From: Lytechinus pictus
Taxonomy: Eukaryota
DNA length: 64,000 bases
Assembly (NCBI RefSeq): GCF_037042905.1
Contig: NC_087250.1
Location: 26,228,001-26,292,000, forward strand
Direction of reading: 5' to 3'
Shown here: piece after piece, positions 1-64,000 of the stretch
Layout of the letters: each line of letters starts with the position of its first letter
Position numbering within the stretch: the stretch's first letter is position 1
Translations under genes and position numbers: made by a program
Notes under the pieces: generated by a model
Told to the model about the DNA's origin: nothing
The model's database searches: none
What the model saw: the letters and a program-made list of their open reading frames with translations, nothing else

Positions 1-894
1 AGAATAAATTGAATAATAGTAAAATAATTTTGAAGGAGATTCTTTTATCAACAGGCAGCCAATGTAAGGACTGGAGGATTGGCGAGATGGAGTCATACTT
101 TTTAGTGTATGTTAGGAGACGGGCAGCAGAGTTTTGTAGACGTTGAAGTTTTGTCCAATCTTTTTGTGGGAGGTTAAAGAACAATGAGTTTGAAAAATCT
201 AAACGGGAGGAAATCAAAGCATGGATAATTTTAGGGGCTTTTTGTAGGAATTCATGAAAAGGATACGTATCTCATCGGGGTAGGCCCTAATGTGAGCGCG
301 AAGCGCGATATGATATTTTGTATATCCTCACCTAAAAATGTCTAATGGAGAGTTTTTATCTCCCTCATCAAAATCAGAGCGTGGTGAGAAGCTTTGACAA
401 ACCAGAAAATTATATTTCTGAACTGTTTGCAAGAATTAATGAAAAGAAAGATATAAAAATAATGCAAACTCGTAGCTATAGATGAAAAGTTATGACATTT
501 GAGTTTGAAAAACTATTTTTTTTTATAAGGAGTGTTTGTTGGAATTCATGGAGAGAATATAAGTATATCACTAATTAAAAGTTGCACGAATATTCATCCC
601 TGGGTAAAGACATGCACGATTATTTTTTTACGTTGAAAAGTGCATTAATGGTACAGAGAACGGGGGTATTACCGTCAGCGGTATTCCTTTTTCAGCGTCT
701 TAATTCCTTTGCTTTTTCTATTCATTTTTTCCCTTTCTTTCTTTGCATCTATCTCCCGTTTTTGCACCACTGAAAGTAGCACCCGGGGCACGTGCCTCCA
801 TTGCCGCCCCGGCTAGATACGCCATGTAATAAAGTCCACTTTTCATGTCGGAAGAAATATCAGCTTGCGCTCCGCGCTCTAATCGATTGTTGAG

Positions 895-928
<34 letters not shown>

Positions 929-1578
929 AACATGTACATGTATATATGTATAACATGTACATGTATAACTTCACACATTTATATATATATACATATATAT
1001 ATATATAGCCATTCTGTTCATGGTTCCATTGCTTTTTATGTCTTGTTTTAGGTCTAAATCTAGGGGGAAAATCACCTCGCGTCTAATTCTCTAATATGAC
1101 GTTTCTTCTTTAAATAAAAAACGGACTTGAACTTTCCAGTTTTTAGATCTGAATTAAAAATAATAATAATCAGCTCGCGCTTCGCGCTCGCATTAATTGT
1201 TTGATTACATACTCATCCTGGTTATGATTTCAAAACGTGGTTAACATGTTCAGTTCTCAATAATACTCATATTGTACATGACAGAAAAAGTGCTTAGATT
1301 GTCCGAGTTTCGGGCGGAAAATTAGAATTTCTGTTCGCGCTTCATGCACGCTCGCATCATAAAGTTATGCTTATATATCCATCCAATTTATGGTTGAAAA
1401 TGTGATTCGAATATACATTTTTTAGTCCCAGATATTGAAAATGTACAACTCGCTCTCGCATTTTATTGATTGGTGAGATTTGTATTACATGTACATTCAT
1501 GAGTCACTGCAAAACGAATACTTTTGTAGGTGAGTATATTAAAAATTACTTCTGTGTTTCGCGCTCGCACGAATCTTA

Positions 1579-2761
1579 AGCCCCTTTCACAATTGACGTA
1601 CGACCATTTGCGACCTTTTGGTCGTGCGACAGGCTGCAACAGGCATCAATCGCTAGTCATCTCATAAGATCGCACAGAGGCTTTCACAGTTGCAACAGCT
1701 GTCGTACAACAAAAACAACCAGTAAACCCCATTGCACGAGTAAGTCGCATATGGTCTTATTGTGCTCGTGCGATCACATGCGAGTGTTGCACGAGGGATT
1801 GCGAGTGGAACGGTCGCATACATACGAATGAAATGGTAGTGCAATGATGTAAGCCGTTGCGATCGGTCTTGCAACAGTCTTATGGCCCATATTATTATCG
1901 CAACCAGTCGCAAGACAGGTCTCTGTACATGTAGGTCGCTTGCACATGTGCAAGTGTTGCACGACCTCCAGTCAAGTAAATGCGACTACTTAGTTGTGCC
2001 ACCTCTCGCACCAAGTCGTACAACGTTGAACACTTGCACGATGATCGCCCGACCGATGGTACGACCCCGGGTACGGCCTGATGCGAGTGAATCGATCGTA
2101 TTTGATCGCGTTCGGATTTTGAACATGTTCAAAGTTCAGATGTGACCAGCCACGACCACCTCGAGTTCGTGCGACCGTCTACAACGACTGCGAGTGCTCG
2201 CAAGACACCAAGAGATCGATCGTGCAACAACAAGAAAAAACTGTTGCAGGCGGTCGTAAACTGGTCGGACGTCAATTGTGAAAGGGGCTGAACGGTCGCA
2301 TACATGCGAATGCAACGGTAGTGGAATGTAGTAAGCCGTAATTTCGATCGGTCTTGCAACAGTCTCATATTATCGCACCCAGTCGCAAGACTGGTCTCTG
2401 TAGGTCTCCAGCACATGTGCAAGTGTTGTACGACCTCCAGTCGACTAAATGCGACTATACTTAGTTGTGCCACCTCTCGCACCAAGTCGTACAACGTTGA
2501 ACAACACTCACACGATGATCGCCCGACCGATGGTACGACCTGTTGCGAGTGAATCAATCGTATTTGATCGCGTTTGGATTTTGAACATGTTCAAAGTTCA
2601 GATGCGACCAGTCACGATCACCTCCGACCACCTCGAGTTTGTGCGATCGTCTACAACGACTGCGAGTGCTCGCAAGACACCAAGGGATCGATCGTGCAAC
2701 AACAAGAAAAAACTGTTGCAGGTGGTCGTAAACAGGTCGTACGTCAATTGTGAAAGGGGCT
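1579..2761. mobile_element. Non-autonomous TIR DNA element (PIF/Harbinger-like) with duplicated right half
   Basis: Left end AGCCCCTTTCACAATTGACGTACGACC; its inverted copy occurs twice (ending ~2289 and 2761); 1809-2290 is repeated as 2291-2761; T/A-rich flanks. Confidence 0.8.
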
Positions 2762-5700
2762 TAGATACGCATCTTCTTCATGATTACAATAACTGCCCAG
2801 AATATTCAATTCTCAGTTCTAAATAAAAATATACAATAAATTTAGCTTGCATGTGATATATTTAGACCTCATGAGATAAGGTAAGATAAGACTGTATTAG
2901 AACTTCGATCTTTAGTTAGGTCAAGCCCTCTAATATATAAATGAATAAATAAATAAATAATAACGTGAATAATGCCCCCCCCCCAAAAAAAAAAAAAAAA
3001 AAAAAAAAAAATGATTTTGGCGGCCTATCGGGAAAGTGTGAATGATAATTCCCACCCCTACCTTTAACTGATGAAAGCCTGTACTGCCCTGGGTATGGTG
3101 GAAGAAAATGTGACTGAGGAGAGTGTTGAACACTTCCAAGACTCATGGTCGTATAGCTGACGTCGGTACACGTTACCGATATACATTTGTAGAATCAAGG
3201 GCTATACCGACAAACATTTTGAACATTTACGATGGAGTATAGCTCGTGAGCAAAAAATAAAATAATATAATCACTTTTGAAAATGAACACCACTTCTCCC
3301 CCCCCCCCCCCCTCTCCCTTGCATGGTTGTGGAAGTTCGTAGTGTTTTTCGTTTGCGCGGGGGAGGGGCTCAAATAAAGGATTATAGGTATGTTCGTTTT
3401 GATCACACGAATCAAGCAGTGATAATAATACATGGGCACCTTGAGCACCTAACAAGATGGACACGTGTGCTATATAAATATTATATTATTTTATTACTAT
3501 TATTATCATTACTTAGAACTTATACGCTACTCGCCCCTTCCACTTCCCTCGTCTCCATTTTTTTTAGGGGGCCGCAGGTATAGGCATAATCTATAGCGTT
3601 CCCGCTCCCCCTTTCAATAATTTTAATATTTTTTCATCGTCCATTCTGGAGATATATGATTTCATCTCTCCGATCCGCCTCGTCAGTGTGTAAATGCGTT
3701 AGCGTGAAGGGAGGGGGTCGCTAGCAACCAACCTCCAACCTTGGACAACACAAGAAATAGGAGAAAAAATAAAGGACATTTTAATATTAGAAACGAAAAT
3801 GTCTGCTATGTTCTTGTTTGTCTTTTCCCCTGTTTATATTCCATAATGATGTAATGATTTCAAAAATCACATGTTCAGACCCCCCATTCCTCCATGTCCA
3901 GGGTTGCACTTTGTGAATAAGAGAATTCAACCTGGTCACACGTCGTTTTCAGATCCTTTCATTTTACTTCTCTCTCCCAATTTTCTTTCTTTAGTCATGT
4001 TCGTTGTGTTGTAGAACAATAGAGTGGACACTTTGACGTCGAAATAAGGTTACCAGACTAACGAAGGGAATGGGAAAGGTAGCGATAAATGGAAGCGAGG
4101 GGAAGGGGCACGCCCTCCTAAATTTTAGATAAGTGGGGTAGTTACCCCCTTAAAAGGAAGAGGGAAAGAAAGAAAGAAAGAAAAAAGAAAAGAAAGGAAA
4201 AATGTGAAAATAAAAATAAGAAAAAGATGAATATCACATGTTTACTAAAACCAATAATACCAAAATAGCAGTTTTGACAAAGGAAAATACTTAAAATTTA
4301 AAGCAAAATAATCATACAATCAAAAATAAAAAGTTTGTTTTCCGCACCAAAATGAAGGTGTTTGGATCAAACCTGTACATCACCCCCATATAAATCTTGG
4401 AGGTGATTTAGCACCCCCGCTTACAAAGGCCATGTGCATCGGTGTTTCCACAGATCCAAAACAAACTTCTCGAATTTATAGACATTTCCTAGAATTTTTA
4501 GTTTGATTTTAACAAAAATTGTACAAAAATGTAGCCAGCCGAAACTTTCAGCAAACAATTTTAAAAATATAACATGAATGTTGACAGTTGCTATGTTTAA
4601 TTATTGTTTACTTGTAATAAGGCTTTGGATTTCCCGAAATTTCCTGCATGGATTTGTTTCATTCGGAACCTTTCCTGGAAAAGGTAAAATTTCCCGAAAT
4701 TTCGGGAGGAGTGGAAACACTGATGTGCATCACGGGAATATCTATATATAACCCTTCATAATGCAATGTTATAAGGGGTTATAAGTAATATCACGAACAT
4801 GCTATTGAAATAAAAATGTAGGATTTTAATATAAAATCGAAAAACTTTTCAAATTCAACTCTTTGCGTTTACTCGCATTTCTCTATTTTATTACTAAACT
4901 TTATATGCCCTGTCGCCGAACCCTGCATGTGTCTTTCCACATTTTTTAAAATCGGATTAAAGTGACATTTTTAGATTGGTGACTTCATTTTTTTGTACAA
5001 AATACCATCTGGACGTCTCAGGATTCTGGAGTTTCTTGGGGCTTTGCTATCTATGCCTAGATAAAGCGGAAATAGAGAGGAACGATAAGAAAGGATATAA
5101 GAAGAAGAAAAGTGAATGAAATAATAAAAGAGGAACGATTTGAAAACAAAAAAAGTAGAAATCATTATACAAAAAAAATCAATCGCGAATATACTTTTTA
5201 AAAAATCAGCTTGCGTTTTACATGCGCTCTTATCATTATTCAGGAAAATATGCAGCAATATTCCAAAACAGTTTATACAATGTTTCGTATTAAGATCTTA
5301 ATTTCAACAAATATCAGCTCGCTTGGCGTATAAACTTTATACTTACCATAAGACCGTATTTGATTAGAATGACCCGATTCAGCTCTTCATGTCAAAATAT
5401 TAATAATTTTCAACTCGTTCTTCGTGCTCCGCGCTCGCACCATTCTGTTGTATAATCAATGCAATTTAATAAGTTTGAATCTCGGGTTTTCAGTTATTTT
5501 TTTCCAAGCAATGTGCTTATAATGACAATCCTCGATCCTGCTAATTGTTAATATCATAATATGTTGGGTGTGGATCATTTGGTGTGTGTGGGTTGAATCA
5601 TATTTTTAATAAGTACACTTTATTATTCATGCCAAAATTTAAAACGATATTATGTTTCTTTTGTTATGAAAATGCTAATACGCATTTACGAGAACAATAA

Positions 5701-7579
5701 ATCAAATCGAATTGTTTAAGATGAACATACCCTGCGTGATTACCAAAAGTGAGTAGAATGACCCGTTTAAGATGTTCATGTTCATAAAAAAGTTCGCGCT
5801 CCTATATTTATTTTCAAGGCGAAATATAAAAATAAACATTACTTTGCGCGCTTCGCGCTCGCATCATTAATTTAGGCCATAGTAGGTCCATGATTGTAAG
5901 AATAAAGCTACGATGTACTTAAAAATTCAGACTTTAGTTGCATGGGACACCCCCCCCCCCCCTAAATGATAATAATTAAGCATTTATCAGCCGATGTGGA
6001 AGAAATGTGGATGGAAATATTTCTTACCCCCCCCCCCCCCCGAAGTACGTAAAAATATACATTCTGGCACTGGCGGCGGAAGATCATGCTTCAACACCGC
6101 CGGAACACCGCCAATCCAGAATCTAATATTGTTATGCTTTCGCCGCCGGCCACAAAATAATGCAATTATTTTTATGTCCTTTTTATCCCCAGCATATACC
6201 TTTTTATGCTGCACCAAATCTTTTTATATAATTATTATAAAAATGTTCGTTATACATTGGTTGTTGGGCTGTGCAGTTATGTGTTGGAGGGGGCCGGGGG
6301 GCAGCTTTACGTTGTGCAGGGGTGGATCCAGGTTTTTCTAAAGGGAGGAGGCACAATTCATGAGAAAATTTTGAAAAGAAAAAAAAAAAGAAAAAAAAAG
6401 GTTTTCATCTAAAAATTTACAATCTAAAGGTATTTCGCCAAAAATTTGTCAAGCAAAAGAAGAAGAAGAAAGGACCTCGCGTTCAAAGGAAGGGAGTGCA
6501 TACGTGAGTAAAATATGGCAGATTTACTACACAAGTTTTGATTACTGCTCTCAAAAAGGTGCTCGGCCCATTAGAGAAACAGTCTTGAATAAATGAAATG
6601 TTATAATCATGTGACTGCACAATTAAAAATGAATGTCCTGTATTATGTTCATTTTTCGAGCGATATGGGAAGGGTCTTACGTAATACCAAGTAATTTGCA
6701 TACCGGTACCCACATAAACAACGAAACGTTCACGCATGGGATAAAGCCATCCTTCCCTCAGCTAGCCATGGTCCATGCCTCAGCTCACGACACACGCAGA
6801 GCTCGAGAGACCACATGTTCTTATTCTATTCTCAAGTACATGTATGATGTTCTGGATCGCACATATTTTATTCTGGTGCTACACTTTCGCTTTATCTTCA
6901 TGTAATATTAAAGTACATCGCCCTAAATTTGCCACGTTACTACCATCCCGGCGAGGAGTCAGTAAGTCTGCATTTTTCTTATCTTAGATGGTCTGTACAT
7001 ATCTTTCGTTGCGCTATCAGAATCTGTTTTTCTTCTTTCATACTACTTTCTCTGCTTCGACTAGAACCGTCAAGGCACTATAGAAAAGAGCCAGCAGAGA
7101 ACATGCGCTGCATGTAATGTTTACAATCCTCAGTGCATGCCGGCCGGAGCGGCCTTGCCCCCATTCACTGTTGGTTGATTGACAGTTCTCGCTTGCGTGT
7201 CCGTTACGATCTCAACGCTGAGGGAGGCATACAATTTTATTTTCAAATCGGGATGTCACAGTAATTTGGGAAATCGTCTAGTAGACGAGTTCTAATATAA
7301 TCACATTTTCCTACCTACTAACAACTTTTCATTCAAAATAAAGATGATTTCTAGGGTTTCTTAGAACAAGTACATAAACTCATAAACATAATTCATCTTA
7401 ATTTGAGAATTTTTTAAATCAGCTTCTCACAATGTTAAACGATCCCTTTAATTGTTCCTGAATCTATTACTATTATATTTGTACTTTTTATCTTTCTTTC
7501 TTTCTTCTTTCACTGCGCCTTGGGCACTCTACCGAGTGGATTTGGCGCATTAAAAATCAGATATATTATTATTATTATT

Positions 7580-10235
7580 ATTCCTTGTTTCTCGGTAGTC
7601 TTTAGATCTTCTCCCCCCCACCCCCCTCTCTCTCTCTCTCTCTCACTTATTCCATCTTTATTCCCCTTGTCTCTCTATGTTTATTGGCGGCGGAAGCCAC
7701 AAAAAATTAGAGGGGGTGGAACCACCTGCAATTTTGGAATGGGCACAGTTAAAACAATTGGATAAGCACAACAAAAAATCAACAGAAATTTTAGGGGGTT
7801 CATCCCCCATTCAAATGCCTATGTCTATTTATCCCTCTCTATGCTCCACCTCTCTCTCTCTCTCTTTCCCAGTCTTTATTCTCTTTGGCCTGTATTCCGT
7901 ATGGGAAGCGAAAAGTATCAACAATTTTATTAAGTTGTATGTTTCTTACGTTTACTGTGCTCTTTCCTGATTCATCGATGGTAAATACAATCTTCTATTT
8001 ATACTTCCTAGACAATTATGAACGATTTGAGAGCCGAATGAGTTGAAGTATTATATCTCTTCTGTTAATGATTTTGTAACAATTGGCTGTCCATACTTAA
8101 ACCACAACTTTAAACCTGATTTTAAGTTAAACTCGACTTCAGAATTCTCTCTCCCCTTCTTCCATCTTTCTCTTCCTCTCTCTCTCTCATTTTTTCTATC
8201 CCTCTCCTTTCTATCTCTTTCTTTTATTATCCTTTTATTTTAATATTTTCTCTCTCTCTTTCTCCGTCTTTACTTTCATCATCTCTCATTTTTTTTCTCT
8301 CATTCCCCACCCTCCCTCTATTTATCTTTATTTTATCTTTTCCCCTTTTTCTGTCACCGTCGTTCTATATATCATTTTAACCAGTCCCACATGTCCAATA
8401 TACTCATTTGTAAATTATAAATATGAACTACATGTGAAGTCGGTATTTTGTTTGACATTTATTTTCATTTATGCTGACAAAATTACTTGATTATAAAGTT
8501 ACATTATCATTTTGTACATTCAAATCACCGCCTCATCACCATGATGATGACTTCAAAATACAAACACCCTGTAAAGATTCTGATCAATTTCAAATATTTT
8601 ATTCAGATCGGTTCATAGTTGGGTTTTTATCAGTAATGTGTATACAGCTGGTTGTCGATTGGCAAACCTTTCTCGAAATGTACTAAATACCGTAACACAT
8701 AGTAGAGATATATATATTCAGATCGGTTGATAATTGGTAATTTGATCAGTAATTTGTATACAACTATATATTGCATTGGCAAACATTTCTCAAAATGTAC
8801 TAAATACCGTAACCCAGAGTAAAGAAAGATATTTGCTTTCTATTAGATACTTGCTTTCTATTTCCACATGACTATTTTCAGCTTTTAAGTAGGTGACAAT
8901 AATTTCGTCTTGATAAAAGTCTGTACATCAAAAAAACATAGACCTTTTTCTACTCAACAGTGTTTGTATCTCCTTCACAACAAAGCGTAATGAAAATATA
9001 TTTAAAACAAAACGTATTCATTCTACTCATCTTGCAATATACATTTAGAAATAATAGATCATGATATCATTATAAATCATCACATTATATCATAATATAA
9101 ATGCGTATTTTGTGCATTAGTGAAGCGAATAATCAGCTGTATAAGAACTAACAACAATTCAGATTCAGATTCATTAATTTATTGTCCTCAATGGAAATTC
9201 ACTCTGTTGGCATTACAAAATATAAATTCATTATTCACATAGATTATACTGCACTTACATTATTTACATACATTATAACTGCACATTAATATACATTATA
9301 CACACCATTTATGTCATTATTTAAGTTATTATATTGCATAATATTTAGCAAATCAAAGAAAGCTGGGATTGTCAATTGTTTCATCGGACAGTTGCCATAG
9401 TAACAACGCTTCTCAGCCAATCAAATCAAGAAAAGTCCTTACATCTGACAAATTACCGAGATAAATTTGTATAGAACTCATTCCCGCTCTCTCTCTCTCT
9501 CTCTCCCCCTCTGGGAACAAATTTCGAATATGCAATGCTATAGACAATAACGAGCGACTAAATTGATTTAATATTTAAACTTTAAATAAAACATTAACCC
9601 TATACCTAAACTCAATCTGTAGAGAGTTGATTATTGTAAGAATAAATTCGGTAGGACTTTTTTTTTTTTATAAATGACACATTGCTACTTTTTTAACACA
9701 ACACACCTTATAAATAACGCAAGATCTGATTAATTGTCAAAATAAATTTATTTATAGAACTTTCTCCCGCTTTCTCTCTTTGGGAGCAAATTTTTAAAAA
9801 GCAATGATAAAGACAATAACAAGCTATTAAATTGATACTTCAAATAAACCCTAACTAAACAAAATCTGTACAAAGTTGATTATTATGAGAATAAATTCGG
9901 TAGGATTTTTTTTATAAAGGACACATTTTTACATTGACACAAAACAATTCAATTCAATCTTAGACAATACCGATTTATAACAAGCTATTGAACATAAACC
10001 CTATATAGGCCTACCTAAACCCAATCTGTACAAAGTTGATTATTGTAAGAATAAATTCGGTAGCCGGATTATTTTGTATAAATGACATATTTCTACATTA
10101 ACACAACACACCTTAGACAATACCGATTTATATAAAACGCATTGGAGCAACATATACCATATACAGTACAAACTGTTTACAAACTAAACGCAGTATTAAA
10201 TGAAAATGAAATAAAGAATTTAAATGAATTGAATA
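7580..10235 (+). repeat. Local duplication, copy A (paralogous to ~13715-13873 + 20762-22530)
   Basis: Collinear matches, e.g. CTCGGTAGT..TTTAGATCTTCTCCC (7591/13727), CGTTCTATATATCATTTT (8361/20916), AATGAAAATGAAATAA (10199/22495). Confidence 0.85.
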
Positions 10236-13200
10236 TTATACCGCCTCCCTAATATGAAGCCACGAACATAAGCTATGATATCATCTGTCTGTTACACAAC
10301 AAATACATGTATATCCCTATTTTTATTCATTTACAGCATGGCACGTTCGACTAACAGATGTTTATTTGTCCATGGGATCTTTATGATGAAATTAATTTGA
10401 CATCAATTAACGATGTCGATAAACGTTACTGAACGTAGCGGGCGTCAACACATCATTAAAGTCGTTAACAAAAAACAACTAAAAAATCTTTCATCAATCA
10501 AAAGGCTTGCTACTTGAGATTTCATAGCCAGGTAGTAAGTGTAATATAATATATAAGATTAAACATGTGGTGAATGAAATCTTAATTAATCTTTGTTGAA
10601 AATATTAAGCCGATATGAGGATAAAGTAAAAGGTGTACAGACTTTCGAAAGTAAATGAGCTGATTAAAATAAGCGATATGATGTAATACTTTTATGAATA
10701 TAATAAATATGGAGCGTGCTGAGTCATTTTGAGATTGACGTCACCGGATACTACAGAATGAGAATATTCAATCGGTGTAAAGAGAATTATGGGGGAAACA
10801 TATTCATTTTTGTCTTTTTTCATCATATCCATTGTGCTATGCATGCTGACTGAGCAAAGATTCTATTACTACACAATATGAGTTTTTATCTTATATTCTG
10901 TTAACATGTATGAGAGGGACTACGTACATAAATTGCACATACAGTGTAAACATCATGTACATGTACGCCTACGCACATCACATTTTTAGCCGTTTCTTCT
11001 TCATTTGGAGGCTTGTTTTACCTGGTCGTGTCTAACCCTATGTTCATGTTGTCAGTTAACTACCATGGTAACGCTTATCAGCAGCCAATCAGAATCAAGG
11101 ATTCCATGCAAGTTACAATTGAATGGCAAAGTTACCATAATTGTAACAGAATAGCCACAGTGTACATGTAAATGCCATAATGTGGGGTTGCATATAATCC
11201 ATTCCCCTCTCCGCCCCCTGAATGAGCATATTTGACAAAACATGTCTTCAATTTCTGAGACAAAACATACCGTATCTTCAATTTCTGAGGCAATTAATTC
11301 AAGAGGTAATTTCTATGACACTATAGTTTATATAGATCTACCTGTAGACCTTGCCATGGTGGTCAATGCATGGACATGCATGTATGCAGTGCAGTATGTA
11401 CAATACATTGTATACTGTATGGCACCTATGGATAATAAAACAAATTTTTGTTTAATAAGATATATTTCGTAAATTTCCGTAGAACCCAAAGTAGAGGAAT
11501 AAGAGCAATATATCATATGAAACTACTTGCTATTGTGGAACTTGTATCGTCCAATATCCAAGAACCACAAGACGATGAAAACTAATTTTGGGCAGAGAAA
11601 TGGGTCTAAAAATGTGTAAATTTTGGTAAAATAACCCTTTAACTTTGCAAATAATGGTTTTTAAGTACTAATGTCAGGTAAAACAGACTGCCTGCCCCCA
11701 AAAACATATGAATAGACACCAAAACTAGAGAAACAGACCAAATGAAGAAGTTGTGGCCAAAACTGTGATTTTGGGGGTTTTGGCGGCCATTTCGGATTTT
11801 GGTCCGGCACACTTTTTTCTCGGACCCGAGAAAAAATATTGTCATTTCATGTTGAGATACATTACAAGGAATATATAAGAACGGTTGCCATATTAAATTG
11901 AAAAAAAAAATATTTTTTGACCCATGTATAGCCCACTCTTACTTGAATTGTTCTGTTGTTGTTTCGTTTTAATATGTTCTCTTGTAGTTGTAGCTTTGAA
12001 TTTTCCTTCTTTAAGCAAACTTTTTTTTCAACCAAAGAATGAGAGAGCGTGTTCCCTTTTTCCAAATCATTTCATTGTGTGCTACAAAGGTTATGGTGCC
12101 TTTGAACAGTGCCATACAGATGGGAGGGGGCTCGGGGATGCTCCCCCCAAAAAAAATGAAAATAAAGAAATAAATAAAAATCATGACCAAGAAAAAATGG
12201 AAAGGAAATAAAAGGAAAAAAAATGAAAATGAACTATGATGTTATTTTCTAAATATGTCAACATCTATTACAAAATTGGATATTGTAATACAAAAGGGGA
12301 AATCTTTGCTTGCTCCCTTCGCTCGCTCTCAACTTTTTAATACATTTTACCCGATCTGCCATATCTAGCTCCTTCAAAATTAACTAAATACACCATTGCC
12401 ATTAAAAGACATGAATCCTTTACTGTTTGTCCTGTCAAGCACATAATTAAACTTGGTAAAGGAATCAATAACCCCTTGAAAAATTGATTCATGTCTTAAA
12501 AAGACACCATAACATAAATTGTTTCACACAATAAAAGGATTTTAATTATTACAAGTTATCCCAATTAATAATGCAAATCCTCTTGCTTGGGTTGGCACAA
12601 AGTCTACTTTTCTTACTCATGAAGAAAAAATCAAAGGTAAAATAAGTTTAAATGAACAAAAATAATTCAAGTAAAAATATATATATTTGTAAATAAAATT
12701 TGACAGCATAATTCGAAAATTAGGGCAAAGATAATGAAAAGGCTAAGAGGAGGTATGTTGATTAGCAAGAAGTGTGATCACCATATTACTCATATTCTGC
12801 AATTTTGGCGCAAGCCCGACAAAAACGTCCCTTGTTCGCTCAAGCATGAACACAATTTATTTTTAATGGCATTTTAAAGAATAAGATTTCAGAGCATCCA
12901 TAAACATCAAAATATAGATATCATAATTTGAAACAATTTTTTTATAGACGCAAAACTGTCCCGTTTTTATACGCCATCTTTTGAGGTAGAATGGAAGAGC
13001 ATACGAAGGGGATTTCCCCATTAGATGATAGCCGACTTCAGATCACTGCCAAATTATGGAGGTCAACAATACTGGGGCTTCTAATAAAGAAACAAATCAC
13101 TTTTCAATGGGTGATTTGATAAGCCAGGTGAGTTGCTCAGTATGTATATGCATATATTATGCTTTGTTAGATATACTTGAAGCACCCTTCCCCGTGAAAG

Positions 13201-15136
13201 CAGAGACAGCATTGTCATTATCTTCTGTATTCTGTACATAATCAAGTGTATTTCTTGTATTATGTTATTATGTTTTGATCAAATAGGTCCATGGTTTTGA
13301 TATATTATTTTGTTGAAGCGTTGAACATAATTTTAATATGACAGTGGTGTAGGTCTTTGAATACATTGAAATAGCAATATGGTCACTTTTAAAAGTAAGA
13401 AGCGTTTGGATCATTCTCTTCCTCTTTCTCTCTCTCTCACTATTTTTCTCTCCCTTTCATGTTTCTATCTCTTAAATTCAATCGTTCTTGGCAAGTCTAC
13501 CCATTATGTTTCCTTTCATTTAATTTCGCAGCCAGTTCTATCTACGTAGTTCAAATTCACCCTTTCTTCAATTTTGTTATGAATTACTATGGGTAACATG
13601 GTTTGTGATATATCTAACTTTGTAATGTAATGTTATTTTGTATCATAAGAAAGCAAAATGCCAATACAAGCTCAATTACAAATTCACCCCCTCACCTCCC
13701 CCATCTCTCTCTATCAGTCCTTGTCTCTCGGTAGTTCTTTAGATCTTCTCCCTCTACGCATCTCTTTCTCACTCCTCCACTTCTCTTTTCCTCTCTTTCC
13801 CAGTATTTATTTGCATTGTCTCTCCATGTTTGTCTATCCCCTTCTCTCTCTTCCCCCCTCTCCCTCTATCATGTTTCTTTGTATTCAGCTTATTTAATTC
13901 CAAAACATACTAAGGTAATTTTCTTTTATTTTTTTTTTTTTTCATACAGCAAAATTCATGTATATATGCAAACACAATCTGCTTGAATACAAGAAAGAAT
14001 ACTTTTCACTTTACAGGCAATATAATTTATTTAAAATAAAAAAAAAACATGAGATTTTTCTCTCTTTCATGTAGTAAATTAATGTACACTTGAGCTGAAA
14101 TGTTCACAAATTATAATTCTATATTTATTTATTCTTTATTTAAACAACTTCAATTCTACTTGTGTAATGTGATCGACAGATCACTGACTACATGGTTAAC
14201 TGGTCACAATGGAATTTCATTGCTAAATATCATATGATTCCTAAACAAATTTAAAATTTATTTATTTATTTATTTTTTAAATGAAATTTCCTACTCTTGC
14301 TGTACTACTTGTCGTCCCAGGCACAATCTGAATTTGGTTTCTCTATTTTGCTGGAAATTACTTGTAACTAGGCACCATTATAAAAAATTCTTTATGCAAC
14401 CTATTCACGTTTATATTCTGGTTAAAATAAAATCATGAACTTTTCTTAATTTATGAATAATTAGGCAAGGGCTCTGCTAAAAGTTCAACTTAATGAGGAA
14501 ATATCAGAGTATTAAGGTCTATATCAGATTGTGTCATGGTAGGGCTACCTTGCTTATTTTGAACTGCAGCATACCTTTAAATAAGTCGTGTCCTAATGCT
14601 TGTATTGTTCCTATTTAATACTATCTAGTATACTATCCAGTAGAGTATTTGAATCATTAATGAATTGCTAATATTGTGGAATTTCTTTTGTGGACGCTCA
14701 TGCACGTAAAGCCTATACCAACAATCTATGAAAAAGCCACAATGAGAAATCAGTGAATTCCAACCTGCCAATGATACGCGTCATCAATCTCAGTTTGAAT
14801 GGAAATGAGTCCAAAAAATAAACATTTTGCGCATTGAACTTGAAAATGATTGAATACCCACCGCTGTACTTATTCATGAACACTTTGTATTTACTTCATA
14901 TCTACTCCAGATTGTGTATGCTATACCATTTGTTTTCTCATTGTGGTTGGATCATGACAAACTATATATTGCATTCAAATGTGATTGAAACGCCCGGTAT
15001 TGTATGTGATTATGCACTGGAAAGTATACGCTAAAAACATGGCATTTTCTCCCTTCTTCCCAGCATGACTAACGATTAGATGTACGGACAGGTGTACTAG
15101 TCCGTAAGTTCAATCTAACATTAATCATGCAACCAC

Positions 15137-15356
15137 CGTGAATTCCGCTCCAAATTATTGTACAACAATACTGTGCTTTATAGCGTTTCGATGTTTTACA
15201 TTGTTGTGATATGCAATTCTGTTTTCTATACTGGACCAATTAAATCAGGCAACCAACTAAATGAACGTGAATTCCACTCCAAATTGTTGTACAACAATAC
15301 TATGCTTTATAGCGTTTCAATGCTGATTTCCATTGTCTGATAGGCAATTCTGTTTT
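15137..15356 (+). repeat. Two ~90-bp direct repeats (period ~129 bp) in the LINE 5' region
   Basis: CGTGAATTCC(G/A)CTCCAAATT(A/G)TTGTACAACAATACT(G/A)TGCTTTATAGCGTTTC at ~15137 and ~15266. Confidence 0.85.
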
Positions 15357-16521
15357 GCCTTATATTCGTTCAATAAGAGAAACGGACATCCTGTGATGCT
15401 TATTCAATCATTTGCTTACCCAACTGTACAGGAAATGTAAACAAAATATTATTAATGTCTTCTCAGTTTCTACTCAGTAGGCCTATCGCCTTATACTCCA
15501 CGTGTTTTATAATCTCATTTAATCGATATTAAATATTAAGAATCACGGATTTGTGAATGGATTTATGCATCATGTATACTTACCTGAAATGATTTTCCTT
15601 TATACCTGATCCCGGTTATACACCGGTATAAAACAAACCTATAACCAAATTCTATAAATATTATATCATAAAGCCATATTTCATAACATGTACTTTTTTA
15701 AGTGTCTATCCGCTTACAGGAGAGAAGAAGCTGATACTTCTATTTATGGAGCACCCCCCCCCCCAAAAAAAAGAAGATATGTGACATGCTAATACTAAAT
15801 ACAGAACGATGGCTATAAGAAACCCTATTAATCTCACAATTACTTGCATTTGTTAACTAGTGTCGCATAACTACAAGTATAAATGTAATCAACAATTGGG
15901 ATATTTACTTTATTCTAAATAGGGATAATACCTTGTTAAACAAACTTAGCCAGATCCGTACTAGCCATTTGATAAAGACATGCTCTGTATACCCTTTCAC
16001 AAATCAGCAAGATTGCCATGAGGTTTGAAACGCTTTCCATTCTTTCTGCTTATCAGAGTGGAGACACTTAATTTAGTAATTTAGCGTTCAGTGCCTTATG
16101 CAGGCTCCGGTATTCCATCCATGTGGAGATGTATTATAATACAAGCCCTACCAAGACTGTTCTTTGTATTTACAGTAACGATCATTTTTCGTTTTAAGAG
16201 GCATAACCACATCAAATGTTTCATGTTCTTAAGCGTTTCGAGCGTGTTCTCGTATTGTTACATGAGTCTCTAAACGAATACTAGCCAAAGGAAACAATTC
16301 CAGAGTTTTATCAATTCTAACTTCTCCACCAAATCCTCTTTGACCATGTTATAATTATGCTTAATATGTATAGATTCTGAAACCAAACCTATACAAAAAT
16401 AAAAATGCCTGGCAACTTTTGTTTTTTTCCATATTCCAACAAAACACGATACACATTGGCGGAGAGGATAGACTGTCGTAAACATAAATTTTATCATACT
16501 TATTTGAATTAATTCACTCGG

Positions 16522-16635
16522 CAGTGGCGGACCCTGACCCGGAGGAGACGGGGCATTGGAGGGGCACTGTATTGTTTGTGAACAATGCTGTGCCCCTCCG
16601 GTGCTTTGTCTCCTCCGGGTCGCGGTCCGCCACTG
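16522..16635. mobile_element. 114-bp hairpin hAT-type MITE, copy 1
   Basis: CAGTGGCGGACC...GGTCCGCCACTG, near-complete palindrome; perfect 8-bp TSD TCACTCGG. Confidence 0.92.
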
Positions 16636-17015
16636 TCACTCGGTGCTTACCAACCGTCCTTAACAATTTGTATTTCTAAGCTAAGTAGAGTTTTTTGTTT
16701 TTTTTTCCTATCGCAAGTTACAAAAATCCACTTAAGGAGCATCTCAGTTGGACATGGTATTCTATCGTGCCCAAGCCGCTTGTTTTTCATGTCATGCATC
16801 ATATCACTCCATGCAAGTATGTTCCCCTGTTATTACCCGTGCGCACACACATTCACTCCCGCACTCGCACAACCCGTCACAATCTACCAACCACAACATA
16901 TACACATACACGCGTGCGCGCGCGCGCGCGCACAAACACACACACTCACACACACCTACCCTCAGTTCACAACACAGTTCTTCATCCACAATACGGTTTC
17001 ATTCAAAAAGTCTAA

Positions 17016-20000
17016 ATGATACCCCGTGACGAAAGCATGCATGACCAAGACATGATAGACTCAGAAAGTAAATATTTCACAATAGAAGATTTTAATAATA
17101 AATTCAACGTTTCACCGAATGATTCTGTTACTACAACCGAAACCAACACATCTTTTAACAGCATTGCTAGTGACCAAAATCATATTTTGTCTAGTCATTC
17201 TTTAGGTTTTTTGCACATCAACGCTAGAAGTTTAAATAAATCATTTGATTCGATTGAATTACTCCTTTCCAATATTAACAATTACCCCTTCTCTATTATC
17301 GGTATATCAGAAACTTGGCTGCACAAAAACTCACCACCTCTATTTAACATTGATAATTATCAAATGATTCGTTCTGACCGTGAGCATGGTAAAGGGGGTG
17401 GCGTTGCCTTGTACACGCGCAATGATATACATTTTAAAGTAAGGGCAGATATACATATCCAAGGCACGGAGGATATTTTCATTGAAATTTTAAACAGTAA
17501 AAATAAAAACATAATCGTAGGTAATGTGTACAGACCCCCAAATGGTGACATTGATTTGTTTTTAGATAAGCTCGATCAATGTCTTAGTTTTATTTCTCGG
17601 GAAAATAAAGACATTTACATAATGGGAGATTATAACATTAATCTTATTAATACTGACAATAATTACACTCTAAAATTTATTAGCTCATTGCTTTCATACT
17701 CTTTCCACCCGCATATTAGTAATCCGACACGAATATCAAGTACGTCTAAAACCCTCATTGACAATATCATTTCAAATGTAACTAACAAAAACTTCATAAA
17801 TGGCATAATTTATTCTGACATTTCGGACCATTTACCTATATTTGTTATTTCTAATCAAGCTAAAATTCAACAACATACAAATAAAAACAAAAAAGAAATG
17901 CACAGAAAAGAAACCCAACGCAACATCGATGCACTAAAAACTGATTTAGCTGAAGAAGATTGGAATGAAGTATTGAACGAAACTAACGCCGATGTTGCTT
18001 ATGAAATATTTATTCAAAAACTCTTACATTATTATAACAAAAACATACCTCTTGTAAAAAATAAGGTCCTTAAAAAGAATAAACAACCATGGATCACAAA
18101 GGGCATTAAACGATCAATATCAACACGGAATAAACTCTATAAGCAAGCTCTAAAAACTCAATGTAAGGTAAAATTTGACAAATACAAAAAATATAGAAAT
18201 AAATTGACATCCATTATTCGTCTATCTCGAAAACTGTACTATTCAAAAAATATAGAGGAAAACGCAAATAATGTTACTTTTTTATGGAAAACTGTCAACG
18301 ATCTCTTAGGTAAGAAAAAACATGATATTGCAAATAGTTTTAATGTTGATGGTCAAGAAATTACTAACCCAGAAACAATTTCAAATGCATTCAATGATTA
18401 TTTCACTAATGTAGGTCCCAATCTGGCCTCAAACATTCATGTAAATGATTCACATTTCACTAAATTCCTATCTCCAGCATGTGAAAACTCACTCTTTTTA
18501 AGACCAACTAATGAACTTGAAATAATTAGTATTGTTCAACAACTGAAATCTAGCAAGTCTTGTGGGCATGACGGAATTAGTGTTTATTTGCTTAAACAAA
18601 TTATTCATTACATTGCTCATCCACTATCCAATATATTTAATCTCTCTCTTTCAACAGGCAAATGCCCGGATTCCCTGAAACTCGCAAAAGTAATACCAAT
18701 TTATAAAAAAGAAGATTCCTCCTTAATCAGCAATTACAGGCCCATATCTTTACTACCATCAATATCTAAAATTATTGAAAAAATTATTTATAAACGACTC
18801 TTTACTTTTCTGAAAAACAATGATATTTTTATTCCTAATCAGTTCGGTTTTAGAGAAGGACACTCAACAGATTATGCCTTATTATATATGTACGACAAAA
18901 TTATTGAAGCTTTCACCAGAAAGGAACATTCGATTGGAATTTACATGGATCTTTCGAAAGCTTTCGATACAATCGACCACAAAATATTAATTCATAAATT
19001 AAAGTCATATGGAATAAGGGGACAAGCACTATCCTGGTTTGAAGACTATTTACATAATCGACAACAATACGTACATTTCCAATCTCAAAACTCACAAAAA
19101 CAAAATATCAAGTGCGGCGTACCACAGGGATCAATTCTGGGACCCCTACTTTTTATTATCTATATTAATGATATCATAAATTCATCCCCAATTCTAAATT
19201 TCATAATTTTTGCCGACGATACCAGTATTTTCTATTCCCATGCTAATTTAGATACTCTAACTCATATTCTTAATTCAGAACTCTCTAAAATATCCCAATG
19301 GTTTAAAACAAACAAACTTTCACTTAACATAAGCAAAACCAATTTTATACACTTTCGAGAAGCTAATCCACACTTACCAGCTCCCAATTTATCAATTGAC
19401 GGTTTACCTCTTACTGAAAAGCACTCTACCAAATTCTTGGGAGTAACAATTGACTCCAATCTAACGTGGAATGAACACATACACAATGTACATACATCTA
19501 TATCAAGAAACATAGGAATAATTTACAAATTAAAAGACTTTCTTTCTGAAAAATCATTATTGGTTCTATACAACTCCCTAGTACTTTCACATATGATGTA
19601 TTGCAATATTGTATGGGGTAACTGTAGTATAACGAAAATAAACTCTCTTCTACTTCTCCAAAAACGAGCAATTCGTAACGTTACTCATTCGCATTATATT
19701 TCCCACACAGAACCTCTATTTCAGCGTTTAAATGCACTTAAAATACAGGATATTCACACTCTACAAACAGGTATATTTATGTTTAGATACACTTACAATA
19801 ATCTTCCATCATTATTCCAAAATCTATTCAATTTAAATTCAAATATACATGCATATCCAACTCGCCACTCTTCTGATTATCATCTACACAACCCCAAACT
19901 TATTCTTGCTCAAAAATCAGTTCGCCATCATGGACCAGATACCTGGAATTCCTTACCACAATACTTAAAACAATGTCCCTCTCTTAACTCATTCAAATCA

Positions 20001-20042
20001 TCCTTTAAAACATTTATGACACGCAAATACAATTCTGAATAA
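17016..20042 (+). CDS. LINE ORF2: apurinic-like endonuclease + reverse transcriptase (1008 aa, uninterrupted)
   Basis: APE motifs HINARSL, ISETWL, YRPP, GDYN, IDNI, SDH; RT motifs YRPISLL, QFGFR, DLSKAFD, GVPQGSILGP, FADD, KFLG; C-terminal WNSLP. Confidence 0.97.
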   Translation: MIPRDESMHDQDMIDSESKYFTIEDFNNKFNVSPNDSVTTTETNTSFNSIASDQNHILSSHSLGFLHINARSLNKSFDSIELLLSNINNYPFSIIGISETWLHKNSPPLFNIDNYQMIRSDREHGKGGGVALYTRNDIHFKVRADIHIQGTEDIFIEILNSKNKNIIVGNVYRPPNGDIDLFLDKLDQCLSFISRENKDIYIMGDYNINLINTDNNYTLKFISSLLSYSFHPHISNPTRISSTSKTLIDNIISNVTNKNFINGIIYSDISDHLPIFVISNQAKIQQHTNKNKKEMHRKETQRNIDALKTDLAEEDWNEVLNETNADVAYEIFIQKLLHYYNKNIPLVKNKVLKKNKQPWITKGIKRSISTRNKLYKQALKTQCKVKFDKYKKYRNKLTSIIRLSRKLYYSKNIEENANNVTFLWKTVNDLLGKKKHDIANSFNVDGQEITNPETISNAFNDYFTNVGPNLASNIHVNDSHFTKFLSPACENSLFLRPTNELEIISIVQQLKSSKSCGHDGISVYLLKQIIHYIAHPLSNIFNLSLSTGKCPDSLKLAKVIPIYKKEDSSLISNYRPISLLPSISKIIEKIIYKRLFTFLKNNDIFIPNQFGFREGHSTDYALLYMYDKIIEAFTRKEHSIGIYMDLSKAFDTIDHKILIHKLKSYGIRGQALSWFEDYLHNRQQYVHFQSQNSQKQNIKCGVPQGSILGPLLFIIYINDIINSSPILNFIIFADDTSIFYSHANLDTLTHILNSELSKISQWFKTNKLSLNISKTNFIHFREANPHLPAPNLSIDGLPLTEKHSTKFLGVTIDSNLTWNEHIHNVHTSISRNIGIIYKLKDFLSEKSLLVLYNSLVLSHMMYCNIVWGNCSITKINSLLLLQKRAIRNVTHSHYISHTEPLFQRLNALKIQDIHTLQTGIFMFRYTYNNLPSLFQNLFNLNSNIHAYPTRHSSDYHLHNPKLILAQKSVRHHGPDTWNSLPQYLKQCPSLNSFKSSFKTFMTRKYNSE

Positions 20043-21455
20043 TTTATGCATATATATAAAAAGAGTTCTACGGGTCTTGGTCAATTTTCAATTTTCTTGG
20101 TAAATTTTTAATTTCTATCTGATCTCATAAACTGTTACATCAGAAAATGAAAAAAGTTAAGTCATAGTATCAAACTTTTCTATCATTTCAAGCTGTATCC
20201 TGGAACCATTCAATAATTCCTAATTAATACTACCCCACACCCTCATATACCGACACACATACACGCACGCCCACTCTCAACACACACACACACTTATACA
20301 TACACATACAATTTTAAATATACATTTGCACACGCGCACACGTTTGCACATGCACAAACACATGCAAATACGTCAAATGCGCACATAATATCAGGCATAC
20401 AAGGTTCTTGCATGTAAATATCGTATTAATAATATCTGTTTATAATTAATTTAAGTCAATGCTTGATTTGTACTTCGTTCTTTTTTGTCTATTTCGCTAA
20501 TACGTTTTGAGGCCGCTACCCTAGTCAAGCACTGCTTATGGTAGCGGTCTCCAGCATTTTTTTTTTTGTCTACTCAACAAAGTACAACTTATAATATTGC
20601 AAACTAATACTATCTATATACATTTTTGCAAATGAATGATTATTTGTATTTTTTTTTTGTAAAAAGAAATGTATCACTATTTTTTTCTTTATGTTGTACA
20701 TTATGTTTGTTAATTATTTCTGTTGGAAAAATGCTGAAATAAAATCAAATCAAATCAAATGTCTATCATGGTTTATATCCCTCTCCTTTCCCTCTCTTTA
20801 TCCATATACAATGTTCATCTTTCTTTATTTATCTCTCTCTTTCTCCGTCTTTATTCTACTTCTCTCTTTCTCTAACTCCCCACTACTTTCCCCACCCCCC
20901 TTCGTCTGTCAACATCGTTCTATATATCATTTTCAACCATTACTTCTTGTCCTACATAATTATGTAGATGAAAAATGAACTGCATATAACGCCTTTTGTT
21001 GTTTTACTTTTAATTTCATTCATTTACGCTGACCAAATTACTTGATTATAAAATTACATAAATTACGTGATTATTTTGTGCATTAAAGTCACCCTCCTCA
21101 TCACCATGCCGATGACCTCAAAATAAACCCTGCAAAGATTTCGATCAATTTAAAGTATCAAACATTTAGTCAGATCGGTTGATCGGTTGATAGTTGGTTT
21201 TAAGATCAGTAATGTGTATACAACTGAATAGATTGGCAATCCTTTCTCGAAATGTACTTAATTACCATAACCCATAGTCATGATGGTAGAGATAATGACT
21301 TTCTATTTCCACATGACTATTTTCTGCTCTCAAGTAGGTGAGAATAATTTTGTCTTGATTAAAGTCCATAGATCAACAAAACATGGCTTTTATCATATTC
21401 AACATTGTTAGTATGTACTTCATAACAAAGCATAATGAAAACATATTATATTTAA

Positions 21456-21835
21456 AGGTATTACTTAACTTTGTGAGCAGTCGATTAAAAAAATTATCAA
21501 ACCAAGATAAAACATGTGTGCAAGTACATGTATTAGAACAAAAAAAAAACCATGAAAACAACCATTATTGAGAATGAAAAGCTAAAAATACAAGGCAAAC
21601 CCCGATTTTGTAATTAGGCGTCTTAAAGACACTTAAAAGAACACACAATTGTATGGGATGAAATTAAGATGGTGTTTCCGGTCACTTTATTTTTCACTTT
21701 TTGAAGCACTAAATAATGATTTTCGGACGCGATTTTTTCTGGGCTTCATTTTTTAAACATATCACAGATACAAGTGACAAGTGTGACCTTCTAGCTCAGA
21801 TTTTTTTAAAGTCAAATCAATGTTAGCCAATCCCT
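21456..21835. mobile_element. TTAA-flanked non-autonomous DNA element (Kolobok-like)
   Basis: TTAA|AGGTATT...AATCCCT|TTAA; empty site in the paralog at ~9001. Confidence 0.8.
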
Positions 21836-22051
21836 TTAACACAAAACGTATACTATCTACTCATCTTGCAATGTACACTTAAAAATAATTGATCATGATA
21901 TCATTATAAATCATCACATTATATCATTAATGTGTATTAATTTTCCTAGTTTTATGAAGTGATTTGTAATCAGCTGTATAAGAGCAAACGACAATATTTA
22001 GCAAATCAAACAAAGCTGGAATTGTCGAGCATTTCATCGGACAGTAACCAT

Positions 22052-22165
22052 CAGTGGCGGACCGTGACTCGAAGGAGATAAATGATTGGAGGGGCACTGT
22101 ATTCTTTGTGAACAATGCTGTGCCCCTCCAATGCTTTGTCTCATCCGGGTCATGGTCCGCCACTG
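22052..22165. mobile_element. 114-bp hairpin hAT-type MITE, copy 2
   Basis: Aligns ungapped to copy 1; TSD GTAACCAT/GTTACCAT; absent from the paralogous site at ~9390 (GGACA GTTGCCAT AGTAAC). Confidence 0.92.
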
Positions 22166-24124
22166 GTTACCATAGTAACAACGCTTCTCAGCCAATCAAA
22201 ATCAAGAAAAGTTGTTAGATCTGAAAAATTATCGAGAGAAATGTATATATTAAAACCCTTTCCCGCTCTCTCTTTGGGAACGAATATTTAATAGCGATTG
22301 AATTGATATTTTAAATAAAACATAAACCCTTTATAGCTAAACTCAATCTGTACAAAGTTGATTATTGTAAGAATAAATTCGGAGGATTTTTTAAATATAA
22401 ATGTCACATTTCTACATTAACACAACATATCTTAGACAATACCGACTTATAAACAACGTATTAGAGCAACATTTACCAACTAAACGCAATATTTAATGAA
22501 AATGAAATAAGGAATTCAAATGAATTGAACGTAGTACAGCCTACTGTAACGGAATAATAATACAGGTATTAGTCTGGAGGACAGGCTAGAGAAAAGTTAG
22601 TAATGGCGTTATACTCATATCTGAATGACACGCGCCTTAAAACCCAAGTTAACAACAACAACAACAGGGCCACGGTGAACAACAGACCTGTTAGTCGGAA
22701 TCGGACGTCAAGTGTACATTTATAAATAAAAGGTGTAATACCATTTGACATGGCGTGGTTTGTTTTCTAGAAGTTCATGAGTTTCTGAAAGGAGCTCAGG
22801 GGCCTGTTGCATGACGAGATGAGCGATACTTAGGAACGTCCTAAGACCATTCTTCCGAGATAGGAAGATTGGCGACAAATCAGCGCTTTCCGTTTCACGA
22901 AGGAAATGTTGTCTTTCAAGTCCGTACCGTGACATCGTTTGATATCGATAGTATCGGAAAGATATTTAGTCTTCATCGTCACCTGAACCTTTTATTTCTG
23001 AATAACGACTTTTCATATAAAACTGATATATGTCAATAAAAGGAGATCAAATAATGTTTTATTTATTACTGATTGTAGAATTGATGTATGGAGCTTACTT
23101 TATGAGGTAAAAAGAGAAAAAAAATTAAAAGATTCACAAACGAACTTTATAAAATCGATATTTTCATTATTTCCCTTATTTAGAACACGGTGTCCTTTTA
23201 GAGACACCTTTCATTGATATTTCAACGAAAGAGACCCTTGTCCGACATACAAATGATTTAACTAAGTAATTTCGACATTGTATTAGTTTAATATTCTGAA
23301 TTTTTATAGTATTTATAATGATAATTTGGCAAATTATGTGTTAAATGTTATTTACTGAGGTAAAACTAGGGTTTGAATGGAGTAAACAAAATCAACAGTG
23401 TCTGATTGTATGAGACTAAAAAGGAAAATATGAGAGGCTGCGTGTGAAAAATCTAATTTATTCTTTTTTATTTGTCAGATAGAACGCAATAAATACAAAT
23501 GTGAGTGGTTAGAGTATAACCATACCTCAGTTATATGATGAGTAACCGAAGAAAAGGAAAATATGAAAATTGCTGCAAACATGTCCAAGTGGATAAAGTA
23601 ATGCTTTGCAATAATAATTAAAACATAGAAAAATGTGTGAATCATCTACAATGGAAAAAAATATTCACGGAAATAATGCTAAAAATGACAACGATCATAA
23701 ACTTTGGTCATATTTAAAGTTGATTACTTTATGGTAGTTGCAAAAGGGGCTAGGTCTACTCCAAGAAAATCATTTTTTTTTATTCTCCCAAATTGCAATA
23801 TTCTTATGCGAAACTGAATTTTCATGATACCCTACCATGATAACATAAAATTGGGTATAAAAGAATTGTTAAAGATATTATTTTCCGAAAAAATTATGTG
23901 TAAACCTAACCCCTTTTGCAACTAAACTGAAATGGATGTAAACCCTTTTTTTTTTCTTTGCACTTTTAGTTCACTTTTTAATAGGAATTGTATATTTTCT
24001 TTGGTATCATCTTATAGAGCTACTAAAAATCTAAACATTGACATATAAAAATCAAATTTGATGAAAAATGGACCTAACCCCTTTTGCAAGTGAGCTTTTC
24101 AGTTGTAGTATATTTTTTATTCAT

Positions 24125-24340
24125 TTGAGCGGGGGTCGTGGGTTCGATCCTCCATGTCCTCGGCCGAGTCATTCCAAAGACTCGGCCAAAAGTTGAACCC
24201 TCTGCCTTCTTTCTAGGCGCTCTGCTCAGCATTTAGATTGGAGAAGGGTAATAATAACATGTTATGTCATGCAGGGCTCCCTGGTAGAGCAGTGTCCTAA
24301 CTGAAGTGCCTACCCTGGGTAAATAAAACGTTATTATTAT
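24125..24340 (+). mobile_element. tRNA-derived SINE, 5'-truncated
   Basis: B-box-like GGTTCGATCC; tail CCCTGGGTAAATAAAACGTTATTATTAT; a similar tail fragment lies at ~26235-26295. Confidence 0.65.
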
Positions 24341-25473
24341 CGTTTATGGAAATAGGAATTTGATGACGACGATGATTCGGCCGTTGTTGAGGAATAAATG
24401 GAAGAGCTCATCTGCAAAACAAATCATTTGGATTTCAAAAATGATAGACATCAGTCAAATGGTATGGAGGAGACTAATTATTAAGTAATAACTACGTCAC
24501 ACTTTCAACATACGGCAATGGATTCTAAACTTGACAGTAAAAATCAGTGGATCAGTAAAACGGCAACATAATTATTGTACACAAAAATGAAAAAAAAATA
24601 TATTTTAAAGAGAATTATTTCAACCCGTTGCATACTGGAACTGTACAAATCTGTTCAAATAATAATAATTCAGTATTAAGAGGTTAAGTATTTATTTCAT
24701 TGTCCTTTGAGAAATGAAAAGTATGCTCTTCAACAGTTCAATAACCTCTTCTCGATTACTTTGAAATTTCTTCTCTTCCTTTTCTGCCTCTTATTTGTTC
24801 TTGTTACTACCCCGAAATATTTTCCTCGTGTTGCCTTTCCTAAAACTTCTCATTCTTCTGCTCTTTTTTGATTATTTTCCATCCTCATATGAATTAATTC
24901 ATATTTTACCACATGGCCCCCAAGGCTTTTGCGACGGATAGCAAATAGACGCTTCTGATTGGTTACCGGTTAGTATTTTGAACCAAATGCGCATGTTTAA
25001 ATGATCTTGAATGGTTTAGTTCTTTTAGCGATTTATTGCTAACCTTTGTACGCATCTACGAAGTCATATATGCCATTAAGCTCATTATACTTCTCATAGC
25101 ACAATATCTTTCTTTTATTTTGTTTTAAAGTTTTGTACAATCTTTTCGTGTCCGCTTCTACCACGATAGTGAATTTAATCACTGATATTGTCGTGATTAT
25201 GTAAGGTTAGGTATCTGAATCTGAATAGTTGGGGCAGCAAACTGTCTTGGGAGACACATCCACGCTAACTTAGTGAAGCGAGTAGCGCAACGTGTGTGGA
25301 ATTACTTTTATTGAAGTTGTTTCAGTTTTAATTTTCAAATGACTCCAGAGAGGGGCAATTTTCATGAATGAAAATCGATTAGGTACTTTTCCTTAACCTG
25401 TGATTGGTTGTGCTGAGGAGTATTATAATAAACATGAGGATAAGGACGATAATAATAATAATAATGATAACAA

Positions 25474-25682
25474 TCACAGCGCGGCTCACGCCCGAGTGGA
25501 GTCAGACAATAGCTCCCGACGCTATATAACCCGTGCGCAGCAGCGTCTTTGCTCATTGCCTGACGAAGTCTAGCAGCTTGCAGACGAAACGTCGCTTTCC
25601 CACTACGTTTGCTACATCGTGAGACAACTGGTTATTTCTTCTACTCAACCCTTCACCACGATGAACCTCTTCCACATCAACA
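25474..25682 (+). mobile_element. Probable Penelope-like element pLTR remnant with minimal hammerhead motif
   Basis: GC-richer island between (AAT)n runs; TATATAA followed by CTGACGA-stem-GAAACGTC at 25560-25593. Confidence 0.6.
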
Positions 25683-27301
25683 ATAATAATATTGAAAATG
25701 AATATCTGATGCTAGCTGGTGAAGGAATACTAAAAAGAACAACGTTGATAATGATATTATATGCCAACATGGCCAACGTAGGACGTCAATACCATATGGA
25801 GGAACTTTGAAAGGTCACATACTATAATAATTACAACCCATGTAATCCTGATGTTTGCATTTTTCATGAATGAAATCAATTTCAGTCCTTGGCGTTGAGC
25901 TTGATAAATCATGTTTTAAATGTAATCCACTCTATTATGTGTGATGTCATGATTTGGACAATAAATTACGGATCTGGGGACTTTTTTTTTTCATAATATG
26001 CATAACATGCATGATATATATTCTTATTTTTTATAATATGCGTAATATGCATGATACATAATGTATGCATTTTACATATTTGTTTGTATAAAGCTGAACA
26101 GGCTACTCTGGATAAAGATTTGAAATCAATAAAATAAATAAAGAAATAAAGATATGTATTTTCTTTATTCAGATACAAAAAAAATGAAAACTAAATTTTC
26201 CAATATGTTTCTTCCTCTATTAATGTTGATAAAGGAGAACAGTTCTCGGAACTGAAGTGGCTTCCCTGGGTAAATATACCGTTATTATTATTATCTTCAA
26301 GGGGAATCGTTGCGCAGCCTTTTCACAAAGCCATTCGATAGACAACAGTTGGATATCTACAAGCAAGGCTGAACAAAAAAACAATATTTACCCCAAAAAC
26401 GAAACAAAAAATCCTGTACGATATTAGATTGCCCCAACAGTAAAGTAAAGTAAGACATCGCTGCACCGCATCTGCAAGTTATGTGCAACGTTCTACAGAT
26501 GAGCGCATGTCACGTGACAATGCACTTCTTACCTCGTAAACTGTACGCCTGTGCTGTGTTGAAGCATAATCGTACTTGACTAATGATACTTGCGGATCAC
26601 GTGACGAACGTCCACGGCGGATAAGTGTGTGCGTGTGTGTGTGTGTGTGCAGCTTGTATGAATTTATGGTGAGCTCAACGCAATGCATTTAATGGACGTT
26701 CGCAATGCAATATATGTGCGCCATGGATGATGGCACTGCTGTCTTCTAACGTAACCGAATCCAACCTCATAACGCAAGCCATCGTCCATCCCTGATCGGG
26801 TGAGCATTATAAAATTTATTTTGAATAAAGAGAAAGAGTGTAGCCGTCTTCTGTTTGCGTGTTCGTACTTCAATAACCTGCGTGGCTTTTTGGTCGGTAC
26901 ATAGTGCATAGCCGTCTGCATTATAGCTAGTCGTTATGAGCTACAAGATCAGTGCACCGTATCACAAGGGGTTACAATAAATGAACATAAGACATTCATT
27001 GCCTTCTGAGCTCCGCCTTACAAGAAATAGCAATTGATCCGATCAACAACTATGGAAAGCCAGCAATGTTAACATACAAAATGCAGTTTTATTCAAAATG
27101 TTTCCTGAATATGATGTTCTACAGGCGTAATGAGAAAAAAAAGCTAGAGGCCCAGATATGTCTTATCCGGTAGAATTTATTAAATGTAGCGAGCGAGAAA
27201 ATGAATCCACAATTTTATTTTAATTGATATGATTTTAATTTATCTTTAACAGGCCTATATAACCCCACATCGCATCGTGCATTGGCTGTTCTCGGATTGA
27301 A

Positions 27302-27783
27302 AGGGAAATTCGCCCGGAAGAAAAGTGATTGAAAAGTGAAAAATGATTACAAATAATAGTGAAGGTTGGGGGAAAAGTATTTAACCTTGGAAATTCCAAA
27401 GTTTGAATTTGTGACGTCATAAACGAGCAGGAGCCCCATATGCTATGTTATATGAAATAAATAATTTCAATTAAATGGTAATAATGAATTATGTTTTTGG
27501 TTTTCTTCTTAGGAACGGTCTAAAATGAGTTGTTTGTTGATATTCTAAAGGGTACAGTAAAAGTAAAAGTTCAATTTTCTGAGAAAATGGCATTTAATTT
27601 ATGTTTTGGGCCATACGATGTGTAGCCAGGCAGCTCGCATATGACGTCACAAATCATATAATTGAAATTCTAATAACTATTTACTCTTTGATGGATTTTT
27701 CTCTAACCTTCAGTAACCTTTTTTTTTCATTTTTAATCTTGTGTTAGTTTTTACAATAAACTTTTGTCTTGGTGAACCTCCCT
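27302..27783. mobile_element. Kolobok-like non-autonomous DNA element (degenerate)
   Basis: AGGGAAATTCGCCC...GGTGAACCTCCCT termini; internal inverted GTGACGTCAT/ATGACGTCAC; a related copy lies at ~50475-50925. Confidence 0.55.
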
Positions 27784-28202
27784 TTCAACTATGCCGGGGA
27801 TTAAAAATTTCGTGATGAATTAAAAAAAAAATTTGAAAAAAACATTCTTATTTTGTACCATTACTTTAAATTAAACATCTTATTAAGGGTTATAAAAAGT
27901 TTTCTAATAGGATTGATGTTAAAAAAAAAAAAAAAACTTTAAACCTGCAAACGGAGGTCTCGACATAAAATCCCCCTCAAATAAAAATATAATAAAAAAA
28001 TCAGCAAACATGCAAAACAAAAATGTTTATTGATCGTAACTATTCTCAATTTAATATCATTGCAAGTCTGTCCTAACGCGCTGCATATCATACAGAGAGG
28101 GAGAAAGAGAGGGGGGGGGGGACTTATTGGTCAACTCAATATGAATTTTTTTTTTCAAAGTTCCATTCTATTTCTTTTTTAACACGTAGGATATCACCAG
28201 GA

Positions 28203-30146
28203 ATGCTAACTAAAATGGCCACCAACGACAAAGACGTCCGACTTCAGGTACCTTTTTGTCCACTCTGTCTCGAAAGTTTCAACAAGGCAACCCTCCTCAA
28301 CTGTGGCCATACATTCTGCATGAACTGCTTGGAGGTGTACGATGACAAGAATCGCCATCTTGACCACATGGTATGTCCTGTATGCAAGGAGTGTACTAAT
28401 CTTGGGGCCGAGCGGGTTGCAGAACTCGCTCCTAACTACCTGGCCAGGAATCTGGAGGAAGATTTGCACTTGTTGACAGAGACTCTCTCGCCGAACGTTT
28501 GCTTAGAACACGGTAGGATTTTCAGGGATATCTTCTGTGAAGAATGTCAGGAATTTGTTTGCCTCTATTGCTTCATGGACTGCCATCAGGGACATGCCAT
28601 CAACAAGAAAGAGGAGTTAGATAGAGAATTTGAAGACAGGGAAAGGGCTCTTGTTCGTCAAAGCGATACCAGGAAGTCCCAGATGGAAAAGGCCATCAAT
28701 AGTACTGAGCAACACAACAACAAAATATCTTCTCATCTGAATGCTTTGGAATCACAGATTAGGGACCAGTTTGAACAAAAGAGAGCCATACTCCTGAAGA
28801 ATGAAACATTGCTCTTGGACACTGTAAATGAACATAGATCAGCATTAAACAAGGAATGTGATAACTGGGTTGATCACAACAAGCGGCTAATAGACAAGAT
28901 AAACAGCTCGTTGTCGGTGATACGACGTAAAGCGACTCGCTTTGTTGATTTAAGCACCCTTGAAGCCCATAACCTACTTTGTGGTAACCTAGAGAACCTA
29001 CTAGTAGAAAGTGTTGAAGGAACATCTTTGAGTGATGTTGGTCAAGAGATCAGGATAATACATTTTTGTCCAGCAGATGACAAACTTCTCGAGCTTGGTC
29101 ATCTGGTTTTCAGGGAAGTCAATTACTCAGCTAGTAAGGTCCACGCTGAAAATCAGTGTAGTGAAGAAGACGATAGTACCTCCTCAAAAGAATGTAATCA
29201 AGAAGATGAAAGTAGCACCTCAACTGTTATTGAAGCTGAAGCTCCTGCAGAATGTAGCATCGAAAGTCGCGACAATGCCATCGCTAACGGGGAATCAAGT
29301 GATGCCCAAGCGGTTGTACTGCCCTTACCAGCCCAGATAATGAGAACCTACACACTGAGTATTGCAAGAAAGATAGATTTAGCAGGGTACATGCGAGGCA
29401 TTGCTGCCCTTTCCCCTGATTCTGTCGTGGTCTGTTATGGATTGAACCGAAACGGTGCAGATCGTTTTTCGGTGTCTGGAGAAAAGAAACAATATTTGAA
29501 GGGTAAAGTCGGGCAGGTCTGGGATATTGCCTTCTTAGGCGATGGGAGGTCCGTCGTTTCGCATGGTGCTCAAGCTTGTAAGGTGTACGACGTCAACAAT
29601 ACATTCACCGGTCTTCAATATACCCGCAAGGAAGGCAATAACTACTTCAGCTTATGCAGTGACCGCAACGGGAAGATCTACGCAGTCAATAACAATCCGG
29701 AGATCTACATCTTCGAAGGCACAACTGCTAACCCTCAGCAAATCGTGTCGACGGGGAACATTAAGCCAGAACACATCTGTATCACCAGATCCGGGTGGAT
29801 GATCACTACCACGTGTTGCATCACACCAAGTCGGATCAACCTCTACGATAGGCAAGGCCATGTTGGTATCTCGCTTACTGCAAGTGATAACCATGAATAT
29901 CTGTATGCTGCTGTGGATAGCGAGGAGAGGGTACTGGTGGCGAGAGTTCATGAGAGATCGACCGCGTTCAAGCTGGCGCTGTACAGAATCCAAGAAACAA
30001 GACTCGTAGAGGAAAAGGCGTTTGCTCCAATCAAACTCCCGCGACAAATCAAATGCAAATGGTGTTACATGGTAAGTCTCACACCAAACATGCTCGCGTT
30101 TGCCACGTTGGATCATCACTTGTATTTTATTGAGCTTCTGATGTAG
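28203..30146 (+). CDS. TRIM-family E3 ubiquitin ligase (RING, B-box, coiled coil, acidic linker, NHL/beta-propeller-like C-terminus), single coding exon, 647 aa
   Basis: C3HC4 RING CPLC..CGHTFCMNC..CPVC; B-box CLEH..FCEECQEFVCLYC..HQGH; helical Q/E/L-rich segment; beta-rich repeats (GIAAL, WDIAF, YAAVD). Pyrimidine tract + AG at 28188-28189 implies an upstream non-coding exon; second ATG at 28215 has better context. Confidence 0.92.
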   Translation: MLTKMATNDKDVRLQVPFCPLCLESFNKATLLNCGHTFCMNCLEVYDDKNRHLDHMVCPVCKECTNLGAERVAELAPNYLARNLEEDLHLLTETLSPNVCLEHGRIFRDIFCEECQEFVCLYCFMDCHQGHAINKKEELDREFEDRERALVRQSDTRKSQMEKAINSTEQHNNKISSHLNALESQIRDQFEQKRAILLKNETLLLDTVNEHRSALNKECDNWVDHNKRLIDKINSSLSVIRRKATRFVDLSTLEAHNLLCGNLENLLVESVEGTSLSDVGQEIRIIHFCPADDKLLELGHLVFREVNYSASKVHAENQCSEEDDSTSSKECNQEDESSTSTVIEAEAPAECSIESRDNAIANGESSDAQAVVLPLPAQIMRTYTLSIARKIDLAGYMRGIAALSPDSVVVCYGLNRNGADRFSVSGEKKQYLKGKVGQVWDIAFLGDGRSVVSHGAQACKVYDVNNTFTGLQYTRKEGNNYFSLCSDRNGKIYAVNNNPEIYIFEGTTANPQQIVSTGNIKPEHICITRSGWMITTTCCITPSRINLYDRQGHVGISLTASDNHEYLYAAVDSEERVLVARVHERSTAFKLALYRIQETRLVEEKAFAPIKLPRQIKCKWCYMVSLTPNMLAFATLDHHLYFIELLM

Positions 30147-33100
30147 TTGAGCTCTCTTCATGCTCGAACTTTATATGGATGAAAGCTTGTTAATCTTCAT
30201 AGATAAGTATAATCTAAATTATGCGCAAGACGAAGAAGGATTTGTGAAGCGCTGACTTTATTTCTCAAAATCTTGGAAGGAATTAATTATAAAGGGCTTT
30301 GGGAATTCGGATTTTTGTATCGGAAGTTTGCATAAATCTTGAGGTGAATCGGGTTAACATGGCTTGTGCTTTCGCAACCGTCTACCCACAAAGCCAACAG
30401 TAGATTGACAGGAAAGCTTATCTTTAAAATTATTTGATCCTGAAATAATACAAATTAGGATATATATCATAGCTGAAGGAACAATTATACTTCTTCATAC
30501 TTATTAAGGATTTTAAGTATTACATTTAATACGGTAAAAAAAATCATGGCCATTTTTTTCAGACTACTTGGAAGTTTTACCAAGATCTCAGATGTACAAT
30601 TTTATGCTCGAGTGAACCCAGCACGCCTAACCACTTTTTGACGTTCTTCGAAACTCTCACTGAATTCTATCTTCATTTTGATGATGTACTTATGAGGCTA
30701 ATTATTGACCAATTAAAATTTTTATGATTTTGAAGCACGCGATTTGCTTTTTTAAACCCAATACACACGGTACGAGTCTCAATATTCTCCTTGTGCGTTT
30801 AATTGTTGGTTTTGGGGTGGTGGGTAAATCACGACGAGTGGGAGCTTATATACTGTAGATGAGACTGTTACCAAAAAAATATTGCAAGTCTTCTCGTAAT
30901 GAGAGCCCTCACCTAAAACACGTTAGCGTCACAAATTTAGTTATTTTTTCAGATCCTCTTTTAACGGTTAGGAAAGCGTTTGGGACGGATCTGAATTGTT
31001 AGTCAGTCATTTATCGTCATGTATATCAATGCATAACAACACATAAATGCGATAACTTAGCTGGCAATTTATTTTATTCAGTCGAACTAAGCCCAATCTG
31101 CATTTAACACATGCAATCATACACCTCGATTTCCAACTCGTTTCCCCCTCTTGCATGTCTATATCTGTTTCTCTCACTTCCTTTAGTTGACCTCTCCTCC
31201 ACCACCCCCCCCCCTCCCCCTCTCTCTCTGTCTATACAACCCAGTCACCCAATAGTATGAGAGACAATTACTTTAAGATTAGACACTTGCCAAGAAATTC
31301 AACAGGTAAAGTAATAAATAAATATCTTAATATGAATGCTTGTTTACAAACGGATTGGAAAACATGTTTTGTATCTCTTGTCTAAAACGATATGTTCAAT
31401 AATATTCGATATTTAAGACATATATTTCATCTTTATGGAACAAGAGTTTGGACTTTACAACGAGAGGAAAATACACTAGCTCGATTACAATCGGATGATA
31501 TTGTACAAACGTTTCCGCAACTTAGTAAATTCTGGAGTTACCCTTTTTATGGGGTTCTCTGAAATAATTAGATAGACAGGTGGGGTGTTTTTATTGCTTG
31601 TTTATGTATTTATTTGAATTCTAAGAGCATGGAGCTGTGAAAGTATGATATCGATAACCCATGGTTTAAAAATATTAGTTCATTAAGAAAATAAATGTTT
31701 ACCATGTTTACATGCATGCCATATGTATATTACTATTACAAAAGGCATATGGATAATTGTGCAATTCCATCTAATATTACGAACCATTTTACTTCAATTT
31801 GCCTGGAGCTAACAGGATAAGTGATGTTAAATCAGACATAAATTTTGGAATACCCAATTGTTTACACAAAATGTACAAAATGATACATTCATATCTTTTG
31901 GACCAAATCTACCTTACAACAAAATTGGAGTCACATTCGAATACTATCACAATAATGCATAAACATTAGTCTAGATATAAATGATACATCACGCCCCTCT
32001 ATATACTAGAATATAGTGTTAAAGTGACAACACTTAATGTGAATGGATAGGCATAGTTCTTTGTATTGTTGGTTGGTTTGTTGGCTTTAGAGATGATGGC
32101 GCTATTCCATCGACGTGATCGATATCTACAGTGATATACGCCAGGCTACGTGATTTCACCCTCCCCTGTACAGCTCTCATCATTCGATTCTGCTATTTAA
32201 TTGCACTCTGTGTTATAGATAAATTCACCTGGAAAAGGCGTAGTGCAATACTTAAATGATTCACCGTTTTCTTGTGATAACATTGGTTGTTAGTTTTGAC
32301 AGGTAGTACTTGTATTTGCCCTTTTCCCTTCATTGACCAGAGTGACAGTAATTTTGTTGTAATTATGTGCCTTTCGAATTCAAGCGTTCCTTACATAAAT
32401 TATATTCTCCATATCTTCGATTGAACACCTGAGTAAAAAAGGCCAAAGTCTAAAAGAAGTCATTTCGAGAAAATCGGAAATAAATGATATTATTTTTTGG
32501 GGGGGTAATTGAAGTATATGATTGGCCAATATAAATCAGAGAACATCATTAAACAAATATAAGTGTATTTTCTATGAACATTAATATTCACGTTACTTGT
32601 GGGCGGGGGCCTTTTGTCTGTTGGACTTGGGTCGTTTATATAATCATATGGACTTGGGTCATTATTATATTCATATACATGGTAGACTTATGTAGTTAGT
32701 ACAAGAAATGAGAGAGGGCGCTATAATATAAATGTAAGAAAAACCCAAGTCCTAGACTTGGGCTTTTCTTACACTCATACCAGATATTCCTACTTTATTT
32801 AAGGCATTACTGAGATGATTTCAGATTTATCATTTAAACACAACATGAGTCATTGTATAAGGAACAATTTCCCATATTAAACTCAATTTCGCAAAAAAAT
32901 AAATGGACTTGGGCCGTTTTATATTCAAATACTCAATTAAAAAGAAGAAAGAAGTAAATCATGGTATTTGCAAGAATACCTCCATGGAATCTCCAGAAAT
33001 ATATTTGTTTTATTTACATAATTACATATCATACTACAAGGTATGTATATGCATTACTTGTCCAATATATAGCTAGGCCTGAAAATAAATTCATATGACT

Positions 33101-33565
33101 ACAAATTAATGTAAGTAGCCAGCCGGAGGCAGTAGCGTCAATTTAATGTAACGCGTTGACCGGCGGAATCACGTAATTAGTTCTTCGCGCGTTGAAATCA
33201 ACCAAGTATGTACGTTATTACACGCAAATCACATAACCCGTTGTTTATTTAGGGCGGCTACTGTCGGGTACGCCCAAAAGGCGGCAAACACTCTCTTCCT
33301 TTTTAGCATTGACGAACTTCAAGTGTTTATTCCGATCAAGTTTACTTTTTGGACCGGTGGCAGACAAACTCTTTAACCCCCCCCCCAAAAAAAAAAAAAA
33401 AAAAAAAAAGATTCCCCAAGAATCGGGGGAAGGGAAACTCCACCCACCCCCCGTGATCGCCGCCTACGGCAGGGCGTGTGATAATCAATGTGTTAAGACG
33501 TTTTTTATAGGCGTGATACTTCTATGGTTGCTAAAATGATATCATTGAGCTATGTTTTCCCCTTC

Positions 33566-33706
33566 CTAGATGGCATTCGTGGCATCTGTGGTTGGTCCAG
33601 CATGTCCATTAATGGATTCGTTGTCTTGATCATCAACATGATCCAACTCATCTTTTTTGGTGTAGACCTTTCTCATTTCTTCCTGAACGACTGGTAATTT
33701 ATCATC
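33566..33706 (-). CDS. SLC5A-like exon 15 (terminal)
   Basis: cag|DDKLPVVQEEMRK..PTTDATNAI*; phase matches exon 14; 141 nt. Confidence 0.75.
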   Translation of the reverse strand, partial: DDKLPVVQEEMRKVYTKKDELDHVDDQDNESINGHAGPTTDATNAI

Positions 33707-33888
33707 CTGCGTATGGAAATAGAGATACCACATTCATTTTAAATGGCAAAAGTGACAAAGAGCATTTGACTTCGTTAAGAGGAAGGGGAGTGGCAGAAGT
33801 GACCATTTTATTCATGTAATTGCAGGATGTCGTCCCTAAGGTAACTTTATACAACACACACATATTATGTTAATATGGGTATCCTTAA

Positions 33889-34279
33889 AGGCGACCGCAC
33901 ACCTTATACGATTGGTCTGCGACCCGATTTCAGAATAAAATGTAGTAGAATTTGATGTTAATATTGAGACTTGGAATATCTTACTGTGTAACGTTTTAAA
34001 TCATTGTACGAATTCCTATGTTCAAATCTGTGACTATACTATCATCCTTCTTAAAAATAAAAGCGAGTTTAATATATAGTCGTAATGACGTCATAGCACA
34101 CGTACGATTGGCTACGATTTGAAACTAATTTGGCCTTTACTCCAAAATGAAGGCTTGCAATCTTTCGAAATGGTCATATTAGTAGGCCCTATTCTTTCAA
34201 TTAATTTAAACCTCAAATAAAATTATATGGTCCATTCACAAAATCGGATCGCGAACAGTCGTAAGGTGTGCGGTGGCCT
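33889..34279. mobile_element. Harbinger-like MITE, copy 1
   Basis: TIR AGGCGACCGCACACCTTACGA / TCGTAAGGTGTGCGGTGGCCT; second copy at 49727-50129. Confidence 0.85.
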
Positions 34280-34571
34280 TAGGAGCTGATTCCATGAATG
34301 TGCGTCACGTGATATTCAGAGGAATCAGCTGTAGCAAGCCAACACATCAACCATGCAATAGACAGACTCGAGTTAAAGAGTCAGCGGTGCAGTAGATCCC
34401 AATCTCAATGGCGATACCTCCCCACACGCCAACGTGAATATGCAGCCACCACATACAAAAATCCCCCCTAACCTTCAAATCCACACAAGATATCAGCGTG
34501 AAGTTATACCCTTGTGCAAAAATAGTGCAAATGGAAAAAAAATGAAGAACTGATGAAAAAATAAATCATAC

Positions 34572-34699
34572 CTCTTCATAGTTAATCTCGTCAATACCAC
34601 ACCGCATGCGCCGTTTGAGACTTCCGGGGAAACAACAGAAGAGGGCGTCTGTCAAGTGATTCTTCAGGCGATTATCAATCAAATCAGGATCTTGGAAAC
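34572..34699 (-). CDS. SLC5A-like exon 14
   Basis: GFQDPDLIDNRLKNHLTDALFCCFPGSLKRRMRCGIDEINYEE; 128 nt. Confidence 0.85.
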
Positions 34700-34799
34700 C
34701 TTCCGACATGCAAAAGATTAAAATAATGTTAATTCAGTAAAATATCTGAACATGTAGGTTTTGAGTAATTGGAAATTCATTTGCACGTGGTTTACCATG

Positions 34800-35235
34800 T
34801 GGGTGTCGTGGTCTAGTGGTTACGACTCTTGTCTTTAAATGTGTTGGATGTGGGTTCGATTTCCAACCACGGCGTGCGTTCTTCAGCAGGGGCCGCGGAA
34901 GCGGGGGAGGGGGGGGGAGGGGCTTCAGCCCCCCATTTTTTTCCAAAACCGTGTACAAAAACGTAAAAATGACCCTATGATTGTGATTTTTGCATGGTCA
35001 GCCCCCCCCCCCCCCACTTTGAAAACCGTTCCGCGGCCCCTGTTCAGTAAGAAATGTATCCACATTGTGCTGCAGTCAACCCAGGCGAGGTGAATGAGTA
35101 TCCGATAGGAAGAAATTCCTTGAATGCTTGATCGCCTGTATGACGGCTCTGCGACAGCCGTAGTAATCATGGTAATATTGATTATGATACCAAATGTAAA
35201 GTGCAGTAGCTTGATATAGTATCTGCGCTTAATAA
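34800..35235 (+). mobile_element. tRNA-derived SINE interrupted by a small CAGGGG-ended MITE (34887-35042)
   Basis: A box TGGTCTAGTGG, B box GGTTCGATT; core ATCCACA.TGTGCTGCA.TCAACCCAGG shared with the 51415 copy; insert TIR CAGGGGCCGCGGAA, with TTCAG duplicated. Confidence 0.8.
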
Positions 35236-35317
35236 ATGGTCCATATTATAATAAGTATCTTTATTCTTCTTATTATTATTGTCTTTATTATTATTATTAT
35301 TTCATTATTATTTTTAC

Positions 35318-35418
35318 CTGTTAGATAACTGACGATCATTGCTGTGATTATACACACAATGCTTCCGATAAGTCCATAGTAAAGAAATGAAATATGATAC
35401 AAGTTGGTAATTGCTGGC
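35318..35418 (-). CDS. SLC5A-like exon 13
   Basis: PAITNLYHISFLYYGLIGSIVCIITAMIVSYLT; 101 nt. Confidence 0.92.
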
Positions 35419-35980
35419 CTGGGAATAGAGAGAGAATTATTGTTTATTGAATATTACAAACGCAATGGACTTAAGCATGTACTCCGCCCAAGATAATACA
35501 TTCATGGAGGGATGAGAGAAGACATACTTTCAAAGAATACAAAAGTGCCCAGTCAACATGCTTAAAATGTGCAAAAGGTGCTAAACATGCTAAAGCGGGG
35601 GATTTCGTCGTTCATTCGACTAGGTTATAGTTTAACCCCCCCCCCCACGCACAAAGATGTGTACACACACACACAAACATACAGTTCTCATACCAGAATT
35701 TACTAATTCATAACACATTCAGTGACACCTGTTCTTAGTGACCACCAGATGAAAACACAAAATGAGGCCTTTATAGCAAGGTGGCTGCTATAGACAGGTT
35801 CGTATACACACACTCTGCCTCCATGGAATCAGTTTTAGTGGTCACTATAGGCAGGTGGCCACTTCCACATGTTTGACTGTACATTAGTGAAAATTGCATT
35901 AAAAAACAAATGAGATGCATTAGTCACAACTCCTTTGGAAGACTTAAAAAAAAACAGGAGTTAAAACTCGCCGTACTTAC

Positions 35981-36192
35981 AATTCCTCAGAGATGGTTTC
36001 CTGGGTTGAGCCTGGGAGTGTTGCCGTAGTCCATTCTGTGGTTGGGATGGTGTAGGTCGTGTATGTGCCATTGGGTACTGGACAACCTTCAACCGATAAA
36101 GGCAGTTGCCCCCTTGATGAGGGGTATATGATTGATCCTACCTTGATCCAGACCATGACAATGAAACTGGCTACGAACCCAGCAACAGCCCC
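35981..36192 (-). CDS. SLC5A-like exon 12
   Basis: GAVAGFVASFIVMVWIKVGSIIYP..LPLSVEGCPVPNGT.. followed by a Thr-rich loop; 212 nt. Confidence 0.92.
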
Positions 36193-37413
36193 CTGGAAAT
36201 ACGTAAAATAAGTAATGGTTCTTCTCTTAGTTCTTTTAAACCTGGTTATCGGTGGAGCGTAGGATCAGTCATAATGGTTATAGTCGCGTGCATTTGAGTG
36301 TCCGAAAGTCCACACACACAGCTTCAACACAGGGAACAGTCGTTTTGATGAACGTAATATTGCAGATATCCGGTTATGTCTTTATAACTGATAATAATCT
36401 CACACCAGATTGATAATAGTATGAACATTTTTATCCAGTTCCATTAATTTGATGTAAATATTATTACAATTAATTCACTTGTTATGTCTCGCTGTTCATT
36501 TGAAAGTGTCAATGTTCACAACTCTTGCTATGGCAAACGGTCTGAAATCACCCATATTTTCGAGACGCTGGCACCTTTGTTTTCCCACTGGAATATCCTT
36601 AAGGGTAAAAAAGGTCGAGATTGATTGTCATCTCAATGCTAAATATATTACCTACAGTTTGATGTTTGATACTTTATGACTGGTATAATGGTTACATCTC
36701 ATTTTTCTCCCAAACTTTGAGATCGAGCAGCCAGAACATGGCATATTTCTGTGTACAACGTCACGTGACTAACGTATTGGGAATTTTAGGCTAGCATCGT
36801 CTGCTACGTAAACCGAATTAGCGAACATGACCGAAACTAACCATTATGAAAAAAAAACACGTGGCCCCTAAACAATTAAAGGGGGTCAAATAAGATTAAA
36901 TAACAACTTTAATTACTCGTTCGATCAAAATAAAATGTCACTTGACATGCCAACGACCTATGAACAGAGCCTGCTGACATCGGGGGGGGGGGGGGTCATG
37001 AAAGGTGAAGTTGTCTTCCTCCGACCATAGCGACAGCCAGAGCTTCTGAGCCAATCAAAACTGAGAATTTCACAAAAATTGTCAGCGATGACCTTTTAAT
37101 CAGTGCTGAAAACTTTCGTTTTTGAAGTACCAGTCAGTTGTTCTCAGCGGAACTCTATACAACTTGCAAGCTTTCGATTCTCATCGATCAATGTAAAAAT
37201 AAACCAAAAAAAAAATAGATCGGAGATGGTTGAAATATTAAGGAATTACTAACTCTGGAACGGACGACAAAAGCTCCCACCAAAAGTAACTTCACAGCGC
37301 ATCCTAAAAAGAGTTGTCGCTTTAATTTTTTATCACTTTGTATTGGCTAAAACAAGGAAGGGGAATCCCAAGAAAATAATTTATTGCAACAAAAAAATGT
37401 AGCTTATACGAAC

Positions 37414-37500
37414 CTTTGAATTACAACGATGTACGAATACAGCTAAGATAAAGACACCTAGGAACCCGCCAGAGATCACCCCGACAATGCTGACGGTAAA
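37414..37500 (-). CDS. SLC5A-like exon 11
   Basis: FTVSIVGVISGGFLGVFILAVFVHRCNSK; 87 nt. Confidence 0.9.
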
Positions 37501-37695
37501 CTGAAAAAAAAAAACACAGACACAAACAAATTCCATGCTTATGGCGGGCGTACGACGGATGTAAATATCTGAATTCGAGAAATTTTATGCGGCGGCCGCA
37601 ATGTCGACATACGGCGGATTCATTTTTTTTACAGGCCGTCGGGGTGGCAGAAAATTTATAACGCGGAGTTCTAACATTTCTTTTATATTTCTATG

Positions 37696-38295
37696 CAGTG
37701 GCGTACCGTGGGTCACAGCATTGGGGGGCACCAGCAAAAATATTGCGAGCGCGAAGCGCGAGCTGAAAATTTTTGATATTCAGATCAGAAAAAGGGACAT
37801 TTTAAGGACTGATTTTAGGAATTCACGGAGAGCAGACATATCTCACCAATCCACTGATGCGAACGTAATCACGGACAGGAAATATTTTATATTAAGACCT
37901 TAACATGGGGCAATCATTTTAAGTAGTCATGAAAAAGAAGCATATGTCACTGCATAAAACAATAATATATTTGGTTTATATTGACTTGAAACGGGAGTTT
38001 TTCGTACAACATGTTTATATATCTCTTTAAACAGACAATGCGAGCACCAGGAACAATGACATCATAGGCCCTGAGCAAATAAAGTTTCATAAAGTTAGGA
38101 TAAAAAAATTTCTATGTAACATAACATGATTATAATATAATATACCATTATAATTAATAATAATTTATTCTTTCCCACTACGTTCCTCTTCCTTTCTCCC
38201 TCTTTTTCTCCTCTTTTTTATTTTTTTTTATTTTTTTGTCAGCCGATTTGGGGGGGGGGGGGCACGTGCCCCCCCCCCCCGTAGTTACGCCACTG
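37696..38295. mobile_element. hAT-type non-autonomous element, 600 bp
   Basis: TIR CAGTGGCGTA/TACGCCACTG; perfect 8-bp TSD TTTCTATG. Confidence 0.9.
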
Positions 38296-38391
38296 TTTCT
38301 ATGCTTGTCGTAGTAATTAGACCATCCGTAGCCATGGCGTAGAACAGATCACGGTGGCAGTCCGTCGAGCGCACGGTGACCATTCGGCTGC

Positions 38392-38555
38392 CCAGGGGAG
38401 TGTTTCATCAAGATTTTTGTCCGACAAGTCGTCAGATCTGACAACTTTCCTTGATTCTGATTGGCTGTGAGACAGTTTTACTATGGTAACTGTCGTATAA
38501 AATAAGATTTGTCGGATAAAACGTCTGACAAGTCCTTCATGAAACAGTCCCCTGG
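38392..38555. mobile_element. Short MITE with CCAGGGG termini
   Basis: CCAGGGGAGTGTTTCAT...ATGAAACAGTCCCCTGG; related internal fragments (GCCAATCA..ATCAAG) at ~9415, ~11085, ~22190, ~37050. Confidence 0.75.
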
Positions 38556-39485
38556 ACTCGAATGGTTTCATGGATGAATCAGTGTGAATAGATTCGAATT
38601 ACCCTAATCAAGTAAAATACATGAATATCATGTTTAGATATTCTATAACCCATTTGTAGGTGACTGTAAAACAGTACATCCATTTATTTTGTGCATTATA
38701 ACTCCCTATGAAATCTTTTACTACAATTTCATTAGAAAATGGGGTAAAATAAACTTAAAATAAACATAAAAATCTCACTTCACTCTGAGGAGTCCACGTC
38801 CTGGACGATTTTTATTGATTGGGCAAACCCAGTCGGACCGTACCCCGCGCGCACACATAACCAACACACACACCCTCCACTGATTCACTTACCCCCAGTG
38901 ATTTACCTAACCCAGTGATTCACCTTACCCACTGATTCACTTTCCCGACTATTCAGGGGGTGTGTGTACATGTATGCGTGTTATGTGGATGTAGTGTGTT
39001 ATGTGTTTGGTAGTCGTATCGTACCAACTAACAACAGTCCAGGAGGTGGACTTCTCTGAGAAGAGCTAGTGTGATTATGAAATTAGATTAGCTCTTTTGC
39101 ATTTAGAGAGTACGTCGTAAATTTAAAGGTGTGGCCTATTGTGTACGGTTTGCAGCGTTTATTTACTTTATCACGTCACGGTACGCTATTACGTTTTGTG
39201 CACATTCGTAACCCCCCACCCTTTAATCAACGAAGTATTGGGTTATATAACCCAACTAATCGGTTAAATTCTACAAGCAAAATAAGAATCACAACCTAAC
39301 GTTAACCAGATGAATGTAAATTGGCATTGAGAACAGACTATCACCTTCGCACGAGTCGGTATATTAGACACGTTAGATTAGATGACGCATTTTTGTACGA
39401 AAGTACTCAAAACGTGATAGCACACCATGATGTGAAAATGTGAGTAGGCCTAAACGTTGCAAGCCTATTAGTACTTTCTCCAAAC

Positions 39486-39556
39486 CTGTAAGATTCCGGA
39501 CTGCATGAAACTAATACAAAATGAAAAGCCAATCGCCAACATGCCGTACACAAGAG
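39486..39556 (-). CDS. SLC5A-like exon 10
   Basis: ALVYGMLAIGFSFCISFMQSGILQ; 71 nt. Confidence 0.9.
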
Positions 39557-39899
39557 CTGTAATACAACAGAGAAACAATATGTATTTTAAAACTTTGTAT
39601 CTGGCTGTGCAAGAGTATTTAGCATTATTTAATGAGAAAGTCTTTAAAATCAAGGTTTAAATGCCAACATATTTTCCCCTCTAAACGAGGGGTTTATTTT
39701 AAGGGTTGTTTAATTCCTGGTTAGAATAATATGCACAGTATATCACTAATAAAAACATTTGGCACGATATTCATAAGGACAAGCAAATTTAATTTATAAT
39801 TGAGTTGGAAACTGCATTACCAGTGGTATTCCTTTTTTTTTGCGCCTTTAATATATATCATCTTTATTCGCCAAATAATATACATGTAACATATATGTG

Positions 39900-40860
39900 G
39901 CACTTCTATAAAAAGAGAGAAAAAAATTGTACACAATAAATCACAATTAATAAAATATAGGGAGAGAAGATAGATTAAATTGAAGCTAAGAAATACATAG
40001 GAATTCAATCAACTGACCCACTTCTTCCCTTGTTAACGTGTTGCAGATACTTTCCTGATCTCCTACTGCTATCAGTTCTTTCAGAACATTCACATCCAGT
40101 TCTCTACAAGCCGGGACATCACAGTCCTTACTCTTATTACATTTACTGAGAAAATATTGCACCTCATTTAAATTATCACAAAAAGTTGAAAAAGGGTTCA
40201 TTTTGGCATATTTCAAAACCATTCTTATGAATCTCGCTCCAGTCTTTACAATTATGTTATTAAACTTTTGAAATCTATATCTTAAAGCATTCTCAAGAGG
40301 TTGACAATCAGACAGTAAAGCTACCAGATCACAATGAGTCATATTATTAATTCTCCAAAATTTTCTCAGAGCTTTCCTCCAACAGGTGCATTTGTTCAAT
40401 ACAGCTTTACTTCTTAATTGCCACAAGCATGCTCCATAGAAACTACAACAATATTGTTTAAATTATAAACACTGCACTGATTATTTAATATGACCAAAAT
40501 CAGATCTGAGAATATTGAAACTTTTCCAGAATTTAGCAGTAGCTGATGAAACCAAGCTATTCTTGTCAATAGATGAAATATGGTGACCTAAGTGAACCCC
40601 ACTATTGATATTTGACACATTGGTATCATTAATAACAACATAATATTCCCTTGAATTGTTGTCGCCACCAGTTGGAAAGACAAGAAATTGACTTTTAGAT
40701 CCATTGAAAGTATTATCAAAATCTGTGGCAAAGTTCTCACATATTTTTATCATGGTTTGTAAACCTTTCTTTGTTGGTGACATAAGAGTGATATCATCAG
40801 CATATGCTAAGTATCCCGCAAAATAATGACCAATTCTACAACCAATTATTCCCAAAATTT
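39900..40860 (-). mobile_element. Degenerate 5'-truncated LINE RT fragment (RTE-X-like)
   Basis: GCRIGHYFAGYLAYADDITLMSP..LQTMIKICENFA..FNGSKS, continuing through two in-frame stops into FKQYCCSFYGACLW..WRKALRKFW. Confidence 0.8.
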
Positions 40861-41599
40861 GCCTTTTCTGTATACAAAAATAAAGTTTACCTTTTCTGTT
40901 CATTACTTGTTTTCCTTTCTTTCTTTGCGCCCCATTTTCTCTTTTTGCGCCCCCATGAAACTGGCGGGGCACGTGCCCCTCCCTAGAAACGCCACTGCTC
41001 CTCACATAAGAAAAGTACTGTTTGTTCATATCACATTCAATAAAAGCGTGTACAACGTTGTCTTTAAACATGACAGTGCGGACAATATTTTTCGTCAGCA
41101 ATACCCCCCCCCTATTTAAAAAGATTACTTCTAACGGGTACTAGTGAGTTGTATAAAAGTTTATTATTAAACTCTCGTAAGCGAAGCTCACCTATGCATA
41201 TCAAATTTCTTTTTAAACACAGAAACCAGTAAATATCAGTCTGCAATATATTTTCAAACCAGATAAAAAAAAGTTTACTACTAATTGCCACCATATTGAT
41301 ATATGTTTAGATCTAGTACATTGAAATAAACTTAGCTTTGTGAAATCATGAAATCTTAGCTAAATACCAATAATTATGATGATCACGAACACAAAAATGC
41401 ATATGTGGGACAGTGTATTATTAATATTTTTGTTTAGATTGTTCTTTGGGCCTGATGTTTCCATCATAAAATGATTAAAAGTGGCACATGACCGCCACGT
41501 AAAAAAAAACATGATATAATTAAAAGTACAAGCTTTGATATCAAGCTAATTAAAAATGAATTAACACCTAAATATTTATATGTTGGTAGCTAAATGGAA

Positions 41600-41710
41600 T
41601 GTGTTAGAGGGAGTGACTTCCACAGCCGAGCCGTCATTGGAATATATGAAGATTGATGAAGAGAAGTATTTGACTTTGGGACAATGACTCTGTAGGGGTG
41701 GGCAGCTTGG
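41600..41710 (-). mobile_element. Short LINE ORF2 C-terminal remnant (CR1/Jockey-like)
   Basis: HPYRVIVPKSNTSLHQSSYIPMTARLWKSLP resembles the S(F/Y).P.T..LWNSLP end of LINE ORF2. Confidence 0.5.
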
Positions 41711-42008
41711 AAAATACCCGACATTTTATGGAATTCCGTGCCTTTTATTTCTGGGCAATTACATTTATTCTTACAATTAAACACTTCGGTAGTCATTTTA
41801 TTGGATTCTGTTCGAAGTCATTTTGAGATCGTTACCACAATTTCCATTTATCTTTAACTGATGAAAACAAATATGAATATCCCATTTGCAATGCGGAATA
41901 TAAATGTATATATACATGTATACATATATACATATGTATTTGTATACATATATAATATCCTCTTTTAGAGTAGTGCATTATGGGAAATGACAATCGTATG
42001 TACTCTAC

Positions 42009-42121
42009 CTAATATCTTGGCTACTCTGGCGTAGTTTCGCTCACTAATATTCGGCCATATTGCTTTCACGCCATCTTCTGCCGTGATAGCTGCTAGTGCA
42101 TTTACTCCAGACGATAGCGTG
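42009..42121 (-). CDS. SLC5A-like exon 9
   Basis: STLSSGVNALAAITAEDGVKAIWPNISERNYARVAKIL; 113 nt. Confidence 0.93.
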
Positions 42122-42674
42122 CTGCAGAAAGGGATAAAATCGAAATATTAAATGATTCATCTATGATTCATCTTTCTTCAATATTTATTTTTTGTCTTCA
42201 AAAATCTGATTTTTTTTATTCCCTTGTTATCATCCTTCTACGGATAACGGGAGTAAAACAAGAACAATCTGACATTAGACTATTCATTTTTGAAATATAG
42301 TTCCATTTTTTGTATACACAAGAAAATGTTTCAACTGGCGCAATTAATGGTCTCCGAAATAGTGCATTTTTTTTTCGTGAGACGAAATGGTTGTCAGGTT
42401 GCTTCTCCCCTAACCCTCAATCACTAATTGCCCGAGGGTTACAGGACATGGTATTATGAATAACCGTCAAAGAATACCGGTGCTATGAATTTCAAGAGTT
42501 TTTAATTTATCATTTCATTCATCTACTTGCTTTTTCTTTTCCTTTTTTTCCTTTAACTTGTTTTCTTTTCCCTTTTTTACGTTGAATGTAAATTGCAAAA
42601 TATCCTTGTCCTTTTATATACTTGTCAATTTTCATGCAAATATAGATAATTGAATTGTATATCAGTTAGCCTAC

Positions 42675-42763
42675 CTCAGAGATGCACTGACAACTGATGC
42701 TAGAAATACACCAGGCAATCCGGGAATTTCGGCAAACAACTCCATCACAAGGAGAGGCATTAT
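42675..42763 (-). CDS. SLC5A-like exon 8
   Basis: IMPLLVMELFAEIPGLPGVFLASVVSASL; 89 nt. Confidence 0.93.
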
Positions 42764-43034
42764 CTAAAAAAATATATATATATGTATAACGAAATTCGAT
42801 TCCGGAAAGTAGTTTATGGGGAAAATGAAATTTCAATATAAGAGGTGGCAATGAACCGAGATGCAGATCAGCTCTAAATGATAGGAACTGAACTTAGACC
42901 TACGGATAAAGATGTAAACAAGTGTATCCAGTGGGCATTTTATGTAACGATTTTTGTAAGTGTTAAGGAGATCTTACAGCTTTTTCACCAAAGAGAACCT
43001 ATCTACCCGATAGTTTATATTAAGCATTATATAC

Positions 43035-43164
43035 CTGGTCACGTGACGAGACGACCTTCGATTTCCATGGGTCGCAGTTTACGTAGTAGGCGTACATAAC
43101 CAATCCAGAAAAGATGCATAGGGCAAATATTATCCCCTTTAAGAGGACCGCGAGGAACAAGGCC
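43035..43164 (-). CDS. SLC5A-like exon 7
   Basis: ALFLAVLLKGIIFALCIFSGLVMYAYYVNCDPWKSKVVSSRDQ; 130 nt. Confidence 0.93.
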
Positions 43165-43549
43165 CTACAGACATGAAAAGAAAATTAAAATTATTTCGAA
43201 ACAAGAAAACAGATGTTGTTTTGTATGTTAACTATTTACTGTTTCGAGCTTATGCATGAACAAAATTTCAACATTTTTTTTTCTATTCGGCATCTATATT
43301 GCACACGATTTTAATATAATCATAAAGCCAAATATTTTAGTAACCAATACAATAATACATTGAGCAGTGATTTACTTTTTATCATGATTTTTATTTATTG
43401 TTTCTGTCTTGTAATTTCACATTTTTTAATTGATTTGTTTATTTATCTATCTTTATATTTATTTATTCATCTATTTTGGTGGGGATTTAAAACATTTCTA
43501 TGCAGAGCGTTGGCAATAAAAAATGGGCTGGAAATACCATTACCTCACC

Positions 43550-44798
43550 CTTACCGTGTTTACATGTGATCGGCTTTTGGTTCAGAGCCGCGAGCCGATG
43601 CAGAATCGGCTTTTGGGTTTATCTTGCACCGCGTTTACACGCTGCATCGGCTCGCGTATCAGAAGCCTGAAACGATCCGCGCACCAACAATATACATGTA
43701 CGTCATAATAAAGACAACGCTGGATCCATGCGCTTACATGTACGTCATACGCGTTTCCGTTTTACACCCTGGCGAAGGCATTTTCCGCAAAAATAGCCAC
43801 AAAGCGACTAGTGAAGAGTCTACGTCTACGTTTGTTTACACAATCAGCTGAGCGCGCGATCCAAAAGTCCGCACCGAAGATATCCGCAGAACATACGTGC
43901 AAATGTAGCTGAGCTTATAGACCAAAAGCTTCAGTCTCTGTATTTTGGTTGTTCCGCTGAACTATATACGTTGGCTTCATGATTTTTTTTACTTTATCGC
44001 ACATGATCGTTTATATGAATGAAAACGAATAATAGCTAAAATATTGAAAAATAAAAACACATAATTACTTTTTTTTCATATTATATCTATCCTTATATCT
44101 ATCATATCTGTCTATCCACTATCTATGTTATAAATCAATCTATGGTACTACATGATATATCTATCTGTTAATTTGTCTATCTACTCTGTCTCTCTCATTC
44201 TCTATCTACCTATCTATCTGTCTATCTATCTATCCACCTAACATCTATCTCTCAAATTCTCTATCTATCCATCTGTCTCTCTTTTATTTCTCTCTATCCA
44301 TCTGTTAATCTACTCATGTGCAATATCAACACTGCTTCGACTTCCTTCGGGAGTCTATTTCCTCAGCTCTACTTTTCCCTTTTTTGTGCTCGATTCGATT
44401 CAATTACTACTTCATTTACTTGTTACCATTGTTAAATGTCATGTATTGCATAATGATTTTTTTTTCTGTAGGTTGCCTCCTATTCTCTTTCAAATTCCAC
44501 CTCTTGCTTTCCCTTCTCTTTGTCTTATCCCAATCTCTTTCCCTTCTCTCACCTCTTTCTTCTTAATCTTTCATTCCGCTTTTTTCTTCTTTGGTGACAC
44601 TTTACTTTTGGCCTTTTGTATTTATTCATGATACATTTCTTTTTATCTGTATGAATTTGTATTGTATTTGATATTTATTTATAATGTTTACTTTATATTT
44701 TAATATATATATATATATATATCTCAAATTCTCTCTATCTATCCATCTGTCTGTCTTTTTCTCTCTATCCGTCTATGTATCTATCTCTCAAATTATCA

Positions 44799-44832
<34 letters not shown>

Positions 44833-45548
44833 ATATCTATCTATCTATCTATGTAACTACAGTATCTATCTATTAATCTTATCTGTCTCTCCCCCTCTAT
44901 CTATCCATCTGTCTTTCTCTAGTTCTCTCTCTCTATCAATCTATCTATCTATCTTCTATCTATCTATCTATCTATATATATGTAACTGCGGTATCTATCG
45001 ATCTGTTAATTTGTCGCTCTTCTCTGTCTCTCTCATTCTTTATCTATCTATCCATCTAACATCTACCTATCTCTCAAATTCTCTATCTCTCTCTCTCTCC
45101 CTCTCTCTATCTATCTATCCATCTGTCTGGCTTTCTCTATTTCTCTCTATCTATCTATCTATCTATCTATGTAACTACAGTATCTATCTATCTGTTAATT
45201 TGTCTATCTTCTCTGTCTCTCTCATTCTTTATCTATCTATCTATGTATCTATCTATCTATATATATATCTAACATCTATCTATCTTTCAAATTCTCTATC
45301 TCTCTCTCCCTCTATCTATCTCTCCATCTGTCTGTCTTTTTTTTCTCTCTTTGTCTATTATTCTTTTTCCGTCCATATATATATATCTATCTATCTATAA
45401 CATCTCTCCATCTCTCAAGTTCTCTCCCCCATCTATATATCTATCTATCTATCTTTTATCTATTTATCTATCTATGTAACTATACAGTATCTATCTATCT
45501 GTTAATTTATCTATCTTCTCTGTCTCTCTCATTCTTTATCTATCTATC

Positions 45549-45602
<54 letters not shown>

Positions 45603-45637
45603 ACATGTACCTATCTCTCAAATTCTCAGATTCTCTA

Positions 45638-45670
<33 letters not shown>

Positions 45671-45809
45671 ATCATCCAGCTGTCTTTTTTTTTTCTCTCT
45701 CTATTTCTCTTAATCCGTCCATATATATATATATCTATCTATCTATAACATCTCATCATCTCTCAAATTCTCTCCCCCCCCCCCATCTATCTATCTATCT
45801 ATCTATCCA

Positions 45810-45844
<35 letters not shown>

Positions 45845-45849
45845 ACTTC

Positions 45850-45880
<31 letters not shown>

Positions 45881-46515
45881 CTACCTATCTATCTATCTAT
45901 GTCTCTATCTATTTATCAGTCTTTTATATCTATCTTTCGGCATCTAAGTGTATCAATCCATCAAACTTCAATTTTCTTTCTATTATATGAATCTGTTTAT
46001 TTTTATTTTGTCTGTCATTCTATTCATTTAGTTAATAATTTATATTTAGAAAAAAAAAACTTTTTCATAACTTTTCATTAAAAAAACGTAACTGCAAAAG
46101 CATGTTCGGATTTCACTCATATGACTGCTCTCTGTACATGAAGTGCCGAGGAACTCTATGCTCTGATCAGTAACTGTGCAGATTGCATGCGGTGGTGGGA
46201 CTCACCTGTGTCGCACGCTGCAACCAGCGACGTGTGTAGACTCTTCACTAGTCGCTTTGTGGCTATTTTTGCGGAAAATGCCTTCGCCAGGGTGTAAAAC
46301 GGAAACGCGCGTACGTCATAATGGTAAAGTAAATTAAATGCGCTTGAATTGCCGATGCAGAATCGGCTTTCTGTTAACACGCAGAAAAAACCGATTCTGC
46401 ATCGGCACGCGGTTCTGAACCTACTACTTTGATGGTGCAAAATTGCCGATTCTGCACCGAGAGCCGATGCAAATTACACGCAATGAAAAAGCCGATGCAG
46501 CGTGTAAATTGTTGC
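43550..46515. mobile_element. Fold-back DNA element with long inverted arms enclosing a (TCTA)n field
   Basis: Perfect 73-bp inverted repeat 43751-43823 / 46236-46308; repeated GCCGATGCAGAATCGGC motifs in both arms. Confidence 0.7.
44090..45920. repeat. Complex (TCTA)n/(TC)n simple-sequence field
   Basis: Long TCTA and TC runs with a recurring higher-order unit (TGTAACTACAGTATCTATC..TGTTAATTT). Confidence 0.95.
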
Positions 46516-46559
46516 CCATACGCCTTGTCTCACCTGCACAATGTTTGGAAGTTACTTAC

Positions 46560-46691
46560 TGTATGGCCCTGGGCTTGGTTCCACAAGCAATAAGGCGTTG
46601 AACCTCTATTTGGTTTGGTCTTGCCCCGTTAATGGTACCTCCTATCAACATAGTCCACAGTGTATATAGGATCCTCGGATCGGGGTTCCCC
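46560..46691 (-). CDS. SLC5A-like exon 6
   Basis: GNPDPRILYTLWTMLIGGTINGARPNQIEVQRLIACGTKPRAI; 132 nt. Confidence 0.9.
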
Positions 46692-47512
46692 CTAAATAAC
46701 AGTTAAACGAAAATTTAGCACGGCAGCCTACAGTACATCTCTTATTTTTTTTTAGCACAATGTTGGCTAAGAAATTAAAACGATCGTTGCAATCGCTGGT
46801 TCTGGGGAAGAAAGGAGACGGTTGTAATTCGAATAATAGACATTTAAAGTAAACCCATCCCACTGCAACAATAATTGGACATATTTTTTTAATTTATTTT
46901 TTTTATTGAAATATATTTATTCAGGAAAAACACAAGATTTGTATAAAATTTCTTTTTTACATCAGATTCCTTAAAGTTTAAAAGTTACATCAAAATTCAA
47001 AAATAAAAACTGATATAAGAATACGACCAGCTGCATATAATATGCAAAAAAAAGTAAGAATGACAATGGCAGTTCGTATCAACGCAATTTATTTATTTGA
47101 ATAGATGGTTAAATTAAATACATCATAGATATTTGTTGCTGAGCAATATAAATAAATGATTAATAAAGAAATTCCTTCAATAATGAATAAACCAAAAATA
47201 ATGGTTGACAATGATAATGATAGCTATTATGATAATGATGATAATAATTATCAAAATAATATTTTTAATGACAACAAATAATGATATCAAATTTATAAGA
47301 TTATATGTGATTAGATAAACCTATGACAATAAATAATCGAAATTAAAAGTTAAAAAGGGTGATTATATCAATTAACAAATGAACGTATGTACATGTAATT
47401 ACAGAGATAAATGAATGCAAATTATGAAATAAGTCGATAATGTAATCACACAAATTTGTATGTTAATCATCTCAAATGGGGAGTTGGTAAAATTGGCAAA
47501 AAAAATCTTTAC

Positions 47513-47667
47513 TCTAGAAACTGGATCCGATTGCCCTGTTCAGCAATTTGCCAAACTTTGTCGAGACCGCCGACCACCATGGTCCCTTTGATGATGAGGG
47601 CGATGACACCGACGATCATGATGATTCCTTGGAGGGTGTCTGTCCACACGACTGCCTTCAAACCACC
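47513..47667 (-). CDS. SLC5A-like exon 5
   Basis: GGLKAVVWTDTLQGIIMIVG..GNRIQFL; 155 nt. Confidence 0.93.
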
Positions 47668-47685
47668 CTGCACACATGCAATGTA

Positions 47686-48496
47686 CAGTGCGTCCCAGAA
47701 AAAACGAAACCGAGATTTAGCGATGATTTATCATAACTTAATCACAAATAAAATAGACAAATGACCTACCAATGTAAAGCTTAGGATCTCTTCTTTCATC
47801 TGATATTAAATAGATTATTTCTCCTTAATGCATGAGTGAGCAAAAACAATTTGAAGAGGGGATACCAAAAACTCATTTGGCGGGTTGTATCCAGCTTTCA
47901 AAAGGAAAACCACATTTAAAAAAATGCAATATCTGCTCTTTAATTTGATACCTCAATTACAGAAAATGGTCAAGAAATAACAAAATTCTGGTTATTTGAA
48001 ATAAGGCTTGAATTTCAATAATTTCATAAAATGAAGTACAGGCTAGCGTTCAAACTCACTCGACACTCCGTTTTGTTTACGATCAGCCATGCATTAAGTC
48101 TTTTGTTAGCCATGCGATAGCTTCTGTGGGAAACCGGTGAAAACAATTTATTTAATGAAATTATGGAGATTCAAGCCTTATTTTAAATAACCAGAACTTT
48201 GTTATTTCTTGACCATTTTCTGTAATTGAGGTATCAAATTAAAGAGCAGATATTGAACTTATAAGACATGTGATTTTCTTTTTGAAATTCATATACCCCC
48301 GCCAAATGAGTTTTTGGTATCCTTTCTTCAAATTGTTTTTGCTCACTCATGTGTGAATGAGGAATAATCTAAGTAATATTAGATGAAAGAGGAGATTCTA
48401 AGCTTTACATTGGTAGGTCATTTGTCTATTCTATTTTTGATTAAGTTATGATAAATCATCGCTAAATCTCGGTTTCGTTTTTTCTGGGACGCACTG
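47686..48496. mobile_element. Tc1/mariner-type palindromic MITE, 811 bp
   Basis: TA|CAGTGCGTCCCAGAAAAAACGAAACCGAG...CTCGGTTTCGTTTTTTCTGGGACGCACTG|TA; arms complementary for >300 bp. Confidence 0.93.
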
Positions 48497-48542
<46 letters not shown>

Positions 48543-48622
48543 AATGGAATGCCTAGCTTAAATCAAGTTTCCCCAGAGCTATCTGCCCTTATTTGGAAAA
48601 AAAAATGGTAATGCCGAAAACA

Positions 48623-48694
48623 TGTCTCTGCCGGGAATCGAACCCAGGCCCCCAGCTTTGAACACCGGTGCCTTAACCACTAGACCACAGAGAC
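48623..48694 (-). tRNA. tRNA-like gene (72 nt) with TCA anticodon; probably repeat-borne or pseudo, functionality unknown
   Basis: GTCTCTG TG GTCT AGTGGTTA AGGC A CCGGT GTTCAAA GCTGG GGGC CTGGG TTCGATT CCCGG CAGAGAC A, followed by TGTTTT and a T10 run. Confidence 0.6.
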
Positions 48695-48715
48695 GGGTTA
48701 GTGGCGGTGCCGGGT

Positions 48716-49410
48716 GAAAATGGCAGAGGCAAAAATGGCAGAGGTAAAAATGGCAGAGGTAATAATGGCAGAGGTAAAAATGGAAGAGGTAAAAATGGCA
48801 GAGGTAAAAATGGCAGAGGTAAAAATGGCAGAGGTAATAATGGCAGAGGCAAAAATGGCAGAGGTAAAAATGGCAGAGGTAATAATGGCAGAGGTAAAAA
48901 TGGAAGAGGTAAAAATGGCAGAGGTAATAATGGCAGAGGTAAAAATGGAACAGGTAAAAATGGCAGAGGTAAAAATGACAGAGGTAAAAATGGCAGAGGT
49001 AATAATGGCAGAGGCAAAAATGGCAGAGGTAAAAATGGCAGAGGTAATAATGGCAGAGGTAAAAATGGAAGAGGTAAAAATGGCAGAGGTAATAATGGCA
49101 GAGGTAAAAATGGAAGAGGTAAAAATGGCAGAGGTAATAATGGCAGAGGTAAAAATGACAGAGGTAAAAATGGCAGAGGTAATAATGGCAGAGGCAAAAG
49201 TGGCAGAGGTAAAAATGACAGAGGTAAAAATGGCAGAGGTAATAATGGCAGAGGTAATAATGGCAGAGGTAATAATGACAGAGGTAATAATGGCAGATGT
49301 AATAATGATATAGGTAATAATGGCAGAGGTAAACATGGCAGAGGTAATAATGGCAAAAGTAAAAATGGCAGAGGTATTAATGGCAGAGGCAAAAATGACA
49401 GAGGTAAAGA
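48716..49410 (+). repeat. 15-bp minisatellite (AAAAATGGCAGAGGT)n, ~46 units
   Basis: Directly visible; ~5 inverted units at 51048-51131. Confidence 0.97.
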
Positions 49411-49726
49411 TCATGACATGCTAGATCAGCAAGGAAAATATATAGCCTTTCATATTAATATCAGTAATAATTACTGACCTTGAATGGACTCCTATCGACA
49501 AAATGAGTATTATGAACTGATGAGATATTATTTGGATTTTTTCATCATTTCAGGTCTATACTTTATTGTTGATATGACTAAACTCAAACATTTTCATGCC
49601 AAAATTATTTCAATTAGTGAGTGATGAAAGGATTTATCTTTGCCAGTTCGTATAGTAGAACAGCACTTCATCACATACATATACCAAACGAACTGTAATG
49701 TAAACACCGATGTGCACTACCATTTA

Positions 49727-50129
49727 AGGCGACCACACACCTTACGATTGGTCTGTGACCCGATTTCAGAAAAAAATGTAGTAGAATTTGATGCTAATAT
49801 TGAGACTTGGAATATCTTACTGTGTAATGTTCTAAATCATACCTTTTTTCAAATCTGTAATTATGCTATCATTCTTCTTAGAATAAGATCGAATTAAATA
49901 TCGTAATGACGTCATAGCAGTCGTATACGATTGGGCTACGATTTGAAACTAATTTGGCATTACTCCAAAATAAAGGCTTGCTATCTTTCAAAATGGTTAT
50001 ATTAGTATTCTTTCAATTAATTTTAACCTCAAATAAAATGATATGTTCCATTCACATTTTCAGAAAATGAGCAAAATGCGATTTGTTCCAAAATCGGATC
50101 GCGAACAGTCGTAAAGTGTGCGGTGACCT
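49727..50129. mobile_element. Harbinger-like MITE, copy 2 (nested in the 48706-51139 element)
   Basis: Collinear with 33889-34279; same TIRs. Confidence 0.85.
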
Positions 50130-51414
50130 TAACACATTGAAATAGACGATTTCGGGATTTTTTGAACCACTTACATAACTTGGATAACACAAAAATAACA
50201 AAACGTTCTGCAATAAAAGTAATTTTTCATATTTCAACATCATGATATGGATCCGAATAGATATTGATATGATACGTATATAGTTAAATGTAAATTATAT
50301 AATAGCAACTAGTGTTCATTTTTTTCAGAGTAATACCTCATTGCAGCTAGTCCAAGTGGATATCAGGTTCTTTATTATGGTAACGGGTACCGCATGAATT
50401 TTGAAATGTGTATCGAATCAGGGATTTTAATTCATAGGTGTTTCTTAGGTATCATTCTATCGACCTGTTTTGAAGGAGAAATTCACCCTGACGACTGGTT
50501 TACTGTACAAATAGCAATGAAAATATATTGGTGAAGGTTTGCAGAAAACCCATCAAAGATTAAGAAAGTTATTAGAAGTTTGAGTTTTTGATCTGTGACA
50601 TCATATACTAGTAAATACATCGTATTTTATGCACCAAAATGTCTACTTTTCATTTGTTTTAATCAGTGGTTCATGATGGCTAAGTAAAAAATCTTTCAGG
50701 AGCGGATGTGAAATTGTTTGTATGTTAATATACTTAAGGTACAATTAAAATCATTTGCATTTTTTTTTAATGACATTTCATTGACATTTTGTTATTACAC
50801 CATATATGGAGAAAACTGCTCGCAAATGAAGTCCCCAAAATTTGAGTAGCTTTTTAAATCTTTGATGGATTCCCTAAAATCCTCACCAAAATCATTTAAA
50901 TAAACCTTATGTCAATTTCCCCTGTAATGAATTAAGTACAATATTTGGGATCCAAAGTGTTCTTCAAATTTTAATATTAAAAGAGCGATTTGACATGAAA
51001 AGGTCGTGCATGTAAGTCCAGGGAAAAAATACCAAGTCAAGTGTTATCATTTTTACCTCTGCCATTTTTACCTCTGCTATTTTTACCTTTGCCTTTCTTA
51101 CCACTGCCATTTTTACCTTTGCCATTTTTACGCCGAGCCTTAGTGGCTAGGGCGACCCCGATCCAACTGACCGACAGATAAACAGATTTTCGACACTATA
51201 CCAATTATAGCTTCCTTTGTCGGATGTAGGTGGATTTTGAACAATGACAAGCCGCCATTATTATCTTCATCCATTCCTTTCACAAAATATTTAAATAAAA
51301 GAGTTGCCAAAGCTGTTGTATATGTATAATTTCACACATACTGTATATATATATATATATGAGTGGGAATCATTCTTTAAAGCGTAATACCGATCTCGGT
51401 AATATAATAGATTT

Positions 51415-51620
51415 GGGGCGCCATAGTCTAGTTGTTATGATTTTCGTTTTTCAATCAGAGGGACGTGGTTCGAATCCCAGCCATGGCGTGTTTTCCTTCA
51501 GCAAGAAATTCATCCACACTGTGCTGCACTCAACCCAGGTGAGGTTAATTGGTACCCGGCAGGATTAATTCCTTTAATGCATGCTAGAGCCAAACCCGGG
51601 GTAATAATGATAAAAGAGAT
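51415..51620 (+). mobile_element. tRNA-derived SINE (same family as 34800-35235)
   Basis: Degenerate A box, GGTTCGAATCCC B box, shared core CTTCAGCAAGAAATTCATCCACACTGTGCTGCACTCAACCCAGG. Confidence 0.8.
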
Positions 51621-51921
51621 TAAAATCCATTTTAATGTAACATGTAACATGTGTTTGACCTTCACCTTTTCACACAAATGTCTAATTTCCCTCTTTTTCA
51701 AGATTATTCAACACATTCTTTTCATGAGAAAAGTTCAGTTTTCATCATGATGATCATATTGATCTCAATAAACATGGTAATTGTACTGGTAAGCATGCAA
51801 ATCAGAGACATATCACCTAATTCGTCCTCATGACGAATAAAAATTATAGTTATTATGTATCTTTTTTGCAACACTCTGCAAACTGCTCTTATTTATTTGT
51901 GAAATACTCCTGGATGCTTAC

Positions 51922-51989
51922 CACTGATGTATAAAATATACACACTATTCCAGTCGATAGCATACATGTCCACAGATCAAACCCAGTAA
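51922..51989 (-). CDS. SLC5A-like exon 4
   Basis: VTGFDLWTCMLSTGIVCIFYTSV; 68 nt. Confidence 0.92.
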
Positions 51990-52400
51990 CTATGGCAACC
52001 AAATGATAGAATAAAATAAAAGGGAAATTAATGGAAGTAACACGTTGGATTTTTTTTCTATTTTTTTAGGGGGGGGGGGGTTATGATTATTTGCTAGCTA
52101 TTTTGCCCCTTTTTACATTGAACCTAAAATATTGTGAGGGGATAGTTATTCATTTTAATAGCTAGATGATTGGCAACATAATCGCCATCCAAATACATGC
52201 ATTGTTAATGTGGGTCTTAATCACACGATTATACTACAAACAATAATGCATTATGGGTAAGGCTCCTGGCAAGTTTTCAGGAGTTGATTATTGTTTATTT
52301 TGAGTAGTTACATGTACAAGGCAGTCAGTTGGAATTTGCTTTAAATTGAGAGGTGTGCAGTTTAAAACATAAGCCCACCAAGAAAATGAAGAAGACATAC

Positions 52401-52452
52401 CTGCATTCAACGCTATCGCAGGCGTGTAGACCACAGATCCCAAATAGAACAG
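52401..52452 (-). CDS. SLC5A-like exon 3
   Basis: LFYLGSVVYTPAIALNA; 52 nt; AG/GT borders. Confidence 0.92.
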
Positions 52453-52571
52453 CTGTACCGTGACAAGTATGGTAAGGCGAAAATCAAAATGAGCGTATGA
52501 TTACACAATAGTATCTTACGAACAAAATGAAATATATAGAGGGAAATGGAAAAAGAATAACTCTTTTACTT

Positions 52572-52631
<60 letters not shown>

Positions 52632-52820
52632 ATAATAATGATAATAATAACAATAATGATAATAGCAAAGATAATTTTAATATAAATAAGGATAATAATG
52701 ATAATAATAGCAAAAATAATGATCTAACAATAATGATTACAGCATAAATAATAATAATTAAAATAACAATAATGACAATAATAATACTGACAATAATAAT
52801 AACAATGGTAATGATAATAG
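52572..52820. repeat. (CTA)n microsatellite followed by (AAT)-rich sequence
   Basis: Directly visible. Confidence 0.95.
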
Positions 52821-54198
52821 TGGCAAATTGTTGAGCGCACACTGATCGCCAGTGATCCCGATGGGTGCTAGTTCCAATGGCGTATGCTGGGGAAACGTGC
52901 CACCTCCCGCTGTGGCAGAGGAGTTCCGACATTAGCAAACACAACAAAAATTATACCAATTTGTTTGTTTTCAACAGCTGATTTTCCAAACTTTAGTTTC
53001 ATCCCCTTAAGATGCCCCCCCCCCCATAATACTTAAGATACACCTCTGCATGGTGTGCACCTCTCCATGCTCAAACAAGCCTACGCCCTGGAACCCAGGA
53101 ACGATGTTCTCTCGTTCACATACCTTCCGAAAACAATTAATGTGTAAAACATAAATATGTTACTCTTTGTCAACAAACCCAAGCAAAAGGCGAACTAAGA
53201 AAAAAAAATAATAAAAAAAAATAGCATAAAGCATTTCTTACCCGTATTCTGCACTTTTCACATTTTTAAAGGCATGAACCTTGTATTAATGTAGCTATTG
53301 CTTTCCAAATTATTGACCCATAATCATTGTTTCTGTATGCTTTGCATGTTCGATGATGTTGTAAATATTCATTGTAGCCTAAATTAATTGTAAATATCAT
53401 GTGTACACTCATACACCTAGAGCTGGTCGATATAGAAGATAAAATTGTACGTTATCTTATCTCATAAACGAGCTGCAGATATAGAACAAAGTCATATAAT
53501 TTTCAAAAATTGGGCTTGCAACGTTTACTCACGTCACGACGCGCTACCACGTTCGATTACCTTCATAAAAACGCGTCGTCTATTGCACAGGAGGAAGGGT
53601 CTACACTTTGATATTTTGCACGCCGGTTAATCACGAAATATATAGCTTGTTAGTAAAAGACTATCACGACGCCACTCACCAAAATACACCAGCAGAAAGC
53701 TCGCAATGTATGTTGGCAACCAAACATGCAACTTTGGCCTATGTCATCATCCTTTAAATAAACTTTCATAATTTTATTCTTATTTCACGTACTGGTAACC
53801 TATGAAGCAGTTCAATCTCAGATCATAATGTGCCTTGCATGTGTTGGTAACTGTTTATGGTTTACAGAATCGAATCCGAAAAGAACCTGTGCAGGGCGGT
53901 CGGTCGGATACAGCGCCGAGGGTGTTGGACTGTTCTCAATGACAATAAACTTGTATTGTGCTAACGCAACGTTATGTTTACGTGAGGATGATGCATATCC
54001 TAACGCTTCGTAGATTAGAGGGATTTTAAAAAACAAATTTACGCAGCGAGCTGCGGCGTGATTACGTGAGTAAACGTTGAAAGCCTAACGTGTGAGGCTT
54101 GGGACGTGCGAACAATCTTCGCCGGGCTGATGCTATACCGTCTGTGCTACTCTACTGCCAATCAAGGTTAACTAAACTTTTATGAAGTGTACACATAC

Positions 54199-54264
54199 CG
54201 TAAAAGATGAAAAAGCTATGTTTGTTATCAGTCGTAAGGCTTTGTTGAAACGCATTTAAAAAAA
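54199..54264 (-). CDS. SLC5A-like exon 2 (in-frame TAA at codon 3)
   Basis: cag|FF*MRFNKALRLITNIAFSSFT|gtatgt; 66 nt. Confidence 0.85.
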
Positions 54265-54759
54265 CTGTGAGAAAGAAAGATATTAACATGAATAATTGTT
54301 TCTTTTACTACCTTTATTTTCTGAGGGAAATATAAAATAAACGTACAACCATAACACTGCATTTGTCTTGTCAATTAAGACAATTTAGATTGAGAAGAAC
54401 CTAAATTAAAACCATTTACAAAAAAAAGTCTTTGAAAATACCAGTTTCTTAATTGTTAGCGCTCTATGAATAGGGACTGACGATAAAGTATTTTTCTCCT
54501 CTCATTTTCGTCTTTGTATCGGTATTATTTTCAATTTTTTTTTTTTTTTTGGGGGGTGGGTTCTTCACTTTCTTCTTCTTCGTCGTCGTTATCATCTTCT
54601 TCTTCTCCTCCTTTTTCATCATCTTTTTTTTTCTTCTTCTTCTTCTCCTCCTCCTCCTTTTTCTTCTTTCAATCTCCCCCCCCCCCCCTCTCCGTCACTA
54701 TACAATTTCAACACCATAAGAAAGATAACAATTTATCGATCGTGTCGATGGTTGCTCAC

Positions 54760-55123
54760 CTCATAAATACTAATGACGTTTATTCTAAGGAAAGTGGGCA
54801 GGAAAAGGCGACAAAACAAGACATCTCCTAGGGCTCCTAGCTGTCACCATTATCCAGGAAAACATAGTCCCATATACGTAGATCTCACCAGGCATTGATA
54901 TTACACTTATTGCAGATATATAGCTCACCGCCAGGGACATCGCAACAGGGAAAATGCCCATTTTTCGATTACCCACTAGGAATTCATCGGCCGTCTTTTG
55001 CTTGCCGCCGGAGCAAGCGGAGTACACACCGATAGACGCGGACACAAGAAGCATCGCACCGAAGACGACGTAGTCCGACACGCTGAAATAGCGGGGGCCT
55101 GAATCGAGTCCTTGTTGATCCAT
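54760..55123 (-). CDS. SLC5A-like coding exon 1 (frameshift near 54837-54842)
   Basis: MDQQ..DYVVFGAML..PVAMSL..EIYVYGTMFSWIMVT, then shifted frame LGALGDVLFCRLFLPTFLRINVISIYE|GTGAG; 364 nt. Confidence 0.9.
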
Positions 55124-57489
55124 GATGATGACTGTGGATGTAATGATTAAAATGAGCTATTGGAATGTTTTTTTAAACAAAATTAGGCAGTTCTAAACAT
55201 TAATAATAATACTATAAATTGCATGTCTGAATAAATTGCCAGTGTTTTACCCTCCTTTGGATGACTGAGAGAAAAGGGGAAATAGATGGTTTGAAAAGTG
55301 TGCCCAAAAATGCGTGTAAAACGGGCCTTATATTCTTGTTTCGCATTCATGACCCAAATATCAAAAGCCATAGGTATGAACTTAAAGAATTAATATAAGT
55401 CAAGTGTTATAAAGGTTATGCCGTTCCATTGCGTTTCTGGTATACTTTCGACCATATCTTGACTTGATTTTGGTACAACTATACAATGCATAGCTTCCAT
55501 CATGTCCATTGGCATGATTGGGTTATATTTACTTTAGAGTGCTTTATTATTTTTTTGATATAAAAAAATGTGCGAAAAAACTACAACAATTCTGTTAAAA
55601 ATCACGCATTGAAAATAAATCAAATTGTGCCATAATCACATAACATAATGAGTTACATCGGAGACAGTGCAGTATGATTAAGTCAATATTTTAGCCAAGA
55701 TCCCCCAAACCTTGCCATGTGTAGTATTATGCTTTTTTCCCTTCAAGAGTACATAATGACATTTGTGCAAATAAAAGCACCTGGATACTACTGGCTGGTA
55801 AAAAAAACACACACAAATAGAGAGAAAAAAATGAATTTTAGAGTACTTGTAACATGCTCGTGACTAATTAAGGCAATGACTTTCAAAAATGTGCAATTGA
55901 TCTGATCAACAACAGTCAGTAATTCCAACATCCACAATGCATTATTTGTTCAAAATATTATCTAGATGTGCAGAATGTGTTGAAATCTTGAGCATGTCTA
56001 GCGCATTTGTGAAAAAATAGTGTGCTTTTTTCTGTTTACAAAGGAAACTGTGTAAATTTTCTGTACAAAACTGATGACATTTTGCATTTATTTGAGGTTG
56101 AGTGGATCAATCGTTACTCTTTGTAAGACAGGGCGTGGATTTAACTAATTGTAGAGACGTCTCCACGACACCTCCTCAGTCTGGTATCTCTGAGGCAGTG
56201 TAGTAAAATAACGCGAAATCGTCATTACGGTATAGCGTTAATTTCGGTGAAAGTTACGTAATCTTCGCACACCGAATTCGCATAGCGGCAGCATGGTCGA
56301 GTGATTTTTGTAGCCTGTTATTAGTCGTTTCGCGCGTGTTTGACCAAGGAGCTTCCCACAGAAGCTTGCACCGTGCGATGATGCACACAGCACCCGCGCT
56401 CTTGACCGAAGAGCCGACCCAACATGCCCAATTAACTTACACACAAACTTAGGCCTATACCTCAGTTATCTCTCCTTGCATGCACACACCAGTTAGTAGC
56501 TCCATGCACACACCAAACCCCATCTCCCTGGTATACACATGATACATGTAATGATAAGCATGATGAGAGAGAATTGAGAGGAATGAGGGAAATTGTTCTC
56601 TGACCATCGTGATCATTGTGAATGTAGGCCTACAAAACATGCTAACTGACTACGGCCTACGTGACCAACCAGCCAGTACCAGTTAAATTAGTTACCGTTT
56701 CCCCCTTTTCTGCACTTAACAGTCATTATAAAGCCGAAGGAAAATAAGGGATATTATGATTCATGTGATATTGGACAAGTCATGTAAGTTTTATAATTTC
56801 ATTATGTTCATCTGTTTTGTAATTGATGATCCTGCAATTCCTTCACTGTGTCAGTGAACTGCATCAAGGACTCATCATTTTTATATAGTTTTTACTGGTT
56901 TTTATTGTACATGTCAATCTTATACTCCCGTTGCTATCACCTCTGATTATTAAAACTAACTCAAATAACCTTCAATATCACTGTAGTAGTACGACGTTGT
57001 GTGCATACCAGTACACTACGTGTAGAATGAAAGTTCACATATCGGATACAAAAGTTTACGTGAATGACGGCTGTCATAAACGCCTACCAGTCGTTTTATT
57101 CTGCTTGGCAAAACTGATGTACATGTTCTTTTGCTAATTTATAACAAAATGGCACGGTAAAAATCTAATCGGCGTGGATAGATCGGATGCTAATAAAGTT
57201 GAAAAACAAAGTATCGTAGTTTGCGGAAATCCTTTTGTTTTGGGACAAATCGCCGGGAAGGGAAAGAAGGGGGAAGAGCTCGTGGAATCGTTCGCTCTCG
57301 CTTGTTTCTCATAGGTTTGCGTGCAAATCTCTGTGAACCGTTGGCAATGTGCAGCGCTCTCGCTGTAATCGATTCATTGTGGTGACCTCATTTTATTACA
57401 TGTTTGCGTAATGACGATTTCGCGTGATTTTACTACACTGTGAGGAGTGGCAAGTTAATAAAATATATTTCGATTTTAATGACTTTTTG

Positions 57490-58464
57490 AAATTTACACT
57501 TGGAAAAGCCCTGGGAAATAAAAAAATAAACAACATGTGAGTAATTTCTTCACATATAATCTTGGGTTTTATAGGTGTCATCTATCTAATGAAAGTAAAA
57601 GTTTTGACAGAATGTTACACTTGAATGAGCACTGTCCATTTTTGCAAAGCTCGCATTAATATGTTTCTGCAGAAATTCTCGTTTTCATGCTGGGTCAAGG
57701 GGAAAAGGCGAAATCAAACTTACCCTGCGAAACATTTCTCATACATTTTCCTTGCACTTTGAGTCAATTAAAGTAAAACGGATACATGCAAGTATTTTGT
57801 AACAATTTTGCCACCAAAATTAAAATTTTGAACACCTAGTAAGCACATCCTTAACACTTGTTGTGCCAGCTGGATCTGAGGACATAACTGAATCTGAACA
57901 AAAGTTTATATCAGATATCTCTTACATTTTCTTCACTAAGTTTTTATCATTTAAAGAGGGCTTACATTTCATTTTTCATTTAATACTTGTTTCTTCAAAT
58001 TTTTCCCAATCTTGACAATAATTAACGAAATGAAAATCAAGCCTAAGCCAAATCATGAAAATCACAGCTCAGTGTAAAGCAAATATCATCATGATGGCCT
58101 CGGTGTGTGGGGGAGTGGGGTGGGGCGCAATGGCACTATTCGCAGTGTTTTGGGCAAGGAAACAGGTTAAAAAATTTAAAAGATATCTTCAAATCAATTT
58201 CACTAGCTAAATTTCATGTGTTCCTCGTGATTAAGGTCTACTTTTATTCGCATTACTATTTCAAAGCTCTGCGCAAATCATTTTCACTAACTTTTCAAAA
58301 AAAGTGGTGCTCACTCAAGCGGAAATATTTTTCGACAGTTATATCGTCATTTGCCTAAATGGATCTGTACCAATGTTAAAATGTCGAAAAATCTTCAGGA
58401 TACTACAAATGTATAATTTTACAGGACTTTTTCTAAGAGTAAACCTTTTTTTTTATACGCACTG
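57490..58464. mobile_element. Tc1/mariner-like non-autonomous element, left end truncated
   Basis: Right end ...TTTTTTATACGCACTG|TA; left TTTACACTTGGAAAAGCCCTG is complementary to CAGGACTTTTTCTAAGAGTAAA. Confidence 0.55.
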
Positions 58465-58848
58465 TATAACAGTAGAAAGGTGGCAATCCAACCTTTTTTT
58501 TTTAATTAGTACGCAGGGGCCCATTTCTCATCACCGTCATAAGTCTAACTTTTTGACTAAATCGGAGATAGTGAGCTACTTGTCCGCTAACCTTTTTACG
58601 AAGCCCTCTTTACCAAGATCGGGTACAACAACCTCACTAAATATTTATGACACATCCGAGCCTGTCATAACTTCTTTCTTAATGACGTAGTGGCATCACG
58701 TGGGTAGACTATGACATGCAAAAGTGCCTAGAAATTTTAAAATTATAATCTTACGTAATCAATCATATTGATCCCCAGGACAGTACACACGAATGTGTAC
58801 GGTCCTGGGGATTTGTATAAATAGACTACGTTATCAGATAATTTTCGA

Positions 58849-58887
58849 CACTTGATAAAGAGTTGCAGCGGCATTCGAAAGCTCGTG
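58849..58887 (+). ncRNA. Variant minimal hammerhead-like motif (Penelope-like element remnant)
   Basis: CAC-TTGATAA-A-GAGTTGC-AGCG-GCATTC-GAAA-GC-TC-GTG. Confidence 0.5.
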
Positions 58888-59528
58888 AACTTGTAAGCTA
58901 GTGAACACTTTTTGCGAGAGTGATCACGAATTTCCTAGAAAGGTAGTGAACACTTTTTGCGAGAGAGATCACGAGTTTCCTTGTTTACCATAGTAGATTG
59001 CGAGACAAATGATACCCGCTAGCGATTATTTCAATCCGCAATAATGAACCTATTTAGTATTTGCAATTTTGTCATAATTTTTCTTTTTGAAAATTATGCT
59101 ATTTTGTGACTAAGGCTACGTCTCGTCTGCTCTTTTTACCGATAGTATCGATATCAAGGTATTCTAGTGAGGAAGCCTTTCGAAAAACAGGTTTAGTAAG
59201 ATTGGAAATAACTCCGTGGTTGGTGGATAAAGATATGACTAACTTGTCCATGTGTCGAGAAACGGGCCCCAGGCCCTTTCATAATTTAAATCTAATCTGA
59301 GGTGGGTGAATCACGGCTAAACATAATGAAACGCATTTCTAATTAAGTCTCTTGACCTGGATATTACAAGCATACTGAAAAAAGATTTTAAAAAATAAAT
59401 GAAGACCGAAGATGCATTTTTTTTTTCCAAAACATGAAAATTAAACATTCCCTCTCTGTTTTAAAAGCATGATTGAGACTACTGTGAAAGTAGAGGGGGG
59501 ATTCAAGAAAAAAAGAAGGTAAGAAATC

Positions 59529-59682
<154 letters not shown>

Positions 59683-60431
59683 TACAGCGCATTAAATCAC
59701 TCTGAAAACGAGAAGAAGATACACATCAACGCAAATCAAATCGAATCTTTTTACTCTCTTCAATCAGTGAAGATAGATATTCTCACTTTAATGTTCTTCT
59801 TACCTTATTGCGGCTATTCTTGTTCCTTGCAGAGAGAGGGGTGGATTTAATATGCATCCAAATCCACTGGGTCCTGGATTTTAAGGACTTTATTCATGTT
59901 GTTGTTATCATATACCACGTGACCGCTCACGTGATATGATAAAACGTTTGTCCCAGATGTATCATAGCATCTGCAAAGTGATTAGAAATTTGATATAAAA
60001 AAATATACTATGTATACATAAACTTAAGTTCAAGTTCAACCTTCTTATATTTGCATTCATGGGGCGTGGATAATAAAAACATAACATAAAACGTGTTTAT
60101 GATGTATTAATTTGTAATTTCGATAAAGAATTTTCGCAAATTCAACCCAAGCACGCATCAACTGAAATGAAAATCTAAAACAAATCACAAGTACATTTTG
60201 TTCATTCGTCATCTTCTTCATATTTATCCAAGTTGTCACATTATCAGTGATGTTCGATGTGAGCTTCTCCGATTGGTCCTCCTTTTTGAATTGGAATAAT
60301 CAGGACAATGGGTTCAACATAAAATACTTAATCGTTTAGAGTGCTCAGGAAAAAGGAGGACATTTGAATAATTGAATAATTTCCTTATCAACGCAAATTA
60401 CCATGACAGGCTCACAATCTTAATGTTTTGA

Positions 60432-61007
60432 AGGGATGCTCCGGGCAGTAAAATTTGAAGATACAAATGCTAATTTTTTTAATCAAAATCAGAAACAAAT
60501 AACGAAGTTATTGCATTTTAAAGATTTGCACTTTTCCGGTGAAACAGTTCTAGCATATATTCATGAATATTCATTAGGTGGGCTGATGATGTCATATCCC
60601 CATTTGTTTTTTTGTATTTTATTATATGAATTTGGGTTTATTCAAAATGTATCTACCAAGAAATAAAACAGTTCGATTGACAACTGATTAAGTGCATTAG
60701 ATATTCATCGCTGCAATTTATTTCGTCATAATGGAGACACATCATTGACACATTTATGAAAAAATAAAATAATTATGATTTCATGTAATAACATGAGAAA
60801 AAGGAAAGTAAGGATGTGACATCATCAGCCCATGTGATGAATATTCATGAAGGCATGCCTAAAACTATTCAAACGGAATAATGCAAATATTTAGAATTCA
60901 TTAACTTTGTTAATTGTTATTCGATTTTGATGAAATTTTCAGCATTTTGCTTAACGAATTTTTACTGTATTTATTTAGATATAAATATCTTCATCCTGGA
61001 GCTCCCT
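60432..61007. mobile_element. Kolobok-like MITE with long inverted arms
   Basis: AGGGATGCTCCGGG...CCTGGAGCTCCCT|TTAA; internal inverted GGGCTGATGATGTCA/TGACATCATCAGCCC. Confidence 0.7.
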
Positions 61008-62405
61008 TTAAGTATTGCCCATGTTGGTAAATTTCTGTGACAAAGTTGACCATATTTTCAAAATGAACACATTGAGTCAATCTATCGGAAAGCGCCCTCA
61101 GTCGTTCTTGTTATTAATTCCAAAGCCTAGTCGTGTGTAGATGGGGGTTTTCTCTCTCTCTTGTCTATTTTCTATGATATTTATTATTTTTTTCTATTAT
61201 TTCAATATTTATATATTTATATCATGTATTCTTATCATAGCTTCATTCAAATTTTTGACTATGTTCTTCTATTAAACTTCTTACTCTTGGCATTATTATT
61301 ATTATCATTATTGTTATTAACATTATCGATTGGGTTTGATTTTCTTATTCTTCTTCTGAGGGGTGGGTTCTTGTACTAAGTTGATAGTGTTTACAATTAT
61401 ATCCCTTACTTAAGATCGTTGTATTGAGAGTGTACACAACGAGAAAAAGGAATAGTTTTATTACGAAAAACGTTTGCCATAAAATAGCATCTGCAAAGTG
61501 ATTAGAAATTTGATATAAAAAATATATACTTTGTATACATAAACTTAAGTTCAAGTTCAACCTTCTTATATTTGCATTCATGGGGCGTGCATAATAAAAA
61601 CATAACATAAAACGTGTTTATGATGTATCACTTTGTAATTTCGATACATAATTACAATATAGAGTTTTTGCAAATCCAACCCTAGCACGCAGCAAATGCA
61701 CTGACAATCTAAGTCAAATCACAATGAAAAGGTTGGAGGTCTTTGTCAAACATTGATGAATCGGAACAACAATTCCGTCCTACGTTTCCGAGCTGACAAA
61801 AAAACGCAATGCCGTTTGTCCAAAGTCACGGACGAAACCGTTGTATCAATTCACAAACCTTCGACAAAGACATCATTGTCATGAATGGCATTTGATATCA
61901 CATTCTCTATGTTTCAGAAGGTGTCCTGCTTAGTATTTACGAGAATGTCCTAATGTATTATACTGTAGAAGCCTACGTTGTAAAGCCAGAGCCCTGAGAA
62001 CGATTGTTTTTTTACTGGGGTGCTAATGTAATTTTGACAAGCAAAAAAAAAAGGAGGTTTCACTGCAAAATATAAGTCATTTTCCTTTCATTTATCAAAT
62101 TTGAACACCTGCCATATTTGAGTGGGTACTGCCAGTGGAGAATAATACGAAGGAAATCTTGGGGGTGCTTCATCTCCCCAGCACCCCCGCTTCCCAGGGT
62201 CATGCGCAAAGCCTTGGTCTGGGTTTACTGTATGGCAAACAAAATTAACGCGAGGAAGCAACGAGAGTGACAGATCATGACAAAATTCTCCTTCTGGTAC
62301 CTGGTATGGTTAAGTCTTATTTACCGTATGAAAATTACAAAACAAAATGAAAGTGTACAAAAGTGGATGATTGCTACAAAATGTGAACATAATGCCTATT
62401 CTTAA

Positions 62406-62836
62406 AGCCCCCATCACACTTATTCCGAATCAAGCAGAATTGGCCTGAATGAAAGGACTATTGTTTGACCACCAGTTGGTCGTTTAAATCTACTTCGAAC
62501 ACCGTTCGAAAATATCCCTCGAATGTTTTAAACATGACCAAAACCTTCGGGACGGCCAAAAGAAATGACAAAAATATTTCGAATGCACTCAGAATGCAGT
62601 CTGGATATTTAAAATGCCCCTAGAATGTCCAAGAACGTAGCACGAATTATCAATCTGACTCCACTGCGGTACATTTTGACTAGTGTATGATGATACACCT
62701 GGTCAATTTACTGAATTTCAACTCCAGTTTGGTGAATTTATAAGTTCCTCCCAATTTTTTTTAGATTTTTTGAATATTTTGTTCTTTCCAGCTTCTGCTT
62801 GATTCCTGCTGATTACGAATAAGTGTGATGGGGGCT
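62406..62836. mobile_element. Harbinger-like MITE
   Basis: TIR AGCCCCCATCACACTTATTC / GAATAAGTGTGATGGGGGCT. Confidence 0.85.
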
Positions 62837-64000
62837 AAAAAAATACAATACTGAACGATGACGCTTCTCTTCGCCATTGATTTCATGGTTCTGTTCTTCC
62901 TATAGAGGTTCTTTCAATATAACAGAATAAATAACATACGGATAAAATTCTCAATTTTAAATAAACCTGACAATGGTGCCGTGACCTGGAGACCTTGCTG
63001 TACAGTCCTATAGACGAAACCGACTCCAGAAAAAGGCATTGGGAAGCAGGGTTAGAGGGGGTGCTGAAGCGCCAAAATTTCCTTTGGGATGCTGCGTGCA
63101 TTATTTTTCATAGGCAACATCCCCGAGTATTCTGGAAGATGTGTCGAATTTGGAAAGGGTAATCAAAATGAAGTTCACTTTGCAGTGAAACTTCTTTTTT
63201 TTTTTTGGGGGGGGGGGTTGATATTACTCTGAACCGATTTGACCTCAATTTTGTAGTGAGAACCCTTTTCCCCCAATTTTTTTATGAACCAATTTGAAAT
63301 CCATGTAGTAGTAAGAAACCTTTTTTTTTTTTTTTTTTTTTTCATCAGCATCCCGAGTTAAAATATTATTCCCAGGGCCTTGCTTCAGACCGACCGAAAT
63401 TCTTTACGTAACATTTCCAAAGAGGGGACATTGGTCGGTGTCGGTTTGGAGTCCGTGTTGTCAGTATTGGGATTGTTTGTAACATTTTTATTAGTATCTT
63501 TTTTTTAGTTTCAGGGTATCAATGAAGCGTGATGTAGTTAGTCTGGTGTAATGCACTGTATTTAAGGGGGTCTGAATGCAGTATAGAGCCTACAAAGCAT
63601 TGCGAAAAGAAGCTCATCTCGCTGTCGCTAGAACTGAAACTGAAAAATTGTATTTGAGCTGTGCTTGTCTGGCGTCTACTTGCTGATTAAAGTTTTAATC
63701 AGGGTCTGCGCTCGCAGACTATTAAGCGCAAGTGATCGTGTAAACATTATTTTTATTTATCACCATTTGATTGGTGATACTTTCAACAAAGAATTTAAAA
63801 GTAGTAAACATAAATAAAACCATACATCTGGTAATTGAACAAGCTATGCGTATCATCATGACAGCTATTAATTTTATCTTTACACTTTGATTAGTATTTG
63901 ATATGTAATCTTGCAATTTATTGCCCTCAACGATGACATCCAAATCAACCCATGACAAACCTTGTTTCCTAATAAAATGCATACATATATATATGTACAT

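Follow-up and report, generated by a model that had tools for sequence, protein, structure and literature searches.

The window that we analyzed, a stretch of 64,000 nt from the genome of Lytechinus pictus, contains a palindromic 114-bp MITE (positions 16522–16635, + strand) that, as judged from sequence comparison, lies in the ORF1-ORF2 spacer of a 5′-truncated LINE copy. This MITE copy carries a cluster of A>G substitutions that is best explained, and very probably arose, by ADAR editing of the LINE-borne hairpin, with the edits fixed in the germline by retrotransposition. RNA editing is normally not inherited; the write-back of RNA edits into inherited DNA apparently happened here more than once.

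The LINE copy (13874–20760, + strand) belongs to a young two-ORF element. The TSD sequence, TCTATCATG, is found on both sides of the copy, at 13865–13873 and, past the (AAATC)n tail, at 20762–20770; the original prediction of a TSD-bounded LINE containing the MITE on its sense strand was thus correct. Positions 13874–17015 are part of the spacer, of around 3.4 kb, and the MITE ends 380 nt before the start codon of ORF2 (17016–20042), which is open, codes for 1008 aa and contains the Pfam domains Exo_endo_phos and RVT_1. A short stem-loop in the 3′ UTR (20509–20552) shows no cluster of changes and is conserved down to the diverged copy L048. The full-length element is about 8.3 kb in three copies (L032, L035, and L047), each with a 344-aa ORF1 that has a coiled coil and a weak lead to Transposase_22. 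ORF2 is likewise 1008 aa in L031–L034 and L036, and it was kept open in six copies of the family, five of them with the MITE. The hallmarks of TPRT are all present, namely 5′ truncation, a 3′ tail, a TSD and dispersed siblings.

The spacer also contains a 90-bp tandem duplication (window 15137–15225 and 15266–15356; 87% identical) that is common to the siblings, and in two diverged LINE copies (L049 and L050, at G000:C2:54.8 Mb and C25:56 kb) 200 bp of 3′-end sequence precede the body in inverted orientation. The ORF2 region corresponding to window positions 17272–17286 is an apparent insertion hot spot in the siblings L051, L052/L064, L057, and L060: three copies contain nested elements of 867 bp, 6.6 kb and 2.7 kb, whose insertion points are only some 10 bp apart, two of these elements sharing one TTAA, and the 5′ truncation of a fourth copy falls in this region as well. 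Because their 5′ ends and nested inserts differ, L051 and L052 were ruled out as alleles of one locus. Elsewhere in the window, positions 28077–30146 (+ strand) contain a long open frame, of 689 aa from stop to stop and apparently without introns, coding for a RING and a B-box (TRIM-like).

The MITE is flanked by an 8-bp TSD, TCACTCGG, at 16514–16521 and 16636–16643. The same MITE, at the same site and with the same TSD, is present in 16 LINE copies, which are dispersed and have differing 5′ truncations, whereas three older copies (L043, L044, and L045) have an empty site with a single TCACTCGG. Since the older copies are empty, the MITE was inserted once, as DNA, and then multiplied by retrotransposition. 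The only change in the MITE that is not A>G, a G>C at 16534, is a mark of this single insertion and is present in all 15 LINE-borne copies that cover the site. The prediction that a DNA transposon had spread through an RNA intermediate was therefore borne out, in that the product of one insertion is carried in 16 LINE copies.

The ancestral state of the MITE is given by its free copies. One of them, hereafter copy 2 (22052–22165, + strand; TSD GTAACCAT/GTTACCAT), is in the same window and served as an internal control; it aligns without gaps to the LINE-borne copy 1, as anticipated. The family was collected by a genome search in which the best 40 of 950 candidates were scored, and its free copies, which number in the hundreds, have A wherever copy 1 has one of the six clustered changes, so the family consensus is A, not G, at these positions. 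Fifteen free loci (L016–L030) are mutually identical (15/15), each with its own 8-bp TSD, and their common sequence was taken as the ancestral reference. Terminal inverted repeats and 8-bp TSDs, as in hAT-type MITEs, were found in L016–L030 and in most of L074–L113, and from the length of the TSD we take the 114-bp element to be a probable hAT-type MITE. The seven differences originally predicted for copy 1, six of them A>G, were the same seven found against the free family sequence, and a comparison with the family likewise confirmed eight mixed substitutions in copy 2, none of them A>G. Among 41 sampled free copies, A>G represents 8 of 151 substitutions, with a maximum of two per copy; this sample was built on the first 40 non-LINE loci among the 100 matches listed, of 684 arm matches, and is biased to copies that are intact across the searched 17-mer (one, L077, is a 17-nt match only).

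The MITE is predicted to fold into a 46-bp stem plus a short inner stem, with a hairpin energy of −115 kcal/mol for the free form and −106 kcal/mol for copy 1. In the LINE copy of the window it is the sole strong hairpin by fold prediction: the most stable 120-nt window reaches −97 kcal/mol, against only −28.6 kcal/mol for the most stable one that lacks the MITE. Other elements were noted as well. The 2.7-kb insert in L057 (G000:C10:24.28 Mb) has MITE-like ends (CAGTGGCGGA...) and internal tandem repeats, and is a possible relative that would depend on the same transposase. At window positions 43750–46309, perfect 74-nt inverted repeats surround some 2.4 kb rich in (TCTA)n and probably delimit a non-autonomous DNA transposon, and positions 47681–48501 contain a fold-back element with arms of 204 nt and 114 nt that are 93% complementary; the latter adjoins a 15-bp tandem array (48578–49400), with an inverted relative at 51035–51146.

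The six A>G changes of copy 1 (+ strand) are AAA>GGG in the 5′ arm (16550–16552) and, in the 3′ arm, AA>GG (16600–16601) and a single A>G (16622). G is present in 15/15 of the LINE-borne copies covering 16550 and 16551, in 14/15 at 16552, in 16/16 at 16600–16601 and in 14/16 at 16622. The idea that an edited MITE in a LINE transcript had been fixed by retrotransposition is supported by this pattern, with a correction: being common to 16 copies, the Gs go back by inheritance to an ancestor of these LINE copies and did not originate on the transcript that gave rise to the window copy. The changes affected 6 of the 21 As in the MITE but only 7 of 1,255 As in the remaining LINE (Fisher, p 1.5e-8; p 1.7e-5 if only the four sites common to every copy are counted), and the branch used for the LINE background, between the empty-site and the MITE-bearing lineages, is at least as long as that of the MITE. 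They are also directional, since T>C affected none of 26 Ts (p 0.005) and C>T none of 32 Cs (p 0.002). Outside the MITE, conversely, the 61 differences between the empty-site and MITE-bearing lineages are mixed, with 7 A>G and 16 C>T, and no focal LINE copy has three or more A>G within 60 nt.

Each of the six changed As faces a T in the stem, and all six changes keep the pairing, as G-U. This would also be expected from ordinary mutations filtered by selection, whether to keep the hairpin through G-U wobble or to weaken it in order to escape dsRNA silencing; the success of the edited lineage, with 16 copies against the three empty-site copies found with the MITE-site region, would agree with either. 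However, C>U, the most frequent change in the LINE (16/61), generates G-U pairs just as readily, yet it is absent from the stem lineage (0/32 Cs), and for this reason selection for G-U pairs fails as an explanation. Moreover, the rate is some 50 times that of the background, and selection has no means of raising it in copies that, like L115 (described below), are single and probably dead. Selection as the source of the changes is therefore largely refuted, and we regard it as highly improbable, although later selection could have favored the edited lineage. A role for the removal of an upstream ATG by the change at 16601 was dropped, since none of the other sites affects an ATG and the one in the loop stays. 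Likewise, the 3′-UTR stem-loop (20509–20552) contains a G-U pair, but this was dropped as evidence of editing, since no change is seen there even in a relative of 91% identity.

The changes are confined to LINE-borne copies, in agreement with the original prediction. The GG motif at 16600–16601 has 15 exact matches in the genome, 15/15 in this LINE, whereas the motif with any two bases at these positions gives 684 arm matches; this genome-wide exact pattern found no free copy with GG, the sampled free copies contain no clusters, and we found no free-standing MITE subfamily with the six Gs. A second pattern scan of the genome, with G in the AAA of the left arm, gave 19 and 24 matches, compared to 708 arm matches for an A-or-G version. 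The G-pattern matches correspond to 15 focal copies, seven free copies with a single G (among them L117–L122, without any cluster), a chance match (L114, dropped as a MITE) and two new clustered insertions, L115 and L116. A single G is also found at C16:5656179.

The MITE in L115 lies some 640 nt past the RT frame of its LINE, within the 3′ UTR, and shows A>G at MITE positions 22, 25, 29, 30, 31, 80, and 101, together with two C>T; this amounts to 7 of 21 As vs. 12 of 672 in the flanks (p 3e-7). The changes at positions 22 and 25 give rise to a G-run (L115:5011–5024, minus strand) that is 7 bases longer than expected, which may reflect a homopolymer expansion seeded by editing or an assembly error. 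In L116, the MITE is inserted in reversed orientation between ORF1 and a 1265-aa ORF2 with endonuclease, RT, and zf-RVT domains; the host, at G000:C20:13.41–13.43 Mb, is an L1/Tx1-like LINE with a poly(A), and tandem repeats fill its ORF1-ORF2 spacer, of some 5 kb. Compared to the 13 nearest free copies, this MITE has only four differences, all of them A>G on the LINE sense strand (4/25 As vs. 3/2,318; p 3e-7); positions 60 and 80 were removed from the changes by the comparison with its own free subfamily. Both insertions have their own MITE TSD and empty-site siblings, although no TSD could be assigned to the L115 and L116 LINEs themselves, and the RTs of L115, L116, and the focal LINEs are only 22–30% identical to one another.

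Taken together, the three insertions contain 17 sense A>G and no T>C, with A>G making up 6/7, 7/9, and 4/4 of their substitutions; the changes are on the LINE sense strand even in the reversed L116, and the AAA run (16550–16552) was changed in all three. The changes of the three founders are all in the predicted stem, with none at the five As of the loop or inner stem. An RT gene is found within 1.5 kb of 3/3 clustered insertions and of 0/16 unedited free copies (p 0.001).

That the Gs could come from a pre-existing MITE subfamily or from assembly errors is suggested by two observations: a lone G at the equivalent of position 80 is spread in a free subfamily (8 of the 13 nearest free copies), and hence one such G can arise without a LINE; and the long G-run of L115 may hold a homopolymer error. 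Nevertheless, exact-pattern searches found multi-G motifs in no free copy, 16 separate loci agree in the Gs, and a contig from run X5, possibly the assembly's own sample, spans 16200–16582 and shows the Gs on the haplotype of L052. As far as the sensitivity of exact-pattern searches goes, this explanation is refuted, and its chances of being right are negligible.

A hairpin-specific process acting on DNA or cDNA, such as RT misincorporation in stems, adenine deamination in hairpin DNA or a transcription-coupled strand bias, would require no RNA editing; all three clusters passed through a LINE RT, and ADAR activity on this RNA is deduced from its signature. However, mutagenesis of the DNA hairpin would also strike the free copies, which form the same hairpin and have no clusters, and is accordingly disfavored. 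Deamination of A in the first-strand cDNA would in turn appear as T>C on the sense strand, which is found in none of the 17 changes, and the LINE flanks are mixed (7 A>G of 61) and devoid of clusters of three or more A>G. No RT error mode known to us would produce A>G alone in stems. We thus consider this kind of process very unlikely. DNA editing by APOBEC, expected to leave G>A on the sense strand, was discarded as well, because the changes are A>G relative to a known ancestor.

In a variant of the editing explanation, cDNA-mediated gene conversion would have returned the edits to the very locus into which the MITE had inserted as DNA, with no daughter copy. It would still need ADAR and RT, and is relevant mainly to the single copies L115 and L116, for neither of which was a MITE-bearing parent or sibling found among the best 40 candidates scored per search; in addition, L116 contains ORF1, ORF2, and a poly(A) tail and could transcribe itself. 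(An unedited MITE-bearing parent of the focal LINE family was not found either.) Against it, the focal family shows its edits in 16 copies that are dispersed and differ in their 5′ truncation; L115, as a truncated daughter would, lacks any ORF of at least 150 aa ahead of the RT frame; and the parents may be missing from a single assembly. In-place conversion is, consequently, also very improbable, and retrotransposition of edited LINE RNA remains the preferred explanation.

The sibling LINE copies should show different or nested A>G patterns if editing recurred, and they do. The As at 16546 and 16548 (+ strand), unchanged in the window copy, are G in 2 and 6 of the 15 LINE-borne copies, respectively, in a pattern that is both nested and recurrent. 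On a tree of 19 LINE copies built with the MITE left out, G at 16546 (L039 and L052) needs two changes and G at 16548 (six copies) needs four; AU tests rejected a single origin for each (p 0.0099 and p 1.8e-6), for groups picked after the tree was seen. The 15 remaining As of the MITE underwent at least five later gains, vs. 55 site-events for the 2,318 As elsewhere (p 3.5e-5). The homoplasy at 16546 and 16548 could alternatively stem from recombination or conversion between copies. Additionally, the most basal copy, L053 (with a support of only 81/87), has A at 16552 and 16622, which suggests a stepwise gain of Gs; the G at 16622 forms a CpG, and its reversion is possible.

The sequence context of the changes is partially that expected for ADAR. 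In copy 1, the six G-preceded stem As are indeed unchanged and no changed A has a 5′ G, as had been noticed, which gives 6/10 As changed without and 0/6 with a 5′ G (p 0.034); this avoidance is weak and not significant when the three insertions are pooled (14/33 vs. 3/16; p 0.12), and the presence of G at the G-preceded positions 16546 and 16548 of some siblings indicates that the 5′-G rule is not absolute. A 3′ A is favored (7/10 As changed with it vs. 10/39 without; p 0.021), as is a 5′ A (8/9). The invertebrate ADAR motif, as described in PMC5625713, combines a depleted upstream G and a preferred downstream A, and the 3′-A preference seen here is in line with it. By sequence homology, the host genome encodes an ADAR2-like protein: an exon with two dsRBDs and a deaminase domain has human ADAR2 as its best match (E 1e-121). 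There are at least four loci with an adenosine-deaminase domain (L068–L073; on C3, C6, and two on C2), of which that on C3, the one looked at in detail, is ADAR2-like. In RNA data alone, the LINE flanks had 0 reads in two of three runs and 2–4 reads in the third, a depth at which no editing of the LINE RNA was seen, and the MITE reads come almost only from free copies; at most 15 of 94 RNA reads lack A at 16600, 16601, or 16622, which by itself we do not take as evidence of editing.

These data are consistent with the following sequence of events. A single MITE inserted into the ORF1-ORF2 spacer, generating an 8-bp TSD that the older copies lack. In the LINE RNA, it would fold into a near-perfect 46-bp stem, predicted to be the only long duplex of the copy in the window, and ADAR would deaminate As in the middle of the stem, preferentially in A-runs, as the signature suggests. 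Inosine is copied as G (PMC5224506), so that the RT would place C opposite inosine and yield A>G on the sense strand, an established chemistry. The altered element then spread to at least 16 copies, and its hairpin, now containing G-U pairs, would still be a substrate and later gain more Gs, as the homoplasy indicates. ADAR would thus have acted on LINE RNA before reverse transcription over several rounds, the write-in to the germline probably taking several rounds of retrotransposition, and the same process would have operated independently in two other LINE families.

The ancestor is exactly known from the free copies, the entry of the MITE into an RNA life cycle is marked by the empty-site LINE relatives, which serve as outgroup, and this natural experiment ran three times with one substrate, in unrelated LINEs and once reversed; together, these features make an unusually well-controlled case of germline A-to-I edits in non-LTR retrotransposons. 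Equally distinctive is the recurrence of the edits in a lineage that went on expanding. The case also involves a cut-and-paste transposon copied by retrotransposition, and makes testable now the editing of germline retrotransposon RNA by ADAR before reverse transcription, its rate per round, and whether it amounts to restriction or tolerance. It is quite possible, although we would stop short of calling it probable, that ADAR recurrently mutates active LINEs in the germline, guided by RNA structure, and would ratchet any long hairpin that these pick up from A to G in each round, at tens of times the background rate and with hot sites common to unrelated LINEs, while the element continues to spread. 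If so, passenger palindromes would be dated genomic recorders of germline ADAR activity and of its site preference, and RNA editing would be a regular route to heritable DNA change that erodes the dsRNA of mobile elements.

In the literature searched, which included few subscription journals, we found no paper describing ADAR edits fixed in the germline, whether in LINEs or in LINE-borne MITEs, and a precedent is possible. The closest parallels that we found each share some of the features seen here. ADAR-linked A-to-G hyper-editing was described in the avian retroviruses RAV-1 (Felder, 1994) and avian leukosis virus (Hajjar and Linial, 1995), both cited in PMC8586724. As in our case, clustered sense A>G changes in a retro-element were attributed to ADAR and recorded after reverse transcription; those viruses are exogenous, however, whereas here it is non-LTR retrotransposons that carry the edits, fixed in the germline, a DNA transposon travelling as a passenger provides the substrate, and the edited element kept multiplying, with further edits recurring along its tree. 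A palindromic Harbinger repeat of Xenopus tropicalis, self-folding and a prime ADAR target, is hyper-edited (PMC5625713). It is also a short palindromic DNA-transposon family, and the invertebrate motif of that work is partly matched here; editing was, nevertheless, seen only in RNA, while we read it from DNA and only in LINE-carried copies. LTR retrotransposons edited by APOBEC at the DNA level (PMC4866542; PMC2873906) likewise show heritable, strand-biased and clustered scars left by a host deaminase. These are, by contrast, G>A changes derived from deamination of C in cDNA, in LTR elements of vertebrates and with no tie to a duplex; DNA transposons and invertebrates were negative controls in those studies. 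With regard to the host elements, the focal MITE resembles hAT-type MITEs in its terminal inverted arms and 8-bp TSDs, and the focal LINE resembles the Jockey-superfamily LINEs with a Type II ORF1 (coiled coil, RRM, and CTD; PMC4120745) in its APE and RT ORF2, its coiled-coil ORF1, and its short-repeat tail, but differs from them in the inter-ORF spacer of around 3.4 kb. Finally, ADAR1 reportedly restricts human L1 independently of editing, and more than 2.5 kb of L1 RNA was reported as unedited (PMC5224506). In both cases ADAR would contact the LINE RNA; unlike in human L1, editing appears here where a foreign long hairpin sits, and the element was not stopped.
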